Shown here: piece by piece, positions 1 through 64,000 of the stretch
Numbering within the stretch: the stretch's first letter is position 1
How the letters are laid out: every line of letters begins with the position of its first letter
Assembly (NCBI GenBank): GCA_017464805.1
Contig: JAFTYE010000010.1
Span: 75,047 to 139,046 of the forward strand
DNA length: 64,000 nt
Source: Clostridia bacterium
GTDB lineage: Bacteria > Bacillota > Clostridia > Oscillospirales > CAG-272
Reading direction: 5' to 3'
Notes under the pieces: generated by a model
The model's input: only the letters and a program-made list of their open reading frames with translations
Database searches by the model: none
What the model was told of the DNA's origin: nothing
Position numbers and translations under genes: made by a program

Positions 1-250
1 CAAGAAAGCAAACAAAATCTCCCGTCGCCGCCTCGATCCCCGTGTTTCTTGCGACCGATACACCGCCGTTTTTCTGGTGAATGACGCGCGGTGCGCGGTA
101 GCAGGTAAGTACCTCATCGATACCGTCGGTCGAGCCGTCGTCCACCACGATGACCTCAAAATTTCGATAGGTCTGTACCAGCACGCTGTCCAGCGCGCGG
201 CGCAAGGTATCCTTTTTATTGTAAACGGGAATGATCACCGAAAATTTCAT
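1..250 (-). CDS. Glycosyltransferase family 2 (N-terminal part; gene runs off the window start)
   Basis: Reverse translation from ATG at 250 gives MKFSVIIPVYNKKDTLRRALDSVLVQTYRNFEVIVVDDGSTDG..., the classic GT2 N-terminus. AGGAGG (260-265 on +) sits upstream. Absent from the ORF track because there is no stop inside the window. Confidence 0.85.
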   Translation of the reverse strand, partial: MKFSVIIPVYNKKDTLRRALDSVLVQTYRNFEVIVVDDGSTDGIDEVLTCYRAPRVIHQKNGGVSVARNTGIEAATGDFVCFL

Positions 251-285
251 CGTGGTGCACCTCCTCTCGCTTTTTGATGAAAAAT

Positions 286-306
286 GGGAAAAACACGGTT
301 TTTCCC
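286..306 (-). terminator. Intrinsic terminator after tagD
   Basis: Stem GGGAAAAAC / GTTTTTCCC (9 bp, 3-nt loop) followed on the minus strand by ATTTTTCA. Confidence 0.6.
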
Positions 307-315
307 AATATGGTC

Positions 316-705
316 TTATTTGTGGAGATCTTCCTTGATCTTGGTGGTGGAGATCTCCTTTGTGCGCGGCAAATATACCACCTCGCACAGATCGCGGAGA
401 TCGTCAAATTTGCCTTCCCAGTCGTCACCCATCACCATGGTATCGATGTGATACAGGGGAATGTCGGTACGCTTCTGCTCCCAGTTTTCCTCGGGAATGA
501 CCAGATCCACGTAACGGATGGATTCCAGCAGCTTTTTTCGCTCCTCATAGGTAAAGTAGCATATCTTGTCCTTTTTGTTGGTGTTGAAATCGTCGGTTGA
601 GAGTGCAACGATCAGATAATCACCAAGCTGCTTCGCACGGCGGAGCAGGTTGATGTGCCCGTAGTGGAGCAGGTCAAAGGTACCGTAGGTGATGACTCGC
701 TTCAT
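316..705 (-). CDS. tagD: Glycerol-3-phosphate cytidylyltransferase
   Basis: 129 aa. MKRVITYGTFDLLHYGHINLLRRAKQLGDYLIVALSTD carries the HxGH cytidylyltransferase signature. Start overlaps the upstream stop (ATGA). Confidence 0.93.
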   Translation of the reverse strand: MKRVITYGTFDLLHYGHINLLRRAKQLGDYLIVALSTDDFNTNKKDKICYFTYEERKKLLESIRYVDLVIPEENWEQKRTDIPLYHIDTMVMGDDWEGKFDDLRDLCEVVYLPRTKEISTTKIKEDLHK

Positions 706-1889
706 GATAACAGCCTCTTTTCAATTTCGTCGGTGACAGCATTCACCGCGTTCCCCGCTCGGGGGGCAAAGCGCATGCGGAACTCGCGTGATCGCGCGCA
801 GTACGCCTCCACGTCCATTTCACGGATGCAGGCAAGCACCTCGTCCTCATCCTCGCATATGGGGCAGGGGAGCGTGGAATGCAGATCCAGATACAAGCCG
901 CGCTTTTCCTCGTACACCGCAAGGTCGTAGGCAAAGCAAAGCATGGGACGTTCCAAAATGGAATAATCCACGAATGCACTGGAATAATCCGACAGCAGAA
1001 TGTCCGCCGCCGTGTAAAGATCGTTAATGTCGGGATGATCGGACACGTCGATAAATAAGCCGTCCCGATCGAGGTTCATAGCCGCACTGACCGCGTAATG
1101 TGCGCGGACAAGAACCACAAAGTCCTCGGAAAGAGCCGCGCGCCACTTTTCCTCGGTGATGGGCGGGGTTATATAATGCCGCTTTTTCTCGTCAACCAAA
1201 TACTCGCGGTAAGTCGGCATATAGAGGATGACGCGCTTGTCCTCGGGAATACCGAGCGCGGCTCTTACACGTGCGCCGCGCGCATCCGCGTCGCGGGTCA
1301 GCGTGTCGTTGCGGGGGAGGTCGCACATCAGGAAGGCTTCCTCTGCCGCATCGAACACGCGCATGAAAATCTCACGGTCATACTCGCTCTGCGCACAGCG
1401 GATGGTCGTTTTATCTGTCTTGCCTCTTACGCGTTTTTTGGCAAGAATGGAATTTTGCTTTTCCTCACCGCCGATACATTTCAGCGGTGTGCCGTGCCAG
1501 GTCTCTACGCGCAAATGGCGGTTTGCATTGATGCCGATGCCACGGTCGATCTCGGAGTTTCCAACCCAGATGCGGCTATAAAGGAGTGCACGAAAAAAAG
1601 CAGGTGTGTCGATTTTCACAGCCTTACCGCGCGGCAGATCAAATTTTTTCGGATCATCGAACGCCCAAATCAGCTCAAAGCCGTCGAAAAAGGAACGGCG
1701 GCACATTTCGTCGTAGATCGCGCGGGGACTGTCGTTAAATCCCCGCCCGCCAAAGGACGAGAACAAGACCGTCCTCGGACGTACGCGTACAAATACGGAT
1801 GCTACACGCAAAAACACCTTCGCGCAGGACCAACAGAAGGAAAGGAAGCGCGGATGGGTTTTCAGGAAATACAGAAATTTTTGTCGCAT
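702..1889 (-). CDS. CDP-glycerol glycerophosphotransferase (TagB/TagF family)
   Basis: Start taken at internal ATG 1889 (MRQKFLYFLK...), 1 nt after the stop of the upstream GT2. TagF-like C-terminal region (SDYSSAFVDYSILERPMLCFAYDL). Confidence 0.85.
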   Translation of the reverse strand: MRQKFLYFLKTHPRFLSFCWSCAKVFLRVASVFVRVRPRTVLFSSFGGRGFNDSPRAIYDEMCRRSFFDGFELIWAFDDPKKFDLPRGKAVKIDTPAFFRALLYSRIWVGNSEIDRGIGINANRHLRVETWHGTPLKCIGGEEKQNSILAKKRVRGKTDKTTIRCAQSEYDREIFMRVFDAAEEAFLMCDLPRNDTLTRDADARGARVRAALGIPEDKRVILYMPTYREYLVDEKKRHYITPPITEEKWRAALSEDFVVLVRAHYAVSAAMNLDRDGLFIDVSDHPDINDLYTAADILLSDYSSAFVDYSILERPMLCFAYDLAVYEEKRGLYLDLHSTLPCPICEDEDEVLACIREMDVEAYCARSREFRMRFAPRAGNAVNAVTDEIEKRLLS

Positions 1890-1890
1890 G

Positions 1891-2736
1891 TCAGCTCTTT
1901 CCCTCGGGTGCACGTGAGGTTCTTGCAAATTTTCTGAAAATGTAACCGCGCACGCGGTTGGGGAGCAGCACCTGTACCACAAGACGCTTTATGACGTTCA
2001 GGGCGTAACGCATGGTACCGATCAGCCCCTGCTTGTACATAAACTTCTGTAAGCGCGCCTCACTCTTGAAATAGCGCATGCCGCCGCGGCGACGGTACAT
2101 ATCCCGCCCCACACGCACATCGACCAGCACGTCGGGGACGTTGGCAAATTTCATGTGGAGCAGAGCCATACGGACCCAAAGGTAATAGTCCTCTTCACAG
2201 TAAAAATCCAGATATCCGCCCGCGCGTTTCACGTCGTCGCGGCGGAAAAGCACGCTGACCTGGTTCATCGGGCAACGGATCTTCAGATCCTTCTTGATTT
2301 TCGCGTCCTCAGTCTCCACATGGCGATAACTGACCACATTGTCGGGCGTGCCGATAAACTCGGCAATATTGCCGCCGACGATGGAAAGGGAAGGATCTGC
2401 CTCCATGCGGGCAAGCTGCTTTTCAAAGCGGTCGGGACGGCTGATGTCGTCCGCATCCATCAGGGCAACCAGCTCGTGTGTACAATGGACAAGGCCCGTG
2501 CGGCGGGCATGTCCGTGACCGCAGTTCTTTTCGAGACGGATCACGCGGAACAGCGGCATCGCCTCGTAGGCCGAGATTACCTCGTCAAGCGAGAGGGGAA
2601 CGGGGCCGTCTACCACCAGCACCACCTCGTCAGGGCGTCTGGTCTGGTTCAGAATGCTGTCAACGGCTATTTTGAAGTGCCACGGGTCGTCCTTCGCGTA
2701 CACCGCCATGGCAACGGAGAATTTCTGGCAACACAT
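1891..2736 (-). CDS. Glycosyltransferase family 2
   Basis: FSVAMAVYAKDD...ILNQTRRPDEVVLVVDGP...MDADDIS matches GT2 DxD-type motifs. ATG at 2736 preferred over the GTG at 2775, which has no RBS. Confidence 0.85.
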   Translation of the reverse strand: MCCQKFSVAMAVYAKDDPWHFKIAVDSILNQTRRPDEVVLVVDGPVPLSLDEVISAYEAMPLFRVIRLEKNCGHGHARRTGLVHCTHELVALMDADDISRPDRFEKQLARMEADPSLSIVGGNIAEFIGTPDNVVSYRHVETEDAKIKKDLKIRCPMNQVSVLFRRDDVKRAGGYLDFYCEEDYYLWVRMALLHMKFANVPDVLVDVRVGRDMYRRRGGMRYFKSEARLQKFMYKQGLIGTMRYALNVIKRLVVQVLLPNRVRGYIFRKFARTSRAPEGKS

Positions 2737-2877
2737 ATAGGGGTGTTCCGTCCTTTTGTCGTTTGATGCACCCACGCAGGGCGGCTTGTGTTATGGGCCA
2801 AAGAAAGGGAAACGCATGCAAAGCGGAAGGTCACCGATGCAAGAGGGCCGCAAAACACAAGGATAATTATCCGAATT

Positions 2878-2906
2878 ATTATAGCATAATTTCCCATATA
2901 TGTCAA
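2878..2906 (-). promoter_or_regulatory. Sigma-70-type promoter of the teichoic-acid-type operon
   Basis: Minus strand: TTGACA (2906-2901), 17 nt, TATAAT (2883-2878), with TGc just upstream of the -10. Confidence 0.6.
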
Positions 2907-2963
2907 CCCCCCCGAATAAAGGAGAAAAGTGTCAAAAAATGCGAAAAAGTCAATTTTACGCTA

Positions 2964-2992
2964 TTGCATATCCCGCATGAATGTGCTACAAT
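2964..2992 (+). promoter_or_regulatory. Promoter of the TRIC/radical-SAM pair
   Basis: TTGCAT (2964-2969), 17 nt, TACAAT (2987-2992), with TGc extension. Confidence 0.55.
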
Positions 2993-3039
2993 GAGAATGT
3001 TTCACAGAAAGTATTCCCCGCTATACGGAAAGGAATCAT

Positions 3040-3675
3040 ATGAATCAGATTTTAACGACCCTGGAGATCATCGGTATCCTCGCGGCAGCCCTTTCGGGGG
3101 CAATGCTTGCCATCGATAAGAAAATGGACCTCTTTGGCGTGGTCATCATCGGCATGGTCACGGGCCTTGGCGGCGGTGTGATGCGTGACGTGACCCTGGG
3201 ATACATCCCCCGCAGCTTTTCCAACCCCTCCTACCTAATCGCGGCGGTCGTTCCGCCACTCGTCATGTTTTTGGTCGCCCTCCTTTTACAACAGCGTTAC
3301 GTGCGGGAGGAGGCATTGATTGACCGTATCAACAATATCTTTGATGCGCTGGGTCTTGGGGCGTTTGCCGTCGGCGGTGCCGTTGTTGCGCGCGCCGTGG
3401 GTTACGACGGTCACTTCGTCGTGGTCGTGTTCTCTGGTGTCATCACTGCCGTGGGGGGAGGGGTTCTGCGTGATGTGTTGCTCCGCGAGATTCCCTCGAT
3501 CCTCAAAAAGCATGTCTATGCCATTGCTGCCCTCGCGGGTACGGTTGTGTACTACCTATTCTTACACTTCGGGGCAGGTGAGGTTCTTTCTGCCGTGGCG
3601 GGCGTTCTGCTTGTCTTTATCCTCCGTATTCTGGCAACCATCTTCCGCTGGAACTTCCCGAAGGCCATCAAGTGA
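3040..3675 (+). CDS. Trimeric intracellular cation channel (TRIC/UPF0126, YadS-like) family membrane protein
   Basis: 211 aa, internally duplicated. Both halves carry the Gly-rich motif (GLGGGVMRDV / AVGGGVLRDV). About 7 TM segments. Confidence 0.8.
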   Translation: MNQILTTLEIIGILAAALSGAMLAIDKKMDLFGVVIIGMVTGLGGGVMRDVTLGYIPRSFSNPSYLIAAVVPPLVMFLVALLLQQRYVREEALIDRINNIFDALGLGAFAVGGAVVARAVGYDGHFVVVVFSGVITAVGGGVLRDVLLREIPSILKKHVYAIAALAGTVVYYLFLHFGAGEVLSAVAGVLLVFILRILATIFRWNFPKAIK

Positions 3676-4595
3676 TGACCCCTGTGCCTTACAATACGCT
3701 GTCTTCTTACCTCAAGGAACGGCTCGGACACAAGACCGTTAAGATCTGCATCGATGGCGGCTTCACCTGTCCTAACCGTGACGGTAGCCTGTCCACGGGC
3801 GGCTGCCGCTTCTGCTCGGAGCGCGGATCGGGCGAATTTGCCGCTGTCGCCGAGAGGGGAATCACCGAGGCCGTGCAGGCACGGCTCGCCTCACCGCTCG
3901 GCGGCCGCCGTGCCGAACGCTACATCGCGTATTTTCAGAATTTCTCGGGCACATATGCCCCCGTGGATACTTTGCGCCGCCGCTATGATGCCGCCCTGTG
4001 CGATCCCCGTATCATCGGGCTTGCTGTGGCAACCCGTCCCGATTGCGTCACCGAAGAAATCGTTGATCTGCTCGCCACCTACGCGCGCCGCCTGTATGTA
4101 TCCGTCGAGCTGGGGCTCCAAACCGCCTCGGATGAGGTCGCCACACGCATGAACATTGCCTGTCCGCGCGCCGCCTTTACACGCACTGTTCATCTGCTTG
4201 CCGAGCGCGGCATCGACGTCGTGGCGCATATCATGGTCGGTCTACCGGGGGAGGACCGTGCCGAGGCACTTGCCACCATGGATTTTGTAAACCGCCACCC
4301 TGTCAAGGGCATAAAGATCCATTCGCTCTATGTTGCGCAAGGGACGGCACTTGCCGAGGATTGCCGAAGCGGGAACTACATACCGCTTTCCTTTGCGGAT
4401 TATACCGAAACGGTCGCCTGCCTGCTGGCGCACGCGCGCCCCGATCTGGTCATCCATCGTATCACGGGCGATCCGTCAAAGGACACGCTCATCGCCCCCG
4501 CATGGTGTACCGACAAGCGCCGAGTGCTGGATGCAATCACGCAAAAAATGAAGAAAAATGGATGGTATCAGGGGTGCTTTTATACAGAAACGTAA
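3672..4595 (+). CDS. TIGR01212-family radical SAM protein
   Basis: 307 aa with CIDGGFTCPNRDG...GGCRFCSE near the N-terminus. Overlaps the upstream gene by 4 nt. Confidence 0.85.
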   Translation: MMTPVPYNTLSSYLKERLGHKTVKICIDGGFTCPNRDGSLSTGGCRFCSERGSGEFAAVAERGITEAVQARLASPLGGRRAERYIAYFQNFSGTYAPVDTLRRRYDAALCDPRIIGLAVATRPDCVTEEIVDLLATYARRLYVSVELGLQTASDEVATRMNIACPRAAFTRTVHLLAERGIDVVAHIMVGLPGEDRAEALATMDFVNRHPVKGIKIHSLYVAQGTALAEDCRSGNYIPLSFADYTETVACLLAHARPDLVIHRITGDPSKDTLIAPAWCTDKRRVLDAITQKMKKNGWYQGCFYTET

Positions 4596-4626
4596 AAAGC
4601 GGTATGCGAAACGCATACCGCTTTTT
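4594..4626. terminator. Bidirectional intrinsic terminator between convergent genes
   Basis: AAAAAGCGGTATGCG-AAA-CGCATACCGCTTTTT, a perfect stem with A/T runs on both sides. Confidence 0.8.
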
Positions 4627-4638
4627 ATGTTAGCTACC

Positions 4639-4965
4639 TTAAAATACCACCTGTAAAAGAAACATCTGACAAAGCGTCCCCGCCACGATGGCGGGCAGGG
4701 TCTTCCTCTGCCAAAGATACACCACGGCCACCACAAGACAGGAGATCAGGTGCGGCACAAAGCCGCCCGGTTCGGCAAAATGTACGTCCTTTAAGCAGTA
4801 CACGACCAGCATTCCCATGATCGCGTAGGGCAAAAGGCCCCCCAGCCGTTCGAGGAAACGGGGTGTTTTTCGCTTCCCCCCAAAGATCCAAAAGGGCAAA
4901 AAGCGGATCAGTGCTGTGACAAGCGCGATTACCGCCACGGTTCCCCACGTGTAGGCGTTATCCAT
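4639..4965 (-). CDS. azlD: Branched-chain amino acid transporter AzlD
   Basis: 108-aa hydrophobic protein overlapping azlC by 8 nt, the canonical azlCD pairing. Confidence 0.8.
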   Translation of the reverse strand: MDNAYTWGTVAVIALVTALIRFLPFWIFGGKRKTPRFLERLGGLLPYAIMGMLVVYCLKDVHFAEPGGFVPHLISCLVVAVVYLWQRKTLPAIVAGTLCQMFLLQVVF

Positions 4966-5644
4966 GCTTGCTCTCCTTTCTTCCCATAAGGGAGAGCGAA
5001 AGGGCGATCACCAGCATGGCGGGGATAAGAAAATGCTCATTTCCGAATATAAACAGGCAGGCAAGCGATGCCACCACACCGATCACGGCCGGCGCGTGCT
5101 TTTTTGTACCTAGCCACTGATCGAGAAAAACCGTCAAAAAGAGTGCCGTCAAGGCAAAGTCGATCCCCTCGCTGTTGAAGGAAAGGAGTGTACCGACCAA
5201 AGCACCCAATATCGAGCCCGCGATCCAATACGCATGATTGAAGAGAGAGACGAGAAAATAATAGTCGGTGCGACTGCCCTCGGGAATGCCGGGCTCGTCC
5301 CGACAAACAAGGGAATAGGTCTCGTCGGTTAGGGCAAAGATCAGATAGGGCTTTCTTTTTCCGGCATCCTTGTAACGGTCCAGCATAGACAGTCCGTAAA
5401 ACAGATGCCGCGCGTTTACCATCAGCGTGGTCAACGCCACCGTGAAAAGCGACGCACCTCCCGTCAGTAGCCCGATGGCGGCGTACTGCATCGAGCCCGC
5501 GTAAATCAACAGGCTCATCGCAAAGGCAAGGAGAATACCGTAGCCATAGGATTTTATGATGATGCCAAAGCCAAAGCCCAGCACCAGGTAGCCCGTCAGC
5601 ACGGGAAGCGTGGCGAAAAACGCCTTTTTTGCAATCTTTTTCAT
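4958..5644 (-). CDS. azlC: AzlC family branched-chain amino acid permease component
   Basis: 228-aa polytopic protein. GSMQYAAIGLL and NARHLFYGLS are typical AzlC motifs. Confidence 0.85.
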   Translation of the reverse strand: MKKIAKKAFFATLPVLTGYLVLGFGFGIIIKSYGYGILLAFAMSLLIYAGSMQYAAIGLLTGGASLFTVALTTLMVNARHLFYGLSMLDRYKDAGKRKPYLIFALTDETYSLVCRDEPGIPEGSRTDYYFLVSLFNHAYWIAGSILGALVGTLLSFNSEGIDFALTALFLTVFLDQWLGTKKHAPAVIGVVASLACLFIFGNEHFLIPAMLVIALSLSLMGRKESKHG

Positions 5645-5714
5645 GTTGTCGTCCTCTCACTTACATCATTGTAACACATTCGGCTCCTTTTTTCAATAAA
5701 AAACCGTAAACCCC

Positions 5715-5764
5715 TTGCAAAAATCCTAAAAATCCTGTATACTATAAATACCCCCATGGGGTAT
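5715..5764 (+). promoter_or_regulatory. csoR-copA promoter with putative CsoR operator
   Basis: TTGCAA (5715-5720), 17 nt, TATACT (5738-5743). A GC-cored inverted repeat ATACCCC-CAT-GGGGTAT (5748-5764) lies over the expected start site and resembles known CsoR operators. Confidence 0.6.
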
Positions 5765-5780
5765 ATGGAGGTGTACAAGC

Positions 5781-6083
5781 ATGAAACAACAATGCTCCTT
5801 CTGCCATACGGAAAAAAATCGCACGGCAGAGGAAAAGAAAAAGTTAACAAACCGTCTTGTGCGGATTGAGGGGCAGGTGCGCGGCCTTTCGGGTATGGTC
5901 GAGGCGGATGCCTATTGCCCCGACATCCTGACGCAGGTCAGCGCGGTCAGTGCAGCCCTGCGCGCCTTTGAACGGGAACTGCTCGCCGCCCATGTCCGCA
6001 CCTGTGTGGCTGATGATATCCGGGCAGGACGGGAGGATTCGGTAGAAGAGCTGAACGCTCTGCTCAAAAAAATGATGAGGTAA
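5781..6083 (+). CDS. csoR: CsoR-family copper-sensing transcriptional repressor
   Basis: 100 aa. RLVRIEGQVRGLSGMVEADAYCPDILTQVSA...AAHVRTC carries the C-H-C ligand pattern. Confidence 0.9.
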   Translation: MKQQCSFCHTEKNRTAEEKKKLTNRLVRIEGQVRGLSGMVEADAYCPDILTQVSAVSAALRAFERELLAAHVRTCVADDIRAGREDSVEELNALLKKMMR

Positions 6084-6087
6084 AAGT

Positions 6088-8568
6088 ATGAAAACATATA
6101 CCGTAACGGGAATGAGCTGTGCTGCCTGCTCGGCACGTGTGGAAAAGGCTGTCTCCTCGCTTGACGGCGTGACCGCCTGCTCGGTCAATCTGCTCACAGG
6201 GGATATGGGTGTGTCGGGTGAGGTCGAGGAATCGGCTGTACTTTCTGCCGTGCGTGAGGCGGGTTATGGCATCACCCCCAAAACCGAAAAGGAGCAGGGG
6301 AAAGCCTCTGCCCTCGTACCGCCGTCAGAGAATCCTATCCGCCCGCTTCTTTGGAGGCTTGTTGCTTCACTTGCCCTGCTCATGCCCCTGATGTACCTTT
6401 CTATGGGACACGTGATGTGGGGCTGGCCACTGCCCGAAGTACTTGCCGGAAATCCCCTTGCCATCGGGCTTTGTCAGCTCCTTCTGACGCTTGCCGTCAT
6501 GATCGTGAACGGCCGCTTCTTCACAAGCGGCACGCGTGCCCTGTTGCACGGTGTGCCCAATATGGACACCTTGATCGCGCTGGGTGCGGCAGCTGCCTTC
6601 GTTTACAGCACCGGTATTTTGTTCCTCATGACGACCGTGCATGACACCCATACACAGATGCACCACCTGCACGAGCTCTATTTTGAATCGGCGGCGATGA
6701 TTTTGTCACTCATCACCGTTGGTAAGTTACTTGAGGCACATGCCAAGGGCAAAACCACGGATGCCCTTGCCGCTCTTGCAAGACTTGCTCCCCAAACGGC
6801 AACCCTCTTGCGTGTCGGAAAGGAAGTGACTGTCCCGATCGCCGAGGTTCGAGTCGGGGACGTTTTTGTTGTTCATCCCGGAGATCATATTCCCGTGGAC
6901 GGCGTGGTGATCTCGGGGGAGGGGGTGGTAAATGAGGCCGCCCTCACAGGGGAGAGCATCCCCGTGGATAAGGCCGAGGGGGCTATCGTTTCGGCGGCAA
7001 GCATCAACCTGTCGGGATACCTTGAATGCCGCGCCACACGTGTGGGCGAGGATACCACGCTCTCGCAGATCATCCGCATGGTCAGCGATGCCTCGGCAAC
7101 CAAGGCCCCTATTGCCAAGATTGCAGATCGTGTGTCGGCCGTCTTTGTGCCGACGATTCTCGGTATTGCTGCCGTCACTGCCGTTGCATGGCTTATCGGC
7201 GGTGCGGAGATCGGCTACGCCCTTGCCCGCGCCGTGTCGGTTCTCGTCATCAGCTGTCCCTGCTCGCTCGGGCTTGCCACCCCCGTTGCCATTATGGTCG
7301 GCAGCGGCATGGGAGCAAAAAACGGCATCCTCTTCAAAACCGCCGCCGCCCTTGAGGAAACAGGACGCGGAGGGACGGTCGTACTCGATAAAACAGGCAC
7401 CGTCACCGAGGGAAAACCTCGCATCACCGATATTCTGCCCATCGACGGTACGGGAGAGAACGAGCTTCTTACCCTTGCCTACTCTCTGGAAGTTAAAAGC
7501 GAGCATCCACTCGCCCGTCCCATCTGTGCCGAGGCCGAGGAGCGCGGTCTTGCCGCCGCCCCGACTGAGAACTTTGAGGCTCTTTCGGGCAACGGCGTGC
7601 GTGCCAAGGCAAATCATAGCACGTTTATCGGTGGTAGCATGGCCTATGTGGAAAGTATCGCCCCCCTGCCCGACTCCTTGCGTGAGCGCGCCGCTGCCTG
7701 TGCCGAGCAGGGCAAGACCCCCCTCTTCTTTCTTGAAAACGATACTTGCCGCGGCATGATCGCCGTGGCCGATACCTTAAAACCCGATGCCCCTGAGGCG
7801 ATTGCAGAGTTACGAGCCATGGGCATGCGTACGATCATGCTGACAGGGGATAACGAGCGCACCGCACGTGCCGTCGCCCGCGCCGCGGGCGTGGACGAGG
7901 TGATCGCAGGCGTGTTGCCCAATGGGAAGGAAGCCGCCGTGCGCGAGCTACAAAAGAACGGCAAGGTCCTTATGGTCGGCGACGGCATCAACGACGCCCC
8001 CGCCCTTGCCCGCGCAGACGTGGGCATCGCCGTGGGAGACGGCACGGACGTCGCCATCGACGCGGCTGACGTCGTGCTGGTAAAGGGAAGACCCGCCGAT
8101 CTCGTTGCCGCCGTGCGTTTGGCGCGCGCGACTCTGCGGAACATTCAACAAAATCTGTTCTGGGCTTTCTTCTACAACGCGGCAGGCATCCCCCTCGCCA
8201 CAGGCCTTTTCATCCCCCTGCTCGGTTGGGAGCTTGATCCCATGTTCGCCGCCGCCGCCATGTCGCTTTCCAGCTTCTCGGTGGTGTGCAACGCCCTGCG
8301 TCTGAATTTCTTCCGTCCTCAAGCAAAGAAAAGCAAACAAAAATCCGAAAAAGGAGTAAAGAATATGCAAACCGTACTCAAGATCGAGGGCATGATGTGC
8401 CCCCATTGCGAAGCCCACATCAAGGCGGCCATGGAAGCTCTTCCCGGTGTGACTGCCTGCATTGCCAGCCATAAGGACGGCACCGCCACCCTCACCTCGG
8501 AAGCACCGCTTGATGCCGCCCTTCTCCGTGAAACGGTGGAAAAGCAGGGCTACCGCGTGGTAGGGTAA
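6088..8568 (+). CDS. copA: Copper-translocating P1B-type ATPase with N-terminal HMA and an extra C-terminal HMA/CopZ-like domain
   Basis: 826 aa with GMSCAACSARVEK (HMA), CPC in TM6 (SCPCSLG), DKTGT, GDGINDAP, and a C-terminal MQTVLKIEGMMCPHCEAHIK domain. Confidence 0.95.
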   Translation: MKTYTVTGMSCAACSARVEKAVSSLDGVTACSVNLLTGDMGVSGEVEESAVLSAVREAGYGITPKTEKEQGKASALVPPSENPIRPLLWRLVASLALLMPLMYLSMGHVMWGWPLPEVLAGNPLAIGLCQLLLTLAVMIVNGRFFTSGTRALLHGVPNMDTLIALGAAAAFVYSTGILFLMTTVHDTHTQMHHLHELYFESAAMILSLITVGKLLEAHAKGKTTDALAALARLAPQTATLLRVGKEVTVPIAEVRVGDVFVVHPGDHIPVDGVVISGEGVVNEAALTGESIPVDKAEGAIVSAASINLSGYLECRATRVGEDTTLSQIIRMVSDASATKAPIAKIADRVSAVFVPTILGIAAVTAVAWLIGGAEIGYALARAVSVLVISCPCSLGLATPVAIMVGSGMGAKNGILFKTAAALEETGRGGTVVLDKTGTVTEGKPRITDILPIDGTGENELLTLAYSLEVKSEHPLARPICAEAEERGLAAAPTENFEALSGNGVRAKANHSTFIGGSMAYVESIAPLPDSLRERAAACAEQGKTPLFFLENDTCRGMIAVADTLKPDAPEAIAELRAMGMRTIMLTGDNERTARAVARAAGVDEVIAGVLPNGKEAAVRELQKNGKVLMVGDGINDAPALARADVGIAVGDGTDVAIDAADVVLVKGRPADLVAAVRLARATLRNIQQNLFWAFFYNAAGIPLATGLFIPLLGWELDPMFAAAAMSLSSFSVVCNALRLNFFRPQAKKSKQKSEKGVKNMQTVLKIEGMMCPHCEAHIKAAMEALPGVTACIASHKDGTATLTSEAPLDAALLRETVEKQGYRVVG

Positions 8569-8604
8569 AAAAAGGCCTTTGCCCATCGGGCAAAGGCCTT
8601 TTTT
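8567..8604. terminator. Bidirectional intrinsic terminator (copA / DUF4091 gene convergent)
   Basis: AAAAAAAGGCCTTTGCCC-ATC-GGGCAAAGGCCTTTTTT. Confidence 0.8.
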
Positions 8605-10246
8605 ATTTCGCCGCCATGCGGTTGACGGTATTGCGCAGGGTAAGGAGATAGTCCTCGTTTTTGGGATAACTTGCAAAGCCGACCTCACCCTCTGCATCAA
8701 TGGCGGCGATCACGGCCTCCCGTCCCACCCTCGCGGCGGCGGCATCCATGGCGCGCATATCGAGTAACGCCTGCTCGAAAAGCAACTCGTGAAGGGAATG
8801 AAGGGGTTTTCCGTCCCGTCCGGGATAGACCATGAAATTATCGCCCGCCGGTGTGAACAGATCCCCCGACAGATCCGTGAACGGGTTGGTGGGCTCGATC
8901 GAAAAACGGTTAAAATAGAAGTTGTAGCCCCAATGCAAAAAGCCCGTGATGTTCGCCTTGTACATTTGCGCCCCCATCACGCGGGTGCGGTAGCCGGGCA
9001 TCGAAAGGAAGCGGTTGGAAACATCGACCACCTGCCCGCAACAGTAATAGACCCACAAATCGTGCACCTTTTCCGCCAAAAAAGCGTCAACGTGGTCATT
9101 CGAGGGGATCGGGGCGGTGATGACCCCGCGGCGGTAGAACTCTACGTTTGAGAGCGCGTCGCGCACGGGATGGTCACAGATTAGGTCAAGAATCGCGTTC
9201 TTGGATCTCGCATACTGCGAAAGATGCTCCTCACTCGGCTCGTCCGAGATGTGGAAGAAGTAGTGGTTGCGGTATCCGTATTCGTCCAGCTTGGCCTTCA
9301 GCTCGGGGATCAGCGCACGCAAAAATCCAATATACGCCTCGCCTGCCGCCTCGCTGTCCCAGCCAAAGATGCGGTGCTCCTCGCCGTCCACCGTGGCCAT
9401 GATTTTCGGCGCGTGGGCGGCACCCCATTGGGTAAAGAAATGGGCGATCTCCAGCTCACGGATGCCCACGCGGTGGCACATCTCACAAAACCGCTTCAGT
9501 TTGTCAAAGCCGAAGATGTACTTTCCGTTTTCCACGGTCACGTCTACAAGCTGCACAGTCGGCCGTTCCCCACCTACCTTGGTGTCAAGGGGTGGGGTGA
9601 AGATGGGGGTCAAGAGAGCGTTACTGCCGCGGTCAACGTACTCGTGCAGATAGTTTTCCACGATCTGCCAGTGCTCCTCGGAGAACACCTTGACGTTGTA
9701 ATACACGGCAAGGGAATCATAATGGAACCAATGCGTCACGGTCATCTTCCCTTCGGGGAGCAGGGCATCCAGCACCTCGACCGTATAGGTTGCCTCGGCC
9801 ACCGTTTCGCCGTTTTCATCCGAGGAAAGGATCAAACGGATGGGGTAGCTTCCCGGGGCAAGGTCGGCGGGGATTCGCACCTCAAAATGCAGTTGGGAAA
9901 GCTGATCGGCACGCGCGTAGACCGCCACCGCCGGGCGCAAGAGATCGGGGTAAAGGCCCGGCTCTGTATCCAGGTAATCGTCGTCATGCCTTGTGGGATA
10001 GCAGGGGAAGCGGACAGGAACGTGATCCACCGCGTAGGCAATCACATTCTCGCCGAGAACAGAGTCCACCGACAGGTTCAAACGCTCGCCGCTATGCCGG
10101 GAGATGCCCGTTACAAGGGCAGAGAAAAAATGACGGTCGCCGCGAAGAGCAGTGCCGCCTTGCCGTTCGGCAAAGCTGTGGATATCGTCCTGTAATCTGG
10201 CCTTGACAAGGCTCGAAACTATGTGAAAAAAATAGGAAGAAGACAT
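8603..10246 (-). CDS. DUF4091-type putative glycoside hydrolase
   Basis: Start set at ATG 10246 (MSSSYFF...), preceded by AAGGAG. Overall resemblance to DUF4091 (GH123-like) proteins. No signal peptide. Confidence 0.6.
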   Translation of the reverse strand: MSSSYFFHIVSSLVKARLQDDIHSFAERQGGTALRGDRHFFSALVTGISRHSGERLNLSVDSVLGENVIAYAVDHVPVRFPCYPTRHDDDYLDTEPGLYPDLLRPAVAVYARADQLSQLHFEVRIPADLAPGSYPIRLILSSDENGETVAEATYTVEVLDALLPEGKMTVTHWFHYDSLAVYYNVKVFSEEHWQIVENYLHEYVDRGSNALLTPIFTPPLDTKVGGERPTVQLVDVTVENGKYIFGFDKLKRFCEMCHRVGIRELEIAHFFTQWGAAHAPKIMATVDGEEHRIFGWDSEAAGEAYIGFLRALIPELKAKLDEYGYRNHYFFHISDEPSEEHLSQYARSKNAILDLICDHPVRDALSNVEFYRRGVITAPIPSNDHVDAFLAEKVHDLWVYYCCGQVVDVSNRFLSMPGYRTRVMGAQMYKANITGFLHWGYNFYFNRFSIEPTNPFTDLSGDLFTPAGDNFMVYPGRDGKPLHSLHELLFEQALLDMRAMDAAAARVGREAVIAAIDAEGEVGFASYPKNEDYLLTLRNTVNRMAAK

Positions 10247-10370
10247 GGCGATTCTCCTTTTCATGTGGTGCCCCCCATTTTATCATGCTTCCCGATAAAA
10301 GTAAAGACCTGCGACGGATAATGCAAATTTTTTGACCGAAAATTCCCGCCGCCGTCATGCCGCTTTTACC

Positions 10371-10399
10371 TTGACAATCAGGGTCCGTTGTGCTATGAT
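10371..10399 (+). promoter_or_regulatory. Promoter of the GH20 gene
   Basis: TTGACA (10371-10376), 17 nt, TATGAT (10394-10399), with TGc extension. Confidence 0.6.
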
Positions 10400-10429
10400 G
10401 AGAACAAAACTACATAAGGAGAAACCGCC

Positions 10430-11869
10430 ATGATCACTCGCTTGATCCCCACCCCAAAAATGATAAAAAAGGAACCGGGAAACGTCATCCTTTCTCCTGC
10501 CGTCCGCTACTCGTGTGAGGAATGGGACGTGTATGCCGATACGCTCTCTGCCTCATTTGAAAAAATATTCGAGCAGCCTCTTGCAAAGGAAGAGGGTGGC
10601 ATCTGCCTTTTGCGTGATCCCGCACTTCCCGAAAAAAGCTACCGCCTCGATACACGAGAGGGAATTGTCTTATCTGCCTCGGACAGCGAGGGCATCTTGT
10701 ATGCCATCGCCACCCTGTTGCAGATCGTGTCGGTGGAAAAGGGAATGATCTCGGTCGAAAAAGCCCTTATCGAGGATCATCCCGATAAGGGCTACCGTGC
10801 TGTCATGATTGATCTGGCGCGTGAATGGCACCCTGCTTCTACTATCCACAAATACATCGACCTCTGCTTTATATTAAAGATCAAATATTTGCACCTGCAC
10901 TTCATCGACGATCAACGCTACACCCTACCGTCCCGCGCCTTTCCGCATATCACGGACGGTAACCGCTTCTACTCCTATGGGGAGCTTGCCGCCATGCGTG
11001 CCTATGCAAACGCGCGCGGCATCGTGATCGTACCGGAGTTTGAGGCCCCCGGCCATGCCGCGTCGCTGAATCGCGCCTATCCCGCCGTCTTTGCCAACGA
11101 TATGGAGGGCGAGGGCGCGAGTATCGTGACCGAGGAAGGGGTGGTCGTTACCGCCGAAAACCTCATCTGCGCGGGTAAGAGAGAAACGATGAACGGTATC
11201 CGCACGCTGCTTGCCGAAATCGCCGAGCTGTTTCCCGAAACGCCGTATATCCACATCGGGGGAGACGAAGCCAACATCCGCGCCTGGAATCATTGCTCTC
11301 ATTGTAAAAGGTATATGCGGGAAAACGGCATCGGGGACGTTTATGAGATGTACAGCGACTTCGTCGGCCGCGTAGCGCAGATCGTTTTGAATCTGGGTAA
11401 GACCCCCATCGTCTGGGAGGGCTTCCCCAAAAAGGGCGTGGAGCGCATTCCGAAGGAAACCGTGGTGATCGCCTGGGAATCTCACTACCACATGCCCTAT
11501 GACCTGCTTGCCGCAGGTTTCCGCATTATCAACAGCTCCTGGCAGCCTCTGTATGTCGTTCCGAGCGTGTCGGCACGCTGGGACTATTCGCACATTCTGG
11601 ATTGGAATGTCTACAATTGGCAGCACTGGTGGGAAAAGTCGGAGGCGACCCTCAACCCCATCCAGCTTGTGCCGAATGAAAACATCCTCGGTGCCCAGCT
11701 TTCGGTATGGGAAAGTACCTTTGAGCAGGAGATCAGCCACGTCATGGAAAACCTCGCCGCGCTCTCCGAGCGCACCTGGACGGTACGGCGCGTGGCCGGC
11801 ACGGCCGAATTTGGTTCCCGCCTGCGCCCCGCCCTCACCCGCATCGGAAGACTCATCCAGGACAAATAA
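10430..11869 (+). CDS. Beta-N-acetylhexosaminidase (GH20)
   Basis: 479 aa with GYRAVMIDLAREWH, FEAPGHAAS and the catalytic IHIGGDEA motif. No signal peptide. Confidence 0.85.
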   Translation: MITRLIPTPKMIKKEPGNVILSPAVRYSCEEWDVYADTLSASFEKIFEQPLAKEEGGICLLRDPALPEKSYRLDTREGIVLSASDSEGILYAIATLLQIVSVEKGMISVEKALIEDHPDKGYRAVMIDLAREWHPASTIHKYIDLCFILKIKYLHLHFIDDQRYTLPSRAFPHITDGNRFYSYGELAAMRAYANARGIVIVPEFEAPGHAASLNRAYPAVFANDMEGEGASIVTEEGVVVTAENLICAGKRETMNGIRTLLAEIAELFPETPYIHIGGDEANIRAWNHCSHCKRYMRENGIGDVYEMYSDFVGRVAQIVLNLGKTPIVWEGFPKKGVERIPKETVVIAWESHYHMPYDLLAAGFRIINSSWQPLYVVPSVSARWDYSHILDWNVYNWQHWWEKSEATLNPIQLVPNENILGAQLSVWESTFEQEISHVMENLAALSERTWTVRRVAGTAEFGSRLRPALTRIGRLIQDK

Positions 11870-11901
11870 AAAATTCCCCCGCGATGCGGGGGAATTTTTT
11901 T
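11869..11901. terminator. Bidirectional intrinsic terminator
   Basis: AAAAATTCCCCCGC-GAT-GCGGGGGAATTTTTTT. Confidence 0.8.
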
Positions 11902-11904
11902 GTT

Positions 11905-12870
11905 TTATCGTTCCTCGCGATAATAATTGAGGCCAAGTCCCGCAGGGGGCTGGTCCTCCTTGCGGTCGCGGATGCTGGTCACGACCAGTACCACAATGGT
12001 CACGAGGTAGGGGAGCATCTTAAAGAGCTCCTTCGTTTGTAGGTTGATGCCGGGGATATAGCTGCTTGCCACGTAGAACGCACCGAACACGATCGCACAC
12101 AGGATGCCGAAGCTCGGACGCCACGCCATGAAGATGACCAGTGCGACGGAAAGCCAGCCGATTGAGTCGATGACGTACTCCCAGTTGCCGCCCAGGTAGT
12201 CCATGACGAAAGTGATGCCGCCAAGCGCCGCAATGCCGCAGCCGATGCAGGTCGCGCCGTAGCGATAGGCCGTGACATTGATGCCTGCCGCATCGGCAGT
12301 CGCAGGGTTCTCCCCCACGGCACGCAGATGCAGACCGAGACGGGTCTTGTTCAAAACGATCGAGGTCAGGATGGCCACCGCGATGGCCAGATAGATCATT
12401 ACGCCGTAGCTAAGAAACAGCTCGCCGAACCAGCCAAGATTCTTTGAAAAGGGAAGGCCTGCCGTAAAATACTTACGTGCCGCCGCAAAGGTGTAGGCCT
12501 CAGCCTTGACCTGCGCGATCATGTAGTTGGAAATGCCGATGCCAAAGGTGGTCAGCACCAGACCCGTTACGTTCTGATTGGCACGGAGCGTTACCGTGAA
12601 GAAGCTGTAAATCAGACCCATCAGCGCGCCGCCGATGAAGGTAGCAATGATCGGGATCAGGACGGCCAGAACGGGGATCATGCGGCCGTTTACGGAGGTG
12701 AAGTAGATGGATTCCGCCACGCATCCGCAGGCGGCACCTACACACATGGTGCCGGGAATGCCGAGGTTCAGGTGCCCCGATTTCTCGGTGATCGCCTCAC
12801 CCGTTGCGCCAAAAAGAAGCGTCATGCCAAGGCGAACGGTGCTGACAAGGAAGGTGATAAATGTGGTCAT
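11905..12870 (-). CDS. ABC transporter permease (BMP/nucleoside-type, NupC/YufQ-like)
   Basis: 321-aa polytopic protein, last gene of the BMP-family ABC operon. Confidence 0.85.
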   Translation of the reverse strand: MTTFITFLVSTVRLGMTLLFGATGEAITEKSGHLNLGIPGTMCVGAACGCVAESIYFTSVNGRMIPVLAVLIPIIATFIGGALMGLIYSFFTVTLRANQNVTGLVLTTFGIGISNYMIAQVKAEAYTFAAARKYFTAGLPFSKNLGWFGELFLSYGVMIYLAIAVAILTSIVLNKTRLGLHLRAVGENPATADAAGINVTAYRYGATCIGCGIAALGGITFVMDYLGGNWEYVIDSIGWLSVALVIFMAWRPSFGILCAIVFGAFYVASSYIPGINLQTKELFKMLPYLVTIVVLVVTSIRDRKEDQPPAGLGLNYYREER

Positions 12871-12873
12871 GCT

Positions 12874-13968
12874 TTATTCCTCCTCCTTTGTCTTTTTGCG
12901 GAAATGAACCTTGTAGTGAATGAAGAATTCGCAACCGATGATAAAGAGCAGAATGATGCCCGTGATGATATCACCGATCGAGGAGTCAACGCGGAAGTCG
13001 GTGGTGATCTGCGATGCACCCTTGCCGAGAAATACGATCAGAAGGGAAGAAAGGATCATGTACAGCGGATTGAATTTGGCAAGCCAGGACACCATGATCG
13101 CCGTAAAGCCCTGTCCGCCGACAAGCGTGGTGGAGACCGTGCAGCTGCCGTTGGCAACGAGAAGGAGACCGACCAAGCCGCATATCGCACCGGAAATGAT
13201 CATGGTGCGAATAATGACCTTCTTCACGTTGATGCCGATGTACTTCGCCGTGTTCTCGCTTTCACCGACGACCGAGATCTCATATCCCTGCTTGCTGTAT
13301 CGTAAGTAAATATAAAGAAGCACGGTAAGGACAAGGATCGTGATGATCGCCAGAAGAAATTGGTTGCCCACGATCGGGAAGCGGTATTCGGGCATCCTGT
13401 CCAGTACGCCTGAGCCATTCTTGCCCCACAGCTTGAGAAAATACATGATCAGCTGGATGGCAATGTAGTTCATCATCAGGGTGAACAGGGTCTCATTTGT
13501 GTTAAAGAAGGCCTTGAAGATCGCAGGGATCAATGCCCAGATGGCACTCGTTACGATGCAGGCGACCGTCATCACCGCGAAGAAAGCGGGGAGGGGAAGC
13601 TTGTCCCCGAACAGGTACATGCAGGCGGCGGCGGTCAGGGCACCGATCAGCGTCTGTCCCTCCGCTCCGCAGTTCCAGAATTTCATGCGGAAGGCGGGGG
13701 TCACCGCCAGGCTGATACCCAGCAGGATGCAGGTGTCGTTTATAAGGTTCCAGATCCGTCGCTCGGAGCCGAAGGCGCCGAGAAACATGGACTTGTAAAC
13801 ATTAAGAGGGTTTTCCTTCGAAAGGAGCGTGATCAAAATCGCGGCGAAGAGGAGCGCGCAGATGATGGCGGCCGCGCGGATCAGAATGCTCTTTTGCCAG
13901 CTGATCGCGTCACGCTTTGTTAAGTGGATAAGCGGCTCTTTTTTTGTGCTTTCATGCACCTTCATCAT
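12874..13968 (-). CDS. ABC transporter permease (BMP/nucleoside-type, NupB/YufP-like)
   Basis: 364-aa polytopic protein. Start overlaps the ATPase stop (ATGA). Confidence 0.85.
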   Translation of the reverse strand: MMKVHESTKKEPLIHLTKRDAISWQKSILIRAAAIICALLFAAILITLLSKENPLNVYKSMFLGAFGSERRIWNLINDTCILLGISLAVTPAFRMKFWNCGAEGQTLIGALTAAACMYLFGDKLPLPAFFAVMTVACIVTSAIWALIPAIFKAFFNTNETLFTLMMNYIAIQLIMYFLKLWGKNGSGVLDRMPEYRFPIVGNQFLLAIITILVLTVLLYIYLRYSKQGYEISVVGESENTAKYIGINVKKVIIRTMIISGAICGLVGLLLVANGSCTVSTTLVGGQGFTAIMVSWLAKFNPLYMILSSLLIVFLGKGASQITTDFRVDSSIGDIITGIILLFIIGCEFFIHYKVHFRKKTKEEE

Positions 13969-15803
13969 GCATCCTCCTTTTCGTCCGTATTCATGCGAGT
14001 GTCACTCGTCATCAAAAGACCGACCTCTTCCTTGGTGGTCGTGCGGGCATCCACGATGCCGCTGATCTTACCGCCGCTGATGACCATGATGCGGTCGGAA
14101 AGGGCCAAGAGAACGTCCAGATCCTCGCCAACGAAGATCACGGCAACGCCCTTCTTCTTTTGCTCGTTGAGCAGATTGTAAATGGTGTAGGAGGAGTTGA
14201 TGTCAAGGCCCCGTACCGGGTATGCTGCCATCAAAACAGAGGGAGAGGCGGCGATCTCTCGGCCGACCAGTACCTTTTGTACGTTACCGCCCGACAGACG
14301 GCGCACGGGCGTGTGCTCGTTCGGGGTTACGACCTCCAAATTGTTGATGATGGAAAGTGCCAGATCCTTCGGGTTCTTGCGGTCAAGGAACAGGGATTTG
14401 CCGCGGCGGTAGCTGCGGAGCATCATGTTGTCGATGATGTCCATGTTGCCGACAAGGCCCATACCAAGACGGTCCTCGGGAACGAAGGAGAGGCGAACAC
14501 CCAGCTCGCGGATCTGCAAGGGTGTCTTGTCGCATAGGTTTTCGGTCTTGCCGGTCGTGGGGTCCTCGTACAGGATCTCTCCCTCGTTGACGTGATGCAG
14601 ACCGGCAATGGATTCGAGCAGCTCGCGCTGGCCGCTTCCCGCAATGCCCGCCACGCCAAGGATCTCACCCGCATTGGCGGTAAAGGAAATGTCATCCAGC
14701 GTGACCACGCCGTCGGCATCCACGCTGGTGATATGCTTCACCGTAAGACGCTCGGTGGGGTTCACCGGCTCGGAACGGTCAATATTCAAGGTGACCTTTT
14801 TGCCGATCATCATTTCGGTCAGCTTGTTCTCGTCGGTGGTGGCCGTTTCCACCGTGGCAATATGCTCGCCCTTGCGAAGCACCGCCACACGGTCGGAAAT
14901 GGAAAGCACCTCGTGCATCTTATGTGTGATGATGATGATGGACTTGCCGTCATCGCGCATACGGCGCAGCACGGCAAACAGCTTTTCGGTCTCCTGCGGG
15001 GTCAGAACGGCCGTCGGCTCATCCAGAATCAGAATGTCCGCTCCGCGGTAAAGCACCTTCACGATCTCCACCGTCTGCTTCTCGGATACCGACATCTGGT
15101 GGATCTTTTTCGTCGGGTCGATGTGGAAGCCATAGCGGTCTGCGATCTCACGCACGCGACGGTTGACCTCGGAGAGCTTGTATTTCTGCCCGTCCTTGAT
15201 GCCAAGGACGATATTCTCGCTTGCCGAAAAAACATTGATCAGCTTGAAGTGCTGGTGAATCATGCCCACCCCGTAACGGAAGGCGTCCTTCGGGGATGTA
15301 ATTACAGCAGGCTCGCCGTCAATATAGATCTCACCCTCGTCGGGGAAATAGATACCCGCGATCATGTTCATCAGTGTCGTCTTGCCACAACCGTTTTCAC
15401 CGAGCAATGCCAGGATCTCACCCTTTTTGAGATCAAGATCAACATTCTTGTTCGCCACCACGCTGCCAAAGGTTTTGGTCACATGGCGAAGCTCCAAGGC
15501 CGGCACGTTGGCATTTCTTTTCGCAGGCGCGGCCTTCGCCGTTTCACCTGCCTGTACGGCCGCAATCTCCTTGCGTACCCTACGCACGCGCTTTGCCGTC
15601 CAATGTGTCAGAAAGACAAGGAGAAGCGCGCAGGCTGCCAGAACGGCGATCAATACGGCAAGGACGGGAATGATGAAGCCGTATTCACGTCCTATGTCGG
15701 TTGCCGTCGCAGCGGATGCGGGCAACACCGCCATGATCGAGAGCGTGAAAAGGGAAAAGGCGAAGCAGATCATTCGTTTTGTGTAAGCGAATTTGTTTTT
15801 CAT
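13965..15803 (-). CDS. Tandem-NBD ABC transporter ATP-binding protein with an unusual N-terminal membrane anchor
   Basis: Two Walker A / signature / Walker B sets (GENGCGKTT ... LSVSEKQ ... ILILDEPT, then GIAGSGQ ... LSGGNVQK). ATG 15803 is preceded by AAGGAG. The first ~100 aa hold a signal-like segment plus a TM helix. Confidence 0.85.
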   Translation of the reverse strand: MKNKFAYTKRMICFAFSLFTLSIMAVLPASAATATDIGREYGFIIPVLAVLIAVLAACALLLVFLTHWTAKRVRRVRKEIAAVQAGETAKAAPAKRNANVPALELRHVTKTFGSVVANKNVDLDLKKGEILALLGENGCGKTTLMNMIAGIYFPDEGEIYIDGEPAVITSPKDAFRYGVGMIHQHFKLINVFSASENIVLGIKDGQKYKLSEVNRRVREIADRYGFHIDPTKKIHQMSVSEKQTVEIVKVLYRGADILILDEPTAVLTPQETEKLFAVLRRMRDDGKSIIIITHKMHEVLSISDRVAVLRKGEHIATVETATTDENKLTEMMIGKKVTLNIDRSEPVNPTERLTVKHITSVDADGVVTLDDISFTANAGEILGVAGIAGSGQRELLESIAGLHHVNEGEILYEDPTTGKTENLCDKTPLQIRELGVRLSFVPEDRLGMGLVGNMDIIDNMMLRSYRRGKSLFLDRKNPKDLALSIINNLEVVTPNEHTPVRRLSGGNVQKVLVGREIAASPSVLMAAYPVRGLDINSSYTIYNLLNEQKKKGVAVIFVGEDLDVLLALSDRIMVISGGKISGIVDARTTTKEEVGLLMTSDTRMNTDEKEDA

Positions 15804-15837
15804 AGCATCTCCTTGCATGACAAGTATCATATCTTAT

Positions 15838-15866
15838 ATTTTAACAAACATAGAAGGAAAAATCAA
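15838..15866 (-). promoter_or_regulatory. Internal promoter ahead of the ABC ATPase/permease genes
   Basis: Minus strand: TTGATT (15866-15861), 17 nt, TAAAAT (15843-15838). Confidence 0.4.
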
Positions 15867-15933
15867 GGGATAATTTCATATTTCGCGCTTTTTCCGCTTC
15901 TTTCCATCACTTTTTCCGAGGCAAAAGAAAAAA

Positions 15934-15952
15934 GGCGGAGAAGTGCTCCGCC
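15934..15952 (-). terminator. Intra-operon terminator after the substrate-binding protein gene
   Basis: GGCGGAG-CACTT-CTCCGCC followed by TTTTTTCTTTT on the minus strand. This is the usual way to give excess SBP transcript. Confidence 0.65.
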
Positions 15953-15965
15953 TTTTTATAAAAGA

Positions 15966-17213
15966 TTATTCGCCGTATTCCTCGTTGAGGAGGTTAATGC
16001 CGTCGATACGCAGATCAAAGTAAGGAGCGGACTGAACCTTGGACTCCTTAAAGATGCCGTTTTCGATCACTTCAACACCGCCAACCTGGTGAGAGGTGGG
16101 CTTGGTGCCGTTGTTTACGGTGAAGTTGTTGGTGTCGAATACGTTCAGCGTGCCTGCCTTGAACTTCTCGATGGCAGCCTTAATCGCTTCAACAGTGCCC
16201 TCAGCCGCAACGTCCAGGTTGATACCCGTCAGAGCAACGGAGCCTTCCTTGATGCCGCCGCACCAGTTGGTGTCGATAGCAGCGTCGGTGTTAACGCACT
16301 TGATGATGTAAGCGAAGTAGGGAGCCCAGTCGATACGGGAGGAAACGATGAAGGAGTTCTTGCAGGTCTGGTAGGTGCTGCCGTTGTAGGAAACGTTCGG
16401 AATGCCTGCTTCCTCACAAGCGGAGGGAGCACCCATGGAGTCGGCGTGCTGGGAGATCAGCTTGCAGCCGCGGGCGATCAGAGCCTTCGCAGCGTTGCTC
16501 TCCTCGGTAATGTCAAACCAAGAGCCGGTGAACTGTACATCCATGGTAACGGTGGGGCAAACGGACTTGGCGCCCAGGTAGAAGGAGGTGTAGCCGGAGA
16601 TAACCTCGGCGTAGGTGAAGGCACCGACGTAGCCGATCTTGGCCTCTTCGGCGGTGAACTTGCCGGCCTCGATCATCTCGTTCAGCTTCATGCCGGCGGC
16701 GATGCCGGCCAGGTATCTACCCTCGTAGATGGAAGCAAAGGCGTTGTGGTAGTTGGGCAGGTTTTCAGCAGCAGCCTGCGTACCGGTTGCATGGCAGAAC
16801 TGAACCTCGGGGAATTCCTTTGCAGCCTGGATCATGAAGCTCTCATGACCGAAGGAGTTTGCGAAAACGAGGGTGCAGCCCTGGTCAACCAGGTCAGCAG
16901 CGGCCTGATAGCAGGTGTCATCCTCACCGATCATTGTCTTCACAATGACCTGAGAGTTGGAAAGGCCGAAGGCCTCCTGCACAGCGTAAACGGCGTTCAG
17001 GAAGTTCAGGTCGTAGGTGGACTGCTCGTCGTGCAGGCAGATAACGCCAAGCTTGAAGTCTGCATCGATCTCAAAGTCCTTGGTGATGGTGGCAGCAGGC
17101 ATGGGAGCTTCGCTCATGCCTTTGAGTTCGTCCTCGGGCGGGGTGCATGCGAAGATAGACACACACATGATGGCCACAAGAGCCAAAGCCAGAAGTTTCT
17201 TGAACATTTTCAT
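15966..17213 (-). CDS. BMP-family ABC transporter substrate-binding lipoprotein (nucleoside-binding type)
   Basis: 415 aa. Lipobox MKMFKKLLALALVAIMCVSIFAC. PnrA/Med-like body. Confidence 0.85.
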   Translation of the reverse strand: MKMFKKLLALALVAIMCVSIFACTPPEDELKGMSEAPMPAATITKDFEIDADFKLGVICLHDEQSTYDLNFLNAVYAVQEAFGLSNSQVIVKTMIGEDDTCYQAAADLVDQGCTLVFANSFGHESFMIQAAKEFPEVQFCHATGTQAAAENLPNYHNAFASIYEGRYLAGIAAGMKLNEMIEAGKFTAEEAKIGYVGAFTYAEVISGYTSFYLGAKSVCPTVTMDVQFTGSWFDITEESNAAKALIARGCKLISQHADSMGAPSACEEAGIPNVSYNGSTYQTCKNSFIVSSRIDWAPYFAYIIKCVNTDAAIDTNWCGGIKEGSVALTGINLDVAAEGTVEAIKAAIEKFKAGTLNVFDTNNFTVNNGTKPTSHQVGGVEVIENGIFKESKVQSAPYFDLRIDGINLLNEEYGE

Positions 17214-17273
17214 GTTCCTCCTATAAAAATAATAATATATTACGGGGCGCGAGGGGTGCGCCGGGTAACCATG

Positions 17274-17846
17274 TTAACGGTATACGATACCGTCCGTCGG
17301 GCTCATGGAAGCGATGCAGGCAAGCGAATCGATCCGTACGCCCTCGGCGCGGAGCTTGTCCCCGCCACCCTGAAATGCCTTTTCGATCGCGATCGCACAG
17401 CCGCACAGATGGGCACCCGATTGCTTCACAATGGAAAGCAACCCGCACAGTGCCGCGCCGTGTGCGAGAAAATCATCAATCAGAAGAAGACGGTCATCAG
17501 CCGACAGCATGCTCTCGGGCACGATGGCATCGTAGGTATTGCCGTGCGTAAAAGAATGAACGGAGGCGGTGTACATGCCGCCCGTTTGCGTGGAGGCGCG
17601 GCTCTTCTTGGCAAAGACCACCGGTACCTGCATGTGCACGGCGGCGGCCGTGGCAATGGCAATGCCCGATGCCTCGATCGTTAGGATCTTGGTAACGCCC
17701 TCGCCCTCATACAGGCGGGCGATCTCCCGACCCATTTCCATCAAAAAAGGAACGTCCAGCTGCTGATTGAGAAAGTTGCCCACTTTCAGAATGTCGGCGG
17801 AAAGAACCGTACCCTCGCGTGTGATCTTTTCTTCCAATGCCTTCAT
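17274..17846 (-). CDS. xpt: Xanthine phosphoribosyltransferase
   Basis: 190 aa. MKALEEKITREGTVLSADILKVGNFLNQQLD... and the PRPP-binding loop LLIDDFLAHGAA. Confidence 0.92.
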   Translation of the reverse strand: MKALEEKITREGTVLSADILKVGNFLNQQLDVPFLMEMGREIARLYEGEGVTKILTIEASGIAIATAAAVHMQVPVVFAKKSRASTQTGGMYTASVHSFTHGNTYDAIVPESMLSADDRLLLIDDFLAHGAALCGLLSIVKQSGAHLCGCAIAIEKAFQGGGDKLRAEGVRIDSLACIASMSPTDGIVYR

Positions 17847-17905
17847 AAAGCGTTCCTTTCGTCAAAAAATACTGCCAAAACGTTCCGTTCATGAAATCAT
17901 AATAT

Positions 17906-17934
17906 ATTGTACCATAAAACGACACAAATTGCAA
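17906..17934 (-). promoter_or_regulatory. Promoter of the xpt-BMP ABC operon
   Basis: Minus strand: TTGCAA (17934-17929), 17 nt, TACAAT (17911-17906), with TGg extension. The leader to the ATG is only ~55 nt. Confidence 0.55.
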
Positions 17935-18015
17935 ACGCTTTTTTCGAGAAACTTCACCAAAAATGCAGATGATTTATTGGTTAAATTGCACAAAGATTTT
18001 GTTCGACTTCGTATC

Positions 18016-18043
18016 TTGACAAATCGGTTTTTTGTGCTATAAT
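18016..18043 (+). promoter_or_regulatory. Promoter of the orphan membrane-protein gene
   Basis: TTGACA (18016-18021), 16 nt, TATAAT (18038-18043), with TGc extension. Confidence 0.6.
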
Positions 18044-18100
18044 AACCATGATATGCCTTTTCTTCCATTGAAAAGGCGAATAATTTTTAGGGAGAAAACT

Positions 18101-19480
18101 ATGAAAGACCTGTCTTCTGTATTGCCCGCAAAGAAAATCACGTTGATTCAGACCGTCGTGTGCTTTGCCCTGATCCTAGTCATCTGCTTTATGAGCTTTG
18201 GTACCATCTTCTCGCTCAGCTATGACTTCGATGCCGACATGCTGGATATGATCTGCGAAGCGTTCTACGAAATCTTTGGCGATGAGGCCAACGACGTTAT
18301 CGAGACTATCCGGGAAAATGAGCACGTCCAGATCGACGTCAGCCTGCCGTTCCTCATGGATTCGGCATCCTCTATCACGGATATCGTGGATGCGATCGCC
18401 AACGCCGCCGAGGGCGGTGCCACCGATCCCGAGACCGCTATCGGTGATATTGCCGACAAGCTCGCTTCGCCCGACTTCGTGAACTTCGTCATCTTCATTA
18501 TCCTTCTTGTGATGTCCTTCACAAGCAACGCACTGGTCGGCTTTTGCAACCTGCTCCTGCTCATCATGGTCATCGCGGTGCCGCTGACCGCCATTATTTC
18601 CGCGATCCGCGCCGTCTTCGGCCTGCTCCTCAACCTCAAGGATATCGGCAACGCCTTCCATAAGATCTCGCGTGCGTTCTTCTCGATCATCTCCATCTTC
18701 CCGCTGGTGTTCCTGGTTATGATCGTTGTTCCCAAGGTTCAGCTTGGCGGTGCTACCTACGGCATCATCGCCCTGTGCGCCGTCGGCATCCTTCTCAACC
18801 TCGTTGCTTCCCGCCTCAAGCACTATGAGAGCGAGGATTTCAAGTACATCAACATCCTGCAACTTTCCATGCTCGGCGGTCTTGTCGGCTACGTTCTCTA
18901 TCTCTTCAACATCATGAAGTCCGAGATCATCAACGCCGTCTATTCCGCGGTGGGTGCTGACGCCCTTGACCAGGCAGGCGACCTCATCTCGGGTGCTGAA
19001 AAGGAATTCGACTTCCTGCCCCTGATTCTCTCGTTCGTTTTGATCATTCTGATCTTTGCCGCTGTGGATAATCTCACCAAGATCATCACCCGCTTTGCCT
19101 GCATGGGCAAGAGCCACTCCGATCTCAACATCCGCGGTGCGGTTACCAGCCTTCTCACGGCGATCCTGCCCTTCGTGATGATGGCTCTTGATATCGGCTT
19201 CGAGATCGGCGAGGAACAGATGCCCGCCTTCATCATCTCGGTTGTTGGCCTCGCCATCATGGCAGCCGCCGAGATCGTGCTGGCCGTTCTGCCTCAGCAG
19301 ATCTGCCCCACCGTTACCGCCGTTCGCCGTCAGGAGATCGTAACGGGTGCGTACATCTACGTTGACCCAGCCGAGGCAGCAGCAGCCGAGGCTGCCGCCG
19401 TTCCCGCTGCCGCAGCAGAGGAAGCTGCCCCCGTCGTTGAGGAAGCTCCTGCCGAAGAAGAAGTCTCTGCCGCAGAATAA
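18101..19480 (+). CDS. Hypothetical polytopic membrane protein with acidic Ala/Glu-rich C-terminal tail
   Basis: Start at ATG 18101 (MKDLSSVLPAKK), preceded by AGGGAGAA. About 9-10 predicted TM helices. I recognise no domain. Confidence 0.7.
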   Translation: MKDLSSVLPAKKITLIQTVVCFALILVICFMSFGTIFSLSYDFDADMLDMICEAFYEIFGDEANDVIETIRENEHVQIDVSLPFLMDSASSITDIVDAIANAAEGGATDPETAIGDIADKLASPDFVNFVIFIILLVMSFTSNALVGFCNLLLLIMVIAVPLTAIISAIRAVFGLLLNLKDIGNAFHKISRAFFSIISIFPLVFLVMIVVPKVQLGGATYGIIALCAVGILLNLVASRLKHYESEDFKYINILQLSMLGGLVGYVLYLFNIMKSEIINAVYSAVGADALDQAGDLISGAEKEFDFLPLILSFVLIILIFAAVDNLTKIITRFACMGKSHSDLNIRGAVTSLLTAILPFVMMALDIGFEIGEEQMPAFIISVVGLAIMAAAEIVLAVLPQQICPTVTAVRRQEIVTGAYIYVDPAEAAAAEAAAVPAAAAEEAAPVVEEAPAEEEVSAAE

Positions 19481-19495
19481 TTAGGAAGAATAGAA

Positions 19496-19519
19496 GGCGC
19501 CGCATCGCGGCGCCTTTTT
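19496..19519 (+). terminator. Intrinsic terminator
   Basis: GGCGCCGC-ATC-GCGGCGCC followed by TTTTT. Confidence 0.8.
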
Positions 19520-19536
19520 CCTTCTCCCTTCATATC

Positions 19537-19565
19537 TTGACAGAGAAGGGATCATGTGGTAGAAT
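19537..19565 (+). promoter_or_regulatory. Promoter of the small lipoprotein gene
   Basis: TTGACA (19537-19542), 17 nt, TAGAAT (19560-19565), with TGg extension. Confidence 0.6.
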
Positions 19566-19603
19566 ATCTTCATCCGAAGAAGACATTCTAATCATGAGGC
19601 CAT

Positions 19604-19948
19604 ATGATGAAGAAACGAATGCTATACACGCTGATACTCCTGGCTGCTGTTTTGTTGGTAGCCTGTCAAGGCGGCGGGGAAGGGGACGGCATGAACGACG
19701 ATTTTCGTATGACCGCCACCGTCCAATCGGTCGGCGACAAAATACAGGTCGATGTCGTGGAAGCGGAATATACCTCGGGCATCCATTGGGTCATCACGGC
19801 CGCGGAAACCGAATTCATCGGACAAAACGGTAAGCCCATCGACCGCGCGGATCTTCGCCCCGGCGATACGGTCGAGATCCGATACAGCGGCCAGGTCATG
19901 ATGAGCTATCCGCCCCAGATCGTTGCCGCCCGTATCACAGTCTTATAA
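19604..19948 (+). CDS. Small lipoprotein (possibly DUF3221/YobA-like)
   Basis: 114 aa. Signal peptide with lipobox LLVAC|QGGG. The beta-rich mature part is about 90 aa. Confidence 0.7.
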   Translation: MMKKRMLYTLILLAAVLLVACQGGGEGDGMNDDFRMTATVQSVGDKIQVDVVEAEYTSGIHWVITAAETEFIGQNGKPIDRADLRPGDTVEIRYSGQVMMSYPPQIVAARITVL

Positions 19949-19952
19949 ATGC

Positions 19953-19984
19953 AAGGCAGAGCATCGCTCTGTCTTGTCTTTTTT
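19953..19984 (+). terminator. Intrinsic terminator
   Basis: AAGGCAGAGC-ATC-GCTCTGTCTT followed by GTCTTTTTT. Confidence 0.7.
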
Positions 19985-20037
19985 GAACAGAACGACTTCG
20001 ATTCGCATACACTGTCAAAAAAGATAGGGGGAATACC

Positions 20038-20529
20038 GTGAACAGAGAGAACCGTTATCCGAATTTTCTTCGCCTCTGCCGTCAAAGACCCGGGGCATTG
20101 GCCATTGTACGGGGAAGTGTCGACTACCCCGATGTTTTCGGGGTCGTGCGCTTTTACAGCACACCGTACGGTGTGCTGGTGGTGACGGAGATCGAAGGAC
20201 TCCCACAAGGCAACGGTCCTTGCGATTCGCCGATCTTTGCCTTTCATATTCATGAGGGTGCATCCTGCACAGGGAACGATAGCGACCCGTTTGCCAACGT
20301 CCGTATGCACTACAATCCTCATTCTTGTGCACACCCATACCACGCGGGTGACTTACCTCCCCTCTTCGGAGCGGGCGGCTATGTCTTCTCCGCCTGCCTG
20401 ACCAATCGCTTTTCGTTAAACGACGTCATCGGCAAAACGGTCGTGATCCATGCCTCGCTTGATGATTTTACTACCCAGCCTGCGGGTAACGCCGGCACAA
20501 AGATCGCCTGCGGCGAAATACAGGGTTAA
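20038..20529 (+). CDS. sodC: Cu/Zn superoxide dismutase family protein without a signal peptide
   Basis: GTG start after AGGGGGAA. FHIHE..., MHYNPH..., YHAGDLP, VVIHA and GNAGTKIACGEI retain all Cu and Zn ligands and both disulfide cysteines. Confidence 0.85.
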   Translation: MNRENRYPNFLRLCRQRPGALAIVRGSVDYPDVFGVVRFYSTPYGVLVVTEIEGLPQGNGPCDSPIFAFHIHEGASCTGNDSDPFANVRMHYNPHSCAHPYHAGDLPPLFGAGGYVFSACLTNRFSLNDVIGKTVVIHASLDDFTTQPAGNAGTKIACGEIQG

Positions 20530-20548
20530 AAAGCGGCATCGCTTCCTA

Positions 20549-20577
20549 TTGACAGGAGAGCGTGAATGTGCTATGAT
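20549..20577 (+). promoter_or_regulatory. Promoter of the GNAT/flavin-reductase pair
   Basis: TTGACA (20549-20554), 17 nt, TATGAT (20572-20577), with TGc extension. Confidence 0.6.
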
Positions 20578-20621
20578 AAAACATATAATGGCGTCAAAAA
20601 GCCAAAACGGAGGGAACAATC

Positions 20622-21146
20622 GTGTCAGGTGTCAAGGAGCGTGCGGAATACAAATACCGTCGAGCCACCGCTGCCGATCTTGTCCGTATTTGGGATAAAA
20701 GCATAGCCTCCAATGCGGATGATTCCCGTTACCCCATGTGGAAGGAGCTGTATATCCGCTATAACGAAAGCGGCATGGCGCAGACCTACGTCGTTCTCTG
20801 TAACGGCGACCCCGTGGGAGAGGGAACCTTGCTCTTTTCACCCGACTGCCGCGCCGTGCGCGGTCGGCTGTTCCTTTCGGATGGCAAGAGCCTTGCCAAC
20901 GTCAACGCTCTGCGTATCGAAAAGGCGCATGAGGGGCAAGGACACATCTCGCGTCTTATGCGCCTTGCGGAGCAGGATGCAGCCGAGCGCGGCATCACCG
21001 CGCTGACCATCGGCGTCGAGGCAAGGGAGACGCGTAACCTCGCCATCTATCTGCATCTGGGATACACCCGCTTCGTCGCCTCCGAAATAGAGGACGGCGA
21101 GTTGGTCCTATACTATGAGAAAAAACTAAAAGGAGAACAAGCATGA
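20622..21146 (+). CDS. GNAT family N-acetyltransferase
   Basis: 174 aa. LRIEKAHEGQGHISRLMRLAEQDAAERG is an acetyl-CoA-binding motif-A-like Q/RxxGxG/A segment. Confidence 0.8.
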   Translation: MSGVKERAEYKYRRATAADLVRIWDKSIASNADDSRYPMWKELYIRYNESGMAQTYVVLCNGDPVGEGTLLFSPDCRAVRGRLFLSDGKSLANVNALRIEKAHEGQGHISRLMRLAEQDAAERGITALTIGVEARETRNLAIYLHLGYTRFVASEIEDGELVLYYEKKLKGEQA

Positions 21147-21697
21147 AAAAAAGCCTTGGTGCAAGAGCTATGTTGTACCCCATGCCCGTGCTTATCATCG
21201 GCTCGTATGATGAAAACGGCATCCCCAACGCCATGAACGCCGCGTGGGGCGGCATCTCGGAGGAAACGGAGATTTCCATCTGTGTGTCTGCCGACCACAA
21301 GACCACCGAAAACATCCTGAAAACGGGTGCCTTCACTGTCAGCGTCGCGGATACCGAGAACGTCATCGCCGCCGACTACGTCGGTATCGTTTCTGCAAAT
21401 GATGTGCCCGACAAGATCGCAAGATGCGGCTGGCACGCCGAAAAAAGTGAGGATGTTAACGCCCCACTCTTTGCGGAGCTCCCCTTCGCCCTCGCCTGTA
21501 AGCTGATCTCCTATGATGAAGAGAGCTGCCGTCTTGTGGGAGAGATCGTCAATATCACCGCCGACGAGCGCATCCTCACCGACGGGAAGATCGACCTCGC
21601 CAAATTCAACCCCATCACCTATGACCCCTCGGGCCACGGCTACGTCGCCCTTGGCAAACAGGTCGGCCGTGCCTTCTCGGACGGCAAAAAGATCTGA
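21143..21697 (+). CDS. Flavin reductase family (flavoredoxin-like) protein
   Basis: 184 aa. YPMPVLIIGSYDENGIPNAMNAAWGG is the typical FMN-binding split-barrel N-terminus. Overlaps the GNAT gene by 4 nt. Confidence 0.8.
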   Translation: MKKSLGARAMLYPMPVLIIGSYDENGIPNAMNAAWGGISEETEISICVSADHKTTENILKTGAFTVSVADTENVIAADYVGIVSANDVPDKIARCGWHAEKSEDVNAPLFAELPFALACKLISYDEESCRLVGEIVNITADERILTDGKIDLAKFNPITYDPSGHGYVALGKQVGRAFSDGKKI

Positions 21698-21700
21698 AAG

Positions 21701-21733
21701 AAAAATGGTTGAGCATCGCTCAACCATTTTTTT
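21701..21733. terminator. Bidirectional intrinsic terminator
   Basis: AAAAATGGTTGAGC-ATC-GCTCAACCATTTTTTT. Overlaps the last codons of the minus-strand gene. Confidence 0.8.
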
Positions 21734-22286
21734 CATGTTCTTCGTGTACGATCGGCAAGGAACAGATCGCACATGCCTTTGCATGGCTTGGTGGGAAAAT
21801 CGCACCGCACCACGGACAAACGTAAAGCTCCTTCCCGGGATCGAGAAACGCAGGTGCGGCAAGTGAATGTGCGTACAGAATACGGTCCCCCACCTCAAAA
21901 ATTCCGTACAGGTCAATGCTTTTTAAGGGAAGCTGTCGTACGATGCCGTCCGTTTCCACCGCCAAAAAAGCAACTCTCGTGGGAACGAACCGGCCCCAGG
22001 GAAGGGCACCGGGCGGCGTCTTTAAGTGCGTTTTGGCCTCTTTTCCGACAATGACCCCTTCGTGTAGCGTTGAAAACACCCCTTTCAGCGAAAAACGGCG
22101 GTAAAGAATCCATAAAACGATACCGCCTCCAAGCTCCGCAAAGATAAAAACAAACTGCGCGGTGATGGTAAAATCCAAGGCCACCCACACAACAAGGGCC
22201 AATGTCCACAGGGCAAAGATTCCGTATACGATACCGGCACGTTTTTTTTGCGCACGCATACGTCGCCTTAATTCTTGGTGCTTCAA
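21720..22286 (-). CDS. Hypothetical membrane protein (2 TM) with C-terminal Cys4 zinc-ribbon
   Basis: TTG start at 22286, 8 nt after AGGAGG (alternative ATG at 22259). CPWC...CAIC at the C-terminus. Last gene of the MoxR operon. The longer tracked ORF overlaps the upstream gene and is rejected. Confidence 0.6.
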   Translation of the reverse strand: MKHQELRRRMRAQKKRAGIVYGIFALWTLALVVWVALDFTITAQFVFIFAELGGGIVLWILYRRFSLKGVFSTLHEGVIVGKEAKTHLKTPPGALPWGRFVPTRVAFLAVETDGIVRQLPLKSIDLYGIFEVGDRILYAHSLAAPAFLDPGKELYVCPWCGAIFPPSHAKACAICSLPIVHEEHEKNG

Positions 22287-22305
22287 GCTGCATCCCTCCT
22301 GCTTG

Positions 22306-23694
22306 TTAAAGATACATGCGCACGATCTGCAAAATGCGGGACAACACGCGTGCCGCATCCGGCACCTGCGCTCCATCGGGTGCGTAGGCGGCGATCTCAA
22401 AGGCTCGAGACAACTCCCGCCCGTCCTGCATGACGTTTTTCTTGATAAGGATCGCGGCAATCTCCTGCGGTGTGTGCGTGACCTGTATACCCATGTTCGC
22501 ACGGATCAGACAGTCGGTCATCACCCGATAGGCGTAAGAGATCTGCTTGCGCTCGCTCGGCAGCTTTTTCAGTTGGCGGCAGACCGCCTGATAATTGCTC
22601 GGGTAGATAAAGGCCTCCTTCGCTCGTGCCACGGGCTGGATATAGTCGGTATATTCTCGCTGTGCCTCGGTCTTGGGCGCGCTTTGCGCCTTGCTTTCCT
22701 GCACACGGCGCGAGAACCAAACGCTGACACGCAGAAAGAACTTTTCAAGCGCCCTCCGCAGGGCGGAATTCTTACGGGCAAGCAGAAGAACGACACCGAA
22801 CGGTATCGCCACAAGTCCCAGGAAGAAAAGCGTGAGATTGATAAACGGAATTTCCGTCGGGAAGGTGACGAACAGGACCAAAAAGACGGCATCCGGCGAG
22901 GAGCTTGCCCCGATACCTGCAAATAACAACCACAAAAGTGCCTGCCCCAGCACGTAAAGAACGGTTGCCACGGCAAGGAGCACCACAAACAAGAGGGTGC
23001 TCAAAAGCATCAAAAGCAGTGCTGACAGAAGGCTATGCGCCAGCATGCGGCCGCCCACGTGCACCGTGTCCGCCGTGCTTTGCAGTTTGGCAAGCCCCAG
23101 CTGATTCAGGCGGAATACGTAGGAAATGATGCAAACAAGAATCGATAGCACAAACAGGCATTCCAAAAGAACACTCTCGCGCGGCAACAGTACCGCGTAC
23201 ACGATGTAGAACGCTCCCACCTCGATCATGTGCTGAACCCCCGCGAGTGCCTGTGCACGCATGGCGGCAAGCGTTTGACCCCAGATCACCGCGATCACAA
23301 AGGAGAGGGAAAGCAGAACCGCACCGACCGTGGGATCGTATTGGTCGCTGATCCTCGTGTAAAAGGCCGAAAAGGGAAGTGAAAGTAGGATCCCCGCCGT
23401 AATCGACAGACAGTAGGAAAGGAAAGGGACACGACGCGGCAGATAGATGCGAGGGCTTGGATAAAAGTGCTCCTCGTGGCTTTCGCGGATATCTTTCTTG
23501 ATAAAAAGAATCTGTAAAAGGACGCCAATCGCCAAGAGAAACGGTGTTACAGCAAGGGAAAAAAGCAGGGTGTGTTCCTCGACAAGGAAACCGCAGAGCA
23601 GATGCACCACCAAAAAGGCAACGGGTGCCTCGCCCAGAATGGCGATCAGGCAAAACATCCAAGGCTTGTATTTATGTCGCTCGGTTTGCTTCAT
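22306..23694 (-). CDS. Polytopic membrane protein with C-terminal DUF4129-like domain
   Basis: ATG 23694 follows GGGAGGTG. Many TM helices. The C-terminus (YAYRVMTDCL...THTPQEIAA...AFEIAAYAPDG) resembles DUF4129, the usual MoxR/DUF58 partner. Confidence 0.7.
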   Translation of the reverse strand: MKQTERHKYKPWMFCLIAILGEAPVAFLVVHLLCGFLVEEHTLLFSLAVTPFLLAIGVLLQILFIKKDIRESHEEHFYPSPRIYLPRRVPFLSYCLSITAGILLSLPFSAFYTRISDQYDPTVGAVLLSLSFVIAVIWGQTLAAMRAQALAGVQHMIEVGAFYIVYAVLLPRESVLLECLFVLSILVCIISYVFRLNQLGLAKLQSTADTVHVGGRMLAHSLLSALLLMLLSTLLFVVLLAVATVLYVLGQALLWLLFAGIGASSSPDAVFLVLFVTFPTEIPFINLTLFFLGLVAIPFGVVLLLARKNSALRRALEKFFLRVSVWFSRRVQESKAQSAPKTEAQREYTDYIQPVARAKEAFIYPSNYQAVCRQLKKLPSERKQISYAYRVMTDCLIRANMGIQVTHTPQEIAAILIKKNVMQDGRELSRAFEIAAYAPDGAQVPDAARVLSRILQIVRMYL

Positions 23695-24871
23695 GATACA
23701 CCTCCCGATAGTCACCGCTCGGGTAACGAACGTACACGGTCACGCCTTTTTCCGGAATGCTTTCGTCGTTTTGGTAAGTCGTGGTGATGAAAAAGGCCGT
23801 TTCAACCCCGTGCTTTTGCATGTTCTCGGCAAATTGCAACATCCGTCGGTCAAGATAGGCCGACACGAAAGCCAGCTTGCCCCCGCGCGCATACACCCCG
23901 GGATCCGACAGGATCAGATCCAGCATTTTTTCGGTCTGCATGGACATCTCCATCGGAATGGCGGCCAGCATGCGGTAGGCGGCGGGCAGCTCATCCTGTC
24001 CGCAAAAATCACCGGAGCAGAAAAGTGCCCCTTCCTCCTCGGAACGCGTGTTCGCGTAAAGGGTGATCGGTACCTGCTCGGCCGCCGCGCTGTCCAGCAG
24101 GGAAGCGCAAATGCGGATACAGTCCTCAATATGGTCGGGACGGCTGATGGTTAGACCGCCGTGCGGCTCCATAATGCGCGACTGCATGTTCAGGATCACG
24201 TTGTATATGTCGGTCTTCTGATGATCGTATTCCTTGACCATCAGTTTGCCCTGCCGCGCACTGACCTTGAAGTGAATATCACGGAAGGTGTCGGATGCGG
24301 TATATTCCCGCGTGCTGCGGACAAGCGACCGCTCGGGCAAAAAGCCCTTCGATCGACTGTGGGAGCTTTGGTAAAAATCCTGTAAGGCAAAACCGCACAG
24401 CTTTTCCTCGGGGCGGGGCAGAATACGCAGTCTCGCATCCCCCTTCATCCGCTCGGAGATGGAAAGCATGCCAAATGGCTCCTCGGTGAGGAGCATCACG
24501 TCGCCAAATTGGTATTCGCCGCGATTCTCGCAGTACAGAAACCACGTCCGCGTTACCGAGGATTGGGCAGGCAGAAAAAACACACTGTCTACATGTGTGG
24601 ATCTTCGCTCGCCCTCCTTCCCGTCAGGCAGCAAAAACCAAAGTCCCGTAGGGAGCGTGGTCTCTACCTTCAAGCACGGGATCGGATAGGCGCGGTTGTT
24701 GGTGATGGTTTGAGAAAAGCTGACCGTTTCTCCGCCAAAACGCTCGTCGTGGCTTACCTTCACGGTATACGAGAGCCCCGAGAAGGCTTTTTTTCGAAAA
24801 TGGGCGAGGTACAGGCGATGCGTGAAATAACAGGCGGCACAAAACAGAAAAAATACAACGGCAATCTTCAT
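23672..24871 (-). CDS. DUF58 domain-containing protein
   Basis: 399 aa. N-terminal TM, then DIHFKVSARQGKLMVKEYD (DUF58 core motif). Directly downstream of moxR. Confidence 0.85.
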   Translation of the reverse strand: MKIAVVFFLFCAACYFTHRLYLAHFRKKAFSGLSYTVKVSHDERFGGETVSFSQTITNNRAYPIPCLKVETTLPTGLWFLLPDGKEGERRSTHVDSVFFLPAQSSVTRTWFLYCENRGEYQFGDVMLLTEEPFGMLSISERMKGDARLRILPRPEEKLCGFALQDFYQSSHSRSKGFLPERSLVRSTREYTASDTFRDIHFKVSARQGKLMVKEYDHQKTDIYNVILNMQSRIMEPHGGLTISRPDHIEDCIRICASLLDSAAAEQVPITLYANTRSEEEGALFCSGDFCGQDELPAAYRMLAAIPMEMSMQTEKMLDLILSDPGVYARGGKLAFVSAYLDRRMLQFAENMQKHGVETAFFITTTYQNDESIPEKGVTVYVRYPSGDYREVYHEANRAT

Positions 24872-24877
24872 GGCTGC

Positions 24878-25810
24878 TTACATCACGGGGGCGGGAACGG
24901 TGTTCAGCAGATAGCGGACAACGTCCTCGGCCGCCTCTGCCGTCTTGACGGAGCCGGATGCGGCGGTGGTGATGCGGTGGGCAAGGATCGGCACGGCAAG
25001 AGCCTTCACGTCGTCGGGGAGCACGAAATCACGCCCCTGCATAGCCGCCCAGGTCTGCGCGGCACGCGCAAAGGCAACCGTTCCGCGCGGGCTGACGCCC
25101 AGGCGGATCTGCGTGCTTTCTCTGGTGGCGCGGATCAGGCGAACGATATAATCCTGCACCTCACCGCTGATATGTACCGCGCGAATCTTTTCGCGGCATG
25201 CTTCCCATTCGTCGGAAGACATCACAGCAGAAAGAGCTTCCGTGCTCTCGCGGCGAAGCGTCTTTTCCACAATGCGAAGCTCGTCGGCGATTTCCGGATA
25301 ATGCATGGAAATGCAGAAGGTAAAGCGGTCAAGCTCTGCCTCCGGCAGGGGAAAGGTCCCCTGAAATTCCACGGGGTTCATGGTGGCGATCACAAAGAAG
25401 GGATCGGGCAGGGCAAGCGACTCCCCGTCCACGGTCGCCTGTCTCTCCTGCATACATTCAAGGAGCGCGGCCTGGGTGCGCGGCGTGGCGCGGTTGATCT
25501 CATCTGCCAGCAGAATGTTGGCAAAAACAGGACCGCGGCGCAGAATAAACTCGCCTTCCTTCGGGTTGTAGAAATTGATCCCCGTCACGTCGGAGGGGAG
25601 TAGATCGGGGGTGAATTGAATACGACGGAAGGAAAGCCCCAGCGAAAGCGAAAGCGCCTTGGCAAGCTCTGTCTTTCCCGTTCCGGGAACATCGCGGATG
25701 AGCAGATGCCCCTCGCTGAAGGCGGCACAAACGGCAAGGGCCTTGGCCTCCTCACAGCCGTAGATAACGCGGTCAAGATTTGCTTTGATCTTCTCGTATA
25801 TGGCTTTCAT
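24878..25810 (-). CDS. MoxR-family AAA+ ATPase
   Basis: 310 aa. [20 protein letters not shown] (Walker A), LLADEINRATP (Walker B), FTPDLLPSDVTG. Confidence 0.92.
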   Translation of the reverse strand: MKAIYEKIKANLDRVIYGCEEAKALAVCAAFSEGHLLIRDVPGTGKTELAKALSLSLGLSFRRIQFTPDLLPSDVTGINFYNPKEGEFILRRGPVFANILLADEINRATPRTQAALLECMQERQATVDGESLALPDPFFVIATMNPVEFQGTFPLPEAELDRFTFCISMHYPEIADELRIVEKTLRRESTEALSAVMSSDEWEACREKIRAVHISGEVQDYIVRLIRATRESTQIRLGVSPRGTVAFARAAQTWAAMQGRDFVLPDDVKALAVPILAHRITTAASGSVKTAEAAEDVVRYLLNTVPAPVM

Positions 25811-25843
25811 GGCTTTCTCCGATCATCTTATTAAATCAATATA

Positions 25844-25872
25844 ATGGTAGCATATCGTGTAAGAAATGTCAA
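25844..25872 (-). promoter_or_regulatory. Possible internal promoter ahead of moxR
   Basis: Minus strand: TTGACA (25872-25867), 17 nt, TACCAT (25849-25844). The -10 is weaker, and it overlaps the end of the upstream gene. Confidence 0.35.
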
Positions 25873-25874
25873 TC

Positions 25875-26438
25875 TTATTGCTGTTCGTTTCGAAGCAACA
25901 GGACACATTTCAAAAAGGACGTCAGTAGCATAACGGCAAGGAAAAAGAGTGTGGAGAGCAGGAGACCAAGCGGGGCAGAGTCGGTCGCACCGTAAAAGCC
26001 CGCATCGGCTATGTAGATCTTCTCGAAAAACGTGATGGTATCGTTCAGCGCAAGCCCGAAATTCGCAAAGAAAATGGCAAAAGGAATCTGCAGCACAAGG
26101 AAAAACAACGACCTCCACAGCCAATCTTTCAAAAACGTGCGGCAGAAATAGCCGATGAGGGAAGAGCCCTCCTCCTTCTGTGCCGTAACGATTTTCCGCC
26201 GCACCTCGTCGTGCGACATCTGCCCGCGCAGAACCCAGACAACGGCAACGATCGCCCAGAAAACGAGGTCAAAGATCAGAACCGTCGTGTAAGCCTCGCG
26301 GATCTCGCCGTAGTCAAAACGAGTCTTCAACATACTGGAAAGCGTGATGGAATAGAGAAAAAATGCCGCCGCGTGAAACATGACAAGTATACCCAGCCAC
26401 TTCACGCCGCTTCGAAACGAGCTTGGTGTGATCTTCAT
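25875..26438 (-). CDS. Hypothetical membrane protein (187 aa, ~5 TM)
   Basis: ATG 26438 (MKITPSSFRSG...), 6 nt after AGGAGG. The N-terminal extension in the ORF track would run through a terminator and is rejected. Confidence 0.7.
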   Translation of the reverse strand: MKITPSSFRSGVKWLGILVMFHAAAFFLYSITLSSMLKTRFDYGEIREAYTTVLIFDLVFWAIVAVVWVLRGQMSHDEVRRKIVTAQKEEGSSLIGYFCRTFLKDWLWRSLFFLVLQIPFAIFFANFGLALNDTITFFEKIYIADAGFYGATDSAPLGLLLSTLFFLAVMLLTSFLKCVLLLRNEQQ

Positions 26439-26454
26439 GATCGTTCCTCCTTCG

Positions 26455-26490
26455 AAAAATAAAAGGTGCGTCAACCGGAGTTGGCGCACC
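26455..26490 (-). terminator. Intrinsic terminator forming the expression platform of leader RNA copy A
   Basis: Minus strand: GGUGCGCCAAC-UCCG-GUUGACGCACC followed by UUUUAUUUUU. It ends ~10 nt before the RBS of the 187-aa membrane protein. Confidence 0.75.
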
Positions 26491-26508
26491 GAAAAACGCA
26501 AACTCCGC

Positions 26509-26664
26509 TTGCTGCTACACAAACTGAAACAGATCGGAAGTTGCCTTGCAATCACGCTTCGTGGAATTTGCGTTTTTGCCAATTTCAAAAACGCGATTGC
26601 GAAAAAGGGTAAACCTTCCCCATGCTGGGGATACCCCGATCTTATTATTCAGTTTGTGTAGCAA
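26509..26664 (-). ncRNA. Unclassified long-hairpin leader RNA, copy A
   Basis: A ~156-nt imperfect hairpin. The closing helix pairs UUGC-UACACAAACUGAA with UUCAGUUUGUGUA-(GCA bulge)-GCAA. Starts at the predicted TSS. Paralogous to 35015-35164. Confidence 0.6.
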
Positions 26665-26668
26665 CTTC

Positions 26669-26697
26669 ATTATATCATAATTATGGAAAAATATCAA
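26669..26697 (-). promoter_or_regulatory. Promoter of leader RNA copy A
   Basis: Minus strand: TTGATA (26697-26692), 17 nt, TATAAT (26674-26669), with TGa extension. Confidence 0.65.
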
Positions 26698-26706
26698 TCC
26701 CCCCCG

Positions 26707-26738
26707 AAAAAAAGTTCCCCACCGCACGGGCGATGGGG
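26707..26738 (-). terminator. Intrinsic terminator of the malic enzyme gene
   Basis: Minus strand: CCCCATCGC-CCGT-GCGGTGGGG followed by AACTTTTTTT. Confidence 0.7.
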
Positions 26739-26760
26739 AATAAATCTTGATTTTTGAGGC

Positions 26761-27933
26761 TTATTTGCGGGCAACGCCCGTTTTCCGGGCCGCCTCGATG
26801 ACCGCGTCGGCCACCACGCGCGACACGCGCTTGTCCAGCGCAGGCGGGATGATATTCTCTGCCGACAGCTCGTCCTCGGAGATCAGTGCGGCGAGGGCAT
26901 AGGAGGTCGCCACCTTCATCTCCTCGTTGATGCAGGATGCACGGCAGTCCAACGCACCACGGAAAATGCCGGGGAAGGCCAGCACGTTGTTGATCTGGTT
27001 CGGGTAGTCCGAGCGACCCGTGCCGACCACCGCCGCCCCGGCGGAAAGGGCCTCCTCGGGCATGATCTCGGGGGTAGGGTTGGCCATGGGGAACACGATC
27101 GCCCCCTTCGCCATCGAAGCCACCATCTCGCGGTTTACAACGCCCGGGGCACTGACACCGATAAACACATCCGCTCCCTGCATCGCGTCGGCAAGACTGC
27201 CGTGCAGAAGCTCCTCGTTCGTAATCTCGGCGATTGCACGGTGCGCCTCGTGCAAACTCTCGTCATCACGCGAAAGAATGCCGAAACGGTCCACCATCAT
27301 CAGATGGCGTACACCTACGTTTAAGAGGTGCCGTCCGATGGCAATCCCCGCGCTGCCCGCGCCGTTGATGACCACGCGCACCTCGTCGATCTTCTTGGAA
27401 ACCACCTTCAAGGCGTTGAGCAAGGCCGCCGCCACCACGATGGCGGTGCCGTGCTGGTCGTCGTGGAAAACGGGAATGTCGCAGATCTCCTTGAGGCGTC
27501 GTTCGATCTCAAAGCAACGCGGTGCGGCAATGTCCTCCAGATTGATACCCCCGAAGGAGCCCGAAAGCAGATAAACCGTGCGCACGATCTCGTCCACGTC
27601 CTTCGAGCGGATGCAGAGAGGGAAGGCATCCACATCGGCAAATTCCTTAAACAGGGCACACTTGCCCTCCATCACGGGCATGCCTGCCTCGGGGCCGATG
27701 TCGCCAAGGCCGAGCACAGCCGTGCCATCCGTGACCACCGCAACCAGATTGCTGCGGCGGGTCAGCTCATAGGATTTGTTCACGTCCTTCTCGATTGCAA
27801 GACAAGGCTCGGCAACACCGGGCGTATAGGCAAGCGAAAGATCCTGCCGATCCTCGACCCGCACGCGGGAGATCACCTCGATTTTGCCGCCCCATTCATA
27901 ATGCTTTTGCAACGATTCTTCACGAATTCCCAT
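26761..27933 (-). CDS. NAD(P)-dependent malic enzyme (oxaloacetate-decarboxylating malate dehydrogenase)
   Basis: 390 aa. [29 protein letters not shown] and [11 protein letters not shown] (Rossmann). Confidence 0.92.
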
Positions 27934-27945
27934 AATGTATTCTCC

Positions 27946-29316
27946 TTAAATCATCTCTTCCGGCTTAAAATAGCGATCAAAATCCTCGGCAGATAAGAAA
28001 CCGAGGCTCATGCATGCCTCGCGCAGGGTTACGTTGTCCTTGTGCGCCAGATGCACCGTGCGTGCCGCATTCTCGTAGCCGATGTGCGGCGTAAGGGCCG
28101 TTACCGTCATCAGCGAGCCGTGCAGATTTTCGTGCATTTTCTCCGCGTTCGCGCGAATGCCGCGTACACAGTTCTTTTCAAAGGAAATACAAACGTCCGA
28201 AAGCAGGCGCACCGATTGTAGGTAGTTGTAGATGCACACGGGCATAAAAACATTCAGCTCGAAGTTGCCCTGCGAGGCCGCCATGCCGACTGCTACGTCG
28301 TTTGCCATGACCTGCACCGCCACCATCGTCACCGCCTCGCATTGCGTGGGGTTGACCTTGCCGGGCATAATGGAGGAGCCGGGCTCGTTCTCGGGAATGA
28401 ATATCTCTCCAATTCCACAACGCGGACCGCTTGCCAGCCAGCGGATATCGTTTGCGATCTTCATAAGATCGGCAGCCAGAGCCTTCAGCGCACCGTGACC
28501 CATGACCAGCTCGTCCTTGGAGGTCAATGCGTGAAACTTGTTTTCCGCCGTGAGGAACTCCGTTCTCGTGATGCGCGAGATCTCCTCGGCTACCGCCACG
28601 TCAAAGCCCGCAGGGGCATTCAGTCCCGTGCCGACCGCCGTCGCACCGAGTGTCAGCCGCCGTAGGTAGGGAAGCGTTGCCTCGATCATCTCCATGTCTC
28701 GTTCAAGCGAGGCGCGCCAGCCGCTAATCTCCTGCGAAAAGGAGATGGGAGTCGCATCCTGTAAATGCGTGCGTCCGCTTTTGACGATGCCCTCATTCGC
28801 TTTTTCAAGCTCCAAAAATGTTAAAATCAGAGCTTTAATGGAGGGCAGAAGTGATTTTTCGGTTTCCGTCACCGCTGCAATATGCATGGCGGTCGGGAAG
28901 GTGTCGTTTGAGGATTGGGACATGTTCACGTCGTCGTTCGGGTGAAGCAGGCGTGTCCCTGCCAGCTCGTTACCACGGTTCGCGATCACCTCGTTTGCGT
29001 TCATGTTGCTCTGCGTGCCGCTGCCCGTCTGCCATACGACAAGCGGGAAGTGCTCGTCGAGGACCCCGTTCATGACCTCGGTCGCGGCGGCCTCGATGGC
29101 GGCCAGCTTTTCCCCCGTCATGCGGGCAGGACAAAGACGCGCGTTTACACGCGCACAGGCTAGCTTCATCACGCCAAAGGCATGGATCACGGCTGTCGGC
29201 ATCCTCTCCTCGCCGATGCGAAAGTTCTCCGTGCTCCGCTGGGTCTGTGCGCCGAAGTAGCGGTCCACCGACACGCGCACCTCGCCCATTGAATCGTGTT
29301 CTATCCGATAATCCAC
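27946..29316 (-). CDS. fumC: Class II fumarate hydratase
   Basis: GTG start at 29316, 7 nt after GGAGGA (VDYRIEHDSMGEV...). GSSIMPGKVNPTQCEA signature. The tracked N-terminal extension has no homology-like sequence. Confidence 0.92.
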   Translation of the reverse strand: MDYRIEHDSMGEVRVSVDRYFGAQTQRSTENFRIGEERMPTAVIHAFGVMKLACARVNARLCPARMTGEKLAAIEAAATEVMNGVLDEHFPLVVWQTGSGTQSNMNANEVIANRGNELAGTRLLHPNDDVNMSQSSNDTFPTAMHIAAVTETEKSLLPSIKALILTFLELEKANEGIVKSGRTHLQDATPISFSQEISGWRASLERDMEMIEATLPYLRRLTLGATAVGTGLNAPAGFDVAVAEEISRITRTEFLTAENKFHALTSKDELVMGHGALKALAADLMKIANDIRWLASGPRCGIGEIFIPENEPGSSIMPGKVNPTQCEAVTMVAVQVMANDVAVGMAASQGNFELNVFMPVCIYNYLQSVRLLSDVCISFEKNCVRGIRANAEKMHENLHGSLMTVTALTPHIGYENAARTVHLAHKDNVTLREACMSLGFLSAEDFDRYFKPEEMI

Positions 29317-29349
29317 GTCCGCGTCCTCCGTCCGTTTTCTTTTTGCCTT

Positions 29350-29378
29350 ATTATAGCACGCAAAGCAGAAGAATGCAA
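29350..29378 (-). promoter_or_regulatory. Promoter of fumC-malic enzyme
   Basis: Minus strand: TTGCAT (29378-29373), 17 nt, TATAAT (29355-29350), with TGc extension. Confidence 0.55.
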
Positions 29379-29428
29379 GGCAAATTCGGCAAAAACCCGC
29401 CACCGACGTAAAAAATCCCAAAAAGTTC

Positions 29429-29457
29429 TTTACAAGGCGAAAATCTTGTGTTACAAT
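29429..29457 (+). promoter_or_regulatory. Promoter of asnA
   Basis: TTTACA (29429-29434), 17 nt, TACAAT (29452-29457), with TGt extension. Confidence 0.55.
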
Positions 29458-29489
29458 ATAGTGTATTACAGTTAAAGAGGAAACGGATT

Positions 29490-30491
29490 ATGAGTCTTCA
29501 AATTCCGAAAAACTACCGATCACTGCTTTCGCTCCGCGAAACCGAGATCGCCATCAAAAAGGTCAAGGATTTCTTTGAACGTGAGTTGGCCGCAGCCCTC
29601 GACTTGACGCGCGTGTCCGCACCCGTGTTCGTTGATAGCAACAGCGGTCTAAACGACAACCTCAACGGCACCGAACGTCCCGTATCCTTCGATCTGCTCA
29701 CAGGTGAGCAGCTTGAGATCGTGCACTCGCTTGCCAAGTGGAAGCGAGTGGCCCTCAAAACCTATGGTTTCTCGTCGGGGGAGGGACTTTATACCGACAT
29801 GAACGCCATCCGCCGCGATGAAGATCTGGACAACATCCACTCCATGTACGTGGATCAGTGGGATTGGGAAAAGATCATCGAAAAGTCCGAGCGCACCCAA
29901 GAAACGCTGCACGACATCGTGCGCCGTATCTACTCCGTTCTTTGCAAAACCGAGGATTATATCGTGGCAGAACACACCTTCATCCAAAAAATCCTGCCCG
30001 AAGAGATCACCTTCATCACCGCGCAGGAGTTGGAGGACGAGTATCCCGACAAGACCGCCAAGGAGCGGGAATACGTCGCCGCCCGTCGATACGGAGCTAT
30101 TTTCCTCGAGGGCATCGGCGGCAACCTGAGGAGCGGCAAGCCGCACGACGGTCGCGCCCCCGACTACGACGATTGGTCGCTCAACGGCGATATCATCGTC
30201 TATTACCCCACTCTTGACATCGCCCTCGAGCTTTCCTCCATGGGTATCCGCGTGGACGAGGAAAGCATGCGCCGTCAGCTTGCTGCCCGCGCCTGTGAGG
30301 ATCGCGCAAGCCTACCCTTCCACCGCGCTCTCTTGAACGGGGAGCTGCCCTACACCGTGGGCGGCGGCATCGGTCAATCGCGGCTTTGCATGTTCTTCTT
30401 GCATAAGGCGCATATCGGTGAGGTACAGGCCTCCTACTGGTCATCCGAGATGATCAAGATTTGCCATGAAAATGGCATAGAACTGCTTTGA
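29490..30491 (+). CDS. asnA: Aspartate--ammonia ligase (asparagine synthetase A)
   Basis: ATG 29490 after AAAGAGGAAA. MSLQIPKNYRSLLSLRETEIAIKKVKDFFE... and GGGIGQSRLCMFFL are typical of AsnA. Confidence 0.92.
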   Translation: MSLQIPKNYRSLLSLRETEIAIKKVKDFFERELAAALDLTRVSAPVFVDSNSGLNDNLNGTERPVSFDLLTGEQLEIVHSLAKWKRVALKTYGFSSGEGLYTDMNAIRRDEDLDNIHSMYVDQWDWEKIIEKSERTQETLHDIVRRIYSVLCKTEDYIVAEHTFIQKILPEEITFITAQELEDEYPDKTAKEREYVAARRYGAIFLEGIGGNLRSGKPHDGRAPDYDDWSLNGDIIVYYPTLDIALELSSMGIRVDEESMRRQLAARACEDRASLPFHRALLNGELPYTVGGGIGQSRLCMFFLHKAHIGEVQASYWSSEMIKICHENGIELL

Positions 30492-30502
30492 GAGGTATCA
30501 CT

Positions 30503-31516
30503 ATGAAAAACGGTATCGCCATTGCCGGCACCATCGTGGCCGATGTTGTCAAAACGATCGACGAATTCCCGGAAAAGGGCATGCTCACCAGCATTCGCTC
30601 GGTATCGCCTGCCGTGGGCGGCTGTGTACCGAACACCCTTATCGACCTGGCCAAGATCGACCCCACCATTCCCCTGTACGCCTACGGCTCGGTGGGTGAC
30701 GACGATTATGCCACCTTCGTCTGCAACGCGATGAAAAAGGTCGGCATCAACGTGGACGGCGTGAAGCACGAAAAGGGTCAGCTGACGGGATTTACCGACG
30801 TTATGACCGTAGCAGGCACGGGGGAGCGAACATTCTTCACCATGCGCGGTGCGAACTCCGCCTTTGATCCCAATGAGGATTTTCTCTTTGATATCGGGGC
30901 CGATATCCTGCACGCGGGTTACATCCTGCTTGCGGACGGATTTGACGCCGAGGATCCCGAATACGGTACTCACCTTGCCCGTCTCCTCGCGGCGGCGCAA
31001 AGCAGAGGCATCCGCACCTCCGTGGACGTAGTCAGCAGCACGGGCAACCTCTTCCGTGCCAAGGTGCTTCCCGCCCTGCGCTACTGCGACTATGCCATCA
31101 TGAATGAGATCGAGTCCTGTGGTGCCGCAGGCCTGGATGCCCGCGACGCGGACGGTAAGCTGATCGTCGCCAATGTCGAAAAGGCCATCTATGCCATGTT
31201 CGAGGCAGGCGTGCGCGACACCGTCGTCGTCCATTGTCCCGAGGGCGGTTTTATCTGCCGCCGTGGCGGTCAGATTACCGCCGTTCCCTCGCTGGATCTG
31301 CCCAAGGGATACATCAAGGGAAGCGTCGGCGCGGGCGACGCCTTCTGCGCCGCTACTCTGTACGGCCTGTACATGGGCTTTGATGATGAAAAAATCCTCT
31401 CCTTCGCCTCTGCCGCCGCAGCATGCAATCTTTCTGCCGCCGACTCGGTCAGCGGCATGAAGAGCCGCGCCGAGATTGAGGAAATGGAAAGAACCTACTC
31501 GAAGCAATCCTGGTGA
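30503..31516 (+). CDS. PfkB-family carbohydrate kinase
   Basis: ATG 30503 (MKNGIAIAGTIVADV...). C-terminal GAGDAFCAA is the PfkB signature 2. Confidence 0.85.
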   Translation: MKNGIAIAGTIVADVVKTIDEFPEKGMLTSIRSVSPAVGGCVPNTLIDLAKIDPTIPLYAYGSVGDDDYATFVCNAMKKVGINVDGVKHEKGQLTGFTDVMTVAGTGERTFFTMRGANSAFDPNEDFLFDIGADILHAGYILLADGFDAEDPEYGTHLARLLAAAQSRGIRTSVDVVSSTGNLFRAKVLPALRYCDYAIMNEIESCGAAGLDARDADGKLIVANVEKAIYAMFEAGVRDTVVVHCPEGGFICRRGGQITAVPSLDLPKGYIKGSVGAGDAFCAATLYGLYMGFDDEKILSFASAAAACNLSAADSVSGMKSRAEIEEMERTYSKQSW

Positions 31517-31519
31517 TAT

Positions 31520-31556
31520 AACAAGCAGGCGATGTCACGGCATCGCCTGCTTGTTT
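31520..31556 (+). terminator. Hairpin terminator after the PfkB kinase gene
   Basis: AACAAGCAGGCGATG-TCACGG-CATCGCCTGCTTGTT (15-bp stem) with a short T tail (TTT). Confidence 0.6.
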
Positions 31557-31568
31557 ACAAATGCGCTC

Positions 31569-31598
31569 TTGACATTTCTCATCATATTGTGCTACAAT
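31569..31598 (+). promoter_or_regulatory. Promoter of the Cys-rich protein / MacB-type ABC cluster
   Basis: TTGACA (31569-31574), 18 nt, TACAAT (31593-31598), with TGc extension. Confidence 0.55.
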
Positions 31599-31634
31599 GA
31601 CATGCGCAAAGCGAAGAAAAAGGAGGTATCTGCC

Positions 31635-31928
31635 GTGAACAGAAAATATGTGCTCTCTGCCGTACTCGCCTTGCTCGCGCTGGTTTACCTCTTTTCTTTC
31701 TTTACAGGGGTACTGTCAGATTGCGCGCCCGATGCACATGATTGCCGCGGCGACGATTGCTTTATCTGTCTGTGCCTCTCCCTTGCCGAACACGCGGTAG
31801 CTGTTATCGCGGTTTTTGCCGCTCTGCCCCTCTCGTCTCTTTGCTTCAAAAACAAGACTTACCGTGAGGCAGAATGTGATTTTGTGCTCGCAACTCCTGT
31901 TCGCTTAAAGGTAAAGCTCTCGGATTGA
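31635..31928 (+). CDS. Small Cys/His-rich two-TM membrane protein
   Basis: GTG 31635, 6 nt after AAAGGAGGT. 97 aa. A TM helix, then CAPDAHDCRGDDCFICLC, then a second TM helix. First gene of the ABC cluster. Confidence 0.6.
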   Translation: MNRKYVLSAVLALLALVYLFSFFTGVLSDCAPDAHDCRGDDCFICLCLSLAEHAVAVIAVFAALPLSSLCFKNKTYREAECDFVLATPVRLKVKLSD

Positions 31929-31940
31929 TACAAAAAGCAC

Positions 31941-31962
31941 AGCCTGCTCCGCAGGCTTTTTC
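31941..31962 (+). terminator. Short hairpin/partial terminator between the small protein and the ABC ATPase
   Basis: AGCCTGC-TCC-GCAGGCT followed by TTTTT. No convincing promoter follows, so read-through into 32020 is likely. Confidence 0.5.
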
Positions 31963-32019
31963 GTGTATGCTTTTTTGTGAAATTCGGGGGTATTTTTATG
32001 CCCTTTTGCAATCGGAGGA

Positions 32020-32664
32020 ATGATGATTACAGTCAAAGGCGTGGTCAAACGCTTTCAAAACGAAACCGCCATTCGGTACCGGGACATGGTATTTGAGGAT
32101 GGCAAAAGCTATATGCTGCTCGGTGCATCGGGCTGCGGTAAATCTACCCTGCTCAATATGATCGCGGGGATCCTCTCTCCCGAAGAGGGAAGCATCCTGA
32201 TCGGCGATGAGGATATGACAAAGAAAAGTCAAAAGGAAAAGGATAAATTCCGCATTGAGAGGATCGGCTACATTTTTCAGGATTTCAAGCTGATCCCCGA
32301 GATGACGGTCATGGATAACATCAATATCCTGCGCCTTGAACGGGTAGACACCTCAGGCGCGGACGGAACACTTGCCGCCCTCGGTATGTTGGATAAGAAG
32401 AATAAAAAGGTCAAGCACCTCTCGGGCGGTGAGAAGCAGCGTGTGGCGATCGCCCGCGCCATCGTCAAAAAGCCCGAGATCATCCTCGCGGACGAGCCTA
32501 CGGGCAACCTCAACTTCGAGATCGGCGAGGCGGTCATCCGTCAGCTCATGGAGATCTCTCGTGGCAAAACCCTCATCGCCGTCACGCATGACGAGCGGCT
32601 TGCCAAATATTTCGACTGCACCGTCGACATGAACGAGGTAACGGGGGGTGACGGAAATGTTTAA
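32020..32664 (+). CDS. ABC transporter ATP-binding protein (MacB/LolD-type)
   Basis: 214 aa. [10 protein letters not shown] (Walker A), [25 protein letters not shown]. Confidence 0.9.
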
Positions 32665-33823
32665 GTTTGCCCTGAAAAACATGGCGATCAAGCGCGCCAA
32701 AATTATCCTGATCGTCATTTCGATCGTGATTTCCGCCTCGGTTGCGATCCTCGCTTATAACGTGTCGGAGCAGGTGGACGACGGCGTGAAAAGTACCGCC
32801 GCCTACTACGATATGATCATCGGTCCGTCGGGCAGCTCTACCCAGCTTGCCATGAACACCATGTTCTTTACCGAAGCACCCCTTGGCACGATCTCCTACG
32901 AATACGTCGAGGCGCTCGAAAAGGATATGCGCGTCAACCTTGTTGTGCCCTTTACCATGGGTGACTCCTACAATGCCGCCAAGATCGTCGGTACGACCCC
33001 CGATTTCCTGACAGACAAGGAGCTTGACGAGGGCGAGATGTTTGATGCGACCTACGAGGCAGTGCTGGGTGCGGCGGTTGCCGAAAGGTACGGTCTTTCC
33101 GTGGGCTCGAAAATGGTCACCTCTCACGGGCTATCCGAGGGCGGACACGCCCACGAGGCTACGCCCCTGACCGTCGTCGGCATCCTTGATAAGACCAAAA
33201 CCGCCTACGACAACGTCATCTTCACAGACGTGGAAACCGTGTGGGCGACCCACGACCACAGCGGGGAAGGGGAGCACGAGCACGAGGAGCATGGCGAGAT
33301 CTGCGCCATCTTGGTGAAATCCAAGAGCTTTAACAGCTATTCGCAGCTCAAAAGCGAGTATAGCGAAAAAAGCGGCCTTCTTGTCATCAACCCGTCCGAG
33401 GTGCTGCGCGAGGTGCTTGAAAACGTGGATATGAGCTCGCAGATCGTGTATATCCTCTGCATCATCATTCTCATTATGAACATCTTTATCATATCGGTGA
33501 TTACGCTTCTCAATATGTACGACTCCAAAAAGGAGATCGCCCTGATGCGCCTCATCGGCATCGGTATGAATAAGATCAATCTGCTCTATATCATCCAAAA
33601 TGGTATTATCGGACTGATCTCTACCTTGCTTGCCTTCGGTGCCTCTCGCCTCTGCCTCTCTCTTATGGGCGGCTACGTGGCATCCATGGGCATCGTGCTC
33701 GACACCGCGCGCATTTATTCTATGGAGCTTGTGATCATGGCAGTGGTGTTCGTCATCAGCGTCCTGCCCACCGTGATCTGCACCCTGAATATGTCAAGAA
33801 AGGACGGCATCGGAGAATCGTGA
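32648..33823 (+). CDS. FtsX/MacB-type ABC transporter permease with His/Glu-rich extracytoplasmic insert
   Basis: 391 aa. TM1, a large extracytoplasmic domain, then 3 C-terminal TM helices (FtsX fold). HGLSEGGHAHE and THDHSGEGEHEHEEHGE lie in the external domain. Overlaps both neighbouring genes. Confidence 0.85.
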   Translation: MTEMFKFALKNMAIKRAKIILIVISIVISASVAILAYNVSEQVDDGVKSTAAYYDMIIGPSGSSTQLAMNTMFFTEAPLGTISYEYVEALEKDMRVNLVVPFTMGDSYNAAKIVGTTPDFLTDKELDEGEMFDATYEAVLGAAVAERYGLSVGSKMVTSHGLSEGGHAHEATPLTVVGILDKTKTAYDNVIFTDVETVWATHDHSGEGEHEHEEHGEICAILVKSKSFNSYSQLKSEYSEKSGLLVINPSEVLREVLENVDMSSQIVYILCIIILIMNIFIISVITLLNMYDSKKEIALMRLIGIGMNKINLLYIIQNGIIGLISTLLAFGASRLCLSLMGGYVASMGIVLDTARIYSMELVIMAVVFVISVLPTVICTLNMSRKDGIGES

Positions 33824-34722
33824 AACGGATCTTGTCGCTCATTCTTATCAGCCTTATGATATGTCCTCTTTTTGTTGCTTGCAGCGGCGAAGATTCCGCG
33901 CAGCTCCTCAGCTTCGCACAGGCGCAGAGCGTAGAGGAAATGCAAAAGCTGGACGGTAAGCGCGTGACGATCATTGGCTATATGTCCACCCTGTCCCCTG
34001 TGTCGGGCAAATTCATGTATCTGATGAATCTGCCCTATCAGAGCTGTCCGTTCTGTATCCCGAATACCACGCAGCTCTCCAACACCATCGCGGTCTACGC
34101 AAAAAGCCAGGACGGCTTCGAATTTACCGATCGCGCGATCCGCGTGACGGGTATATTGGATTTTGATAACTATACCGATGAATTTGGGTATGAGTACAGC
34201 TACCGCATCAAGGATGCGACCTATACCGTGCTGGACACCTCGGATATGCCCGAGGAGCTTCGCCTCTGGCAGCAGCTCGCCTCTACCGATGTGATCAGCG
34301 AGGTCTATTCGATGTTTGACTACGTAAGCTTCCTCTGCCATTGGACCTCCTATACGGCGCAGTTTCAGGAAGGCAAGGACTACCTCTATCCGAGCAACGC
34401 TCTCTACTTTATCGAAACAGAGGGCGCGCAGTTCAACTACGGCTTCCGTGACGGATATTTTGACAAGATGATCGGAACGATCAATGAGGTAGACCCCGAA
34501 GCCTTTGCCGAGCTGACCGCGATCGTCGAGCGCGCCAAGGCACTCGCCGGCCGTGCCTACGGAGCGCTGAAAAACGGCGACTATTATACCACCAAAGAAT
34601 ATGATAATGTCTTTGGGGACGGTCGCTTGCAATACAAGATGAACGATGCGGATTCCTTTGCCGCAGAAATGAATTCTGTTTTTGCAAGCTTCTCCTCTTG
34701 GCTTGCCGATTGGGAAATATAA
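33820..34722 (+). CDS. Lipoprotein with an N-terminal DUF3299-like (OB-fold-type) CPFC segment
   Basis: GTG start overlapping the permease stop (GTGA). Lipobox LFVAC|SG. KFMYLMNLPYQSCPFCIPNTTQ resembles the DUF3299 core (F-L-L-V-P...C.H.PPPP). Confidence 0.65.
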   Translation: MKRILSLILISLMICPLFVACSGEDSAQLLSFAQAQSVEEMQKLDGKRVTIIGYMSTLSPVSGKFMYLMNLPYQSCPFCIPNTTQLSNTIAVYAKSQDGFEFTDRAIRVTGILDFDNYTDEFGYEYSYRIKDATYTVLDTSDMPEELRLWQQLASTDVISEVYSMFDYVSFLCHWTSYTAQFQEGKDYLYPSNALYFIETEGAQFNYGFRDGYFDKMIGTINEVDPEAFAELTAIVERAKALAGRAYGALKNGDYYTTKEYDNVFGDGRLQYKMNDADSFAAEMNSVFASFSSWLADWEI

Positions 34723-34763
34723 TAGAAGAAGCCGTGCGGCTATGCCGCACGGCTTCTTCTATT
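34721..34763. terminator. Bidirectional hairpin between convergent lipoprotein and RHH genes
   Basis: Perfect 20-bp stem AATAGAAGAAGCCGTGCGGC-TAT-GCCGCACGGCTTCTTCTATT. Overlaps both stop codons. Confidence 0.7.
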
Positions 34764-34947
34764 CCTTCTGCTCCCGCAGCTTGCTTTGCTCCTCACGGTG
34801 ATTTTGCACGTATTCGCGGACGGCGCGCTCAATCATTGCGGTCTTGGTCTGTCCCACATCCTCACAAAATTCTTCCATCATGTCGTAGATCTCGACGGCG
34901 ATCTGACAATTCAGTGCCCGCGCTATCTTGGTCTTTTGTTTTTTCAT
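34759..34947 (-). CDS. Small ribbon-helix-helix (CopG/Arc/MetJ-like) protein
   Basis: ATG 34947 after GAGGTGA. 62 aa: MKKQKTKIARALNCQIAVEIYDMMEEFCEDVGQTKTAMIERAVREYV, a beta-alpha-alpha pattern. The tracked N-terminal extension crosses a terminator and is rejected. Confidence 0.7.
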   Translation of the reverse strand: MKKQKTKIARALNCQIAVEIYDMMEEFCEDVGQTKTAMIERAVREYVQNHREEQSKLREQKE

Positions 34948-34965
34948 CTGTGTCACCTCGCTTGC

Positions 34966-34996
34966 AATAAAAAAGTGCGCAGCCGAGGCTACGCAC
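34966..34996 (-). terminator. Intrinsic terminator forming the expression platform of leader RNA copy B
   Basis: Minus strand: GUGCGUAGCC-UC-GGCUGCGCAC followed by UUUUUUAUU. It ends ~12 nt before the RBS of the RHH gene. Confidence 0.75.
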
Positions 34997-35014
34997 AAAA
35001 AACGAAAGCCCCCG

Positions 35015-35164
35015 TTGCTGCGACACAAACGACTTATTCTGCCCGCCTCGAAGCGAAGTGTTATAAGTGGAGCGTTCATTTTTTACAAAAAGTATAGACT
35101 AAAAGTAAAAAATGATACACTTCACCCACGGCGGGGGAAGAGTCGATATTCGTTTGTGTCGCAA
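35015..35164 (-). ncRNA. Unclassified long-hairpin leader RNA, copy B
   Basis: A ~150-nt imperfect hairpin. The closing helix pairs UUGC-GACACAAACGA with UCGUUUGUGUC-(GCA bulge)-GCAA. Starts at the predicted TSS. Paralogous to 26509-26664. Confidence 0.6.
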
Positions 35165-35168
35165 TGCT

Positions 35169-35197
35169 ATTGTAGCATCTTTTTCAAAAAATGTCAA
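35169..35197 (-). promoter_or_regulatory. Promoter of leader RNA copy B
   Basis: Minus strand: TTGACA (35197-35192), 17 nt, TACAAT (35174-35169), with TGc extension. Confidence 0.65.
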
Positions 35198-35200
35198 GTG

Positions 35201-35236
35201 AAAAATAAAAAGCCCTTTGCCGAGTGGCAAAGGGCT
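35201..35236 (-). terminator. Intrinsic terminator of serS
   Basis: Minus strand: AGCCCTTTGCC-ACTC-GGCAAAGGGCT followed by TTTTATTTTT. Confidence 0.8.
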
Positions 35237-35244
35237 TACTTTTT

Positions 35245-36531
35245 TTACTTCTTCGGCATCATGACCGTCATGCCGCCCATATAGGGGCGCAGGGCCAAGG
35301 GAATCTTCACGCTGCCGTCTGCCTGTAAATTGTTTTCAAGGAACGCAATCAGCATACGGGGCGGAGCCACCACGGTGTTGTTGAGCGTGTGCGCCAGGTA
35401 CTTACCATCCTTTCCATTTACGCGGATACGCAGGCGGCGCGCCTGTGCATCGCCCAGGTTCGAGCAGGAGCCCACCTCAAAGTATTTCTTCTGACGGGGC
35501 GACCATGCCTCCACGTCGCAGGACTTGACCTTCAAATCGGCAAGATCCCCGGAGCAGCATTCCAGCGTGCGAACGGGCACGTCCAGCGAACGGAACAGGT
35601 CAACCGTGTTCTGCCACAGTTTATCGTACCACTTGGGGCTTTCCTCGGGACGGCAGACCACGATCATCTCCTGCTTCTCAAACTGATGGATGCGGTAAAC
35701 GCCGCGCTCCTCGATGCCGTGCGCGCCCTTCTCCTTGCGGAAGCAGGGGGAATAGCTGGTCAGCGTGTAGGGGAGCTTGTCCTCGGGCAGAATCTGGTCA
35801 ATGAATTTACCGATCATCGAGTGCTCGCTCGTTCCGATCAGAAACAGATCCTCGCCCTCGATCTTGTACATCATGGCCTCCATCTCGGCAAAGCTCATAA
35901 CGCCCGTTACCACGTCGGAACGGATCATAAAGGGCGGGATACAGTAGGTAAAGCCGCGTTCGATCATGAAATCACGTGCGTAGGAGATCACAGCAGAATG
36001 CAGGCGTGCGATGTCTCCCATCAGATAGTAGAAGCCGTTGCCTGCCACGCGGCGCGCCGCGTCCAGATCAATGCCGTCAAAACGCTCCATGATATCGGTG
36101 TGGTAGGGAATTTCAAAATCGGGAATGACGGGCTCGCCGAACTTCTCGATCTCCACGTTCTCACTGTCGTCTTTGCCGATCGGAACAGAAGGATCGATGA
36201 TGTTCGGAATGGTCATCATGATCTTTTTAATCTTTTCCTCCAGCTCGGGCTCCATGGCCTCCAGCTCGGCAAGGCGTGCGGCCTGCGCGGCAACCTGCGC
36301 CTTGACGTCCTCGGCCTCCTCGCGCTGGCCCTTTCCCATCAGCATGCCGATCTGCTTGGACAGCTTGTTGCGGTTGGCGCGAAGCGTGTCCGCCTCGGTC
36401 GTCAGCTTGCGACGCTCGGCATCCAGGGCAATGACCTCGTCCACGAGGGGCAACTTATTATCCTGAAATTTGCGGCGGATGTTTTCCCGCACCGCCTCGG
36501 GATTCTCACGAACAAAACGAAGATCTAACAT
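35245..36531 (-). CDS. serS: Serine--tRNA ligase
   Basis: ATG 36531 after GGGAGGAA (MLDLRFVRENPEAVRENIRRKF...). Class II motifs (FRKEKGAHG..., GSCSNLGDAQARR). Confidence 0.95.
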   Translation of the reverse strand: MLDLRFVRENPEAVRENIRRKFQDNKLPLVDEVIALDAERRKLTTEADTLRANRNKLSKQIGMLMGKGQREEAEDVKAQVAAQAARLAELEAMEPELEEKIKKIMMTIPNIIDPSVPIGKDDSENVEIEKFGEPVIPDFEIPYHTDIMERFDGIDLDAARRVAGNGFYYLMGDIARLHSAVISYARDFMIERGFTYCIPPFMIRSDVVTGVMSFAEMEAMMYKIEGEDLFLIGTSEHSMIGKFIDQILPEDKLPYTLTSYSPCFRKEKGAHGIEERGVYRIHQFEKQEMIVVCRPEESPKWYDKLWQNTVDLFRSLDVPVRTLECCSGDLADLKVKSCDVEAWSPRQKKYFEVGSCSNLGDAQARRLRIRVNGKDGKYLAHTLNNTVVAPPRMLIAFLENNLQADGSVKIPLALRPYMGGMTVMMPKK

Positions 36532-36565
36532 GAAAGGATTCCTCCCTAATATAATCACTCTGCTT

Positions 36566-36594
36566 ATTTTATCACAATCTTTTCCAATATACAA
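36566..36594 (-). promoter_or_regulatory. Probable serS promoter
   Basis: Minus strand: TTGTAT (36594-36589), 17 nt, TAAAAT (36571-36566), with TGa extension. The leader is only ~30 nt. Confidence 0.45.
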
Positions 36595-36708
36595 GATTGA
36601 AATCGCTTTTTTGGGGGAAAAATCCGAAAAACCCCTCTTTTTCTTCTCACATTTTTTGAAACTCGCAATAAAATTCAAAAAACTTGAAAATAAAATTATA
36701 TAAATCTC

Positions 36709-36736
36709 TTGACAAAATTAAAAACAGGCGTATAAT
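36709..36736 (+). promoter_or_regulatory. Promoter of the RHH-domain gene / clpB operon
   Basis: TTGACA (36709-36714), 16 nt, TATAAT (36731-36736). AT-rich upstream region with two AATAAAATT direct repeats (36667-36675, 36689-36697). Confidence 0.6.
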
Positions 36737-36740
36737 GAAG

Positions 36741-37409
36741 ATGAAACGAAAACACGGAAGGAAAAGAGCCTTGAAAAATGTTTATTCGCTTATGCTAGAG
36801 GATGACGTGGTGGCGGCGATCGACCGCCTCGCCTATCTGCAAAATACCAACCGCTCGGGGTTGGTTAACCGCATCCTTGCGGAATATGCCTCGGTCGTGA
36901 CCCCCGAGCAACGGATCCGCGAGGCATTCGGCAGGATCACAGCGCTCCTTGACGGGCAGGGGAGCTTCCGGCTCGCGGTCGCGCCCTCGGATACCATGCT
37001 TTCGCTCTCCTCGGCACTTCTCTATAAATATAACCCCACCGTCAAATACAGTGTCGAGCTTTACCGCACCGCCGCGAGTGGCGTCGGAGAGCTTCGCGTG
37101 TCCATGCGTACCCAAAATCGCACGCTCATCGCGTACATGATGCGCTTTTACGAGCTGTGGTCGGGGATCGAGGCATCCTACCTCGGGGACGTGCTCTTCC
37201 GCGCAGAGGATGGCAAGTATGCGCGCCGTCTTCGCCTGAGAAAGGGAAGTGATGCGGCCGACCTCGGCGAGCGGATCGCCGCTTATATCCGCACCTTTGA
37301 CACCGCGCTGAAGGTGTATTTTTCACAGCTGGAGGACGAGCGTGCCGCCACCCGTGAAATGGAACGAATTTTCCGCGCCTATCTGCAAAACGACGGCGCG
37401 ATCCTGTAA
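36741..37409 (+). CDS. RHH-domain protein with uncharacterised ~170-aa C-terminal domain (start uncertain: ATG 36741 or TTG 36774)
   Basis: KNVYSLMLEDDVVAAIDRLAYLQNTNRSGLVNRILAEYA is a CopG-like beta-alpha-alpha. The stop lies 12 nt before clpB. ATG 36741 is only 5 nt from the -10. TTG 36774 follows GGAAGGAAAAGAG. Confidence 0.65.
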   Translation: MKRKHGRKRALKNVYSLMLEDDVVAAIDRLAYLQNTNRSGLVNRILAEYASVVTPEQRIREAFGRITALLDGQGSFRLAVAPSDTMLSLSSALLYKYNPTVKYSVELYRTAASGVGELRVSMRTQNRTLIAYMMRFYELWSGIEASYLGDVLFRAEDGKYARRLRLRKGSDAADLGERIAAYIRTFDTALKVYFSQLEDERAATREMERIFRAYLQNDGAIL

Positions 37410-37421
37410 GGAGGTTCTCTT

Positions 37422-40022
37422 ATGAATTTACAAAAAGCCACACAAAAGACGATAGAAGCCCTGCAAAACGCTCAAACGCTCACCACCTCGCACGGCAACC
37501 AGCAGATGGAACAGGTGCACCTGTTTCTCTCGCTTCTCTCCGCGCCCGACGGCCTTGTTGGCTCGCTCCTCTCCAAAATGGGAATTGCACCCGAGGGGGT
37601 CGCCGCCGAGCTGCGGGGTACCGTTGATAAATTGCCCAAGGTCAGCGGCGGTGGCAGGGAAGCTGATAAGATCTATGTGTCACGCGACCTCGATCTCGCC
37701 CTCGCGGACGCAGAGGCAGAGGCCGCCAAAATGGGGGACGAGTATACCTCGGTCGAGCATCTCTTCCTGGGCCTTCTTTCCCATCCCGACACCACCGTCA
37801 AGGCGATTTTTGAGAGGTTCGGTATCACCTGGGACAAATTCCTCACCGCCTTGCGGGAGGTGCGCGGCAACCGTCGTGTTGAAAGCGATACTCCCGAGGA
37901 TACCTACGACGTGCTGAAAAAGTACGGCCGGGATCTGGTAGAGGCTGCCCGCGCGGGCAAGCTCGACCCCGTGATCGGACGGGACGAGGAGATCCGTAAC
38001 GTCATCCGCATCCTCTCCCGCAAAACCAAAAACAACCCCTGTCTCATCGGTGAACCGGGTGTCGGCAAGACCGCCATCGCCGAGGGGCTTGCCCAGCGTA
38101 TTGTGCGCGGTGATGTGCCCGACAATCTGAAAAACCGTACTCTCTTTTCGCTGGACATGGGCGCGCTCATCGCAGGCGCGAAATTCCGCGGCGAATTTGA
38201 GGAACGCCTAAAAGCCGTGCTCTCCGAGGTGCAGAAGAGCGAAGGGAAGATCATCCTCTTCATCGACGAGTTGCATACCGTTGTGGGCGCGGGCAAGACA
38301 GACGGCGCGATGGATGCGGGTAACCTCTTAAAGCCCCTGCTCGCACGCGGCGAGCTGCATTGTATCGGTGCCACCACCCTCAACGAATACCGCAAGTATA
38401 TCGAAAAAGACGCAGCCCTCGAACGCCGCTTTCAGCCCGTGCTGGTGCCCGAGCCGACCGTAGAGGATACCATTTCCATTCTGCGCGGTCTGAAAAAGAG
38501 ATATGAGGTCTACCATGGCGTAAAGATCCACGACGGCGCGCTGATCGCCGCCGCCACCCTGTCCGATCGCTATATCTCCGATCGCTTTCTTCCCGATAAG
38601 GCCATCGACCTTGTGGACGAGGCCTGCGCCCTCATCAAGACCGAAATGAATTCCATGCCCACGGAGCTGGACGAGATCTCGCGCAAGATCATGCAGCACG
38701 AGATCGAGGAGGCCGCCCTCAAAAAGGAGACCGACAAGCTATCTGTCGAGCATCTGCGCGTCATCCGTGAGGAGCTTGCCAACCTGCGCGCCCGCTTTGA
38801 CGAGATGAAAATGAAGTGGGAGAGCGAGAAGGAGGCCATCGGCAAGGTTCAGAAGCTGCGCGAGGAGATTGAGGCTCTTGGCCACGAGATCGAGCGTGCA
38901 GAGGAGGCCTACGACCTCTCCCGCGCCGCCGAGCTGAAGTTCGGAAAACTGCCGACTCTGCAAAAGGAACTTGCCGCGGAAGAGACAAAAGCCGAAGAAA
39001 ACGTAGGGCAGAGCACCCTTTTGCGTGACAAGGTCAGTGAGGAAGAGATCGCCCGCATCGTGGCACGCTGGACGGGCATTCCCGTTGCCAAGCTCATGGA
39101 AGGCGAGCGCGACAAGCTGCTCCGTCTCGACGAAATTTTGCATCAGCGCGTGGTGGGACAGGACGAGGCGGTTGCCAAGGTTGCCGACGCGATCCTGCGC
39201 TCCCGCGCAGGCATTCGCGATCCCCGTCGTCCCATCGGCTCCTTCCTGTTCCTCGGCCCGACGGGTGTCGGCAAGACCGAGCTTGCCAAGGCCCTGGCCG
39301 AGGCCCTCTTTGACGACGAGCACAATCTCATTCGCATCGACATGAGCGAGTATATGGAAAAGCACGCCGTGTCCCGTCTGATCGGTGCGCCTCCCGGCTA
39401 CGTCGGCTATGATGAGGGTGGTCAGCTTACTGAGGCCGTGCGCCGCAAGCCCTACTCGGTCGTGCTCTTCGACGAGGTAGAAAAGGCGCATCCCGACGTG
39501 TTCAATGTTCTTTTGCAGGTGTTGGACGACGGTCGTATCACCGACAGCCAGGGCCGCACCGTCGACTTCAAAAATACCATCTTGATTTTGACCTCTAACC
39601 TCGGCTCGGACATCATCCTCGAAAGCATCGGCGAGGGCGGCGAGATCCGCCCCGAGGGCAGAGAGGCCGTGACGGCACTGCTTCGCCGCTCCTTCCGCCC
39701 CGAATTTCTCAATCGCCTGGACGAGATCGTGTTCTACCGTCCTCTGACGCAGGAGAACATCCGCGGCATCGTGGAGCTGTTGCTTGCCGATCTGCGCCGC
39801 CGCACGGCGGCCAAGCAGATCGACGTGACCCTGACTGATGCAGCCAAGGATTTCGTCATTCGCTCTGCCTACGATCCTATCTACGGTGCGCGCCCGCTGA
39901 AACGCTTCTTACAAGCAAGGGTAGAAACCCTGCTTGCCCGTCACCTGATCCGCGAGGACGTCGCTCCCGACACCACCCTGACCGTAGATTTTGCAAATGG
40001 TGAATTGGTTATCCGCACCTAA
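37422..40022 (+). CDS. clpB: ATP-dependent chaperone ClpB
   Basis: 866 aa. Clp N-domain, two AAA+ modules ([22 protein letters not shown]) and a long coiled-coil middle domain. Confidence 0.97.
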
Positions 40023-40028
40023 TCCCCC

Positions 40029-40055
40029 AAGCGCCGACTTTGTCGGCGCTTTTTT
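40029..40055 (+). terminator. Intrinsic terminator of clpB
   Basis: AAGCGCCGAC-TTT-GTCGGCGCTT followed by TTTT. Confidence 0.8.
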
Positions 40056-40139
40056 GTACACAAAGCCTTGAAAGCCGCGCGCGATTATGCTATACTGTAC
40101 TATATAATTCGATTATCTTTTGAAAAAGAGGGAAACATA

Positions 40140-41102
40140 ATGAAAGGTACTGCTTGGTGGGTCGTTCTTGGTATCATTTTGTTGCTTGTTCTCGGATACG
40201 TGATCGCCTGCGTGTTCGTGTTCCGCTTCGCTTTTTTGCGAGATAAAATTTCCAAGCGGGATCGCTTCGACCCGAACCACCCCTCAAAGGATCCGTGGTT
40301 TTCCGTCGTGGCGGACGGCATTGCGTATGCCAAGACACTTCCGCGCGAGGAGGTCAGCATCCGCTCGCGCGACGGGCTCTCCCTGTACGGCATGCTGTTT
40401 GAGCCGAAGGAACAGCCCCGCGCCACCATCATCCTTTTTCACGGCTACCGATCTTTTCCCGAGCATGATTTCGGCGGTATCTTGCAGCATTATTTAGAGG
40501 ACTGTCGCTTCCGTATGCTCCTCATTGACCACCGCGCCCACGGTAAAAGCGAAGGAAAATACATCACCTTCGGCGTCCGCGAAAAGGACGATTGCGTGGA
40601 TTGGGCTCGTTATATCGCCGACCGTTACGGAAGGAAGCTGCCCATCATCCTCGACGGTATGTCCATGGGCGCCACCACGGTCATGATGGCATCGGGAGAG
40701 GATCTGCCCGGAAATACCGTTGGAATTATCGCGGATTGCGGCTATACGACCCCCAATGCGATCCTGCGTAAAGTCGGCCGCGAGATGCGTATGCCCGTGT
40801 GGCTGCTGCTCCCCGGTGTCTACACGCTCTGCGCCCTGCACGGCTTCAACCCCCTTGCAGCAAGCGCGCCCCGCGCCCTTGCAAAAAACAGCCTTCCCAT
40901 TCTGATCGTTCACGGCGAGGCAGACGGCTTCGTGCCGCACGAAATGGGTGTGGAGAACTTTGCCGCCGCAGGCGGGCACAAGAAATTTCTCTCGATTCCC
41001 GATGCCGATCATGGCATGAGCTACTTTGTGGATAAGCCCGCCGTTACCGCCGCTCTGCACGAGCTTTTCGATCTCATTCTGCCGCTGGAGCAGTCCGCAT
41101 GA
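40140..41102 (+). CDS. Membrane-anchored alpha/beta hydrolase
   Basis: ATG 40140 after AGAGGGAA. N-terminal TM helix. Nucleophile elbow GMSMGA. HGEADGFVPH and the DH pair near the C-terminus. Confidence 0.8.
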   Translation: MKGTAWWVVLGIILLLVLGYVIACVFVFRFAFLRDKISKRDRFDPNHPSKDPWFSVVADGIAYAKTLPREEVSIRSRDGLSLYGMLFEPKEQPRATIILFHGYRSFPEHDFGGILQHYLEDCRFRMLLIDHRAHGKSEGKYITFGVREKDDCVDWARYIADRYGRKLPIILDGMSMGATTVMMASGEDLPGNTVGIIADCGYTTPNAILRKVGREMRMPVWLLLPGVYTLCALHGFNPLAASAPRALAKNSLPILIVHGEADGFVPHEMGVENFAAAGGHKKFLSIPDADHGMSYFVDKPAVTAALHELFDLILPLEQSA

Positions 41103-41977
41103 GGTGGATCATCCCGCCCGAGGCCGACGGACAGACGGTGAAGGACTTTCTGCGCGATCTTACCGTTTCCGCCCGTACTTTGCGGTATTTGAAGGACAAG
41201 GAAAACGGCATCACCCAAAACGGCAAAGCCGTGACGGTGCGTGCTGTTCTGCGTGCAGGGGACGAGCTTTCGCTTTCGTTCGAGGACACACCCTGTCCGC
41301 CATCTCTGCCGTCGGACCTTCCCTCCGATCTCGTTTTGTACGAGGATGAGCATATCCTTGTTCTGAACAAGCCCGCCGGTATGCCCACCCATCCCTCGAT
41401 GGGGCATCGCGGGGACACACTTTCCGACCTTGTCCTTGCCATGGACGGCGCACCTGTCGTCTTTCGCGCCGTGAACCGCCTGGATCGCGGTACAAGCGGC
41501 GTGTTGCTGGTTGCACGTAACCGCTATGCCGCAGGACATCTCTCCCGTGAGATGGCAGAGGGGCGCATCCGTAAGGAATACCTCGCCGTAGTCGAACGTC
41601 CGATCTCCCCCACCGCCGGAACGATGCAGGACGGCATCGCGCGCGAGGAGGGAAGTATTATCCGTCGTGTGGCTTGTCCCGCCGGAGTAGGGGACTATGC
41701 CGAAACGGATTACGAAACGGTGTATACCGCGCAGGGCGGTCTGACCCTTGTGCGCCTCTTTCCCAAAACCGGCCGCACGCACCAGCTGCGCGTCCAGCTT
41801 GCCTCTCGCGGCTATCCCATTGTGGGGGATGACCTGTACGGCGGCGCACCCATTCTTGCGCGCCAGGCACTTCATGCCGCCGCGCTGTCCTTTTGCCATC
41901 CGAACGGGCATGAAGTAACTGCAAAATGCGATCTGCCGAAGGATATGTCCAGAATTTTTGATAAGGAGTCGCTATGA
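41099..41977 (+). CDS. RluA-family pseudouridine synthase (S4 domain plus catalytic domain)
   Basis: 292 aa. HRLDRGTSG-type motif (NRLDRGTSGVLLVA) and TGRTHQLRVQLA. Confidence 0.9.
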   Translation: MRWIIPPEADGQTVKDFLRDLTVSARTLRYLKDKENGITQNGKAVTVRAVLRAGDELSLSFEDTPCPPSLPSDLPSDLVLYEDEHILVLNKPAGMPTHPSMGHRGDTLSDLVLAMDGAPVVFRAVNRLDRGTSGVLLVARNRYAAGHLSREMAEGRIRKEYLAVVERPISPTAGTMQDGIAREEGSIIRRVACPAGVGDYAETDYETVYTAQGGLTLVRLFPKTGRTHQLRVQLASRGYPIVGDDLYGGAPILARQALHAAALSFCHPNGHEVTAKCDLPKDMSRIFDKESL

Positions 41978-43149
41978 TAGAAGAAACCAAAGCGAAAAGC
42001 ACTCTCGAAAAAGAAGAAAAAGCTCCTTCCGCTGTCGGTCGGTTTTTCGGCCGCTTGTCGGATGGTATCTACGCCGTTGTTCCCGCCCCTTGCTACGTTT
42101 TGTTTTTGATCGGCCTGCTGGCAGCCATCGTCCATGTTGCCGCCTGTGTCTTACCGGGCTTTGCCGATACCTTTAACCAAACGGTCGGCGCGGTCGTTCG
42201 CCTCGTCCTTGCGAAGGTAACCGACGTCTTCCCCTTTTCCTTGGCGGAAACGCTGCTGCTCTCCCTGCCTGTGATCCTTGCGCTTCTTATCTGGTCGGGA
42301 GTGCGCCGCTCCTCGGACAAGCGGCGATTCTGGCGATTTTTCGTGGCCCTGCTGGCTGTGCTTGTTCTCTTTTACTCGCTCTTTGTCTTTACGATCGGCT
42401 GTGCTTATCGGGGTGCTACGCTGGATAAGAAAATGGGCATCACCCGCATGGATATCACCTATTCCGAGCTTTATTCCACGGCAGAGCATATGTTGCAAAA
42501 CACAAACGAGGCGGCCGAAAACGTTCTGCAAAAGGACGCGGAGAGTGCCACGTATATGGGACACACGATCGCCGAGATGAACGAGCTGCTGTTGGATGCC
42601 TACGACACTGTGTGTGCGGAATACTCCTTTATCCAAAATATCCGCACGCGTGTGAAGCCCGTGGCCGCCTCCCTCCTCATGTCCTATACCCACATCACGG
42701 GTGTGTATACCTATATGACGGGGGAAGCGAATATCAACATTGATTTTCCCGATTATACTATCCCCTATACCGCCGCCCACGAGCTGGCTCATCAGCGCGG
42801 CATCGCCCGCGAGGACGAGGCGAATTTCGTTGCCTACCTCGTTTGCATTGCCTCGGAGGATGACTATATCCGTTACAGCGGATATATGAACATGTTCGAA
42901 TATCTGGCAAACGCCTTGTATTCGGCCAGCCCCGAAGGATATGCGGAGCTGATGAAGCAGGCCTCCCCCAAGGTGAAGGCCGAGTTGCGCGCATACAGCG
43001 AGTTTTATGATCAGTACCGTGATTCGGTCGCGGGCTCGATCAGCGGCACGATCAACGATGCCTATCTGCAAATGCAGGGAACCCCCGGCACCCGTAGCTA
43101 CGGTATGGTCGTGGACCTGGCCGTCGCCTACTATCGTTACCGCATATAA
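41974..43149 (+). CDS. DUF3810-family membrane protein with HExxH metallopeptidase-like motif
   Basis: 391 aa. N-terminal TM helices. AAHELAHQRGIAREDEANF. Confidence 0.75.
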   Translation: MIEETKAKSTLEKEEKAPSAVGRFFGRLSDGIYAVVPAPCYVLFLIGLLAAIVHVAACVLPGFADTFNQTVGAVVRLVLAKVTDVFPFSLAETLLLSLPVILALLIWSGVRRSSDKRRFWRFFVALLAVLVLFYSLFVFTIGCAYRGATLDKKMGITRMDITYSELYSTAEHMLQNTNEAAENVLQKDAESATYMGHTIAEMNELLLDAYDTVCAEYSFIQNIRTRVKPVAASLLMSYTHITGVYTYMTGEANINIDFPDYTIPYTAAHELAHQRGIAREDEANFVAYLVCIASEDDYIRYSGYMNMFEYLANALYSASPEGYAELMKQASPKVKAELRAYSEFYDQYRDSVAGSISGTINDAYLQMQGTPGTRSYGMVVDLAVAYYRYRI

Positions 43150-43161
43150 AGGGAAAATGTC

Positions 43162-43854
43162 ATGACGGAATGCACCTCGATACAGGCTCGCTTACTTTCT
43201 TTGCAGGATCGCGATTACCGTACCTTTCAGTGCCGCCTGATGCCTACCGTGGATCCATCGAGCGTGATCGGTGTCCGCACGCCCGCTTTGCGAAAAATGG
43301 CCGCGGAATTGGCAGGCACAAAAGAGGCGGAAGCCTTCTTGTCCGATCTGCCTCATCGGTACTATGAGGCAAATAATCTTCACGCCTTTCTTGTGGAGAA
43401 GATACGGGACGTGGAGGAGTGCCTTGCCGCGCTCGACACCTTTCTTCCGTATGTGAATAACTGGGCGACCTGCGATTCCATGTCCCCGCCCGTCCTGAAA
43501 AAATATCCGAAAAGGCTACTTTCCGCCATCCGATGTTGGATGGAAGCACCCCACGTGTATACGGTCCGCTTTGGCATCGGGATGCTGATGCGCCATTTTC
43601 TGGACGACCGCTTCGACCCTGCGTATTCGGCGCGAGTGGCGACAGTCCCCACCGACGAATATTACCTTCACATGATGGTTTCGTGGTATTTTGCCACCGC
43701 ACTCGCCAAGCAGTACGATGCCACCCTGCCGTATTTTACGGAATATCGCCTGCCAAGACATACCCACAATCGTGCCATCTCCAAGGCTATCGAAAGCTAT
43801 CGTGTTCCGCAGGGGCATAAGGATTTTTTGAAAACACTGCGTATAAAAAGGTAG
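43162..43854 (+). CDS. DNA alkylation repair protein (AlkD-like HEAT-repeat family)
   Basis: 230 aa. YRTFQCRLMPT...IGVRTPALRKMA...WATCD are typical of the family. Confidence 0.8.
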   Translation: MTECTSIQARLLSLQDRDYRTFQCRLMPTVDPSSVIGVRTPALRKMAAELAGTKEAEAFLSDLPHRYYEANNLHAFLVEKIRDVEECLAALDTFLPYVNNWATCDSMSPPVLKKYPKRLLSAIRCWMEAPHVYTVRFGIGMLMRHFLDDRFDPAYSARVATVPTDEYYLHMMVSWYFATALAKQYDATLPYFTEYRLPRHTHNRAISKAIESYRVPQGHKDFLKTLRIKR

Positions 43855-43889
43855 AAAGGACCGCCTTGGGCAACCAAGGCGGTCCTTTC
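43854..43889 (+). terminator. Strong hairpin after the AlkD-like gene (terminator-like, weak T tail)
   Basis: GAAAGGACCGCCTTGG-GCAA-CCAAGGCGGTCCTTTC (16 bp). Confidence 0.5.
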
Positions 43890-43965
43890 CGTAACCGTAC
43901 CGCCCCCCTCTGCGTATACTGGCAGAGAAAGGGACAGCGGCAGATACCTGCCGCGCGGATTTTTT

Positions 43966-45216
43966 ATGAAACGATTGATCGTACATCATGGTAGCCCGCT
44001 CCGCGGCGCGGTACCCGTCGGCGGCAGCAAAAACGCCGCCCTGCCCATCCTAGCCGCCACGCTGCTTTGCGAGGAGCCGTGTATCATCGGCAACCTGCCC
44101 GTCATTCGTGATGTGGAACGAATGCTTACCATTTTAATACATATGGGTTGCACGGTGGAACGGATCGACCGCGCCACCTACCGCATCGACTCAAGAGAGG
44201 CGGTCGTACCCGCCACACCCGATAAGCTGACTCAGGATCTGCGCGCCTCCTCCTATCTGCTTGGTGCAGGGCTCGGTCGCTTCGGGGAAGGGCGCATCGG
44301 CAAGATCGGTGGATGCGACTTCGGCGGTCGCCCCATCGATCAGCATATCAAGGCGTTTGCCGCCCTCGGCGGCTCGGTGTGCCTGTCGGAGGAGGAGATC
44401 ACCGTCTGTGCCCCTGCACTCATAGGGGCCAGGGTGGACTTTGATACCGTGTCGGTCGGCGCGACCGTCAACGCCATGCTGGCGGCCGTGCGAGCAAAAG
44501 GGGAAACCGTCCTGTTCCATGCGGCAAGTGAGCCGCACATTGTGGACCTTGCACGTTTTCTGAACCGTTGCGGCGCGGATATCCGCGGCGCGGGAACGGG
44601 TGTCATCCGCATTCGGGGCGTCGAGCATCTGCACGGATGCACTTACGGCATCATTCCCGACATGATCGAGGCAGGGACCTACCTGCTTGCAGCCGCCGCC
44701 ACACGCGGTGCCGTGTCGGCTCGGGGCATTCCCCCCGATCAGCTCCGCCCCCTGACCGAAAAGCTGCGGCAGATGGGCGCGGACGTGGATTGCGAGGAAA
44801 ACACCGTCACCGTCTTTGCCGCCTCTCCCTTGCGCGCCGTATCGGTCGATACCCGTCCGTATCCTGGCTTTCCGACCGATCTGCAACCCCAGATGGTCGC
44901 CGCGCTTGCGGTGTCTCAGGGGGTGGGAACGGTACGGGAAAACGTGTGGCATAAACGATTCCGTTACGTAGAGGAACTTCACAAAATGGGGGCGTCCATC
45001 CGCGTGTTCGATAACCGCGCGACCGTGGTCGGCGGCAGTCTGACCGGGACATCTCTGAACGTTCCCGACCTGCGCGCGGGCGCGGCTCTTTTGATCGCTG
45101 CCTGTGCGGCGGAGGGAGAAAGCGTGCTCTTTGGTATCGAGCCGATTATGCGCGGCTATGAGGACATCCTTTATAAAATGCAGTCGCTTGGCGCGGATAT
45201 TCGTGAAGAGGAATGA
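43966..45216 (+). CDS. murA: UDP-N-acetylglucosamine 1-carboxyvinyltransferase
   Basis: 416 aa. GGSKNAALPILAATLL. Active-site Cys in KIGGCDFGGRPIDQH. Confidence 0.95.
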   Translation: MKRLIVHHGSPLRGAVPVGGSKNAALPILAATLLCEEPCIIGNLPVIRDVERMLTILIHMGCTVERIDRATYRIDSREAVVPATPDKLTQDLRASSYLLGAGLGRFGEGRIGKIGGCDFGGRPIDQHIKAFAALGGSVCLSEEEITVCAPALIGARVDFDTVSVGATVNAMLAAVRAKGETVLFHAASEPHIVDLARFLNRCGADIRGAGTGVIRIRGVEHLHGCTYGIIPDMIEAGTYLLAAAATRGAVSARGIPPDQLRPLTEKLRQMGADVDCEENTVTVFAASPLRAVSVDTRPYPGFPTDLQPQMVAALAVSQGVGTVRENVWHKRFRYVEELHKMGASIRVFDNRATVVGGSLTGTSLNVPDLRAGAALLIAACAAEGESVLFGIEPIMRGYEDILYKMQSLGADIREEE

Positions 45217-45654
45217 TCAGCGACGAACGCGTCGCCTTTTCGGTGCACGCTTCGTGCCGCCGATCATACCGCCCAGCACCGTAAAAAGAAAGACGGGAAT
45301 GTCCGTGAACAGTACCTTCGCGGCGCGAAGCTCTCCACTTCCCGAAAATACAAGCAGGGCAATCAGAAACAGCACCACCATGCAAAGTCCCGACAAAAGA
45401 CCGCACAAAAGTCCTTGCTTCCCACGCAACCGCGCACAAAGAAACCCGCAGAACAGGGAAGAGGTCAGCGCGGCAATATAGGCAAAGGTGGGGATCAGGC
45501 GGCCGGGATCGTTGCTTTGGTAGGCAAAAAAGGTCAGAAGAAAGGCCATGCAGGGCAAAAAGACCGCCGTGGCCGCGACAGCCGTGCCTACCGAGGAGAG
45601 AAGAGAACGCTCCTTTTTTGCCCGATGCAACACAGGGCTTACCGAATGATCCAT
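45217..45654 (-). CDS. Small membrane protein (TIGR04086/YrzE-like)
   Basis: 145 aa, 4 TM, basic C-terminal tail. Sits next to yajC as in many Clostridia. Its stop abuts the murA stop. Confidence 0.65.
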   Translation of the reverse strand: MDHSVSPVLHRAKKERSLLSSVGTAVAATAVFLPCMAFLLTFFAYQSNDPGRLIPTFAYIAALTSSLFCGFLCARLRGKQGLLCGLLSGLCMVVLFLIALLVFSGSGELRAAKVLFTDIPVFLFTVLGGMIGGTKRAPKRRRVRR

Positions 45655-45725
45655 AAAACAAAAGCCTCCCGAAAATATTTTCCCATGAAAAATATATGTC
45701 GGGGGGCCGTTGTTTATGATATGAA

Positions 45726-46079
45726 TTATTTGTTTTCGGTGTTCTCGGGGGTGGGGGCGCGCTTGCTGGCGGCCGATACGTCTACAGAGCGAACCGCGCT
45801 CTTGAGGAAGCGGATCTTGGTGCCGGCCTTGCTGGTTTCAATCGTGATGGTCTCATCCTTCATGCTCACGATCTCGCCGATGATACCGCCGATGGTGGTG
45901 ATCTCGTCGCCTACCTCCAGGGCATTGCGCATGGCAGCTGCGTCCTTCTCCTGCTTGCGCTGGGGACGGATGATCAGGAAATAGAACACAACGATGAGCA
46001 GGATCAGGCTCACCCAAGTGAACCAACTGCCGCCGGCGTTGTTTGCAGCTTCGCCTTCCAGTAAAAATTGAAACATCAT
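45726..46079 (-). CDS. yajC: Preprotein translocase subunit YajC
   Basis: 117 aa. FYFLIIRPQRKQEK...VGDEITTIGGIIGEIV. Confidence 0.9.
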   Translation of the reverse strand: MMFQFLLEGEAANNAGGSWFTWVSLILLIVVFYFLIIRPQRKQEKDAAAMRNALEVGDEITTIGGIIGEIVSMKDETITIETSKAGTKIRFLKSAVRSVDVSAASKRAPTPENTENK

Positions 46080-46115
46080 AAACCTCCTTGTTTTTTTGAA
46101 ACATATATCTCTTTC

Positions 46116-46144
46116 ATTATAGCGTGTTTTTCGCCCGAATACAA
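46116..46144 (-). promoter_or_regulatory. Promoter of yajC
   Basis: Minus strand: TTGTAT (46144-46139), 17 nt, TATAAT (46121-46116). Confidence 0.5.
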
Positions 46145-46171
46145 GAGAAAAAAGGAAAAAAGATCGGGAAT

Positions 46172-46263
46172 TTGTGAATTTTCATCTATGTGTGCTCGGT
46201 CATCCCAGTCGAAAAAACGGGGATTGTGAACTTTCCTTGAAAATATGCTTGACTTTTTGTGAA
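46172..46263 (+). repeat. Three helically phased TTGTGAA direct repeats at the NCS2 permease promoter
   Basis: TTGTGAA at 46172, 46224 and 46257 (spacings of 52 and 33 nt). The third lies in the -35/-10 spacer. Confidence 0.4.
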
Positions 46264-46277
46264 TATCATGGTACAAT
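46249..46277 (+). promoter_or_regulatory. Promoter of the NCS2 permease gene
   Basis: TTGACT (46249-46254), 17 nt, TACAAT (46272-46277), with TGg extension. Confidence 0.6.
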
Positions 46278-46280
46278 ATC

Positions 46281-46382
46281 AAGCGGTAGAACCGTTAAGT
46301 CTTTTGGTAGGGTAGCACCGCGTGCCTACAGGATTTGGAAGGGACCGCTTTGTATCTTGCCGCAGGGCAGGATATTTTTTTT
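46281..46382 (+). promoter_or_regulatory. Structured 5' leader with intrinsic terminator (attenuator / candidate riboswitch, class unknown)
   Basis: AAGCGGU (46281-87) pairs with ACCGCUU (46344-50), enclosing GGUAGG...CCUAC. A terminator follows immediately: UAUCUUGCC-GCAG-GGCAGGAUA plus U8 (46353-46382), about 40 nt before the RBS. Confidence 0.5.
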
Positions 46383-46424
46383 GCGATCCGACGGGCTTTG
46401 CCAAAAAAATAAGGAGAGAAAACT

Positions 46425-47801
46425 ATGAAACTCATCTACAATGTTCAAGACAAGCCTCGGTTCGGTCAGCTGATCGTGTTTGCGATCCAGCAGCTGCTTG
46501 CCATCATGGCGGCGACCATCGCCGTTCCCATGCTGATCGGCAACGGCATGACCGCTTCCGCCGCCCTGTTCGGTGCCGGTATCGGTACCCTGGTGTACCA
46601 GCTCTTCACCAAATTCAAAAGCCCTGTGTTCCTCGGCTCTTCCTTTGCCTTCATGCCCTCAATGGGTGCTGCCTTTGCAGGTGCCGTTTCGATGTCGCTC
46701 GGCTACCTCGGCCTGATTCTTGGTGCTCTGTTTGCAGGCCTTGTGTATGTCGTAATCGCGCTGGTCGTGAAGTTCGCGGGCGTCGCCTGGATCAATAAGC
46801 TCATGCCCGCCGTCGTGATCGGCCCGACCGTTGCTCTGATCGGTCTGTCGCTTGCGGGCGCGGCCATCAACGACGTGTTCTCTTACGGTCCTCAGAACTC
46901 CGAAACCGGCGCGTTCGTCATGTCCACCGGTATCTGGGCTTCCGTTGTCTGTGCACTGGTCACCCTCGCCGTCGTTATCATCTGCTCCGTCTACGGTAAG
47001 AAGATGGCCAAGCTCATCCCCTTCATCATCGGTATCCTGGCAGGCTACGCCGTTGCCATGATCTTCACCGTCATTGGTATCCTGACCGACAACGACGCTC
47101 TGCGCGTGATCGACTTTGCCCCCTTCGAAGCACTCCTTACCGACGGTGCCGTCACCATCAAGACCTTCCTGGCCGTTCCCGAGTTCTCCTTCATCGAAGC
47201 GTTCAAGGGAGTCGGCGATTTTGAGTGGTCCTACGTGGCGACCATCGCCGTTGCTTATATTCCCGTTGCCTTCGTTGTGTTCGCCGAGCACATCGCCGAC
47301 CACAAGAACCTCTCCTCCATCATCGAGAGCGAGCTTCTCGAGGAGCCCGGTCTGCATCGCACCCTGCTGGGTGACGGCGTTGGCTCCATCGTCGGTGCCT
47401 TCTTCGGCGGTTGCCCCAACACCACCTACGGCGAGTCGGTCGGTTGCGTTGCTATCATCAAGAACGCGTCGGTCGTGACCATCACCACCACCGCGATCAT
47501 AGCGATGCTTATCTCCTTCATCTCCCCCTTCGTCGCATTCCTGGATTCCATCCCCGGCTGCGTCATGGGCGGCGTTTGCATTACCCTGTACGGCTTTATC
47601 GCCGTTTCGGGTCTGAAGATGATCCAGAAGGTAGACCTTGAGCAAAACAAGAACCTGTTCGTCGTTGCCTCCATTCTCATCCCCGGCATCGGCGGCATGG
47701 CTATGCAGATCGGTCAGGTTACCATCACCGCCATCGCATGCGCCCTCATCCTCGGCATCCTGGTCAACCTCATGGTCAACCGTGCCAAGAACGAGGAATA
47801 A
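46425..47801 (+). CDS. NCS2-family nucleobase (uracil/xanthine-type) permease
   Basis: 458 aa, ~13-14 TM. QHLLAM-type motif (IQQLLAIMAATIAVP) and TTYGESVG. Confidence 0.88.
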   Translation: MKLIYNVQDKPRFGQLIVFAIQQLLAIMAATIAVPMLIGNGMTASAALFGAGIGTLVYQLFTKFKSPVFLGSSFAFMPSMGAAFAGAVSMSLGYLGLILGALFAGLVYVVIALVVKFAGVAWINKLMPAVVIGPTVALIGLSLAGAAINDVFSYGPQNSETGAFVMSTGIWASVVCALVTLAVVIICSVYGKKMAKLIPFIIGILAGYAVAMIFTVIGILTDNDALRVIDFAPFEALLTDGAVTIKTFLAVPEFSFIEAFKGVGDFEWSYVATIAVAYIPVAFVVFAEHIADHKNLSSIIESELLEEPGLHRTLLGDGVGSIVGAFFGGCPNTTYGESVGCVAIIKNASVVTITTTAIIAMLISFISPFVAFLDSIPGCVMGGVCITLYGFIAVSGLKMIQKVDLEQNKNLFVVASILIPGIGGMAMQIGQVTITAIACALILGILVNLMVNRAKNEE

Positions 47802-47816
47802 GCCTCACTGATAAGC

Positions 47817-47850
47817 AAGAAAGCCCCCACTGCTCGGTGGGGGCTTTCTT
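47817..47850 (+). terminator. Hairpin terminator after the permease gene
   Basis: AAGAAAGCCCCCAC-TGCTCG-GTGGGGGCTTTCTT. Confidence 0.6.
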
Positions 47851-47878
47851 GCGCTTTTGCAATTTTGCGAATTATATC

Positions 47879-47907
47879 TTGCAAAAACGCGGCAAATGTG
47901 GTATACT
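47879..47907 (+). promoter_or_regulatory. Promoter of the RpiR-family regulator gene
   Basis: TTGCAA (47879-47884), 17 nt, TATACT (47902-47907), with TGg extension. Confidence 0.55.
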
Positions 47908-47932
47908 GTCTTATAGTTTGCACGGAAGGGGA

Positions 47933-48796
47933 ATGTCCATGGAAAACGATATCGAAAGCCGCATTCGGGCAAAGGAATCCGAGTTCTCGAAGGGGCAGAA
48001 AAAGATCGCCTCCGCTATTCTTGAAAATTACGACAAGGCGGCGTATATGACCGCCGCGCGTCTTGGGGAAATGGTGTCGGTGTCCGAGTCTACCGTCGTT
48101 CGCTTCGCCATCGAGCTGGGCTATGCGGGTTATCCGGAGCTTCAGCACGCCGTGCAGGAGCTCGTGCGCGCCAAGCTCACCTCCAATCAACGCATTCAAG
48201 TCTCTAACCTCCGCCTCGGAGACGGAGACGTGCTGGACAGCGTGCTGGCCGCCGATATGGCCAAGATCAAGTACACCCTGGAAAACATCAACCGCGACTC
48301 CTTCGAGCGCGCCGTGGACGCCCTGTGCGCCGCACGCCGCGTCTACATTCTCGGCGTTCGTTCCTCGGCATCGCTTGCCTCCTTCCTCAGCTTCAATCTA
48401 GGACTGGTCTTTGATAACGTCCGCTTCATCCAGCCCACCAGCAGCGGCGAGGTCTTTGAGCAAATGCTGGACATCGGGGCAGGGGATGTGGTCTTTGCCA
48501 TCAGCTTCCCCCGCTATTCTACCAAGCTCATCAACGCCGTCAAATATGCCCACGCACAGGGTGCCTCGGTCATTTCGCTGACCGATAGCGTCATGTCCCC
48601 CATCGCCGCCCCCGCCGATGCCGTTCTGACCGCACAAAGCGACATGGCCTCCTATGTCGACTCGCTCGTTGCGCCGCTCTCCATCATCAACGCCGTGTTG
48701 GTCGCCATCACTAAGAAAACACAGGATCAGATTACCGCCCGCTTCGATAAGCTGGAAAAGATCTGGGATGAATATGATGTCTATGCAAAACGATAA
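47933..48796 (+). CDS. MurR/RpiR-family transcriptional regulator (HTH plus SIS domain)
   Basis: Start at ATG 47933 or 47939 after GGAAGGGGA. AARLGEMVSVSESTVVRFA (HTH). SIS domain (YILGVRSSASLA). Confidence 0.85.
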   Translation: MSMENDIESRIRAKESEFSKGQKKIASAILENYDKAAYMTAARLGEMVSVSESTVVRFAIELGYAGYPELQHAVQELVRAKLTSNQRIQVSNLRLGDGDVLDSVLAADMAKIKYTLENINRDSFERAVDALCAARRVYILGVRSSASLASFLSFNLGLVFDNVRFIQPTSSGEVFEQMLDIGAGDVVFAISFPRYSTKLINAVKYAHAQGASVISLTDSVMSPIAAPADAVLTAQSDMASYVDSLVAPLSIINAVLVAITKKTQDQITARFDKLEKIWDEYDVYAKR

Positions 48797-50036
48797 CCTG
48801 CCGCATGTCGTCGTCGTGGGCGGCGGCGCCGCCGGTATGATGGCGGCGGGTGTGGCCCTCGAGGGCGGCGCGTGCGTCACCCTCTTTGAAGGGAACGACC
48901 GCCTCGGCCGCAAGCTTGCCATCACGGGCAAGGGCCGTTGTAACCTCACGAACGATTGCTCCGCACAGGAAATCCTGCAAAACGTTACGCGTAACGCACG
49001 CTTTCTGTTCGCCGCCATGGCGGCCTGCCCTCCCGCCGAGGTTATGGCCCTTGTGGAACGGCTCGGTGTGCCCCTCAAGACCGAGCGCGGCAGGCGGGTC
49101 TTTCCCGTCTCCGATCGCGCCGCCGATATCGTGTCCGCCTTCTCGCGCTACTGCGCGGATGCCCGGATTGTTCACGCGCGTGTGACGGACATTCTCGCAA
49201 ACGAGGACGGTGTCTATGCCGTCTGCGCCGGAAATAAGGAATACAAGACAGATGCCGTTATCCTTGCCACGGGAGGAAAGTCTTACCCCCTCACGGGCTC
49301 GGACGGCGCAGGCTACCGTCTTGCCATGCGTCTCGGCCATACCGTCACAGCCCTCGCCCCCTCGCTGGTTCCGATCACCTCGTCCGATCCCGGCTGCGCC
49401 GACATGATGGGCCTTTCGCTCAAAAACGTCGGGCTTCGCATCTTGCCTGCTGTGGGTGGCAAGGTGCTATATGAGGATTTCGGTGAAATGCTCTTTACCC
49501 ACTTCGGGTTAAGCGGCCCAATGGTGTTAAGTGCCTCCGCGCATTTGCATGGACAGAACATGACCGACCTTGTGGCCGAGATTGACATGAAGCCCGCCCT
49601 GGATGACAAAACCCTGGACGCACGCCTGTGTGCGGACTTCGCCAAATACGCAAACCGCGATTTCGCAAATTCGCTTTCCGATCTGCTCCCTGCCGCCATG
49701 ATTCCCGTTGCCGTGCGGCGCACGGGCATTGACCCGCACAAAAAGGTGCATTCGGTCACGCGAGAGGAACGCAAAAGGCTCGCCTCCGTTATCAAACGCT
49801 TCCGCGTGACACTTGACGGCTTCCGCCCCATCGAGGAGGCCATTGTGACCTCGGGTGGTGTGGAGGTGAAGGAGGTCAACCCCAAAACCATGGAATCTAA
49901 GTTGGTAAAAGGCTTATTCTTCGCAGGCGAGATTCTGGATGTAGATGCTTACACGGGCGGTTACAACCTACAGATCGCCTTTGCCACGGGTGCGGCCGCA
50001 GGACGGCACGCCGCCATATTACACAAGGAAGGATGA
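48774..50036 (+). CDS. HI0933/BaiN-like NAD(P)/FAD-dependent oxidoreductase
   Basis: VVVVGGGAAGMMAAG dinucleotide fold and the GYNLQIAFATG C-terminal motif. The exact start among ATGs at 48768-48783 is uncertain. Overlaps the rpiR-like gene. Confidence 0.8.
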   Translation: MMSMQNDNLPHVVVVGGGAAGMMAAGVALEGGACVTLFEGNDRLGRKLAITGKGRCNLTNDCSAQEILQNVTRNARFLFAAMAACPPAEVMALVERLGVPLKTERGRRVFPVSDRAADIVSAFSRYCADARIVHARVTDILANEDGVYAVCAGNKEYKTDAVILATGGKSYPLTGSDGAGYRLAMRLGHTVTALAPSLVPITSSDPGCADMMGLSLKNVGLRILPAVGGKVLYEDFGEMLFTHFGLSGPMVLSASAHLHGQNMTDLVAEIDMKPALDDKTLDARLCADFAKYANRDFANSLSDLLPAAMIPVAVRRTGIDPHKKVHSVTREERKRLASVIKRFRVTLDGFRPIEEAIVTSGGVEVKEVNPKTMESKLVKGLFFAGEILDVDAYTGGYNLQIAFATGAAAGRHAAILHKEG

Positions 50037-50041
50037 ATTCT

Positions 50042-50716
50042 ATGAAAATTGCACTTGACGGCCCCAGCGGCGCAGGAAAAAGCAGCCTTGCTCGTGCCAT
50101 CGCCGATAAATTGCAGATCGTGTATGTCGATACGGGCGCGCTTTATCGTTCGATCGGCTTGTTCATGCGCAGCCGTGATATCGATCCCAAGGACGCACAG
50201 GCAGTCGAGGCCTGCCTGCCCGAGGTCGATCTGCGTCTCGCCCACGAGAACGGGGAACAGCATATCTATCTCTGCGGCAAGGATGTCGGGGATTCTATCC
50301 GTACCCCCGAAATGTCCATGTACGCCTCCGCTGTGTCGGCCATTCCCGCTGTGCGTGCCTTTCTGCTTGACACCCAACGCTCGATTGCACAAAAGACCTC
50401 TGTCATCATGGATGGCCGTGATATCGGTACGGTGATCCTGCCGGATGCCGAGGTCAAGATCTTCCTTACCGCCTCGGTTGAAGCACGCGCGCGCCGTCGC
50501 GTTTTGGAGCTTGCCGAGAAGGGAATTGCAGCCACCTATGAGGAGGTGCTTGCCGATATGATCGAGCGCGATAAAAACGACAGCACAAGAAAAACCGCCC
50601 CCGCCATCCCCGCCGAGGATGCCGTTTTTCTTGACAACTCCGATCTGACCTTCGCAGAAACAGTCGAGCGTGCGCTCGCCATCGTGGTCGAAAAAACCAC
50701 AAAAATCAGGAGATAA
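50042..50716 (+). CDS. cmk: Cytidylate kinase
   Basis: ATG 50042 (MKIALDGPSGAGKSSLARAIA...). DTGALYR and GRDIGTV motifs. Confidence 0.93.
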   Translation: MKIALDGPSGAGKSSLARAIADKLQIVYVDTGALYRSIGLFMRSRDIDPKDAQAVEACLPEVDLRLAHENGEQHIYLCGKDVGDSIRTPEMSMYASAVSAIPAVRAFLLDTQRSIAQKTSVIMDGRDIGTVILPDAEVKIFLTASVEARARRRVLELAEKGIAATYEEVLADMIERDKNDSTRKTAPAIPAEDAVFLDNSDLTFAETVERALAIVVEKTTKIRR

Positions 50717-50734
50717 CAGGGAGCAGAACTAAAA

Positions 50735-51403
50735 ATGTCCACAAAAAAGAAACTTACACAAGAGGAAAAGGATCGTCGCTTTTACCGCCGCGCCTGGAAC
50801 GCGGTCGCGGGCTTTTTCCGTTTCGTCATGCGTCTCTCCGCCACGGGCAAGGAGAATGTCCCTGCCGAGGGTGGCTATATCCTGTGCATCAATCACATCG
50901 CTGCCGTGGACGTGATCTCGGTGGCGGCGGTCTGCCCACGTCAGCTTCGCTTCCTTGCCAAAAAAGAGTTGTTCCGCATACCCCTGCTGGGGTGGTTGAT
51001 CCGCCGTCTCGGCGCGTGTCCGCTTGACCGTGGCGGCAGCGATGTTGCTGCGATCAAAAAGACCGTCTCCCTCGCCTCGGGTGGCGAGCTGGTCGGCATA
51101 TTCCCGCAGGGGCATCGCTACCCCGGTAAAAACCCTGCCGATACCCCAATCAAAAACGGTGCCGGCATGATCGCCTATCGCTCCCGTTGCTCGGTTATCC
51201 CTGTTTGCCTAAAAATGAAAAAGCAGAAATATGCCCTCTTCCGCCGCGTGGAGGTCATTTTCGGCAATCCCATTTCGAACGAGGAGCTTTTCCCCGCGGG
51301 AGAGGGCAATTCCGAGGCCTACGCTGCTGCTAGCCGCCGCATCTTTGACGAGATCTGCCGCCTCGGCGGCTTTGTGCCCTCCGATAAGGGAGAGAACGCA
51401 TGA
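50735..51403 (+). CDS. plsC: 1-acyl-sn-glycerol-3-phosphate acyltransferase
   Basis: 222 aa. HxxxxD motif (NHIAAVD) and FPQGHR. Confidence 0.85.
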   Translation: MSTKKKLTQEEKDRRFYRRAWNAVAGFFRFVMRLSATGKENVPAEGGYILCINHIAAVDVISVAAVCPRQLRFLAKKELFRIPLLGWLIRRLGACPLDRGGSDVAAIKKTVSLASGGELVGIFPQGHRYPGKNPADTPIKNGAGMIAYRSRCSVIPVCLKMKKQKYALFRRVEVIFGNPISNEELFPAGEGNSEAYAAASRRIFDEICRLGGFVPSDKGENA

Positions 51404-53439
51404 AGATCACCGTAGCGGAAAATGCAGGCTTCTGCTTTGGTGTCAAACGCGCCACCGACGCGGTCGAGGCCCTGCTTTCCTCGGGGGAGGGCGGACGCGT
51501 TTGCATCCTCGGCCATCTCATCCATAATCGCCTGTATAACGAATCGCTTGAAAAAAAAGGCGTTCTGCACGTCACCATCGAGGAAGCTGAGCGGCTCGCC
51601 AATGAAAAAGCTTTCGTTCCCCTCACCCTCGTTATTCGCACGCATGGTGTGTCGTGCGAGCAGGAGGCGCGCCTGCGCGCACTGGCGAAGAAGCACGAAC
51701 ACGTCCGCGTTCTCGATATGACCTGCCCCTTCGTCAAAAAGATCCATCGCATCGCCGACGAAAATACCGACAACGCAACCGTCTTTTTTCTGCTCGGCAC
51801 CGAAAATCACCCCGAGGTGCAGGGAATTTTAAGCTATGTGCGGGGCGAAAAATACCTGTTTAGAACCGCAAAAGAGCTGCAAGAGTTGCTCAAAACGGTT
51901 ATGGTCGCGGAAAAAACCGCCATTTTTGCCGCTCAAACGACTCAAAATTTGGAAGAGTGGAAAAAATCTCAAAAAATTATCGAAAAATACTGTACAAATG
52001 CCAAAAAATTTGATACAATATGTAGCGTGACCGAAAATCGGCAACAGGAGGCTCTACGCCTTGCCGCCCGCTCCGACCGCGTGATCGTGATCGGTGGACG
52101 GGACAGCTCCAATACCGCCAAGCTCTATGAGCTTTGCCGCGCCATATGCCCCCATACGCAGTGGGTGGAATCAAGCGCGGAGCTTGCAGCGGAACCGATC
52201 GCGGCCGATGAGATCATATCTATTACGGCGGGCGCTTCCACACCCGACGATATAATAAAGGAGGTATTTGAAACTATGAATCATGAAGTTAGTTTCGAAG
52301 AAATGCTGGAAGATTCACTCAAAACATTACATACAGGAGAAACCGTTCGTGGCATCGTCACCGCAATTTCGCAGGGCGAAATTTACGTTGACCTCGGTGC
52401 AAAGGTTACGGGTGTGATCACCCATGACCAGATAACCGATGATTCGAGTGCCAAGCTGTCCGAGCTGTTCCGCGTAGGCGACGAGGTTGAGGCCTTCGTT
52501 ATGCGCGTGTCCGACCGTGACGGTATGGCAAGCCTTTCGAAGAAGAGAATCGATGCCGATAAGAACTGGGCAGGCGTTGTCGCCTCCAAGGAAAATGGCG
52601 AGATCCTCGAGGGTAAGGTTACCAAGGTCATTAAGGGTGGCGTGATCATCCTGTATAACGGCGCGCAGGTATTTGTACCCGCATCCCACACGGGCGTACC
52701 GAAGGACGGCGATATCGCCACCCTCGTCGGCACTACCCAACGCTTCAAACTCATTGAGATCGACCCCCACCGCAAGAACAGCGCAAAGGGCTCCATCCGT
52801 GTCGTTTTGAGCGCAGAGCGCCGTGCAAAGGAGGAGGAGCTGTGGGCAACCCTCGAGGTTGGTCAGCACTTCACCGGTAAGGTCAAGAACCTCACCGCCT
52901 ATGGCGCATTCGTTGACCTCGGCGGCGTGGACGGTATGGTTCACAATACCGAGCTATCCTGGAAGCGTATCAAGAGCCCTGCCGATGTCGTATCCGTCGG
53001 TCAGGAGATTGAGGTCTACATCAAAGATCTCGATAAGGAAGCAAAGAGAATTTCCCTCGGCTACAAGACCGAGGAAATGGATCCCTGGTATCAGTTCCGC
53101 AAGCAGTTTGGCGAGGGCGACGAGGTAGATGCCAAGATCGTCAGCATGATGCCCTTCGGTGCGTTTGCCGAGGTGTTTGACGGCGTGGATGGTCTGATTC
53201 ACATCTCCCAGATTTCGCTCGATAAGATCGCCAAGCCCGAGGATGCTCTTTCCGTCGGCCAGATCGTACATGTGAAGATCACCGAGGTAGATGACGAGAA
53301 GCGCAAGATCAGCCTGTCCATCAAGGCTCTGCTCCTGGCAGAGAAGAAGGCTGCCGAGGCCGAGGCCGAGGCTGCCGCCGCCGCAGAGCAGGCAGCGATC
53401 GACGCCGAAATGGCTCCTTACATTGTCAAGAGCATCTAA
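51400..53439 (+). CDS. ispH: Bifunctional IspH (HMBPP reductase) / ribosomal protein S1-domain fusion
   Basis: 679 aa. N-terminal LytB/IspH (AGFCFGVKRA..., TCPFVKK, ICSVTENRQ), then four S1 repeats (GxV.....G..V). A known Clostridia-type fusion. Confidence 0.9.
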   Translation: MKITVAENAGFCFGVKRATDAVEALLSSGEGGRVCILGHLIHNRLYNESLEKKGVLHVTIEEAERLANEKAFVPLTLVIRTHGVSCEQEARLRALAKKHEHVRVLDMTCPFVKKIHRIADENTDNATVFFLLGTENHPEVQGILSYVRGEKYLFRTAKELQELLKTVMVAEKTAIFAAQTTQNLEEWKKSQKIIEKYCTNAKKFDTICSVTENRQQEALRLAARSDRVIVIGGRDSSNTAKLYELCRAICPHTQWVESSAELAAEPIAADEIISITAGASTPDDIIKEVFETMNHEVSFEEMLEDSLKTLHTGETVRGIVTAISQGEIYVDLGAKVTGVITHDQITDDSSAKLSELFRVGDEVEAFVMRVSDRDGMASLSKKRIDADKNWAGVVASKENGEILEGKVTKVIKGGVIILYNGAQVFVPASHTGVPKDGDIATLVGTTQRFKLIEIDPHRKNSAKGSIRVVLSAERRAKEEELWATLEVGQHFTGKVKNLTAYGAFVDLGGVDGMVHNTELSWKRIKSPADVVSVGQEIEVYIKDLDKEAKRISLGYKTEEMDPWYQFRKQFGEGDEVDAKIVSMMPFGAFAEVFDGVDGLIHISQISLDKIAKPEDALSVGQIVHVKITEVDDEKRKISLSIKALLLAEKKAAEAEAEAAAAAEQAAIDAEMAPYIVKSI

Positions 53440-53455
53440 ATCGAAAATAAAAAAA

Positions 53456-53481
53456 GCAACGGCTCGGCCGTTGCTTTTTTT
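53456..53481 (+). terminator. Intrinsic terminator
   Basis: GCAACGGC-TCG-GCCGTTGC followed by TTTTTTT, preceded by an A-run. Confidence 0.8.
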
Positions 53482-53499
53482 ATGCTTTTGTGGTATACT
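53471..53499 (+). promoter_or_regulatory. Promoter of dinB (overlaps the preceding terminator)
   Basis: TTGCTT (53471-53476), 17 nt, TATACT (53494-53499), with TGg extension. Confidence 0.5.
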
Positions 53500-53535
53500 G
53501 AATACAGAAGGCAAAGAAGGGAGGCGCATCGAAAA

Positions 53536-54834
53536 ATGGAAGAAAAAACAAAGCAGAGCGCGAAGCACATAGAAGATCGCGTGATCCTGCACTGCGACTG
53601 CAACAGCTTTTTCGCCTCCGTGGAAACGGTGCTGCATCCCGAATACCGTGGCGTTCCCATGGCGGTCTGTGGCAGCGAGGCAGATCGACACGGTATCGTC
53701 CTTGCCAAAAACGAGTTGGCAAAGGCCTATGGTATCGTTACGGCGGAGACCGTATGGTCGGCAAGGCAAAAATGTCCCAACCTCGTGATTGCCCCGCCGC
53801 ATCATGATGCCTATTTGGAATTTTCCCGCCGCATCAACCGCATCTATGACCGCTATACCGACCTCGTCGAGCCCTTTTCCGTGGATGAATCCTGGCTGGA
53901 CGTGACCGGCTCTCGTGCCCTGTTTGGGGACGGTCTTGCCATCGCGGAAGAGATCCGTCGCGCCGTGAAGAAGGAGATCGGGGTCACGGTTTCCATCGGC
54001 GTTTCCTTCAACAAAATGTTCGCCAAGATGGGAAGTGACTACAAAAAGCCGGATGCAATAACTGCAATTTCTCGAGATAATTTCGAGCAGATCATATATC
54101 CGCTTCCTGTGGAGAGCATGATGTTTATCGGTCCGCATACCGCTGCCGCTCTCCATGCCTGCAACATCCATACCCTTGGAAATCTCGCGCAGACATCCCG
54201 TGCTTTCCTGTCCTCCCGCTTTGGAAAAATGGGGGACATGATCTATCGTTACGTCCACGGTGAGGATGACAGTCCCGTCCTCTCTCGTGAGGAACGTGCG
54301 GATCCCAAAAGCGTGGGCAACGGCATGACCTTCCGTCGCGATCTCGAGAGTGCGGAGGAGATTCGCGTAGGTCTTTCCGCTCTTTCGGAGGAGATCGCCG
54401 CGCGACTGCGTGCCCTCGGTAAAAAGGCAACGACCCTATCCGTGTCCATCAAGGACACGATGCTCGGAACCGTCTCCCGTCAGCGTCCGCTTTCAAAGCC
54501 GAGTGCCCTTGCGCGGGAGCTGTCGGAGAGTGCGTTTGCCATTGTGCTCGATGCCTGGAGAATCGGTCGCCCTATTCGCGCCCTGACCGTCACTGCCATG
54601 AACCTTGTGGGAGCAAACGAGGGAGGGGAACAGCTTTCCTTGTTTGACGAAGGGAGGAGCGAGCGGCGCGAGCGCACGGAACGCCTCGAGGATGCGGTGG
54701 ACGGGATCCGTCGCCGCTTTGGGAAATCCTCCATTTCTTCGGGCGCGATCCTTTCGAACGATTTTGGACTTGCCCCGCGCAAAAACAGCTCCGCAAATGA
54801 CGAGAAATCCAAAAAATCGCAAAAAAACCGCTGA
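53536..54834 (+). CDS. dinB: DNA polymerase IV (Y-family)
   Basis: ATG 53536 after GAAGGGAGG. ILHCDCNSFFASVE, SVDESWLDVTG and SIGVSFNKMFAKM. Confidence 0.92.
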   Translation: MEEKTKQSAKHIEDRVILHCDCNSFFASVETVLHPEYRGVPMAVCGSEADRHGIVLAKNELAKAYGIVTAETVWSARQKCPNLVIAPPHHDAYLEFSRRINRIYDRYTDLVEPFSVDESWLDVTGSRALFGDGLAIAEEIRRAVKKEIGVTVSIGVSFNKMFAKMGSDYKKPDAITAISRDNFEQIIYPLPVESMMFIGPHTAAALHACNIHTLGNLAQTSRAFLSSRFGKMGDMIYRYVHGEDDSPVLSREERADPKSVGNGMTFRRDLESAEEIRVGLSALSEEIAARLRALGKKATTLSVSIKDTMLGTVSRQRPLSKPSALARELSESAFAIVLDAWRIGRPIRALTVTAMNLVGANEGGEQLSLFDEGRSERRERTERLEDAVDGIRRRFGKSSISSGAILSNDFGLAPRKNSSANDEKSKKSQKNR

Positions 54835-54862
54835 AAAATCCCCGAATATTCGCAAAAAAACA

Positions 54863-54891
54863 TTGCAAACCGTATAAAGGTATGGTATACT
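54863..54891 (+). promoter_or_regulatory. Promoter of cdaA operon
   Basis: TTGCAA (54863-54868), 17 nt, TATACT (54886-54891), with TGg extension. Confidence 0.55.
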
Positions 54892-54953
54892 AAAATAAAT
54901 TAGTATGATATTTGCGCAAAATCCCCCTATTTTCATGATAACGGTGATGATAC

Positions 54954-55763
54954 ATGAATTTTTTTGCAAGCTTTGAAGATCTTTACAATTTCCTTCGCGT
55001 CCAGTTCACCATGATCCGGCTGACGGACGTGATCGATATACTCATTCTTGCCGTTCTTCTCTACGCCGCCTATCGCTTTATCAGCGAGCGTCGCGCGGGA
55101 AAGCTGACGATCGGCATTTTGTTCGTTGCCGCCGTTATGGTCATCAGCGGGCTTGTCAATTTTCACGCCCTGCGTTTCTTGCTCGGCAACATCTTCCAGG
55201 CCGGTATGATCGCTATCATCATCCTCTTCCAGCCCGAGCTTCGCGGTGCACTTGAGAAGGTGGGCGAGGAGCCGCTGCGCGGCTTCAAGGGCCTTGGTGA
55301 GCAACGCTCGCTTGCCAGCCGCGCGGAGATGATCGATTCGCTTTGCGAGGCGGTTTCTGATATGGCGCGTACCAAAACGGGCGCGCTCATCGTCATGGAA
55401 CGATCGACCAAACTTGGTGATATCATCCGCTCGGGTGTGGAGCTGGATGCCAAGGTGTCCGCTTATCTCATCCGTAACATCTTTTACAACAAGGCGCCTC
55501 TTCACGACGGTGCCATGATCATTCGCAACGGCCGTGTCTGCGCCGCCAGTTGCTTCTTGCCCTTGACCGAGCGTCCGATCAACCAGGATCTTGGCACGCG
55601 TCACCGCGCCGCCCTCGGTATGAGTGAGATCAGCGACGCGCTGGTCATCGTCGTATCCGAGGAAACGGGTACGATCTCCATCGCCTTTGACGGAGAGCTG
55701 AAGCGCAACCAGAACTATCAAACGCTCAAGCAAACGCTCACCGAGCTTTGCGTCCGTAAGTGA
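54954..55763 (+). CDS. cdaA: Diadenylate cyclase CdaA (DacA)
   Basis: 269 aa. 3 N-terminal TM helices. DAC domain with TGALIVMER, HDGAMII and GTRHRAALGMSE. Confidence 0.93.
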   Translation: MNFFASFEDLYNFLRVQFTMIRLTDVIDILILAVLLYAAYRFISERRAGKLTIGILFVAAVMVISGLVNFHALRFLLGNIFQAGMIAIIILFQPELRGALEKVGEEPLRGFKGLGEQRSLASRAEMIDSLCEAVSDMARTKTGALIVMERSTKLGDIIRSGVELDAKVSAYLIRNIFYNKAPLHDGAMIIRNGRVCAASCFLPLTERPINQDLGTRHRAALGMSEISDALVIVVSEETGTISIAFDGELKRNQNYQTLKQTLTELCVRK

Positions 55764-55776
55764 GGAGGGGAGAGGC

Positions 55777-56187
55777 ATGAAAAACAAAGAATTTTCCGCA
55801 CACCGTCCCCAGCACATCGTGGCCAAGATCGTTTGCCTGCTTCTTGCCGTCATTATCTGGCTTTACGTCATGTACGTAGAGGCGCCTCTTTACGAGCAGG
55901 TTTTTGAGGACGTTGTCGTAACGGTCAAGGCGAGCGAGGGAACACCCTGGCAGATCGACGATCCTACCATTTCCGTCCGCGTGCGCGGCACAAAAATGGA
56001 GCTGGCAACGTATAACGCCGAGAACGTGGTGGCGTATATTCTGCCCTCTGATTATCCGGATGCCCAACCTCTTGACTCCACGGGCTTTTACGCCTTTCCC
56101 GTGCGTTTTCAGCTTCCCGGTGCCCTGTCTGTAAAGGGGGATTACACCATCACGGTCCGCAATTTGAAAGAGGCTCCCTTGTCATGA
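55777..56187 (+). CDS. Short CdaR-like (single YbbR-type domain) membrane protein
   Basis: 136 aa with an N-terminal TM. Immediately downstream of cdaA. Much shorter than typical multi-YbbR CdaR. Confidence 0.6.
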   Translation: MKNKEFSAHRPQHIVAKIVCLLLAVIIWLYVMYVEAPLYEQVFEDVVVTVKASEGTPWQIDDPTISVRVRGTKMELATYNAENVVAYILPSDYPDAQPLDSTGFYAFPVRFQLPGALSVKGDYTITVRNLKEAPLS

Positions 56188-57791
56188 GTCAAAGAACGCT
56201 TCTTGTCCCTTCCATCACCCTGCCGCTTGAGGCAGGGGAGCGTGAAGCCATTGCCGTAGCCCAATCACGGCTTCGCCGCTACGGTGTTCGTTCTTCAACC
56301 TACATCTATCGCATTTATCGCCGTTCAGTGGATGCGCGGAAGCGTGAGGATATCCGCTTCGTGTACTCCGTTGCCGTGAGCGGCGATTTTTCTGTTTCGG
56401 AGCTTTCGCATCTTGCCTCGCTCGGCATCACTCCTCTGCCCGATGATGGTGTGGAGGTCACACGCGGCACGGATACGCTCCGCGCGCGTCCCATCGTGGT
56501 CGGGACCGGCCCGGCGGGTCTGTTTGCCGCCATGATCCTTGCCGAAAATGGCTACCGCCCCCTCGTCCTCGAGCGCGGCGGCACCGTTGCGGAGCGTGTC
56601 CGCGCGGCCGAAATCTTCGTCCGTAACCGTGTTCTTGACCCCAACGTCAATATCCAGTTTGGCGCGGGCGGTGCGGGCACCTTTTCGGACGGCAAGCTGA
56701 TTACGCGGGTGAACGATCCCCGCTGCTCCTATGTCCTTTCCCGGCTTGCCGAGTTTGGCGCACCTGCCGACATTACCGTGCAGGCCAAGCCCCATATCGG
56801 TACCGACTACCTACGTACCGTCGTTTCCCGCATGTTGGCCTATATCGAGGAAAAGGGCGGGGAAGTACGCTACCACGCTACTCTGACTGATCTGCGCCTT
56901 GGTGCGGACGGCGTACAAGCCGCCTGCGTGGGCGGCGAGTGGATCCCCTGCGGGGCGTTGATCCTTGCCATCGGCCATAGTGCGCGCGACACCTACGCTA
57001 TGCTCCTTTCGCACGGCATTGCCATTGAACCGAAGCCTTTTTCGGTCGGACTGCGGATCGAGCATCTGCAAGAGGACATCGACCGCGCTCTGTACGGCAA
57101 ATTTGCGGGTCACCCAGCCCTCGGACACGCCGAGTATACGCTCTCCGACCGCACGGGCGGTCGCGGTGTCTACACCTTCTGTATGTGCCCGGGCGGTGAG
57201 GTCGTTGCTGCCGCAAGCGAAACGGGCGGCGTGGTGGTCAACGGCATGAGTGCCCGCGCGCGCAACGGCAAAAACGCCAATGCCGCCGTTGCCGTATCCG
57301 TTGACGTTGCCGATTACGGGGGAACCCCCGAGTGCGCCATCGCCTTTCAACGCTCGATCGAGCAGGCCGCCTTCGCGGTTGGCGGCGCGGACTATTCCGC
57401 CCCCGCCTGCCTGCTAGGGGATTTCCTTGCCGGCAAAGAGGGAACAGCTCCCTCCCGCATCCTGCCCTCCTACATGAACGGCGGTGTTCGCCTTGTATCT
57501 CCCGATCACTATCTGCCACCATTTATCACTGATTCCTTGCGGTATTCCTTGCCTCTTTTCGAAAAACGCATCCGTGGCTATGCCACCCCGGACGCCGTCC
57601 TGACAGGTCCCGAGACTCGCACCTCCGCCCCCGTTCGCATCCTGCGGAACGAGGCGCGCGTGTCCCCCTCGGTCACAAACCTTTACCCCTGCGGGGAGGG
57701 CGCAGGCTACGCAGGCGGCATCACCTCTGCCGCCCTTGATGGCATTCATACCGCGCTCGCTCTGTGCGCGCGCTTCGCCCCCATATCTTGA
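56184..57791 (+). CDS. FAD-dependent dehydrogenase (COG2509-like)
   Basis: 535 aa. VVGTGPAGLFAA dinucleotide fold and a C-terminal GEGAGYAGGITSAALDG motif. Confidence 0.8.
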   Translation: MSQRTLLVPSITLPLEAGEREAIAVAQSRLRRYGVRSSTYIYRIYRRSVDARKREDIRFVYSVAVSGDFSVSELSHLASLGITPLPDDGVEVTRGTDTLRARPIVVGTGPAGLFAAMILAENGYRPLVLERGGTVAERVRAAEIFVRNRVLDPNVNIQFGAGGAGTFSDGKLITRVNDPRCSYVLSRLAEFGAPADITVQAKPHIGTDYLRTVVSRMLAYIEEKGGEVRYHATLTDLRLGADGVQAACVGGEWIPCGALILAIGHSARDTYAMLLSHGIAIEPKPFSVGLRIEHLQEDIDRALYGKFAGHPALGHAEYTLSDRTGGRGVYTFCMCPGGEVVAAASETGGVVVNGMSARARNGKNANAAVAVSVDVADYGGTPECAIAFQRSIEQAAFAVGGADYSAPACLLGDFLAGKEGTAPSRILPSYMNGGVRLVSPDHYLPPFITDSLRYSLPLFEKRIRGYATPDAVLTGPETRTSAPVRILRNEARVSPSVTNLYPCGEGAGYAGGITSAALDGIHTALALCARFAPIS

Positions 57792-57810
57792 TTTTTGACA
57801 GGAGAGAGCC

Positions 57811-58272
57811 ATGAAGCAGATCGGCATCGTCGAAAAAACCGAAAACGGCCGCGCCACCGTGTCGGTCGCTCGCGCTTCTGCGTGCGGGGGATGCCACCGT
57901 TATGCCGAGGGCTGCTCTGCCTGCTCTCTGCTCGGCGGGGATAACCGCCACACCGCCACCGCCGCTAACCCCATCGGGGCGACGGTGGGCGATCATGTGG
58001 AGCTGGAGGCGGACGACCGCCGCATCCTTACCTACGCTGCGCTTGTTTTTGTATTTCCTTTGGTGGCGGCCTTTGTCGCCTACCTTATCGGTACGGCCCT
58101 CCTTGGGGAGGGGATCCCTGCGCTTCTTTGCACCGCAGGCGGCTTCGTTCTTTCGTTTGCCGCTGTGTTTTTGGTGTCCTTGTCCCTGTCTAAAAAAACG
58201 CCTGCCGTGACCATCGTAAACGTGATTAAACATAGGGAAGAGGAGGACTCCGCGTTCCCCTCGAACGAGTAA
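57811..58272 (+). CDS. RseC/MucC-family (SoxR-reducing system) membrane protein
   Basis: 153 aa. N-terminal OB-like part with CGGC...C..C cysteines, then 2 TM helices. Confidence 0.75.
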   Translation: MKQIGIVEKTENGRATVSVARASACGGCHRYAEGCSACSLLGGDNRHTATAANPIGATVGDHVELEADDRRILTYAALVFVFPLVAAFVAYLIGTALLGEGIPALLCTAGGFVLSFAAVFLVSLSLSKKTPAVTIVNVIKHREEEDSAFPSNE

Positions 58273-58276
58273 ATAT

Positions 58277-60481
58277 ATGCTTATGCTGAAAAAATCAAAA
58301 GAACCGTCGAAAGAAAAAAAGTGGATTCTCCACGAAACGGACGACGAGCGTACCCGCACCGATGCAGCGCGACTTGGCCAAGAGCTGGGGGTCAGCCCCG
58401 TCCTTGCTCGTCTGCTTTGCTGCCGCGATTACCGCGACCCCGAGGCGGCACGCTCCTTCATCCGCATGGAAAGTGAGCTACTTCATAATCCCTTCCACAT
58501 GAAGGATGTGGAGAAGGCCATCAACCGCATCCGTCGCGCCATCCGTCTGCACGAAAAGATCACCATCTACGGAGACTACGATGTGGACGGCGTGACCGCC
58601 GTTTGCACGCTCTATCTCTACCTCAAGCGTCGAGGCGCGGACGTGGACTACTACATCCCCAACCGCATTGGCGAGGGCTACGGTGTGTCCCGTATCGCCA
58701 TCGACAATCTGGCCGCTGCCGGCACCGCCCTGATTGTTACCGTGGATACGGGCATCACCGCCGTTTCGGAGATCGCTTACGCCAAGAGTCTTGGCATAGA
58801 TGTGGTGGTCACCGATCACCATGAGTGTCAGAGCAAGCTGCCAAAGGCGGATGCCGTCGTCAATCCTCATCGCCCCGATTGCCCCTATCCCTTTAAGGAG
58901 CTGGCAGGAGTGGGCGTGGTCTTCAAGCTGATCTGCGCCTACGAGGAGAGTGAAACAGGCGACCGCCGTTCGGTCTGTGTGCGCCGTATGTGTGAGGAAT
59001 ATGCGGATCTGGTTGCCATCGGCACCATCGCCGACGTTATGCCCATCCGCGATGAAAACCGCTTGATCGTCAGCTTCGGCCTGCACCGTATGGAAAGTGC
59101 GCGCCGCCCCGGGCTCCTTGCTCTGATGGAGGCGGGGGCCGTTCGCCCCGATGGGCGCGCTGAAAAAAGCAGAGATAAACGTCAGCAGAAGATTACCTCC
59201 GGCTATATCGGCTATACCCTCGCCCCCCGCATCAATGCCGCAGGACGTATCCGTTCCGCCGCGCGCGCCGTGGAGCTGTTCCTTGCACGGGATCAGAAGG
59301 AGGCCGAGCCAATCGCGCGCGAGCTTTGCGAGGCAAACCGTGAACGCCAGGAGGAGGAGAATCGCATCGCGGAGGAGGCCTACCGCCGTATCGAAAGCGA
59401 TGCCACCCTGGCGGGTGATCCGGTCCTTGTGATCGAAAACGACCATTGGCACCACGGTGTGATCGGGATCGTGTCCTCTCGCATCACCGAGCGGTATGGA
59501 CTGCCCTCCATTCTCGTTTCCTTCGAGGGGTGCGACTCCGATATGCACCTTGACAGCGACGTTGGTAAGGGCTCCGGCCGAAGCGTCAAGGGAATGAATT
59601 TGGTTGACGCGCTCGTTCATTGCAGTGACCACCTTGTCAAATTCGGGGGTCACGAGCTGGCCGCGGGACTCAGTGTCACGCGCGGCGAGCTGTCCGCCTT
59701 TCGCGAAAAGATCAACGAATACGCCCGCGAGCATCTCTCGGACGAGGCCCTTATTCCCACCGTGGAGGCCGATTGCGTGTTGCGGTGCGAGGATATTTCC
59801 ATGACTCTGGCAGAGGAGCTTCGCATCCTCGAGCCTTACGGTACGGGCAACCCCGTTCCCGCCTTTGTGTTGCGGGATGCGCGGATCTTTGAGTCGGTTC
59901 CAATCAGCGGCGGTAAGCATACCCGCCTCGTCCTCGGAGACGGCAAGCACACCTTCACGGCCATGTGCTTTTCGCGCAGTCAAGCACAGATGAATCTGTT
60001 CATCGGGGACTCCGTGGACGTGCTTTTCAATCTCGACATCAACGAATATAATGGCAGAAGAAGCGTTCAGCTCATTGTGCGGGACATTCGCCTTTGTGAG
60101 CAGGCACGCCGTGCCGACCTCGATGAACGCGCCCGCTTTGCCGAGATCTGGGCCGGCGGTAGCTTTACCGCCGAGGAAAACATTCTCCCCGCACGGGAGG
60201 ATTTTGCAGCCGTCTACAACCTCGTCTGCCGTAATGTCCGCGCGGGCTGTGACACCCTCTCCCATCGCGCCCTGCTTGTCAAGCTGCAGGCGGCAGGGAA
60301 GGGAGACATCGGGTATATCAAGCTAAAGATCATCATCCGCGTCCTCCAGGAGCTTAATCTCATGGGTATTGAGGAGGTCGGCGACGAAAACTATTGCTTC
60401 GCCGTTCATTTCTCGGATAAAAAGACCGATCTGGAAAAATCGACCTGGCTTCATCGTCTGCGTTCGCAGATGCAACGATAA
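58277..60481 (+). CDS. recJ: Single-stranded-DNA-specific exonuclease RecJ
   Basis: 734 aa. DHH motifs (IYGDYDVDGVT, VTVDTG, VVTDHH), DHHA1 (GGHELAAG) and a C-terminal OB region. Confidence 0.95.
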   Translation: MLMLKKSKEPSKEKKWILHETDDERTRTDAARLGQELGVSPVLARLLCCRDYRDPEAARSFIRMESELLHNPFHMKDVEKAINRIRRAIRLHEKITIYGDYDVDGVTAVCTLYLYLKRRGADVDYYIPNRIGEGYGVSRIAIDNLAAAGTALIVTVDTGITAVSEIAYAKSLGIDVVVTDHHECQSKLPKADAVVNPHRPDCPYPFKELAGVGVVFKLICAYEESETGDRRSVCVRRMCEEYADLVAIGTIADVMPIRDENRLIVSFGLHRMESARRPGLLALMEAGAVRPDGRAEKSRDKRQQKITSGYIGYTLAPRINAAGRIRSAARAVELFLARDQKEAEPIARELCEANRERQEEENRIAEEAYRRIESDATLAGDPVLVIENDHWHHGVIGIVSSRITERYGLPSILVSFEGCDSDMHLDSDVGKGSGRSVKGMNLVDALVHCSDHLVKFGGHELAAGLSVTRGELSAFREKINEYAREHLSDEALIPTVEADCVLRCEDISMTLAEELRILEPYGTGNPVPAFVLRDARIFESVPISGGKHTRLVLGDGKHTFTAMCFSRSQAQMNLFIGDSVDVLFNLDINEYNGRRSVQLIVRDIRLCEQARRADLDERARFAEIWAGGSFTAEENILPAREDFAAVYNLVCRNVRAGCDTLSHRALLVKLQAAGKGDIGYIKLKIIIRVLQELNLMGIEEVGDENYCFAVHFSDKKTDLEKSTWLHRLRSQMQR

Positions 60482-60541
60482 AAATAACAACAATGGATAA
60501 TTACCGTGGGGCGGCAATCGTTGCCCCGAAAGGAGATTACC

Positions 60542-62821
60542 GTGTCCATCGAAGAAAAGATCAGCTCCGCGACAGAGGAGCAAGTAGCATCCCCCTCATT
60601 CGCCGATAAAATGGCGGAAATGGATGCCCGCATGCGCGACTTTGTCGCGCATCTGCAAACAAAGAATAAGACCTATCGAACTGACAAGCTGGAGGCCGCT
60701 TATCTTTACGCGCGCGACCTGCATGCAGGTCAGTTGCGCCAGAGCGGCGATCCTTATATCTCCCATCCCCTTGCAGTGGCGGAGATCGTGGCGAGTCTTG
60801 AGCTGGATACCGATTCCATCTGTGCCGCCCTCCTTCACGATACCGTGGAGGATTGCGCCGACCGCACCAACCTTGATGAGATCCGCATGCGCTTCGGCAC
60901 GGAGGTGGCCGCGCTTGTGGACGGCTTGACCAAGATCGTGCAGATGAAAGTCGAAGATAAGGAGGAGGCGCACATCGAGAACATCCGCAAGATGCTCCTT
61001 GCCATGAACAAGGACATCCGCGTCATCTTCATCAAGCTCTGTGACCGCCTGCACAATATGCGTACCCTGGGGGCAAAATCCCCCGAAAAGCAGCGCACCA
61101 TTGCGCTCGAAACCATGTATATCTACGCGCCGCTTGCCCACCGCCTCGGTATGCAGCGTATCAAGCTGGAGCTGGAAAACATCAGCCTCTCTTACCTCGA
61201 CCCCGTCGGATATGCCGAGGTGCACGATGCCATCGACAGCCGCTACGGCCAGAACCGTGACCTACTTGTGCTGGCGCGTAAGAAAATCGAGGAAAAGCTG
61301 ACCGAAAACCATATCCACTTCACCGTCGAGGGGCGAATCAAATCGGTGTACAGCCTCTATCGCAAGATGTACGGCAGCAACAAAAGCATCGACGAGATTT
61401 ACGACTTCTACGCTTTGCGCGTGATCGTGGAGACCGAGCTGGAATGCTATACCGTCCTCGGTATCGTGCATGAGCTCTTCAAATCCGTGCCCGGTCGCTT
61501 CAAGGACTATATCTCCACCCCCAAGCCCAACCTGTACCGCTCGTTGCACACCTCGGTCATCAGCCGCGGCGGCATTCCCTTTGAGATTCAGATTCGTACC
61601 GAGGAAATGCACCGCGTGGCCGAATTCGGTATCGCCGCGCATTGGAAGTATAAATCCGGCGCGTCCGCCGGTGCGGATGTGGACGAAAAGCTCTCCTGGA
61701 TCGCGAGGCTCATCGAAACCGAGGACAGCACCCGCGACTCGGATGAGTTCTTCCACGCCTTCAAGACCGATATCTTCCATGACGAGACCTTCGTCTTTAC
61801 CCCGAAGGGTGACTGTATCTCTCTCCCCCTCGGCTCCACCGTTATCGATTTCGCCTACGCCATCCATACCGCCGTCGGCAATAAGATGGTCGGTGCGAAG
61901 ATCAACGGCATGATCGTGCCCATCACCAGCGTGCCCGAAAACGGCCAGATCGTCGAAATCCTGACCTCCTCGGGTACCAAAGGCCCCAGCCGTGATTGGA
62001 TCAAGATTGTCAAGACCAGCGAAGCGCGCAGTAAGATCCGCCAATGGTTCAAAAAGGAACGCCGCACCGAGAACATCGAGGTCGGCTTTGCCGAGATCGA
62101 CCGCGAACTCTCTCGCATCGGTCGCCCCTTCACGGATGCGGAACGCCTGGAGATCGTGACCAACGTCGCGCGCCGCCTCGGTATCCAAGAGGCAAACGAC
62201 CTCTACAATACCATCGGCTACGGCGGCCTGCCCATGTCCAAGATCGCGGGTCGGTTGCGTGACGAGTTTGACCGTGTGGTCAAGGCCCCCGCGCCGGAGC
62301 CTATGCAGGCCTCGCAGGTCAAAACGGTCGAAAAGCCCAAGAACCTCAAAAGCAACAGCGGTATCATCGTGGACGGCGAAAGCGGCTGTATGGTCAAATG
62401 TGCCAAATGCTGTAACCCCTTGCCGGGCGACGATATCATCGGCTTTATCACCAAGGGCTTTGGCATCTCTATTCACAAAAGGGATTGCCCCAACGCCGTC
62501 GAGGGACAGGCTAACGAGGAGCAAAAGGATCGTTGGGTCAGCGCGTCCTGGGAATTCGATCCCGTGGCGGCTACTGCCCTCTACGAGGCAACCATCCAGA
62601 TCATCGCAGACAGTAGCATCACCCTGATTGCGGACGTAACCGGCGCCCTTGCGGATATGAAGGTCGCCATCATGCAGATCAACGCGCAAAAGCGCCCCGA
62701 CGACAGCCAGACCATCCAGCTGACTGTCGGCTGTAAAAACGTGGCACATTTCCGTTCCATTGTGTCGCGCTTGCAGGGAATTTCTGCCGTGCGTGCCGTT
62801 AACAGAGGCTTAACGAGGTAA
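60542..62821 (+). CDS. relA: Bifunctional (p)ppGpp synthetase/hydrolase (RelA/SpoT, Rel)
   Basis: GTG 60542, 6 nt after AAAGGAG. HD domain (HPLAVAEI...LHDTVED), synthetase (YRSLHTSV), TGS and ACT domains. Confidence 0.93.
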   Translation: MSIEEKISSATEEQVASPSFADKMAEMDARMRDFVAHLQTKNKTYRTDKLEAAYLYARDLHAGQLRQSGDPYISHPLAVAEIVASLELDTDSICAALLHDTVEDCADRTNLDEIRMRFGTEVAALVDGLTKIVQMKVEDKEEAHIENIRKMLLAMNKDIRVIFIKLCDRLHNMRTLGAKSPEKQRTIALETMYIYAPLAHRLGMQRIKLELENISLSYLDPVGYAEVHDAIDSRYGQNRDLLVLARKKIEEKLTENHIHFTVEGRIKSVYSLYRKMYGSNKSIDEIYDFYALRVIVETELECYTVLGIVHELFKSVPGRFKDYISTPKPNLYRSLHTSVISRGGIPFEIQIRTEEMHRVAEFGIAAHWKYKSGASAGADVDEKLSWIARLIETEDSTRDSDEFFHAFKTDIFHDETFVFTPKGDCISLPLGSTVIDFAYAIHTAVGNKMVGAKINGMIVPITSVPENGQIVEILTSSGTKGPSRDWIKIVKTSEARSKIRQWFKKERRTENIEVGFAEIDRELSRIGRPFTDAERLEIVTNVARRLGIQEANDLYNTIGYGGLPMSKIAGRLRDEFDRVVKAPAPEPMQASQVKTVEKPKNLKSNSGIIVDGESGCMVKCAKCCNPLPGDDIIGFITKGFGISIHKRDCPNAVEGQANEEQKDRWVSASWEFDPVAATALYEATIQIIADSSITLIADVTGALADMKVAIMQINAQKRPDDSQTIQLTVGCKNVAHFRSIVSRLQGISAVRAVNRGLTR

Positions 62822-62824
62822 ATT

Positions 62825-63289
62825 ATGACAGCAGTATTGCAACGTGTGTCGCAGGCCACCGTGTACGCGGACGGTGAATTTTCGGGCGAATGCGGACAGG
62901 GGCTCCTGATCCTGCTCGGTATCTCGACCGAGGACGGGGAAGAGGACGCCCGCCTGCTGGCGGATAAGATCGCCCGCCTGCGTATCTTCTGCGACGAGCA
63001 GGATAAAATGAATCTCTCCGTCAACGACATAGGCGGTGGTGTGCTCGTCGTGTCCAACTTCACCCTGCAAGCCAACTATTCCCACGGCAACCGCCCCGAT
63101 TATCTTGCCGCCGCGCGCCCCGAGGTGGCCGAGCCGCTTTATGAGTATTTCCTTCGCCTTATGGAAGAGCGAGTTTCTCACGTCGGTTGCGGCAAATTCG
63201 GTGCGGATATGCATATCGAGATGACGGGGGATGGCCCCGTGACCATCGTCATGGACTCTGCTATGCTGAAAAAGGGGAAAAAGACATGA
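62825..63289 (+). CDS. dtd: D-aminoacyl-tRNA deacylase
   Basis: 154 aa. MTAVLQRVSQATV..., SNFTLQA and NRPDY-type motifs. Confidence 0.92.
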   Translation: MTAVLQRVSQATVYADGEFSGECGQGLLILLGISTEDGEEDARLLADKIARLRIFCDEQDKMNLSVNDIGGGVLVVSNFTLQANYSHGNRPDYLAAARPEVAEPLYEYFLRLMEERVSHVGCGKFGADMHIEMTGDGPVTIVMDSAMLKKGKKT

Positions 63290-64000
63290 TTCTGAACGTC
63301 CAAGGGGACATCAGCGTCTTCTATGTGCAGACGCTTTGTCTTTTGTTCTTTCCCGGCTCCAAATTCGGGACAGGAGAGCAGCCCTCGCCCGATAACCCCG
63401 AGGCGGACGTGACCCTTGTTGAGGGTGAGGACGGGTTCTTTGCCACCGCCGAGCTCCGCTATAAGGGAAAAAGCAAGCGAGCCGAGGGCCGCATTTCCCG
63501 CGCCGACATTCCTGACGCAAGTGACGAGCGGCTTGCCAAGATTGCCGTTGGCCGCGCCGTCTTCGCCGCTGGAAAGGACCTGCGCGGTTACACGCCCCCG
63601 TGGGGTATTTTAACGGGTGTACGCCCCTCCAAGGTCGCCTCCGAGCTGATCATGACGGATAACGGTATCCTCCGCTCCAAGCGCATTCTGCGCGACGAGT
63701 ATTTTGTCAATCCCAAGAAGGCCGCGCTGGCCGTTTCGGTCGCGTCGGGTGAATACCGCCTAATGAAGTCCTACCCCCTGCGGGATACGTGCAGTATCTA
63801 TATCTCCGTTCCGTTCTGCCCCTCTCGATGCGCCTATTGCTCATTTGTGTCGGGCAGTTCGGGTAAGCTGCTTTCGCTGATCCCCGAATACCTGAAAATC
63901 CTGTTTCTCGATATCGACCATATGTTTGCCACTGTGCGGCGGCTTGGCCTTCGCATCGCTACCGTCTATATCGGCGGCGGAACGCCCACGGTCCTCTCGC
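63286..64000 (+). CDS. hemZ: Coproporphyrinogen-dehydrogenase-like radical SAM protein HemZ (N-terminal part; runs off the window end)
   Basis: ATG 63286 overlaps the dtd stop (ATGA). Translated by eye: MILNVQGDISVFYVQTLC...GILTGVRPSK...YISVPFCPSRCAYCSF (CxxxCxxC). No stop before 64000, so it is absent from the ORF track. Confidence 0.8.
   Translation, partial: MILNVQGDISVFYVQTLCLLFFPGSKFGTGEQPSPDNPEADVTLVEGEDGFFATAELRYKGKSKRAEGRISRADIPDASDERLAKIAVGRAVFAAGKDLRGYTPPWGILTGVRPSKVASELIMTDNGILRSKRILRDEYFVNPKKAALAVSVASGEYRLMKSYPLRDTCSIYISVPFCPSRCAYCSFVSGSSGKLLSLIPEYLKILFLDIDHMFATVRRLGLRIATVYIGGGTPTVLS

Follow-up and report, generated by a model that had tools for sequence, protein, structure and literature searches.

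Related leader RNAs and the present element

Transcription attenuators such as T-box leaders, transcriptional riboswitches, and the trp and pyr attenuators share a promoter-bearing 5' leader, a terminator just before the ribosome binding site (RBS), and a competing antiterminator that uses the 5' arm of the terminator. In these leaders, the antiterminator strand is captured by a third segment located upstream. The element described here occurs twice on the minus strand of the window (the whole 64-kb stretch of DNA that was analyzed) and has the same arrangement, with covariation supporting all three helices. Unlike in the known leaders, however, the anti-antiterminator partner would be the apical loop of a 31–49 bp rod, rather than the 3' strand of P1 in a compact aptamer. 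The element also differs in having no specifier loop or T-box sequence, no leader peptide (we found no conserved open reading frame with an RBS inside the RNA), no recognized PyrR-, TRAP-, or RAT-type sites, no coherence among downstream genes, and no Rfam match. The T-box model (RF00230) gave no match at either the gathering score or E ≤ 10, the antiterminator forms a simple helix capped by a UUUUUCGGUG loop, and genes typical of T-box control (aminoacyl-tRNA synthetases, amino acid biosynthesis or transport) were not found downstream among members.

Other described systems resemble the element in part. In rep attenuation of the plasmids pT181, pIP501, and pAMbeta1, an antisense RNA acting on the nascent leader decides whether a downstream terminator forms. 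The likeness lies in a long, perfect RNA:RNA helix (~15 bp), nucleated from a hairpin loop, that decides the fate of the terminator there and would do so here. In our case, however, the "antisense" is the apical loop of the same transcript, there is no counter-transcript promoter, the element is chromosomal, and the genes are diverse; a search of plasmids gave no match to the element. H-type pseudoknot riboswitches (SAM-II, preQ1-II/III, and guanidine-III) likewise pair a hairpin loop with a 3' segment to set the genetic outcome, but in them a short closing stem leads straight into the 3' strand, whereas here P1 and P2 (about 25–30 bp) intervene, the loop:tail helix spans 15 bp, and there is no evident ligand pocket. 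The c-di-GMP-I and c-di-GMP-II riboswitches of Clostridia occur in many copies per clade before heterogeneous surface, membrane, and hypothetical genes; the element has no sequence or structural similarity to them, and the Rfam GEMM models do not match.

Type III toxin-antitoxin loci (ToxI-ToxN) also run from a promoter through a structured RNA and a terminator to an RBS and a protein gene, with the terminator setting the RNA:protein ratio. By contrast, the element is a single hairpin unit without short tandem direct repeats (~34–36 nt in ToxI), and the downstream proteins are mutually unrelated and are not ToxN/AbiQ-type nucleases, with no ToxN-type matches downstream. 6S RNA (RF00013) is similar in size (~200 nt), in pairing its 5' and 3' regions into a rod, and in having its own promoter. 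We note that this likeness had already been judged superficial in an earlier, sequence-only reading of the locus, and our searches agree: the 6S model gave no match at the gathering score, whether in the window or across 20 member loci, and none at E ≤ 10 around either copy. Further, the two-sided central bubble of 6S is absent, as the interruptions of the rod are one-sided, and the conserved pairing between apical loop and 3' tail is foreign to 6S.

A conserved RNA family absent from Rfam

The element is a real, strongly conserved structured RNA of ~210 nt that represents a family absent from Rfam. Searching Rfam 15 (4227 models, including riboswitches, raiA, ROOL, GOLLD, OLE, and HEARO) at the gathering score gave 0 matches in the 64-kb window and only tRNAs in 20 member loci (132 kb), in keeping with the original failure to place the RNA in any known leader or riboswitch class. 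At E ≤ 10, 451-nt searches around copies A and B returned nothing meaningful; the best sub-threshold matches scored 20–28 bits against thresholds of 44–229 and were located on terminators. We found no description of the family in the literature, including reports of large-scale noncoding RNA discovery (with the human-microbiome RNA catalogue covered for 200 of 408 supplementary files), and a literature search with sequence strings gave a single match, an isaB primer. To our knowledge, almost no RNA regulators have been described in the host clade, the uncultured gut and rumen Oscillospiraceae/Clostridia.

The sequence-only reading had called for more members and for covariation among them, and both were found. 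The family has at least 42 distinct members, both window copies included, from Oscillospiraceae/Clostridia metagenome-assembled genomes, gut and rumen metagenomes, and a few phage-labelled contigs; no member could be traced to an identifiable cultured organism. Searches with two DNA patterns and an independent retrieval anchored on proteins both yielded members, and an nhmmer profile recovered every member within the DNA examined, with E = 7e-50 for copy A. The second window copy had also been noticed before and is a clear member (Table 1). All members share a near-consensus sigma-70 promoter, an imperfect hairpin of 31–49 bp (P1-P2-P3) with an apical loop of 25–38 nt, a short linker with CAA in it, and, after a 15-nt tail, an intrinsic terminator. 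The apparent sequence invariance of P1 and the linker is partly a product of the search patterns, as protein-retrieved members vary there, with a linker of GACAA or AACAA.

Table 1. Features of the two copies of the element, in window positions; all lie on the minus strand
Feature	Positions	Strand	Details
Copy A promoter	26669–26697	–	-35 TTGATA 26697–26692; 17-nt spacer; extended -10 TGnTATAAT 26677–26669 (TATAAT 26674–26669)
Copy A RNA	26455–26663	–	Predicted 5' end to end of terminator U-tract; ~209 nt
Copy A P1, 5' strand	26651–26663	–	UGCUACACAAACU; partner 26513–26525
Copy A P1, 3' strand	26513–26525	–	AGUUUGUGUAGCA; partner 26651–26663
Copy A P2, 5' strand	26636–26641	–	GAUCGG; partner CCGAUC 26532–26537; preceded by A/U-rich 5'-strand bulge UAAUAA
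Copy A 5'-side insertion	26601–26635	–	Side domain "P2a" and CCCUUUUUC junction; missing from short members with ~110-nt hairpin
Copy A P3, 5' strand	26588–26600	–	GCAAUCGCGUUUU; partner 26548–26562
Copy A apical loop	26563–26587	–	Segment 26577–26563 (AAAAACGCAAAUUCC) complementary to tail
Copy A linker	26509–26512	–	GCAA, between P1 and tail; pairs with UUG(C) of terminator 3' arm in the extended antiterminator
Copy A tail	26492–26506	–	GGAGUUUGCGUUUUU; switching strand, partner apical loop or terminator top
Copy A antiterminator partner of tail	26472–26482	–	AACUCCGGUUG
Copy A intrinsic terminator	26455–26490	–	Stem 26490–26465; UCCG loop; U-tract 26464–26455
Gene downstream of copy A	25875–26450	–	187-aa membrane protein; RBS GGAGG 26450–26446; ATG 26438; MoxR operon next
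Copy B promoter	35169–35197	–	TTGACA, 17 nt, TACAAT, TG extension
Copy B RNA	34969–35163	–	nhmmer E = 2e-29 against family profile; fold z = -7.95
Copy B P1	35152–35163	–	Partner 35030–35019
Copy B loop segment	35069–35084	–	
Copy B linker	35015–35018	–	
Copy B tail	34997–35013	–	
Copy B terminator	34975–34996	–	U-tract 34974–34969
Gene downstream of copy B	34759–34947	–	62-aa ribbon-helix-helix protein; start 22 nt past copy B U-tract

The promoter proposed for copy A is borne out. It matches 11 of 12 consensus positions, it was the sole promoter-like site in a 550-nt scan, and its layout (TTGaca, 17 nt, TGnTATAAT, exactly 5 nt, UGC) is kept in 36 of 36 members, although the base preceding UGC is not conserved among them. 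The predicted transcription start is G26662 or U26663. Conservation of the RNA exceeds that of its surroundings: copy A and its closest orthologue, L043, share 91% nucleotide identity across the RNA, compared with 86% for the malic-enzyme coding sequence, 69% for the downstream coding sequence, and 59% for the upstream spacer. We regard the element as a new and well-supported family of structured RNAs: four helices covary, and conservation is above that of neighboring enzyme genes.

Helices, covariation, and conserved bases

The fold of copy A is far more stable than those of shuffled sequences (-94.6 kcal/mol, z = -8.2, with 0 of 200 shuffles equally stable). It contains an imperfect hairpin, first described as ~156 nt long, whose extent is from U26663/G26662 to A26513. 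GCAA (26512–26509) lies outside, as an unpaired linker, and the base of P1 is UGC...GCA without a bulge, so the closing helix drawn earlier, with a GCA bulge and a paired GCAA, does not hold. Other details of the inner structure were likewise revised. An apical hairpin of U-tract and A-tract can form in copy A, but across the family P3 is longer, a GCAAUCGCGUUUU/ACGAAGCGUGAUUGC-type helix, and the A-tract falls inside the large apical loop. The same loop contains the UCC(AC) motif that had been assigned to an asymmetric 3' internal loop. Alternative hairpins formed by a GGGG/CCCC/GGGG triplet are private to copy A and are gone already in L043.

Pairing was maintained through compensatory change in four helices. 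P1 was 98.3% paired across 42 sequences, with changes on both sides in 7 of 13 pairs; the loop:tail helix was 93–94% paired (7 of 15 pairs), the base of the terminator 98.8% (4 of 6 pairs), and the antiterminator, in which the tail pairs with the top of the terminator, 88–93% (7 of 15 pairs). When partner columns were slid by 1–3 positions, pairing dropped to 35–58%, and 0 of 500 shuffles matched the observed values, including that of the loop:tail helix, although the member sequences are kin and the shuffle controls exaggerate significance for this reason. One tail column (U/C) covaries both with a loop column (A/G) and with a terminator column (A/G). The two window copies show the same pattern, with G-C in copy B versus U-A in copy A at P1 position 4, and with compensatory differences from copy A in the loop (UGAACGCUCC) and tail (GGGGGCUUUCG) of copy B. 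The choice between an antiterminator (CGGAGUU:AACUCCG) and a terminator, as originally drawn, is upheld by these compensatory changes. The complementarity between apical loop and tail had been missed, and it provides the best-supported switching partner.

Since MAFFT and RNAalifold failed to align P2 and P3, we compared duplex energies of each flank with its own partner and with partners from other members. The flanks of P2, which corresponds to the GAUCGG/CCGAUC helix recognized from the start, had a duplex energy of -14.8 kcal/mol with their own partner versus -7.8 with others; for P3, the values were -20.2 and -8.6 kcal/mol, and the own partner was best in 21 of 34. Helices carry G-U pairs on one strand only, and this, together with covariation, indicates selection at the RNA level.

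The most conserved parts were the apical loop and the 3' tail. Conserved unpaired bases occurred in the linker (CAA) and in the loop, where they lie in its 5' half (UGAAUUUGG). Across members, the central portion made up of the side domain, P2, and P3 was dispensable or hypervariable, and no conserved junction pocket was identified. Interruptions of the rod were one-sided, consisting of 5' bulges or insertions (5'/3' sizes of, for example, 5/2, 19/0, and 33/0 nt), and in short members the 110-nt hairpin was an almost continuous helix. Some additional structures were considered and set aside. Neither GGUAU/AUACC nor GGG/CCC pairing of the side domain beat shuffles. A local hairpin in the apical loop (GAAUUUG/CAAAUUC) was 70.6% paired with weak controls, and we regard it as possible rather than established. 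A U-A-U triple helix, in which the U-rich 5' segment of the loop would join the A5:U5 end of the loop:tail duplex, was dropped by reasoning, because the segment would be antiparallel to the purine strand, the wrong polarity for a pyrimidine-motif triplex.

Downstream genes

Members stand directly before genes of diverse predicted function. At most loci a gene with a strong RBS begins no more than about 30 nt past the terminator. A co-oriented RBS and start codon lie within about 26 nt of the terminator at 27 of 33 distinct loci, which extends to the family the earlier observation that the gene abuts copy A and leaves no space for a separate promoter. The next gene is 80–380 nt away in four to five loci (150–380 nt in L002, L012, L028, and L052), and about 80% of loci have no promoter space between terminator and gene. 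Every downstream gene found is co-oriented, the exception being L042, where only a convergent open reading frame is present.

The downstream products include ribbon-helix-helix, AbrB/MazE-like, dockerin, bPH, and SHOCT proteins, acyltransferases, lipoproteins, Zn-ribbon membrane and small membrane proteins, and small Cys-rich proteins, and we found no common pathway or theme among them apart from frequent Cys-rich or Zn-ribbon products. The Cys-rich products include an uncharacterized family of ~65-aa proteins with more than 1000 clusters, and the RNA was present at all sampled loci of this family; an AlphaFold2 model of the protein was uninformative (pLDDT 46). The RNA precedes many small genes without known function, and its signal could point to the physiological context that they share.

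In the window, the gene for the 187-aa membrane protein, which has no Pfam, NCBIfam, or PHROG family match, is presumed to be the regulated gene of copy A. Copy A does precede the MoxR operon, as had been noted before, but we consider the link incidental because other members precede unrelated genes. The ribbon-helix-helix protein downstream of copy B matches Pfam RepB-RCR_reg (E = 1e-4), and its gene is monocistronic, since the following gene is convergent. The gene serS lies upstream of copy B, not downstream.

A putative attenuation mechanism

We read the element as a cis-acting transcription attenuator, a leader RNA of a previously undescribed family, with a probability of roughly 55% on the basis of sequence comparison. 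As in known attenuators, the terminator lies between promoter and gene, a mutually exclusive antiterminator that shares the 5' arm of the terminator is kept by selection, and the element is consistently co-oriented, directly before a gene without its own promoter. Three mutually exclusive helices (loop:tail, tail:terminator top, and terminator) appear to set a choice between stopping and continuing transcription.

We propose that transcription from the strong sigma-70 promoter begins with the first base pair of P1, which would leave the 5' end fully paired, and that the P1-P2-P3 rod then folds and presents the large apical loop. The 15-nt tail would emerge right after P1 with two possible partners. 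If it pairs with the apical loop, the resulting 15-bp long-range helix would act as an anti-antiterminator, leaving the terminator free to form, and transcription would stop at the U-tract and release a stable RNA of ~210 nt. If instead the tail and linker pair with the top of the terminator (its upper 5' arm, UNCG loop, and the start of its 3' arm), this antiterminator would let RNA polymerase read into the gene, whose RBS is 10–25 nt beyond. Mean energies across 34 members (terminator, -15.9 kcal/mol; extended antiterminator, -19.8 kcal/mol; loop:tail duplex, -18.2 kcal/mol) suggest that the antiterminator is favored without loop:tail pairing and the terminator with it. Under this scheme, changing AAAAACGC to UUUUUGCG in the loop would be expected to increase read-through.

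The comparison shows the promoter, the helices with their covariation and mutual exclusivity, and the adjacency and shared orientation of the genes; that the choice is regulated, and by which signal, we infer. Our best guess is that the signal controls whether the apical loop is available, for example, through a protein or RNA that binds its conserved 5' half (UGAAUUUGG-Y-AAAA); another route could be folding kinetics at the U5 pause-like tract. A gene-specific metabolite is not favored because the controlled genes have no common function, the conserved bases are mostly in the switching helices, and no junction pocket was identified. The geometry speaks against this scheme: loop and tail sit at opposite ends of the 31–49 bp rod and are joined by only ~6 nt, so an intramolecular loop:tail helix is feasible only if the rod bends back on itself, for which the conserved bulge of the 5' strand or the side-domain insertion is the presumed site; otherwise, pairing would have to occur between molecules.

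This architecture is unusual in that the promoter is integral and in fixed register and in that the strand controlling the terminator would be caught by the tip of a long rod, not by a compact aptamer, and it poses a structural question of fold-back versus dimer. We tentatively raise, as a rather unlikely extension, that the family is a new class of sensor in which the 15-bp loop:tail helix forms only on rod fold-back or head-to-tail pairing. Such a sensor would respond to a global signal (a second messenger, metal or thiol state, or its own concentration). Its regulon would be scattered over uncultured Oscillospirales and their prophages and would comprise small Cys-rich proteins, the ~65-aa family among them, as well as Zn-ribbon and envelope proteins. 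The element might also be useful as a compact natural cassette for expression control in organisms without genetic tools.

Alternative explanations

As a counterpoint to attenuation, strong terminators and a near-consensus promoter would also be expected of a stand-alone small RNA (sRNA) gene. Such an RNA could act in trans or associate with itself, the loop of one molecule pairing with the tail of another in head-to-tail dimers or chains, and read-through would be incidental. We consider this explanation rather unlikely. Together with the fully paired 5' end, the conservation above neighboring genes, and the lack of a co-oriented downstream gene at L042, it gains from geometry, as a homodimer fits loop:tail pairing at any rod length whereas the intramolecular helix requires fold-back; some large bacterial noncoding RNAs are known to form homo-oligomers. 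Alternatively, the antiterminator could be the structure that the 3' part of the RNA adopts at rest after release. However, independent sRNA genes should show random orientation and spacing, which is at odds with the downstream gene being co-oriented at all loci but L042 and with the missing promoter space at ~80% of them, and selection keeps a helix that competes with the terminator. Loop and tail sequences also differ between the two window paralogues, so no common trans target is evident, and a search of the window found no good complement for either loop other than its own tail. Pairing of the loop with the downstream RBS was no better than chance (own, -7.3; other members', -7.4; shuffled, -7.7 kcal/mol) and was rejected.

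The attenuator reading shares its logic of pseudoknot, antiterminator, and terminator with transcriptional riboswitches, and the switch could be operated by a small molecule or ion. In this case, the loop:tail helix and the base of P1, together with the unpaired bases conserved in the loop, would form a ligand pocket, and a global-signal ligand (a second messenger, a metal ion, or Mg2+) would stabilize the loop:tail helix and turn the gene off. The high conservation of the RNA, the many Cys-rich or Zn-ribbon downstream products, and the multiple copies before heterogeneous envelope and surface genes, resembling c-di-GMP regulons in Clostridia, are consistent with this. We nevertheless consider it improbable, since no junction or internal-loop pocket is apparent, the side domain, P2, and P3 can be lost or vary freely, and the downstream genes share no pathway. 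In addition, the helix to be stabilized is already 15 bp long, at about -18 kcal/mol, far above usual ligand-dependent helices.

The heterogeneous downstream "cargo" could also suggest a mobile repeat or portable promoter cassette, similar to a MITE. P1 would be its terminal inverted repeats, and it would drive its neighbors by chance as it spreads. The element is multi-copy, with a tandem duplication in L024, and some members adjoin integrases in IMG/VR contigs or occur in phage-labelled records that likewise carry integrases. However, one-strand G-U pairs and covariation reflect selection on RNA, the conserved unit exceeds the inverted repeat, taking in the promoter before it and the tail and terminator after it, and plasmids gave no match. 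The window paralogues are 61% identical compared with 89–91% for orthologues at the syntenic site, which indicates vertical inheritance rather than recent transposition, and we judge this explanation very unlikely.

Finally, a divergent 6S-type RNA, an open-promoter mimic that would sequester RNA polymerase and have two paralogues as in Bacillus, is hardly credible despite the size, paired ends, own promoter, and two window copies, given the Rfam result, the large interruptions that are 5' insertions and form no two-sided bubble, the concentration of conservation in the apical loop and 3' tail, the short hairpin of some members, and the fact that copies may be tandem and, with the exception of L042, precede genes.

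Two copies of a new leader RNA in the window

The window contains two minus-strand copies of a long-hairpin RNA. Sequence comparisons show that both belong to a new and genuine family of structured leader RNAs. A sequence-only reading had claimed a promoter, long hairpin, terminator and RBS for copy A, as well as a second copy. All were present (see table), with copy A folding at -94.6 kcal/mol against -58.2 +/- 4.4 kcal/mol for shuffles (z = -8.2) and copy B at z = -7.95. The copy A promoter was the sole promoter-like site in a 550-nt scan, and an nhmmer search of the window with the family profile returned copies A and B and no others. The GGGG/CCCC/GGGG alternative fold, put forward in that reading, proved specific to copy A. 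Relative to L043, the locus with the closest orthologue of copy A, the RNA was more conserved (91% nucleotide identity) than the malic-enzyme CDS (86%), the downstream CDS (69%) or the upstream spacer (59%).

Features of copies A and B (window positions)
Feature	Position	Strand	Details
Copy A promoter	TTGATA 26697-26692; TATAAT 26674-26669	minus	17-nt spacing, TG-extended; 11/12 consensus positions
Copy A hairpin	U26663/G26662 to closing A26513	minus	begins five bases past promoter
Copy A loop segment	26577-26563	minus	AAAAACGCAAAUUCC
Copy A linker	26512-26509	minus	GCAA
Copy A tail	26506-26492	minus	GGAGUUUGCGUUUUU
Copy A terminator stem	26490-26465	minus	
Copy A U-tract	26464-26455	minus	
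Copy A downstream RBS	26450-26446	minus	GGAGG
Copy A downstream start	26438	minus	ATG
Copy B promoter	35197-35169	minus	
Copy B RNA	34969-35163	minus	layout as copy A

The same reading had considered the RNA unclassified. Consistent with this, Rfam 15 gave no gathering-score matches in the window and only tRNAs in 132 kb of member loci, and searches at E<=10 around both copies returned nothing relevant: models for 6S, T-boxes, riboswitches and large ncRNAs were all absent. Nor did literature searches turn up a description of the RNA. Known identities were rejected: a MITE is ruled out by RNA-type covariation, with G-U pairs confined to one strand, by paralogues 61% identical versus about 90% for syntenic orthologues, and by a conserved unit that reaches past the inverted repeat; a ToxI-like RNA would be a repeat array, which this is not; and 6S RNA has a two-sided central bubble that is absent here, in addition to the lack of a model match. 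A bidirectional terminator-like site lies between serS and copy B (35210-35237): a 12-bp hairpin of perfect symmetry, flanked by U-tracts.

Family members and sampling

A scan of 185,579 species genomes, with a pattern demanding both strands of the basal helix P1 and the linker, gave 16 loci. Twelve were true homologues, all in Oscillospiraceae, Ruminococcus, Clostridia or Eubacteriales MAGs, and four were chance matches in coding DNA of unrelated bacteria. A metagenome scan added 23 members, chiefly from human gut and rumen, viral-contig scans added two and BLAST against phage records two more; all members derive from MAGs and metagenomes.

Because the DNA search patterns hold part of P1 and the linker constant, making sampling partly pattern-biased, members were also retrieved via proteins. 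The RNA is present at the orthologous fumarase/malic enzyme/RNA/membrane-protein locus in a relative whose protein is 65% identical. It is also present at every sampled locus of a family of stand-alone genes for Cys-rich proteins of ~65 aa (comparison loci L036:4153-4350; L024:268-404 and 773-975; L046-L052 near 3001). In these unbiased members P1 varied (GCCAAACAA/UUGUUUGGC, GUCACACAA/UUGUGUGAC, ACACGAAC/GUUCGUGU), the linker was GACAA or AACAA, and the variation in P1 and linker was compensatory in every case. A more distant relative (L045:1-1070) encodes an orthologue of the copy A membrane protein (54% identity) in an operon, after an 18-nt gap from another gene and without the leader RNA; the RNA is thus not tied to that gene, and the association is lineage-specific.

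Architecture of the RNA

Constrained folding of every member gave a rod of three successive helices. P1 (10-21 bp) begins at the first base of the transcript and is followed by an A/U-rich bulge of 3-8 nt on the 5' strand, P2 (6-15 bp), P3 (10-17 bp) and an apical loop of 25-38 nt carrying UGAAUUUGG-Y-AAAAA-YGC-AAAUUCC. Long members also carry a side domain between P2 and P3, which adds 20-40 nt to the 5' strand alone and ends in CCCUUUUUU; short members with 110-nt hairpins (L021, L027, L035, L041, L042 and L053) lack it. Pairing models tried for this domain did no better than shuffles. The linker, tail and terminator follow, the terminator loop being mostly UNCG. The conserved unit includes the promoter, with TTGaca, 17 nt, TGnTATAAT, exactly 5 nt and UGC in 36/36 members. 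No conserved small ORF was found inside the RNA.

In the 42-sequence family alignment, P1 was 98.3% paired, with both-side changes in 7/13 pairs, and the terminator base 98.8% paired, with such changes in 4/6. P2 and P3 were not alignable by sequence and were assessed by folding energies instead of by column. Their 5' flanks strongly favored their own 3' flanks over those of other members (P3, -20.2 versus -8.6 kcal/mol; P2, -14.8 versus -7.8 kcal/mol).

Three competing helices

Sequence patterns across the family show that three helices compete for shared strands, each kept by selection. To the terminator and antiterminator of the sequence-only reading we add a pairing between apical loop and tail. 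In copy A, the loop segment is the reverse complement of the tail, with one G-U pair; corresponding pairs occur in copy B (UGAACGCUCC/GGGGGCUUUCG), L015 (CGCGGAUUCC/GGAAUCCCGCG) and L021 (UGCAUGCUC/GGAGCAAUGCG). Family-wide, this 15-bp helix was 93-94% paired, with both-side changes in 7/15 pairs. None of 500 shuffles reached these values, a control that overstates significance since member sequences are related; sturdier evidence comes from sliding the partner by 1-3 columns, which lowered pairing to 35-58%, and from the own-versus-cross energies given above. In the window, no sequence complemented either loop better than its own tail. The sole other site resembling a complement of the copy A loop (57269-57284, GGCATTGGCGTTTTTG) has two mismatches, and the count is within chance.

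The proposed antiterminator was borne out and is longer than first described. The linker and 5' half of the tail (GCAAUCGGAGUU.GCG) pair with the upper 5' arm, loop and first 3'-arm bases of the terminator (CGC.AACUUCGGUUGC), forming 15 pairs that were 88-93% paired, 7 with both-side changes. One tail column (U/C) covaries with both a loop column (AU, GC, GU) and a terminator column (UA, UG, CG), the hallmark of a strand that alternates between two partners. In addition, the copy A linker GCAA can pair with UUGC in the tail, giving a mini-hairpin of 4-6 bp followed by U5 (26498-26512) that was flagged by a terminator scan; this may be a pause hairpin, or else a weak alternative fold, which would be the fourth.

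Mean energies across 34 members were -15.9 kcal/mol for the terminator, -19.8 kcal/mol for the extended antiterminator and -18.2 kcal/mol for the loop:tail duplex. In this folding model, a tail not captured by the loop would favor the antiterminator, and capture would leave the terminator unopposed.

Downstream genes

At 27/33 distinct loci, the terminator is followed within about 26 nt by the start of a co-oriented ORF that has a good RBS. Among the exceptions, the next gene is 80-380 nt away, and L042 has no co-oriented gene. The long distance in L052 is due to an unrelated, GC-richer insert of ~370 bp (L052:2662-3040), possibly a small insertion element, that separates the terminator from a Cys-rich gene whose RBS context is otherwise conserved.

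The downstream products share no common function. Copy A precedes a 187-aa membrane protein and the MoxR operon, and copy B a 62-aa RHH protein. Other members precede MazE/AbrB-like, dockerin, Zn-ribbon membrane, bPH and SHOCT proteins, acyltransferases, several lipoproteins, a methylase-like gene (on a phage-labelled contig) and, repeatedly, the Cys-rich family (MSKNIPKKVIDITGVELTPGEPxVCLGNGEQGFECCCDECDYYLLCFPEFD). The latter, a very large and uncharacterised family, has six invariant or near-invariant Cys and 1109 clusters at E<=1e-3. Searches of Pfam, NCBIfam and PHROG gave no match for it, and its AlphaFold2 model had a pLDDT of only 46. L024:1-980 holds two complete tandem cassettes of promoter, RNA, terminator and Cys-rich gene, the second with linker AACAA, and a tRNA gene lies at 1098-1171.

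Proposed mechanism and alternatives

The downstream gene is reachable solely by read-through of the terminator. We infer that the RNA is a transcription attenuator in which the loop:tail pairing would act as an anti-antiterminator. Terminator/antiterminator attenuation is a known principle; the apical-loop/3'-tail anti-antiterminator, the built-in promoter and the heterogeneity of the putatively regulated genes appear unusual.

A rod of 31-49 bp separates the loop at one end from the tail at the other, and the connector is about 6 nt, so their helix requires fold-back or else forms between molecules. The conserved one-sided bulge and the insertion are candidate hinges for fold-back. A rival reading is a self-associating small RNA with the loop:tail helix between molecules, and it gains support from the fact that a head-to-tail dimer would suit any rod length. 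For the attenuator, the favored input would be a protein or RNA factor occupying or freeing the apical loop, or a choice made kinetically at the U5 tract. Either is preferred over a specific metabolite because the genes concerned are unrelated, no conserved junction pocket was identified and most of the conserved bases found map to the switching helices, the base of P1 and the 5' half of the loop. A global small-molecule or ion signal is also possible.

Members on mobile DNA

Short-form members on two IMG/VR contigs (L041:2300-4603 and L042:2270-3446) adjoin tyrosine integrases and Cro/CI-type HTH genes, and the member in an 'UNVERIFIED Bacteriophage sp.' record (L054:91-2829) adjoins a tRNA, with the methylase-like ORF downstream. 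These locations suggest that the element is also used by genes carried on integrated or mobile DNA. The phage-labelled MT835845 (L053) looks chromosomal, with a ClpB fragment and lipoproteins. By eye, an ORF of DUF262-type appearance lies alongside the methylase-like ORF in L054.

Follow-up and report, generated by a model that had tools for sequence, protein, structure and literature searches.

Does the long hairpin encoded on the minus strand between serS and the gene of a 62-residue ribbon-helix-helix (RHH) protein belong to a known class of RNA, and does it control the gene that follows it? The window, that is the whole stretch of 64,000 nucleotides of Clostridia DNA that was analysed, had been described in an earlier note made from the sequence alone, which pointed to this element (copy B) and to a second one of the same layout (copy A). 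All sequence features that it listed were found where it had placed them, and they are collected, with revised boundaries of the helices, in Table 1. The copy B promoter scores 11/12 against the consensus, carries an extended −10 TG (35177–35176) and, as had been claimed, directly follows the serS terminator. The transcript is expected to start 1–4 nt 5′ of the closing helix, P1. The ~150-nt hairpin and its apical U-tract/A-tract hairpin are borne out both by the inverted repeats and by folding: the 209-nt transcript region has an MFE of −82.7 kcal/mol (z = −7.3), and 0 of 200 shuffled sequences were as stable. The apical stem pairs 35115–35105 with 35086–35076, 11 nt that are 100% complementary. 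Downstream of the hairpin, the terminator stands directly 5′ of the co-oriented RHH gene. A search for promoter-like sites between this terminator and the RHH ORF found none, which leaves the copy B promoter as the only apparent promoter of the gene, in line with the note; the distance from the U-tract to the ribosome binding site measures ~6–9 nt instead of the ~12 nt given there. Inspection of the leader for a conserved small ORF preceded by a Shine–Dalgarno (SD) sequence, as in a leader peptide, revealed none.

Table 1 Coordinates of the copy B locus and of copy A in the window.
Feature	Position	Strand	Details
serS terminator, immediately 5′ of the copy B promoter	35237-35210	minus	
Copy B sigma-70-type promoter	35169..35197	minus	TTGACA 35197-35192, 17-nt spacer, TACAAT 35174-35169
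P1 5′ strand, UGCGACACAAACGA	35150..35163	minus	perfect 14-nt inverted repeat
Hairpin body: inner helices and apical hairpin	35033..35149	minus	fold
Apical hairpin, UCAUUUUUUAC...GUAAAAAAUGA	35076..35115	minus	−10.0 kcal/mol
Target strand of the long-range helix, AAAAAAUGAACGCUCC	35069..35084	minus	apical 3′ arm and 'UCCAC' internal loop
P1 3′ strand, UCGUUUGUGUCGCA	35019..35032	minus	inverted repeat and family P1 covariation
Linker (GCAAC) and tail (GGGGGCUUUCGUUUUUU)	34997..35018	minus	pairs with apical target or terminator apex
Intrinsic terminator hairpin	34975..34996	minus	9 bp, −17.8 kcal/mol; U-tract 34974-34969
Terminator apex, the antiterminator partner	~34990-34982	minus	family antiterminator covariation
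SD GAGGTGA (34959-34953) and 62-aa RHH ORF	34759..34959	minus	ATG 34947; stop included
Copy A, canonical family member	26455..26700	minus	covariance model, 128.9 bits

Comparison with Rfam 15 at the gathering thresholds yielded zero matches over the whole window and none covering the element in 20 family loci or, overall, in 25 further loci. At permissive settings (E ≤ 10), copies A and B returned terminator-like noise only. The PyrR model RF00515 touched the serS terminator region only, with 21.5 bits against a gathering threshold of 54, and left the element itself unmatched. A T-box leader was also considered; RF00230 had no match in the window, and the true T-box found on contig L132 indicates that this model works on these organisms. 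Keyword and literal-sequence searches of the literature produced no description of the family, and a term search of the most relevant discovery paper, a 50-genome ncRNA study, encountered neither gut Clostridia taxa nor 'lipoprotein'. As far as Rfam 15 and these literature searches reach, no match was found and the leader RNA family appears to be previously undescribed. The designation as an unclassified, conserved and structured minus-strand RNA is thus upheld by the Rfam result together with the covariation within the family that is presented below.

The extent of the family was assessed with two sequence patterns. The pattern comprising both arms of the closing helix matched 39 loci in 39 species-representative genomes, with ~0.5 expected by chance. 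All 39 belong to gut or rumen Clostridia, namely Oscillospiraceae, Acutalibacteraceae, Ruminococcus, Eubacterium sp. CAG:180 and unnamed Eubacteriales MAGs. The second pattern, which fixed the apical loop and the tail but not the closing helix, matched at least 120 metagenome stretches. The family comprises at least 150 members in genomes and metagenomes of gut and rumen Clostridia. Covariance model R1, built from 82 non-redundant members, represents only the P1 pairs, and its E-values are rough owing to a shortened calibration; it returns ~150 hits of at least 60 bits among the collected loci. Exactly two copies are found in the window, both on the minus strand: copy A, and copy B with 73 bits (E = 5e-14), a score that is partly circular because copy B is part of the seed alignment. 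The opposite (plus) strand scores 28.7 bits at copy A and 22.2 bits at copy B, and this asymmetry, combined with frequent G-U pairs, indicates that it is the RNA of one strand that is under selection. Two further membership traits are present in copy B, a tail complementary to the apical target over ~15 nt and a linker plus tail complementary to the terminator apex. Some contigs carry two or three family copies (L006, L010 and L157), and on L157 three promoter-RNA-terminator units stand in tandem, the first two without an ORF. No plasmid match was obtained for the element, and 2.9 million viral contigs, scanned twice, contained 0 and 1 matches. Three unverified faecal-virome scaffolds carry members, as rare exceptions or as bacterial DNA in viromes.

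The canonical members, copy A among them, comprise a P1 helix of 16–20 bp and a P2 helix of 7–10 bp that lead into a three-way junction. From the junction branches P3, a conserved small hairpin (GGGRAUAnUAUACCC), with a U-run behind it; P4 comes next, 10–14 bp in length and capped by P5 (GAAUUUG-RUAAAAAUG-CAAAUUC). Copy B represents a short, rod-shaped subtype without the P3 branch, seen also in its orthologue L160, in L126, L166 and L168, and in units 2–3 of L157. Most short-subtype members have the P1 type UGCGACACAA in common. Every family member inspected has an equivalent promoter 4–7 nt 5′ of P1, and the conserved promoter, tail and terminator are located outside the inverted repeat. P1, P2 and P4 are free to vary across the family; the strands of the switch, by contrast, co-evolve in cis. 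In members whose P1 was not fixed by the search pattern, the 16 pairs of this helix are 93.3% paired and 12 of them show double changes (0/500 shuffles). The earlier proposal that the copy B closing helix contains a GCA bulge and a GCAA clamp is unneeded, for UUGC pairs contiguously with GCAG, a register backed by family covariation (columns 9–11 with 205–207). In the family, UGC forms uninterrupted pairs with GCA or GCG, and the nucleotides that follow form the linker; the bulge was an artefact of the repeated GCA. The inner helices of copy B are CCCGCC/GGCGGG and GGGUGAAGUG/CACUUCGCUUC. Family-wide, the inner helices are member-specific, with pairing energies of −26.1 kcal/mol between the halves of the same member versus −13.6 kcal/mol between swapped halves, and the median MFE z-score is −9.0. 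RNAalifold on MAFFT alignments recovered P1 only; the inner helices were tested by an alignment-free procedure, and the pseudoknot and the antiterminator via hand-specified pairs. The shuffle controls carry no correction for phylogeny, which is mitigated by the register-slide controls and by the occurrence of independent P1, tail and terminator types.

The canonical 3′ tail, GGAGUUUGCGnUUUU, has a 15-nt complement in the P5 loop and the P5 3′ arm, AAAAnCGCAAGCUCC. In an alignment of members selected by P1 sequence alone, the 15 pairs of this tail:target helix are 96.7% paired, nine of them with double changes (0/500 shuffles), compared with 35–61% paired in slid registers. The copy B tail, GGGGCUUUCGUUUUUU (35012–34997), forms 15 of the 16 possible pairs with its target, AAAAAAUGAACGCUCC, with an energy of −16.7 to −18.1 kcal/mol (RNAduplex). 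The 'UCCAC loop', the A-tract arm and the 'CGUUUUU linker', treated in the earlier note as separate features, are all present, but they are in fact parts of the two strands of one long-range helix of 15–16 bp, whose tail strand corresponds to the G-run of the note together with its 'CGUUUUU linker'. The competing P5 hairpin employs the same 3′ strand and is 83.6% paired with 4 covarying pairs, or 88.9% paired on a wider set. Each of the two subtypes has a local strand that repeats one half of the tail, and the rest of the target is exposed; in copy B this strand is the apical hairpin's 5′ arm, which mimics the tail's 3′ half. The exposed half of the target is a predicted natural toehold for strand displacement, and tail:target pairing is, on comparative grounds, the best-supported element of the proposed switch. 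The sequences of the tail, the target and P3 are conserved beyond the needs of pairing, and for tail and target this excess hints at a putative trans partner.

The copy B tail has two partner options, the apical target or, via its 5′ part, the terminator apex. The linker and the first six tail nucleotides (5′-C[A/U]AUCGGAGUU) pair with the apex, a stretch that runs from the tip of the terminator 5′ arm through the entire CUUCGG loop region into the 3′ arm, of which it takes in the first four nucleotides. The antiterminator pairing of the earlier note is therefore real, and its partner extends beyond the 5′ arm alone to the whole apex, with 11 bp in the family. A set of 104 distinct sequences, anchored at the loop, shows 92% pairing for the nine core pairs, versus 21–61% in slid registers and with 0/500 shuffles reaching this value; compensatory pair types are present, namely A-U 56 / U-A 21, A-U 83 / G-C 8 and U-A 55 / U-G 45. 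A cruder comparison, in which the terminator arms were shuffled, returned a mean z of −2.2, with z < 0 in 40 of 41 sequences. For copy B, the antiterminator energy ranges from −10.8 kcal/mol (12-nt segment of linker and tail) to −15.7 kcal/mol (14 nt against the whole terminator). An intrinsic terminator is present in all true members. Apparent members without one are reverse-strand echoes that arise because tail and target are complementary, and no alternative expression platform was found among the members. Terminator and antiterminator are mutually exclusive, with comparative support.

Copy A possesses the promoter TTGATA-17-TATAAT, a three-way-junction body, a tail and a terminator, and lies upstream of the gene of a 187-aa membrane protein with its ATG at 26438. 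Copies A and B have diverged across the whole interior, and neither identical nor near-identical copies were found, which agrees with the earlier judgement that the element is neither a MITE nor a recent duplicate. The cognate tail:target energies are −20.2 kcal/mol for copy A and −17.7 kcal/mol for copy B, versus −8.4 and −12.4 kcal/mol for the two A/B crosses. The cognate antiterminators yield −15.0 (A) and −15.7 kcal/mol (B), and the crosses −11.8 and −11.7 kcal/mol. The orthogonality of the two copies within one genome implies co-evolution in cis, and such orthogonality between same-genome paralogues points to an intramolecular switch.

The orthologous locus of a related species permits the same comparison for copy B itself. 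The RHH protein matches Pfam PF10723 (RepB-RCR_reg) marginally, with 22.4 bits against a cut-off of 21 and E = 1.2e-4, and scores below the cut-offs of VapB and PSK_trans_fac. It is a near-orphan, with two clusters only among 5.8 billion proteins. The second cluster, of 74% identity, resides in a syntenic locus with the order clpB / 211-aa gene / serS / leader / RHH / ABC transporter. The leader of this locus, L160, is outside the seed and scores 62 bits with R1. P1 is identical in the two leaders. The inner helix CCCGCC/GGCGGG of copy B is replaced by AGGUUUCA/UGAAGCUU in L160 with pairing kept, and the tail:target helices of copy B and L160 have energies of −16.7 and −17.8 kcal/mol. The antiterminator GGGGC:GCCUC becomes GGAGC:GCUUC, a compensatory G-C to A-U change that maintains 9 contiguous bp; the terminator base that changed occupies a loop position, unconstrained by the terminator itself. 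As judged from the paired sequences, the orthologue keeps every predicted helix through compensatory changes. The claim that the antiterminator difference between copies A and B is compensatory is hence upheld by the family covariation, the copy B orthologue and the cognate-versus-cross pairing alike.

Coupling to the downstream gene was examined in the 120 distinct members with enough downstream sequence. In 108 of these (90%), an SD and an ORF of at least 30 aa follow on the same strand within 150 nt of the U-tract, and the ORF start is located at a median of 20 nt after the terminator/U-tract. At random positions, 29% have an SD and ORF and 9% have them within 40 nt. The downstream products are small (median, 91 aa); a signal-peptide or TM-like segment opens half of them, but in other respects they are unrelated. 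A Cys-rich peptide family occupies the downstream position in at least 15 loci; other products are lipoproteins, SHOCT, DUF6809, DUF6591, WG-repeat and Cu-amine-oxidase-N proteins, Zn-ribbon peptides and the RHH protein. A common function of the genes downstream of homologous elements, a prospect raised in the earlier note, was sought by Pfam and none was found, nor was conserved synteny or a nearby partner or binding protein found around the family loci. The lack of a common downstream function means that no ligand can be deduced from the genes. Such a lack is unusual for a metabolite riboswitch.

At the level of comparative sequence analysis, the four predicted helices, their mutual exclusivity and their coupling to the downstream gene are established. 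Copy B is probably a cis-acting transcription-attenuation leader that would operate as a relay of these four helices. The strong constitutive promoter would start the transcript at the base of the long hairpin, and the apical hairpin would hold part of the conserved target strand. The 3′ tail, complementary to 15–16 nt of the target, could then invade the apical hairpin from the toehold. If the tail remained uncaptured, its 5′ part and the linker would pair with the terminator apex and block nucleation of the terminator; otherwise the terminator would form. Tail-on-target pairing would thereby lead to termination and release of a short stable RNA, and tail-on-terminator-apex pairing to read-through into the gene ~20 nt downstream, in copy B the RHH gene. 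Termination would be the default state, since no other pairing is as strong as tail:target, which moreover can start from a toehold. A putative effector (small molecule, protein or RNA), acting at the apical hairpin and loop or at the conserved junction, may shift the balance to read-through. RNA polymerase pausing at the U-run of the tail could be an alternative trigger; either one would favour the apical hairpin and, through it, antitermination.

The main rival to this relay is a stand-alone or dual-function small RNA, in which the terminated ~200-nt RNA, locked by the tail:target helix, is itself the protein-binding or trans-acting product and the genes exploit leaky read-through. It appears rather doubtful, for an SD and ORF follow within ~20 nt on the same strand in 90% of the members versus 29% at random positions, a covarying antiterminator would be purposeless if termination were constitutive, and the same-genome paralogues are orthogonal in cis. 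It nonetheless accounts for the strong promoter and efficient predicted terminator that every unit possesses, for the want of both synteny and a common downstream function, and for the conservation of tail, target and P3 beyond the pairing requirement. The two L157 tandem units that lack an ORF fit a stand-alone RNA product and argue against a purely cis role; a few other orphan units exist besides those of L157. The predicted geometry of the short subtype also counts against the relay, as its 16-bp tail:target helix and P1 would coexist only if the rod bends sharply at the internal loops. The relay is the best explanation of these data, and the two readings are compatible rather than exclusive.

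RHH proteins are commonly autorepressors, and the RHH gene has no other promoter, so that gene-specific autoregulation by the RHH protein through its own promoter or leader might be envisaged, as the earlier note hinted. This is improbable, because more than 100 unrelated genes lie behind the same leader family, the RHH protein is confined to its two clusters, and the conserved parts of the leader are common to members without an RHH gene; DNA-level autorepression at the promoter may still occur, but would come on top of the RNA mechanism. Very improbable, too, is the reading as a DNA-level repeat or mobile element of the MITE or REP-like kind, or as a cassette carried by a phage. The long terminal inverted repeat, the variable genomic context, the several copies on some contigs and the three faecal-virome scaffolds would suit such an element, but the two window copies have diverged, their interiors differ and identical or near-identical copies are lacking. 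The covariation is rich in G-U pairs, the covariance model scores are strand-asymmetric, and the conservation includes a promoter, tail and terminator beyond the inverted repeat. The absence of plasmid matches and the 0 and 1 matches in 2.9 million viral contigs, versus at least 120 in metagenomes, point the same way. Least probable of all is a divergent form of a known long-hairpin housekeeping RNA such as 6S RNA, which the rod-like fold, the strong promoter and the terminator call to mind; Bacillus has two 6S RNAs, 6S-1 and 6S-2, and two copies per genome recall this pair. Copies A and B show no match to RF00013 even at E ≤ 10, and they lack the central-bubble architecture that defines 6S RNA, the family having a three-way junction and a tail helix instead. 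Contig L156 carries a genuine 6S RNA (RF00013, 63 bits) alongside a family member, and the family is accordingly not a divergent 6S RNA.

It may be proposed tentatively that the family constitutes a new riboswitch-like class in abundant uncultured gut Clostridia, in which a putative signal or trans factor acting via a toehold strand-displacement relay would control uncharacterised genes of small secreted proteins, membrane proteins and peptides. In a more speculative variant, which derives from the near-invariant tail and target sequences of many members, terminated leaders could pair in trans with the nascent leaders of other copies and so couple their expression. If the relay model is correct, the family would be a widespread, undescribed class of regulatory RNA, with more than 150 members retrieved by two narrow patterns. 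Its hosts are Clostridia of the Oscillospirales type, which dominate human and animal guts and have been little studied. The family would join the orphan leaders or riboswitch candidates, with comparative support that is unusually clear at every step of the switch, and would be a natural RNA relay driven by toehold strand displacement and a handle on dozens of uncharacterised genes of small secreted, membrane and Cys-rich peptide products. The family offers a ready-made test set, as P1, P2 and P4 vary while the switch strands co-evolve.

Among known systems, 6S RNA (RF00013) resembles the family in its long irregular hairpin, strong promoter, terminator and sometimes co-transcribed downstream gene, whereas the family has no match to the 6S model and differs in internal architecture. 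The L5-L13 kissing loop of the cobalamin riboswitch likewise pairs a distal sensor loop with the expression platform and so determines the regulatory outcome; no sequence or structure similarity to that riboswitch exists, and L5-L13 is a short kissing loop, whereas the family uses a 15–16-bp helix that requires strand displacement. The PyrR-controlled pyr leaders of Bacillus are similar in that they form a chain of exclusive helices in which stabilisation of an upstream hairpin decides the fate of the terminator. Unlike these leaders, the family encodes no candidate binding protein near its members, and its proposed relay has one layer more, with the apical hairpin, tail:target helix, antiterminator and terminator in succession. 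Further parallels lie with intrinsic-terminator riboswitches and orphan riboswitch candidates that precede heterogeneous genes, such as c-di-GMP-I (GEMM), ydaO/c-di-AMP in Clostridia and the raiA motif. Like them, the family forms 5′ leaders in which a structured domain is conserved, its helices covary around conserved junction or loop nucleotides, a terminator/antiterminator platform lies directly 5′ of the ORF, and several diverged copies per genome precede unrelated, often cell-surface genes. Unlike them, it has no Rfam match and no identifiable ligand or ligand pocket, and whereas these riboswitches join sensor to platform by a shared P1 strand, the family does so by a 15-bp tail-to-apex helix with strand mimicry.

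The gene most commonly found behind the leader encodes a small Cys-rich protein with the pattern MSKNIQKRVIDITGVEL...CLGNGEQGFECCCDECDYYLLCFPEFD, mostly of 48–77 aa, with a few predicted ORFs being longer. This protein family yielded no Pfam match. Copy A, which adopts the canonical form of the leader family, is preceded by a malic-enzyme-like gene and followed by a gene for a 187-aa multi-TM protein. A related MAG (locus L021) carries a leader closely resembling copy A, and its downstream gene is also similar.

The strong hairpin immediately 3' of the RHH stop codon is located at the 3' end of a convergent gene of 300 aa (33820–34722, plus strand), which suggests a bidirectional terminator common to the two genes. 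If the hairpin does serve both, the RHH gene behind copy B would be a monocistronic unit. The 241-aa ORF between serS and clpB encodes a protein whose N-terminus (…LEDDVVAAIDRLAYLQNTNRSGLVNRILAEYAS…) looks RHH-like by eye. The same position in L160, the syntenic locus with the copy B orthologue, and in locus L162 is occupied by a gene of 211–222 aa, for which no Pfam match was obtained.

The units also occur in tandem. The first two units of the L157 array have no ORF behind them, and the last leads into a gene resembling the one downstream of the leader in L026, whose product found no match in a Pfam search. The two leaders of the L010 duplication differ in the type of the closing helix P1; the terminator/RBS regions and peptide genes of the duplicated units are near-identical.

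Coordinates of the leader-family members and associated features (window coordinates unless a locus is named).
Feature	Locus	Coordinates	Strand	Description
Copy A	Window	26455-26700	-	Three-way junction, 128.9 bits
Hairpin (GAAGAAGCCGUGCGGCAUAGCCGCACGGCUUCUUC)	Window	34723-34757	-	Follows RHH stop codon
241-aa ORF	Window	36684-37409	+	Between serS and clpB
Triple array	L157	14098-14693	-	Three complete promoter-RNA-terminator units in tandem
Duplication	L010	400-1640	-	Whole unit (promoter, leader, Cys-rich peptide gene) in tandem
Cys-rich family ORFs	L004, L005, L007, L010-L012, L015, L017, L019, L023, L028, L032, L037-L039			Downstream of leader
Virome member	L166 (MT835845)			60 bits
Virome member	L167 (MT835503)			105 bits
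Virome member	L168 (MT837627)			43 bits
Gut-1 RNA (RF01706)	L055	7632-7726	+	Rfam scan
Gut-1 RNA (RF01706)	L126	1387-1461	-	Rfam scan

Human faecal viromes are the source of three 'Bacteriophage sp.' scaffolds, all unverified, that carry family members. Because IMG/VR is otherwise almost free of the family, the scaffolds may represent rare copies in prophages or bacterial DNA present in the viromes.

In 2 of ~25 loci, the Rfam scan placed a Gut-1 RNA 0.6–1.2 kb from a leader-family member, a proximity that may be accidental or reflect a neighbourhood common to both. No T-box leader for serS was detected at 35245–36700 (minus strand) when the window was scanned with Rfam; the T-box model does find a T-box on L132, a contig carrying a family member.
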